DNA of 8,505 nt from Eledone cirrhosa (lineage: Eukaryota), in assembly GCA_964016885.1 (NCBI GenBank), contig CAXHJY010000471.1, forward strand, positions 1 through 8,505. Reading direction: 5' to 3'. The number at the start of each line of letters is the position of its first letter. Positions within the stretch are counted from its first letter, which is position 1. Below, piece by piece: positions 1 to 8,505 of the stretch. The position numbers and the translations under genes were made by a program. The notes below the pieces were generated by a model, which was not told the origin of the DNA, did no database searches, and saw only the letters and a list, made by a program, of their open reading frames with translations.

Positions 1-367
1 CGACTGACTATCATAAAGGATATTATGAAAACATGCATATATTCTTCGGTTGTCACAAATCTAACCAATACACGCAGTGGGCGCCACATTGATCTGTTCC
101 ATTTGTTCAAATGGATGCATGTTTTGTTGAACAAAAGGGAAATTACCATTCTTTTTATCATATACATGAGATCATCCTACTGACTGCTATTTTTTGTAGG
201 GTTAACATAATTCGTTTTCCCACGAAGAACAACTCACAATTACCTCTCCAGCTTGAATACTATATATGCTTCTTGTTTCAAGATTGGAAGTAGGCAATTT
301 ACTTGACAAAATGTGCAAGTGATTGATTATCGAAAAGATAATGTAATTCATGCTTTAAAGATAATTG

Positions 368-532
368 TTTCTACTTTCGGCACAAGGCCAGCAATTACCC
401 AGTACATTACTGGTACTTTATTTTATCGACGCCGTAAGGATGAAAGGCAAAGTTAACCTCGGCGGGATTTGAACTCAGACTGTAAAGGGACGTAACTATG
501 CTAGAAAGCATGGCGTCCAACCCTCTACCGAT
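368..532 (-). mobile_element. Degenerate tRNA-derived SINE (resembles the abundant octopus SINE family)
   Basis: The minus strand has a Pol III B-box-like GAGTTCAAATCCC (plus 464-476), followed by a core TTTGCCTTTCATCCTTACGGCGTCGATAAAATAAAGTACCAG. A homologous copy lies at 7021-7180. The family assignment is from recall, not a search. Confidence 0.75.
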
Positions 533-1150
533 GATAATGGTCCATTTCTGTTAGTGGCATGACGTAAAACTTTTCAGAAACTTGTCTCAGACGCATTTCA
601 CATTTGACTGACACTTCTTCATTGATTCATCATAAAGAAGCGAAACTTTAAAGCAGTTCTACTGTATAACAGGAATGTAAAACCATGTATCACCATTGTC
701 CATTCTGCTCTCTTAAAAGTAACATGATTTAACATGGATATACGGCTTCATATCAATAACCTATTCTGTATTTATTCATTTAGTTTTCATGTTATTTTAT
801 TTGCTTCGTTTTAGAGCAGAGATTATTTTAACGTGAAGTTTGGGGCCTGCTTGTGTAGTTCTAAATCTAATTTTCTGTGGTGGGTTTATATTTTGTGTCA
901 AATACTGCATGCACTTAAATGGTAAATGATAGTTAAAAAGACTTAAAACACCATTAAAATCTTTAAAATACCCATTAGAAATGCTTCTCAGACTCAGAGA
1001 ATATCAATCGATGGGTTATGGCACATGACTCAAAGATTTGTGCAGTTCTAAATGTACCTTAATATAGACCTTGTACTGGAATTCACGCGGGTACGAGAAA
1101 GCCTGCTTTCCGGCAGGTTATCTCAAAATGGGTGAAAACAGTAAGTTTAG

Positions 1151-1460
1151 AATTCATATTCCATTGGCGGGCCATTTTTGAACATTGGAACAGCCATTAG
1201 GGCCATTAATATTTATTAAGCACTATTACAAAGATTCACCACAACTTCTTTCCATAATATGGAACTGGGAAATTATAACACACATAACCCTATCAGTGAA
1301 GCCCTTTAGTATAGGTCAACTAACATAAAATTGTATTACGGCTACGAAACAAATTCTAAATAAGCCTACAAGGTGAACATTTAAAACGGTCATCACAGGC
1401 CACTCTGACTGGTATGGTGGGCCGGATTGTGGTTCGCGGGCTGCCAGTTGCACACTCCTG
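1151..1460. mobile_element. Possible decayed hAT (Charlie-type) non-autonomous DNA transposon
   Basis: The right end read on the minus strand is CAGGAGTGTGCAACTGGCAGCCCGCGAACCACAATCCGGCCC, like Charlie-type termini CAGGGGTG..AAC..CGGCCCGCGGGCCA. It is flanked by GTTTAGAT (1461-1468). GTTTAGAA at 1145-1152 precedes a subterminal-like TTCCATTGGCGGGCCA. The left TIR itself is missing. Confidence 0.4.
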
Positions 1461-1635
1461 GTTTAGATGTTTGAATGAACTGAAGATTGAAACAGTAACG
1501 TGGTTATAACTCTGGAGTATGTGCTGCTCATTTATACTGTTAATTATTATCATCCAAAGGCAAGTGTTGATTAATGTATTTGATTTCATTTTTATTTAGA
1601 CACATATGCGCACATACACAAACATTCACACACAA

Positions 1636-1675
1636 ACATACATACATACATACATACATACATACATACATACAT
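1636..1675. repeat. (ACAT)10 microsatellite; 3' tail/target of copy A1
   Basis: Read directly; preceded by a degenerate CA-rich tract from about 1600. Confidence 0.95.
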
Positions 1676-2281
1676 GGTGGCTGCCAACTCGTTTTCGAGT
1701 ACGGCCACTACTTTATATCCATGTAGGAGAACCCCTACGGATGCGCTGAACGAGTGTGACTTTTTAGTCCAGCCAGCGATTTGAAAACTCTGGTACAAAC
1801 ACTACACTTTTGACAATTATTGACACATAGTGCTGGGCCCATGGTACCATCTGACGACAAGTGCAGAGAGATCTCCAGATATAAAGCAATGCCTGTGCCG
1901 TGAAGCTTTTATAGTGAGCAAAGGCACTGCACAAAGCCAGCCCCACTCTCTTAACCAAGATGATATTTACCAAAAAGAAGAACAAGTCAACATCATTGGA
2001 TACCATCAGGGTTGCAGGTGTTATATCAGAGTTTTCCTTCTCCTAGAATTCTGCCTTGACAAAGGCTAAGGGCCCATCTCTCCCGGTGATTTTGGATGGC
2101 CATTGACTCTTAAGAGCTCCTTTGCCCTTTGACAGGTTTTGTTTTTAGTCCTGCAGGATGTCCAAAGTCACCCTCCTCACCAAGAAAACTTGGTGGGGTT
2201 GCCAGTTTAGTCGCCAACGACCCGACCATGAGACAGGTTGTACTGGGATACATGTTACCAGTAGCACCAACTGGTGACCTG
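1676..2281 (-). mobile_element. Non-autonomous RTE-derived element, family A, copy A1 (full length, 606 bp)
   Basis: The minus strand carries the RTE-type 5'UTR motif GCCTTTGTCAAGGC..CTAGGAGAAGGAAAACTCTGA, a C2H2 ORF tip, a 3' stem-loop and a (TATG)n tail. It differs from A3 by about 12 substitutions counted by eye. Confidence 0.85.
1735..1842 (-). pseudogene. C-terminal C2H2 zinc-finger remnant of an RTE ORF (35-codon micro-ORF) in A1
   Basis: Translates MGPALCVNNCQKCSVCTRVFKSLAGLKSHTRSAHP*, matching C-x2-C-x12-H-x4-H, with the stop codon just before the 3' stem-loop. Confidence 0.75.
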
Positions 2282-2297
2282 ACATACATACATACAT

Positions 2298-2606
2298 GGT
2301 GGCTGCCAACTCGTTTTCGAGTACGGCCACTACTTTATATCCATGTAGGAGAACCCCTACCGCTGCACTGAACGAGTGTGACTTTTTAGTCCAGCCAGCA
2401 ACTTGAAAACTCTGGTACAAACACCACACCCGTGACAATTATTGACATATAGTGCTGGGCCCATGGTACCATGTGACGACAAGTGCAGAGAGATCTCCAG
2501 ATATAAAGCAATGCCTGCGCCGTGAAGCTTTTATAGTGAGCAAAGGCACTGCACAAAGCCAGTCCCACTCTCTTAACCAAGATGATATTTACCAAAAAGA
2601 AGAACA
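2298..2606 (-). mobile_element. Family A copy A2, 5'-truncated (~309 bp)
   Basis: Matches the left half of A1 with private substitutions, then breaks at GAAGAACA directly into (ACAT)15. Separated from A1 by (ACAT)4 at 2282-2297. Confidence 0.85.
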
Positions 2607-2663
2607 TACATACATACATACATACATACATACATACATACATACATACATACATACATACAT
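2604..2663. repeat. (ACAT)15 linker microsatellite
   Basis: Read directly. Confidence 0.95.
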
Positions 2664-3232
2664 GATGATGGCTGCCTCCTCGTTATCGAGTATGGCCATT
2701 GCACGATATACCATTATTAATAATTATTAATTAATTCTATCGTGCAATGCCTGTGCGTGAAGATATTTTTTAAAGTGAGGAAAAACTGTGCACTGAGCCA
2801 ATCCCACTCTCTAAGCGACAGTAGCTATAACCCAAAAAGAAGAAAAGATCAACATCATCAGTTACTACTGAGTCGCAGGTTTTATATCAGAGTTATCCCA
2901 GTTTCCTGAGTTGCCTTCTCCTAGAAGAATGCCCTGAGAAAGGCTAGGGGTCTTTCATTCCCAATGGTTTAACCGCGCGATCGAGTGTCTAGCCCGACTA
3001 TTTCTATGTCCCCGTGCATATACATACGTATGTACATGTGTATATACATATTTACACACTTTTGGGTGGCCGTTGACTCTTATGAGTTCTTCCACCCTTT
3101 GTCAGGTTTTGTTTTTTGTCCTGCAGGGTGTCCAAATTTGGTGAGGTTGCCGGTTTAGTCGCCAACGACCCGACCATGCGACAGGTTATACTGAGTTACA
3201 TGTTACCAGTAGCACTCAAGAGTGACCCGGCA
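2664..3232 (-). mobile_element. Diverged related element, family B (5' domain, 5'UTR and 3' stem-loop, no zinc-finger remnant)
   Basis: Collinear with A over about 2744-2965 and 3060-3232, with many substitutions. It has its own 3' stem-loop (2668-2699), an extra segment at about 2971-3059 and a ~22-bp deletion near 3136. Confidence 0.8.
3148..3232 (-). ncRNA. 85-nt structured 5'-terminal RNA domain, family B version
   Basis: Closing stem UGCCGG/CCGGCA, with hairpins CACU/AGUG, UACUGG/UCAGUA and GUCG-UUGG-CGAC. Covaries with the family A version. Confidence 0.55.
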
Positions 3233-3249
3233 TACATACATACATACAT

Positions 3250-3855
3250 GGTGGCTGCCAACTCGTTTTCGAGTACGGCCACTACTTTATATCCATGTAG
3301 GAGAACCCCTACCGATGCGCTGAACGAGTGTGACTTTTTAGTCCAGCCAGTGACTTGAAAACTCTGGTACAAACACTACACTTGTGACAATTACTGACAC
3401 ATAGTGCTGGGCCCATGGTACCATGTGACGACAAGTGCAGAGAGATCTCCAGATATAAAGCAATGCCTGTGCCGTGAAGCTTTTATAGTGAGCAAAGGCA
3501 CTGCACAAAGCCAGTCCCACTCTCTTAACCAAGATGATATTTACCAAAAAGAAGAACAAGTCAACATCATTGGATACCATCAGGGTTGCAGGTGTTATAT
3601 CAGAGTTTTCCTTCTCCTAGAATTCTGCCTTGACAAAGGCTAAGGGGTCATCTCTCCCGGTGATTTTGGATGGCCATTGACTCTTAAGAGCTCCTTTGCC
3701 CTTTGACAGGTTTTGTTTTTAGTCCTGCAGGATGTCCAAAGTCACCCTCCTCACCAAGAAACCTTGGTGGGTTTGCCAGTTTAGTCGCCAACGACCCGAC
3801 CATGGGACAGGTTGTACTGGGATACATGTTACCAGTAGCACCAACTGGTGACCTG
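3250..3855 (-). mobile_element. Family A copy A3 (full length, 606 bp)
   Basis: Same architecture as A1; appears identical to A4 and A5. Confidence 0.88.
3309..3416 (-). pseudogene. C2H2 zinc-finger ORF remnant in A3 (also at 2357-2464, 4021-4128, 4725-4832, 5417-5524, 6174-6281)
   Basis: Translates MGPALCVSNCHKCSVCTRVFKSLAGLKSHTRSAHR*. The A2 copy has lost the last His (..SHTRSVQR*). Confidence 0.75.
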
Positions 3856-3858
3856 ACA
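3774..3858 (-). ncRNA. 85-nt structured 5'-terminal RNA domain, family A version (also at 2200-2284, 4486-4570, 5190-5274, 5882-5966)
   Basis: Closing stem UGUCAG/CUGGCA, with hairpins CACC/GGUG, UACUGG/CCAGUA and GUCG-UUGG-CGAC, followed by UAAA. Compensatory changes versus family B. Confidence 0.55.
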
Positions 3859-3961
3859 TAACATACATAACATACATACATACATACATACATACATACA
3901 TACATACATACATACATACATACATACATACATACATACATACATACATACATACATACAT
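3856..3961. repeat. Interrupted linker ACATA-ACAT-ACATA-(ACAT)23
   Basis: Read directly, 106 bp. Confidence 0.92.
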
Positions 3962-4567
3962 GGTGGCTGCCAACTCGTTTTCGAGTACGGCCACTACTTT
4001 ATATCCATGTAGGAGAACCCCTACCGATGCGCTGAACGAGTGTGACTTTTTAGTCCAGCCAGTGACTTGAAAACTCTGGTACAAACACTACACTTGTGAC
4101 AATTACTGACACATAGTGCTGGGCCCATGGTACCATGTGACGACAAGTGCAGAGAGATCTCCAGATATAAAGCAATGCCTGTGCCGTGAAGCTTTTATAG
4201 TGAGCAAAGGCACTGCACAAAGCCAGTCCCACTCTCTTAACCAAGATGATATTTACCAAAAAGAAGAACAAGTCAACATCATTGGATACCATCAGGGTTG
4301 CAGGTGTTATATCAGAGTTTTCCTTCTCCTAGAATTCTGCCTTGACAAAGGCTAAGGGGTCATCTCTCCCGGTGATTTTGGATGGCCATTGACTCTTAAG
4401 AGCTCCTTTGCCCTTTGACAGGTTTTGTTTTTAGTCCTGCAGGATGTCCAAAGTCACCCTCCTCACCAAGAAACCTTGGTGGGTTTGCCAGTTTAGTCGC
4501 CAACGACCCGACCATGGGACAGGTTGTACTGGGATACATGTTACCAGTAGCACCAACTGGTGACCTG
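3962..4567 (-). mobile_element. Family A copy A4 (full length)
   Basis: Appears identical to A3; the ORF-track translations match. Confidence 0.88.
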
Positions 4568-4665
4568 ACATAACATACATAACATACATACATACATACA
4601 TACATACATACATACATACATACATACATACATACATACATACATACATACATACATACATACAT
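4568..4665. repeat. Interrupted linker ACATA-ACAT-ACATA-(ACAT)21
   Basis: Read directly, 98 bp. Confidence 0.92.
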
Positions 4666-5271
4666 GGTGGCTGCCAACTCGTTTTCGAGTACGGCCACTA
4701 CTTTATATCCATGTAGGAGAACCCCTACCGATGCGCTGAACGAGTGTGACTTTTTAGTCCAGCCAGTGACTTGAAAACTCTGGTACAAACACTACACTTG
4801 TGACAATTACTGACACATAGTGCTGGGCCCATGGTACCATGTGACGACAAGTGCAGAGAGATCTCCAGATATAAAGCAATGCCTGTGCCGTGAAGCTTTT
4901 ATAGTGAGCAAAGGCACTGCACAAAGCCAGTCCCACTCTCTTAACCAAGATGATATTTACCAAAAAGAAGAACAAGTCAACATCATTGGATACCATCAGG
5001 GTTGCAGGTGTTATATCAGAGTTTTCCTTCTCCTAGAATTCTGCCTTGACAAAGGCTAAGGGGTCATCTCTCCCGGTGATTTTGGATGGCCATTGACTCT
5101 TAAGAGCTCCTTTGCCCTTTGACAGGTTTTGTTTTTAGTCCTGCAGGATGTCCAAAGTCACCCTCCTCACCAAGAAACCTTGGTGGGTTTGCCAGTTTAG
5201 TCGCCAACGACCCGACCATGGGACAGGTTGTACTGGGATACATGTTACCAGTAGCACCAACTGGTGACCTG
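4666..5271 (-). mobile_element. Family A copy A5 (full length)
   Basis: Appears identical to A3. Confidence 0.88.
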
Positions 5272-5357
5272 ACATAACATACATAACATACATACATACA
5301 TACATACATACATACATACATACATACATACATACATACATACATACATACATACAT
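5272..5357. repeat. Interrupted linker ACATA-ACAT-ACATA-(ACAT)18
   Basis: Read directly, 86 bp. Confidence 0.92.
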
Positions 5358-5963
5358 GGTGGCTGCCAACTCGTTTTCGAGTACGGCCACTACTTTATAT
5401 CCATGTAGGAGAACCCCTACCGATGCGCTGAACGAGTGTGACTTTTTAGTCCAGCCAGTGACTTGAAAACTCTGGTACAAACACTACACTTGTGACAATT
5501 ACTGACACATAGTGCTGGGCCCATGGTACCATGTGACGACAAGTGCAGAGAGATCTCCAGATATAAAGCAATGCCTGTGCCGTGAAGCTTTTATAGTGAG
5601 CAAAGGCACTGCACAAAGCCAGTCCCACTCTCTTAACCAAGATGATATTTACCAAAAAGAAGAACAAGTCAACATCATTGGATACCATCAGGGTTGCAGG
5701 TGTTATATCAGAGTTTTCCTTCTCCTAGAATTCTGCCTTGACAAAGGCTAAGGGGTCATCTCTCCCGGTGATTTTGGATGGCCATTGACTCTTAAGAGCT
5801 CCTTTGCCCTTTGACAGGTTTTGTTTTTAGTCCTGCAGGATGTCCAAAGTCACCCTCCTCACCAAGAAACCTTGGTGGGTTTGCCAGTTTAGTCGCCAAC
5901 GACCCGACCATAGGACAGGTTGTACTGGGATACATGTTACCAGTAGCACCAACTGGTGACCTG
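5358..5963 (-). mobile_element. Family A copy A6 (full length)
   Basis: Matches A3 except for G>A at 5912 (ACCATAGGAC versus ACCATGGGAC). Confidence 0.88.
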
Positions 5964-6114
5964 ACATAACATACATAACATACATAACATACATACATAC
6001 ATACATACATACATACATACATACATACATACATACATACATACATACATACATACATACATACATACATACATACATACATACATACATACATACATAC
6101 ATACATACATACAT
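5964..6114. repeat. Interrupted linker (ACATA-ACAT)2-ACATA-(ACAT)32
   Basis: Read directly, 151 bp. Confidence 0.92.
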
Positions 6115-6554
6115 GGTGGCTGCCAACTCGTTTTCGAGTACGGCCACTACTTTATATCCATGTAGGAGAACCCCTACCGATGCGCTGAACGAGTGTGACT
6201 TTTTAGTCCAGCCAGTGACTTGAAAACTCTGGTACAAACACTACACTTGTGACAATTACTGACACATAGTGCTGGGCCCATGGTACCATGTGACGACAAG
6301 TGCAGAGAGATCTCCAGATATAAAGCAATGCCTGTGCCGTGAAGCTTTTATAGTGAGCAAAGGCACTGCACAAAGCCAGTCCCACTCTCTTAACCAAGAT
6401 GATATTTACCAAAAAGAAGAACAAGTCAACATCATTGGATACCATCAGGGTTGCAGGTGTTATATCAGAGTTTTCCTTCTCCTAGAATTCTGCCTTGACA
6501 AAGGCTAAGGGGTCATCTCTCCCGGTGATTTTGGATGGCCATTGACTCTTAAGA
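6115..6554 (-). mobile_element. Family A copy A7, 5'-truncated (~440 bp, lacks the structured 5' domain)
   Basis: Matches A3 up to CTCTTAAGA, then runs into (TACA)n. Confidence 0.88.
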
Positions 6555-6590
6555 TACATACATACATACATATATACATACATACATACA

Positions 6591-6620
<30 letters not shown>
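6555..6620. repeat. (TACA)n microsatellite closing the array
   Basis: Read directly; contains one internal TATA variant unit. Confidence 0.93.
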
Positions 6621-6622
<2 letters not shown>

Positions 6623-6673
6623 CGCTTTTCCTTTCTTTGAAAGAAACGAAAGAGTACATAAACATTTATTTTT

Positions 6674-6675
<2 letters not shown>

Positions 6676-6738
<63 letters not shown>
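6676..6738. repeat. (GT)31 microsatellite
   Basis: Read directly. Confidence 0.97.
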
Positions 6739-6739
<1 letters not shown>

Positions 6740-7020
6740 ATTAATTATGAGAAAATTGTGATTTGAGTGAGAAGACGTCCGTTTAAAAGAAAAGCTGAAT
6801 ACAACAATATTCACTTACGTTCCAGTGATTCTTGTAGAATTCTAAAAGATCTCGACTGAAGATTCGGATTAACCATACACTGAAAGCATTCTAAATCTTG
6901 ATCAGAGGAATAAGACTTAGGTCTACTCTTAGTTTGTGGTGCAGGTTTCGGTGGAACTTTACTGAAATCCCTGTAACGAAAGAAATAAAATAAGAAATTG
7001 CCATATAAGTGATTTTTAAT

Positions 7021-7180
7021 TTAGGCACAATTTGTAAGGAATCGAAAATCGATTACATTGACTGGTACTTATTTTATCGACCTTGAAAGGATAAAAGGCA
7101 AAGTTGATCTCAGTTAAAATTGAATTTAAAATGTAAAGGCATTTTGTCCGACGGTTACCGATTCTGCTAATCCATCGCCA
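7021..7180 (-). mobile_element. Second, more decayed copy of the tRNA-derived SINE
   Basis: ACTGGTACTTATTTTATCGACCTTGAAAGGATAAAAGGCAAAGTTGATCTC aligns with about 409-460; the B box is degenerate. Confidence 0.7.
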
Positions 7181-7291
7181 TTTGCCTTATTTATATCATT
7201 AACATGTGTATTGAATTCACAACGGTAAATAACATGTCGGAATTATTTAAGAAATCTTAACACATTCATTACCATATTTCTAATTAAAAGG

Positions 7292-7415
7292 AACCTTTCA
7301 TCATAATTTAGATGAAAAACTTTGTGTCCTAATTACATCTGAAGTGAGCAAGTGACTTGTCATTCAGATGGTAATTAGGAACAAAGTTTCTCATCTAAAA
7401 TTATGATGGAAGGTT
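7292..7415. repeat. Long imperfect palindrome (~60-bp arms, 3-nt loop), MITE-like foldback
   Basis: The left arm AACCTTTCATCATAATTTAGATGAAAAACTTTGTGTCCTAATTACATCTGAAGTGAGCAAG matches the reverse complement of the right arm, AACCTTCCATCATAATTTTAGATGAGAAACTTTGTTCCTAATTACCATCTGAATGACAAG. The loop is TGA at 7353-7355. Confidence 0.85.
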
Positions 7416-7704
7416 TTTAAATAAATATAAACACTCTAGAATAAATAGTTTTCTGTCATACAACTAGAGGCGGTTTCAGATGCTTTGGTTTAAAAAGTTC
7501 TAAAATAGGTGTTTTACCAGGTAAAACTAAAATCCATGTTTCAAATGTATAGGTGAAATAGAGACGAAGGAGAAAATAATAACTCTAAGAGACTTGTGAG
7601 ACACTTTTTATTGAGACACAACAATCCTATTGTCATATTTTATGACCAACTATATAATCTATTATTTAGGCTTGGCTGAGTTCATTATACATGAAAGCTA
7701 GGCA

Positions 7705-8440
7705 AGAGGCTGAAAATATCGTCTTGGGTGTATTCACCTTAATCCCGAACACAACAAAATTCAATGCTCTAAGCCCTCCCCGTTCTAAAAATTGTTCACT
7801 TATAGTGGCGTTGCCTCAGTTTAGGTGAAGGCTCAATTCACAAGCTCTTCCACCTTCCAAGCTACAACAGATTCTTTTGGGTCTTTGTCAAAAAAATTCT
7901 TTTCAACTTTGCGGGATTCTCCTTTCATCTACTTCTTAATCATGGGATTTCTGTGAGCGATATACCCGAGAAGGAAGCCACTACCGGCTTTGCATCGAAC
8001 TCGGCAATTCATAAATATCTCAATCTACTTCTCCAGGCTCCTCATTGAGAACAAACACGCGTGTATCTTTTCAAGCCAGCTCAGTCAATTTCCATTACTC
8101 TCAAACAACGAACCTTAATGCTAGCCCCTATACTCCTCAAATTCTCCAATCTCTCTCTCTCTCTCTCTCTCGCTCTCTACCTTTGGAAACACACTATGGT
8201 ATATCACATTCCAAACGACGTCACAATCCCTTTTGTCTGTCAATTACCATTCTTTCGTATTCACTTTCAATATCGCCACCTTTAATCTCTCTCCGTCTTT
8301 AACGGCCACCAGTATAGCTATCAGATCTACTTTAAGCTTACATACACTCGAACGTGTCCTCCTGTCAAAACTGCCAGTATGTGGCCTTCACACACCTCAT
8401 ATCTCTTGTATTGGTAACTTCCTGTCAGATCGTAATCCGG
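7705..8440 (+). pseudogene. Heavily decayed LINE ORF2 (tether and N-terminal reverse-transcriptase region; CR1/Jockey-group-like, not RTE)
   Basis: Ordered fragments across frames: RFFWVFVKKILFNFAGFSF..PEKEA..FASNSA, LKQRTLMLAPILLKFSNLSL..WKHTMVYHIP, VNYHSFVFT (cf. NYRPIALT), NGHQYSY..RST (cf. DHQYGFR..RST) and VLLSKLPVCGLH..ISCIGNFLSDR (cf. ALLSKLPSYG..ISSFLSDR). There are frameshifts and stops, and most of the LDISKAFD motif is missing. Confidence 0.75.
8150..8178. repeat. (TC)n microsatellite within the LINE relic
   Basis: Read directly: (TC)11 plus a short degenerate extension. Confidence 0.9.
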
Positions 8441-8505
8441 GCCTTTGCTAATGAAACTCTCCTATGGCAAACATTAAAATAACGTTACAGACATTATATA
8501 ACAAC

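Follow-up and report, generated by a model that had tools for sequence, protein, structure and literature searches.

Eight short retroelement units lie head to tail, all on the minus strand, at positions 1676-6553 of the window (the whole stretch of Eledone cirrhosa DNA analyzed, 8,505 nt), and every junction falls within a simple repeat, (ACAT)n on the plus strand and (ATGT)n on the element strand. The array likely arose in about four separate insertions into (ACAT)n, after which one of the copies was duplicated locally. For the full two-stage origin, with targeted insertions and then local duplication of RTE-type non-coding units, we judge the balance to be slightly in favor.

Layout and lineages of the array

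Seven units belong to one family, A (606 bp at full length), and one to a related family, B. Units and spacers are given below, with repeat motifs on the element strand.

1596-1675, minus: tail of U1, (ATGT)10, leading into degenerate AC-rich sequence; presumed left part of the original microsatellite
1676-2281, minus: U1, family A, full length (606 bp), lineage A1
2282-2297, minus: spacer, pure (ATGT)4
2298-2603, minus: U2, family A, 5'-truncated (306 bp), first base at A position 301, lineage A2
2604-2663, minus: spacer and tail of B, pure (ATGT)15
2664-3230, minus: B unit, related bipartite family, 567 bp
3231-3249, minus: spacer, (ATGT)4ATG, tail of U4
3250-3855, minus: U4, family A, full length (606 bp), reference unit and first member of the clonal block
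3856-3961, minus: spacer, 106 nt, (ATGT)23 plus the common interrupted motif
3962-4567, minus: U5, 606 bp, no difference from U4
4568-4665, minus: spacer, 98 nt, with the common interrupted motif
4666-5271, minus: U6, 606 bp, no difference from U4
5272-5357, minus: spacer, 86 nt, with the common interrupted motif
5358-5963, minus: U7, 606 bp, one substitution relative to U4
5964-6114, minus: spacer, 151 nt, interrupted motif plus one additional repeat
6115-6553, minus: U8, 5'-truncated (439 bp), first base at A position 168, no difference from U4 over 439 positions
6554-6620, minus: outer (ATGT)n on the 5' side of U8, past which no element 3' end lies; presumed pre-existing target

The first-pass annotation of this DNA had described eight co-oriented units in one (ACAT)n microsatellite, at least four lineages sharing the tract, and truncation at 5' ends only. 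Comparison of the units bears this out. All eight are on the minus strand; U1 differs from U4 at 12/606 positions, U2 from U4 at 10/306 and U1 from U2 at 13/306, and B is divergent from A; 3' ends are intact in 8/8 units, with two of the eight truncated at the 5' end (U2 and U8) and none at the 3' end. Base states are common to U1 and U2 at A positions 462 and 505, and to U1 and B at positions 84 and 208. Full copies of A and B begin at the same homologous position, and the truncated 5' ends show microhomology to the repeat of 3 nt (U2) and 1 nt (U8). Four lineages occupy the one tract, and no unit is inserted within another.

The repeat makes up 643 of the 4,985 bp of the array. It flanks all eight units on both sides in a fixed strand orientation, which at internal junctions follows automatically from the neighbor's tail. 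A target-site duplication is unreadable inside a microsatellite. The annotation had also described the units as joined only by (ACAT)n; this does not hold, since the spacers 5' of U4-U7 carry the interrupted motif and hence are not pure. On the element strand the motif closes each of these spacers, with three interruptions at U7 and two at U4-U6, and it is present at 4/4 junctions internal to the U4-U8 block and at 0/4 of the other 5' junctions (U1, U2, B and U8). Pfam gave no match for six flank frames.

Anatomy and RTE affiliation of the units

The anatomy of family A is that of a bipartite non-autonomous RTE. Its features, mapped on U4, are as follows.

3261-3274, minus: 3' terminal hairpin with a 5-bp stem and 4-nt loop; 4 stem bp are retained in B
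3309-3392, minus: remnant of a C-terminal C2H2 zinc-finger coding region with its stop codon; a 59-nt 3' UTR follows
3484-3525, minus: second motif, resembling RTE 5'-UTRs (RTE-1_PSi and RTE-3_AMi rows) in a by-eye comparison
3591-3661, minus: conserved RTE 5'-UTR domain of the AviRTE / RTE-3_BF / Ceph-SINE type
3599-3621, minus: 23-nt core of the RTE 5'-UTR domain
3770-3858, minus: 5' terminal region, predicted to form a multi-branch fold common to B and without a known ribozyme match

On the element strand an (ATGT)n tail follows the 3' hairpin, and short-repeat tails are present in 8/8 units. APE-RT coding capacity is absent, with no open frame longer than 92 aa lying wholly in a unit. The zf-C2H2 remnant scored E 6e-5 and 23.7 bits, under the Pfam cut-off of 25.2; the first-pass annotation had not included this feature.

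Sequence comparison supports homology of the 5' part of A to RTE 5'-UTRs. The 23-nt core matches exactly the OegopSINE rows that are aligned with AviRTE and RTE-3_BF in the alignments of Kojima 2018. In two fetched loci, L048 and L047, the domain lies directly upstream of a single APE+RT ORF (2/2 ORFs scanned; RVT_1 at E 3e-27 and 8e-23, respectively), and the match between A and L048 runs about 40 nt further 5' than the seed used for fetching that locus. Among the 144 fetched loci, and likewise in two host-contaminated MAGs, the match to A is limited to the short 5'-UTR domain.

The 3' end of A was not found in any of 175 loci. The 57-aa finger frame returned 136 matches, all to multi-finger proteins and none with an RT motif; further protein searches with it gave one candidate without a score, another search gave no candidate, and the two MAGs gave one match at E 1.08. 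Metagenome and viral contigs lacked the 5'-domain pattern, viral contigs also lacked the UTR-domain pattern, and a motif search of the Petrosino 2022 supplement files searched gave 0 matches. The description of the units as RTE-derived bipartite non-autonomous elements is supported by tested homology in the 5' half and solely by anatomy in the 3' half, and an autonomous partner having both ends of A was not found in the protein searches, the 175 loci or the two MAGs. A tRNA-derived SINE (Ceph-SINE) identity was rejected: no tRNA gene was called, and matches to SINE-bearing contigs were confined to A positions 213-278.

B is a bipartite element distinct from A. Its identity to A is 70-85% across A positions 1-396; it lacks the 3' coding remnant, carries an internal insert and has its own 80-nt end, which includes a long hairpin (about 2690-2745, z -3.1). 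At the 3' end the two families have only about 45 terminal nt in common.

A "5' structured domain" had been proposed for the full units. The folding of this region is only suggestive, with single-sequence z values of -0.3 to -1.7. The A+B consensus fold reached z -2.05 (16/500 shuffles equally stable); over all four rows the value was z -1.06 (70/500). Two of the changes that separate A from B in a 5' fold are double-sided. A hand-built structure kept 23/23 pairs, but 145/500 shuffles matched this, and RNAalifold picked another closing helix. Rfam gave no ribozyme family at E<=10 for positions 1-4000; its matches were miRNA models driven by the microsatellite, under gathering scores, and were rejected. 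Hammerhead, HDV-like and twister descriptors, run with no positive control, gave nothing common to A and B (twister, 0/3 regions). The one strict HDV-like match lay entirely in microsatellite and the loose ones were not common to B, and these were set aside.

The 31-mers of the unit were also sought in sequencing runs. At least half of them occurred in 20/24 runs among the runs listed, so the unit is not confined to this assembly. Besides the possible source, 15 further studies with 16 further organism labels contain near-identical sequence; copy positions are not visible there, and the labels are coded and may represent close relatives, predators, parasites or mixed samples. We considered horizontal transfer but, given such labels, do not claim it. 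No RNA run is among those listed, which is uninformative on expression.

Proposed targeted insertion and local duplication

In the first stage, target-primed reverse transcription by an unseen autonomous RTE LINE would have placed copies of A1, A2, A3 and B RNAs in a single (ACAT)n tract. Site and orientation would both be set when the (AUGU)n tail of the RNA pairs with the nicked strand of (ACAT)n, and every insertion would deposit new repeat as a further site. Four lineages in the tract, together with an outer (ATGT)n 5' of the outermost copy, favor insertion into the element's own tail repeat. The earlier proposal that the tail is also the target gains support at this one locus, where the lineages share a tract, co-oriented and none nested, and where the outer tract does not belong to any element as its tail; a single locus picked as striking cannot show targeting. 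Among distant relatives, which represent other families, 0/179 domain matches had (ATGT)4 within 400 nt upstream, and RTE insertion is described, in the relevant part of PMC2887409, as not sequence-specific.

The proposal went further, holding that each insertion recreates a landing site and that the locus grows in this way. Of the eight units, this explains no more than four or five. U4-U8 (3250-6553) hold one base difference in 2,863 and have the interrupted spacer in common, and so are likely one clonal amplification rather than five insertions; about 29 changes would be expected (Poisson) for copies drawn from a pool 2% apart. A clonal block calls for duplication or a single-event mechanism. 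In the second stage as we propose it, two adjacent copies of the young A3 lineage, the truncated U8 and one full unit, would misalign over their common 439 bp and tail. Unequal exchange would then raise the full unit, along with its interrupted spacer, to a copy number of four; slippage would alter the spacer lengths.

The sole truncated copy of the block is the outermost, an arrangement that a single long reverse-transcription event fits equally well. U4-U8 would then derive from multimeric read-through RNA, circular RNA or template jumps, with synthesis ending early in U8, and U1, U2 and B would be separate insertions. U8, with 0/439 differences, sits at the 5' edge, the expected end point of cDNA synthesis; for retrozymes, RNA circles have been proposed to yield cDNA longer than one unit (PMC7761336), and the double-sided changes in the 5' fold point the same way. 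Against this, hammerhead, twister and HDV-like matches are lacking, the fold is not significant over all rows, and spacer lengths vary by up to 65 nt. We consider a single event unlikely. A bolder version, which we regard as a long shot, would have A home to its own tail repeat as an RTE-mobilized element, carry an undescribed self-processing 5' RNA fold and insert as multimers from circular or read-through RNA, a one-step satellite seed, with the 17 organism labels reflecting recent interspecies spread.

Eight independent insertions, the model of the first-pass annotation, would need five from one very active master whose RNA included the interrupted leader. The tract is evidently a repeat target and the spacers vary in length; moreover, a young master yields identical copies, so the Poisson figure (1 versus about 29) is compatible with this course. 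However, the interrupted motif is absent 5' of full-length U1 and of B, and five successive insertions of one lineage must have formed one block with no interleaving of A1, A2 or B; we hold the model to be quite improbable. Equally doubtful is an origin from two insertions only, one A and one B, with U1 and U2 as older tandem duplicates diverged in place and the truncations as spacer-unit deletions. The 3-nt microhomology of U2 is compatible with deletion too, and divergence is merely 2-4%, but the neighbors U1 and U2 are further apart (13/306) than U2 and U4 (10/306), the eight units show 0 deletions at the 3' end, and B must land in repeat anyway. That the block is an assembly artefact is barely credible despite the identity of U4-U6, as spacers of 106, 98, 86 and 151 nt, an additional motif repeat and the private base of U7 are unlike software duplication.

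Known systems and the route to satellite DNA

Waldo, Mino, Kibi and Koshi are LINEs that target microsatellites. So are Dong at (TAA)n and TRAS at (TTAGG)n, as cited in PMC2887409. As in the present array, these LINEs insert in a simple repeat that is preserved on either flank. They belong to other clades, whereas RTEs are reported in PMC2887409 to seed microsatellites. The closest anatomical parallels are the bipartite non-autonomous RTE LINEs Bov-A, RTESINE1/2, RTE-N2_Lch and WALLSI3 (Kojima 2018, PMC5786205), which like A join a 5'-UTR part to the extreme 3' end, lack an ORF, end in a microsatellite tail and have the conserved 5'-UTR domain. In contrast to these, A is longer (606 bp) and retains a C2H2 coding remnant, and here two families form an eight-unit head-to-tail array within their own tail repeat. 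The octopus element RTE-2_OV, compared by description rather than sequence, likewise combines a microsatellite 3' end with a C2H2 finger, a domain said to be rare among RTEs (Petrosino 2022, PMC9115989); its microsatellite begins at the ORF end, whereas A has the 59-nt 3' UTR between.

For the second stage, R1 tandem arrays and jockey dimers provide a precedent, as set out in the relevant part of McGurk and Barbash 2018 (PMC5932611): R1 double insertion was followed by expansion through unequal exchange, with identical target spacers. Here, by comparison with that account, a microsatellite that matches the tail of the element serves as the spacer, the element itself is non-autonomous, and the stack holds at least four lineages. 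Metazoan non-LTR retrozymes are also tandem non-coding retro-units but, in the part of PMC7761336 concerned, are 150-300 bp with type I hammerheads, and no hammerhead was found in A or B.

Read in this way, the array departs only slightly from an established path by which transposons become satellite DNA, combining a bipartite RTE with double insertion and then tandem expansion. Each ingredient is known from other elements, so only proof of genome-wide targeting, of multimer insertion or of a new 5' ribozyme would raise the gain above moderate. RTE LINEs have been described as makers of microsatellites without sequence preference in insertion. If true, homing of a non-autonomous RTE pair to its own deposited repeat would make a closed feedback loop from tail to target to copy to expansion, and this locus would capture both stages of the transposon-to-satellite path within 5 kb.

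Array layout and units

Eight minus-strand units occupy positions 1676-6553 of the window, with (ACAT)n between them and on both flanks; the head-to-tail array of the first-pass annotation was accurate in outline. Family A supplies seven of the eight, with a unit length of 606 bp: U1, U4, U5, U6 and U7 are full-length copies, and U2 (306 bp) and U8 (439 bp) are 5'-truncated. Positions in A are those of U4, counted 5' to 3' on the element strand, where the (ACAT)n of the forward strand reads (ATGT)n.

2298-2603, minus strand: U2, a truncated family A copy
2664-3230, minus strand: B, the single unit of a related family
3250-3855, minus strand: U4, the family A reference unit

The 3' ends are intact in all eight units, and the full-length A copies and B start at the same homologous position. 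Over A positions 1-396, taken in four consecutive stretches, B is 85%, 85%, 78% and 70% identical to A; it has an 80-nt end of its own, whose last 45 nt or so can be aligned to A. Relative to A, B is about 22 nt short in the 5' region and has an internal insert. At 2690-2745, where family A has a finger remnant, B has a long AT-rich hairpin (z -3.1), which suggests that its internal junction may have arisen by fold-back.

RTE affinity and the predicted 5' fold

Homology identifies the 5' part of A as RTE-derived. The conserved 5'-UTR domain of RTEs (Kojima 2018, PMC5786205) is matched by positions 195-265 of A; over 23 nt A is identical to the OegopSINE rows, which that paper aligns with AviRTE and RTE-3_BF. 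Searching with a pattern built on this 23-nt core brought in 120 loci from metagenomes and 24 from two host-contaminated MAGs; in these 144 loci, similarity to A is limited to the surroundings of the domain. Downstream of eight domain matches among them, a long frame or an RT/endonuclease motif was flagged, and of these eight the two scanned, L048 and L047, have a single APE+RT ORF each. The A-L048 match extends beyond the seed by about 40 nt on its 5' side; its score is in part circular, since the same seed had selected the loci. At 38-3169 on the minus strand of its metagenome contig, L048 has an intact 1,043-aa APE-RT frame, a duplicated 5'-UTR domain and, at its 3' end, a (TGA)n tail.

In its 3' part, A has coding sequence for a C2H2 finger (zf-C2H2, E 6e-5, slightly below the Pfam cut-off), a stop codon 59 nt from the tail and, after these, a short hairpin that is kept in B. 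From this anatomy we infer an RTE origin for the 3' part; the bipartite RTE-derived unit proposed at first pass thus stands on 5'-UTR homology at one end and on anatomy at the other. Finger-frame protein searches and the fetched loci, including the two MAGs, yielded no autonomous partner of A. Family A shares a C2H2 finger and a microsatellite end with a published octopus RTE, whose finger is N-terminal and endonuclease C-terminal in the text cited (PMC9115989), and an expansion of RTE-BovB in octopuses is described in the cited part of PMC8967140.

A 5' structured domain had also been proposed. The A+B consensus fold shows modest stability (z -2.05, with 16 of 500 shuffles as stable), but single-sequence folds of the region are unremarkable (z -0.3 to -1.7) and the four-row consensus is not stable beyond shuffles (70 of 500 as stable). 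A hand-built structure keeps 23 of 23 pairs, equalled by 145 of 500 shuffles; RNAalifold predicts a different closing helix, with two double-sided changes. RTEs can carry HDV-like or P1-less twister ribozymes, according to the cited part of PMC8501958; neither these nor any other ribozyme was found in the unit with Rfam and our own, uncalibrated descriptors. A functional structure in the predicted fold is a lead, not a result. The interrupted spacer motif at 3856-3870 is complementary over 6-8 nt to a loop of the predicted fold (3824-3831), possibly by chance, because both are ACAT-like.

Lineages, insertion and the U4-U8 block

The tract carries four lineages (U1, U2, B and the U4-U8 block), as first described: U1 and U4 differ at 12 of 606 positions, U2 and U4 at 10 of 306, and U1 and U2 at 13 of 306, and B is of a related family. 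Some base states are common to U1 and U2, others to U1 and B. All units have the same orientation and none interrupts another, with repeat making up only 643 of the array's 4,985 bp. Since internal spacers are automatically a neighbour's tail, the outer junction is the informative one; there (ATGT)n fills 6554-6620 and no element end lies past it, which fits a pre-existing target. As an extrapolation from target-primed reverse transcription, which is established, the (AUGU)n tail of the RNA would pair with the nicked (ACAT)n strand and so set insertion site and orientation. Against repeat-targeted insertion, RTEs insert without sequence specificity according to the cited part of PMC2887409, none of 179 domain matches in distant relatives has (ATGT)4 within 400 nt upstream, and a single locus cannot demonstrate preference. 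Of the eight private changes in U2, four turn A into G on the element strand, three of them inside 7 nt; A-to-I editing of RNA before reverse transcription might explain these few changes.

U4-U8 hold one base difference in 2,863, where about 29 would be expected for copies from a pool 2% apart. One young master could yield that identity; a stronger sign of clonality is the interrupted spacer motif, found 5' of each of U4, U5, U6 and U7 but missing from the four remaining 5' junctions. We lean towards a truncated-plus-full dimer that would have been expanded through unequal exchange, a process described for an R1 tandem in the cited part of PMC5932611. A single reverse-transcription run over multimeric or circular RNA, stopping in U8, would produce the same block pattern (compare the cited part of PMC7761336) and seems an improbable source. 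In the assembled sequence, the unequal spacers (106, 98, 86 and 151 nt) and a private base in U7 argue against an assembly artefact.

Surroundings, spread and precedent

Two decayed SINE-like copies, alike in orientation and with a B-box-like motif, lie at 360-490 and 7004-7139; they appear to resemble the common octopus SINE and make an octopus the probable host. At 7292-7415 lies a MITE-like palindrome, about 124 bp long, whose nested arms measure 18 and 37 nt. The minus strand of 7770-8505 is purine-rich, with broken frames that by eye look like a decayed LINE endonuclease; the frames scanned there, plus-strand only, gave no Pfam match. The fetched contigs L121-L144, from the bacterial MAGs G001 and G002, are densely packed with Sepioth-SINE-like repeats and are therefore probably cephalopod host DNA remaining in the bins; in L121 the RTE 5'-UTR domain forms a tandem run with 123-bp spacing.

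Spread was measured with 60 sampled 31-mers of the unit. Among the 24 sequencing runs listed, 20 hold at least half of them (16 studies, 17 coded organism labels); with the possible source left out, such runs come from 15 studies, under 16 labels, and have shares of 0.50-0.78. It follows that the unit occurs beyond this assembly, and its spread may reflect close relatives, mixed samples or horizontal transfer.

Each component has precedents: bipartite RTEs, microsatellite tails on RTEs, LINEs that target repeats, and double insertion with later expansion. Among the open-licence papers listed in our searches, we saw none that describes an RTE-derived family which stacks in the repeat of its own tail. 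The array is real, and is a variant on known kinds of element and expansion.

Follow-up and report, generated by a model that had tools for sequence, protein, structure and literature searches.

The survey of Ruminski 2011 is said to be the main account of the ribozymes of RTE retrotransposons. Small self-cleaving ribozymes fall into about ten known classes (PMC10085705, in its available part), and RTE heads elsewhere bear HDV-like or twister ribozymes (passages of PMC6765202 and PMC8501958). The HDV-like ribozymes of R2, RTE, and L1Tc occupy the 5'-terminal position of a non-LTR element, as does the head described below; those of R2 are flexible, according to the available passages of PMC3774820, except at the catalytic C and at four positions, and the 77-nt head of L1Tc is presented in those of PMC4758252 as promoter and ribozyme. 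The twister T-variants of Perere-3 resemble our head in belonging to the RTE clade, in beginning the element, and in taking their upstream bases from the flank (PMC8501958, in part). The 5' ends of AviRTE, lizard Bov-B, and RTE-4_AMi, as given in file 6 of PMC4844689 and in the accessible part of PMC13295347, look HDV-like by eye: their strands follow the order of a nested double pseudoknot and covary, the loop is unusual, and they have no fixed starting G.

The 8,505-nt stretch of DNA analysed here (the window) carries on its minus strand a cluster of two related short elements, of families A and B, with (ATGT)n between them and six copies of an 85-mer (Table 1). The A and B copies of this 85-mer had been put forward as a candidate self-cleaving RNA at the 5' end of an RTE element, and were quoted correctly on the minus strand (85 nt each, 12 differences). 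We conclude that the 85-mer is the core of a real RTE 5' head, apparently undescribed and matching no catalogued RNA family. A literature search gave no description of it; Repbase and Dfam, which lay outside its scope, may record the family and possibly the motif. The word "ribozyme" was not found in the accessible text of PMC9115989, and the head was not found in 12 of the 33 supplement files of PMC10294476. The window also holds two diverged copies of another SINE-like repeat (418-488 and 7069-7139) and a MITE-like inverted repeat (7292-7415) with 37-nt arms and terminal 18-nt arms.

Table 1. Positions in the window of the conserved head, its predicted parts, and the elements that bear it.
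Feature	Position	Strand	Basis or remark
Core of conserved head, family A, 85 nt	3774..3858	-	Sequence comparison
Core of head, family B, 85 nt	3148..3232	-	Sequence comparison
Further 85-mer copies	2200-2284, 4486-4570, 5190-5274, 5882-5966		Search of window
Full conserved head, ~190 nt	3669..3860	-	Core plus a less conserved second domain
Head 5' boundary	Within 3669..3860	-	Inside UAUG preceding UCAGG
P1, predicted to close a three-way junction	3855-3851 with 3812-3808 (span 3808..3855)	-	6/6 lineages, RNAalifold
Stem 2, covarying	3839..3850	-	Variable in sequence and length
Stem 3, invariant	3815..3837 (3837-3832 with 3820-3815)	-	11-nt loop with CAUG (3828-3825)
Second CAUG, predicted pseudoknot partner of stem-3 loop	3801..3804	-	Invariant
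3' hairpin domain with invariant GAC-UAAA-C strand	3775..3800	-	Two possible registers; C3784 = candidate catalytic base
Downstream hairpin	3752..3769	-	Compensatory changes at two pairs; missing by deletion from the B copy of the window
Family A multimer	3243..6554	-	Four complete units of ~610 nt plus a 5'-truncated fifth, (ATGT)n joins
Family B copy	2663..3232	-	Bipartite non-autonomous RTE
Older complete A copy and A fragment	1669..2606	-	Copy 1669-2284 (head 2200-2284); 5'-truncated fragment 2291-2606

In the 3.0-Gb genome searched (G000), family A gave 12,375 exact matches to a 24-mer of its body and 9,346 to its first 24 bases, with 0 for the reversed controls, and the 85-mer caps at least 9,346 family-A copies. 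The only homolog found outside the genome was the metagenome contig L061, in which an APE endonuclease frame follows the motif on the same strand at a distance of ~700 nt; the protein of this endonuclease led to an intact APE+RT family in G000, with up to 58% identity. This autonomous partner has a 1,211-aa frame (Pfam Exo_endo_phos and RVT_1) and shares its UTR and 3' end with both short families, at ~88% (B) and ~69% (A) identity in the mid-UTR and ~95% (B) and 82-88% (A) at the 3' end. Hence A and B are bipartite non-autonomous RTE-type elements. The partner itself is probably an RTE-clade non-LTR retrotransposon, judging from its N-terminal motifs, which we take to be RTE-type, and from a UTR word shared with AviRTE; a microsatellite 3' tail and 5'-truncated copies, both traits of the clade, are present. 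Like the bipartite non-autonomous RTE elements of PMC5786205, A and B consist of a 5' head, a UTR part, and an RTE 3' end that carries a microsatellite tail, while the available passages of that article describe no such head.

Further searches of the genome added lineages C, D1, and D2. Among 30 loci each of C and D, 2 of either lineage have an endonuclease frame downstream of the head, on the same strand, so that the head caps RTE endonuclease frames and the proposed assignment to an RTE element holds; in the young autonomous family, none of the 20 copies examined has the head. Altogether, 176 distinct head copies were gathered, 165 of them in six lineages (A 56, B 49, C 32, D1 19, D2 8, M 1) and 11, decayed or unclustered, excluded from these. 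A profile search over all 310 loci gave no additional lineage. A diverged family seen in run X6 had 2 matches in G000 against 3 in the control and was dismissed as absent, pattern matches outside the genome (five bacterial, one viral) were attributed to chance, and neither a protein scan nor two further viral patterns gave anything. A tRNA-like head was absent from four of four loci, which thus do not qualify as a tRNA-derived Pol III SINE, and Pol III is made less likely by the T5 runs within A and B.

Several rearranged copies were also seen. Tandem repeats of the 5' domain of the head only (~57-70 nt) stand directly upstream of D-family copies (L190:694-1500 and L187:1369-1496), with more than 20 units at C12:7006442-7007691, and two B-family copies (L038:1457-1671 and L042:1455-1667) have a piece of their own head region inverted at the 5' junction. 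In the young autonomous RTE (L124, L126, L137, and L138), an unrelated, sharply starting 5' region is found ~1.7 kb upstream of the endonuclease match; it contains a splice-donor-like word and simple repeats and is perhaps a captured host first exon.

The core (columns 29-96 of the alignment) is 84-98% identical between the six lineages and the next 110 columns 69-93%, whereas the endonucleases compared between lineages are 44-58% identical, which argues for selection on the core rather than chance. The alignment of L061 with D ends after ~200 nt. Positions invariant in all six lineages number 27 of 33 in columns 31-63 and 26 of 30 in columns 67-96; stem 2 has 3 of 16 and the columns beyond 44 of 76, and numerous invariant bases are unpaired in every fold model. 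A high-depth contig from another organism, compared together with 30 flanking letters, matches 3777-3840 only, with 10 differences, and its hairpin at the site of stem 2 is longer.

The elements have a sharply defined 5' edge. Among 30 copies picked by a body pattern, 21 begin at unit position 1-2 and the remaining 9 are scattered, which bears out the placing of the 85-mer at the element's 5' end. Four bases ahead of the first G, the T is doubled at 26 of 101 junctions, compared with 21 of 828 upstream sites (p 8e-15), which shows that the junction forms at a fixed place. An extra G precedes the first G in just 14 of 139 junctions, 6 of these being head duplications, and there is thus little sign of a cap. 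The search for target-site duplications left 5 usable cases only, because the targets are microsatellites. The young autonomous RTE likewise has a sharp start, following ATG, in 4 of its longest copies. A sharp end therefore does not need this RNA, and the sharpness of the boundary is as compatible with a promoter as with a ribozyme. In some A copies (L071, L073, L074, L080, L089-L091; 6/65), one more GTCAG is present at the 5' junction; this is the doubled word that begins the D and L061 heads.

Two peripheral hairpins of the head covary. Five different sequences and three lengths preserve the stem 2 hairpin, whose covariation the sequence-only reading had proposed from two copies, and the hairpin just downstream of the core has two compensatory pairs; together they point to selection on the folded strand. 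Most of the other changes listed by that reading were weaker evidence than claimed, and its long-range closing stem is unsupported in the form proposed. The U.G to C-G change in the closing stem and the G-C to G.U change in stem 3 are minority B variants, the A-type letter being kept in 91% and 83% of 49 B copies, and the UAUG variant of the CAUG pairing is one substitution in one of the four complete units of a young multimer. The closing pair taken as compensatory is A-U in A and G-C in B, but A.C in C, D1, D2, and M. Moreover, in a 17-copy alignment the long-range closing stem has its key pair unpaired in 8 copies and pairs in 86% of cells. Stem 2, stem 3, and the loop-to-loop CAUG pairing of that reading are compatible with all lineages; the fold that included the closing stem is not the minimum-energy fold of A.

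P1, an alternative helix (CAGGU/ACCUG), pairs in 6/6 lineages and in 98.8% of cells, was picked unprompted by RNAalifold, and reads the A-to-G change of B as A-U to G.U. In our model, the 5' domain is predicted to be a three-way junction, the stem-3 loop could pair with the second CAUG (a predicted pairing extendable to 6 bp in lineages D and M), and the 3' part would fold locally into a hairpin, for which there are two registers. None of the core pairs shows a compensatory change. The core helices being invariant across lineages, the core fold is a prediction. Constrained energies, calculated on one copy each, favour the earlier fold in A and B (by 2-4 kcal/mol) and the P1 fold in C, D1, D2, and M; in single-sequence folding, P1 has an ensemble probability of at most 0.25, and both folds may be populated. 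For 4/4 minus-strand 85-mers, single-copy folding against shuffles gave non-significant z-scores of -0.33 to -0.89. The repeated GGUCRG word permits several registers and could be a protein site.

The head also matched none of the known ribozyme cores. Up to E 10, Rfam models found no ribozyme in the window or in five loci, the sub-threshold matches being mostly to simple repeats. Hammerhead, twister, twister-sister, pistol, hatchet, and hairpin ribozymes each have class core words. For the hammerhead, CUGANGA was found in 0 of 165 copies and GAAA in 4 of 165; the twister loop-4 consensus with the GAGGG strand after P2 was found in 0 of 165, and the pistol, hatchet, twister-sister, and hairpin words in 0-1 of 165 each. 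This agrees with the initial failure to fit a class by eye. A strict HDV-like descriptor (nested double pseudoknot, 3-bp P3, 7-8-nt L3, P1 3' contiguous with P3, P1.1), run without a positive control, had no fit in A, B, or C and no fit common to at least 5 of the 6 lineages; a relaxed one was too permissive to discriminate. Fits by hand or by eye were also discarded: the best HDV-order fit, starting at column 30, paired 81% of cells, below all 500 shuffles, and predicted a start used by 0 of 30 copies, while pistol-like and hatchet-like strand orders lacked the core bases and put their cut sites off the boundary.

Likenesses to HDV-like ribozymes nevertheless exist. C-UAAA is invariant in 6/6 lineages and may correspond to the J4/2 strand that holds the HDV-like catalytic C with its downstream A; the head has a C-UAA strand after GG and a short hairpin, a nested-pseudoknot chain order in the model, and a first G able to oppose a pyrimidine. 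It differs in that no register common to the lineages has a 3-bp P3 with a 7-8-nt loop leading directly into P1 3' and GG; the equivalent helices are 6 and 4-6 bp long, and a clear P2 is lacking. Given the flexibility of R2 ribozymes in the available part of PMC3774820, the head could be a rearranged HDV-like relative. From the twister T-variants of Perere-3 (PMC8501958, in part) it differs by the absence of the loop-4 word and the GAGGG strand in 165/165 copies and of an Rfam twister match. By eye, the heads of AviRTE, lizard Bov-B, and RTE-4_AMi (available parts of PMC4844689 and PMC13295347) resemble ours in the GAC-NAA strand, in a U...CRU loop borne on a 3-bp stem, and in a word of the UTR further downstream; their 7-bp helix, from the very 5' end to the strand after the loop, is absent here in that register.

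The multimers bear on how complete any cleavage would be. One irregular junction occurs 29 times, 20 of them in a 38-unit array at C4, 4 at C3, 4 in the window, and 1 at C2, and the multimers at C2, at C3, and in the window each begin with a truncated unit at their 5' end. This shared junction, together with the truncated first unit, indicates that reverse transcription of a multimeric RNA ran through the head boundary, which argues against complete cleavage. The array, a tandem array of family A with higher-order repeats (C4:249593600-249617930, L241-L243, in G000), is the likely source of the dispersed multimers; array read-through, template jumping, or a circular template could each account for their origin.

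We tentatively favour, at somewhat less than even probability, a conserved RTE head with a three-way junction, a loop pseudoknot, and a 3' hairpin that would cleave itself and so free the element from read-through transcripts. The head RNA would cut near U-G at 3858/3857, and, as the C-N-AA strand of HDV-like ribozymes would suggest by analogy, C3784 of GAC-UAAA would be the putative catalytic base; the cut would release the element from the longer transcript; incomplete cleavage in tandem arrays would leave uncleaved multimers to be copied occasionally. Self-cleavage is favoured because of the precedents in the clade, the invariant unpaired bases, the RNA-level covariation at the periphery, the T runs that speak against Pol III, and the weak cap signal. 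That the three-way junction, loop pseudoknot, and GAC-UAAA catalytic strand define a new structural ribozyme class is unlikely.

An internal promoter is nearly as probable as self-cleavage: an RNA polymerase II promoter starting at its own 5' edge, its conserved blocks being DNA sites, is a somewhat unlikely reading that would account for the sharp boundary, for a core invariant rather than covarying, and for the uncleaved multimers. The repeated RGGTCR words of the head resemble nuclear-receptor half-sites. The young autonomous family has replaced the head by an unrelated, equally sharp 5' region, and LINE heads of ~70 bp read as promoters, with the dual L1Tc head, offer precedents (PMC4758252, in part); like the latter, our head could be both promoter and ribozyme. 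The length-variable, covarying hairpins inside it speak against a promoter, as do the little cap-G signal and the initiator-like TCAG, whose A is G in 77% of B copies. It is quite unlikely that the head is a non-catalytic structured RNA, serving RTE protein binding, cap-independent translation, or 5'-end protection, and possibly what is left of the large P4 domain and the GAC-NAA strand once present in an ancestral HDV-like head. Its retention by the non-autonomous A and B and its conservation over ~190 nt would suit this role, as would, by eye, the words in the same order as in the 3' half of the AviRTE and Bov-B heads (in the available parts of their sources) and the UTR word downstream; yet such an RNA does not by itself explain the precise 5' end, and the young autonomous family copies without the head. 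Neutral sequence, alike through recent common descent or horizontal transfer and paired by chance, is highly improbable: folding z-scores near zero and a single full-sequence homolog outside the genome are in its favour, but identity is higher in the core than in the endonucleases and the UTR alignment ends after ~200 nt, a conservation profile that already refutes this reading in large part.

The candidate, 85 nt long, comes with natural variants and a predicted cut site and can be tested cheaply, and RTE systems are under development for gene insertion (PMC13708176, in its available part). Even if non-cleaving, the head would be a compact LINE promoter or a protein-binding RNA relevant to RTE transcription. 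If the head did represent a new class, that class would have taken over 5'-end processing in one RTE lineage, with more than 10,000 genome copies, and its incomplete cleavage in arrays would seed multimeric insertions. In RTE heads, several ribozyme classes substitute for one another.
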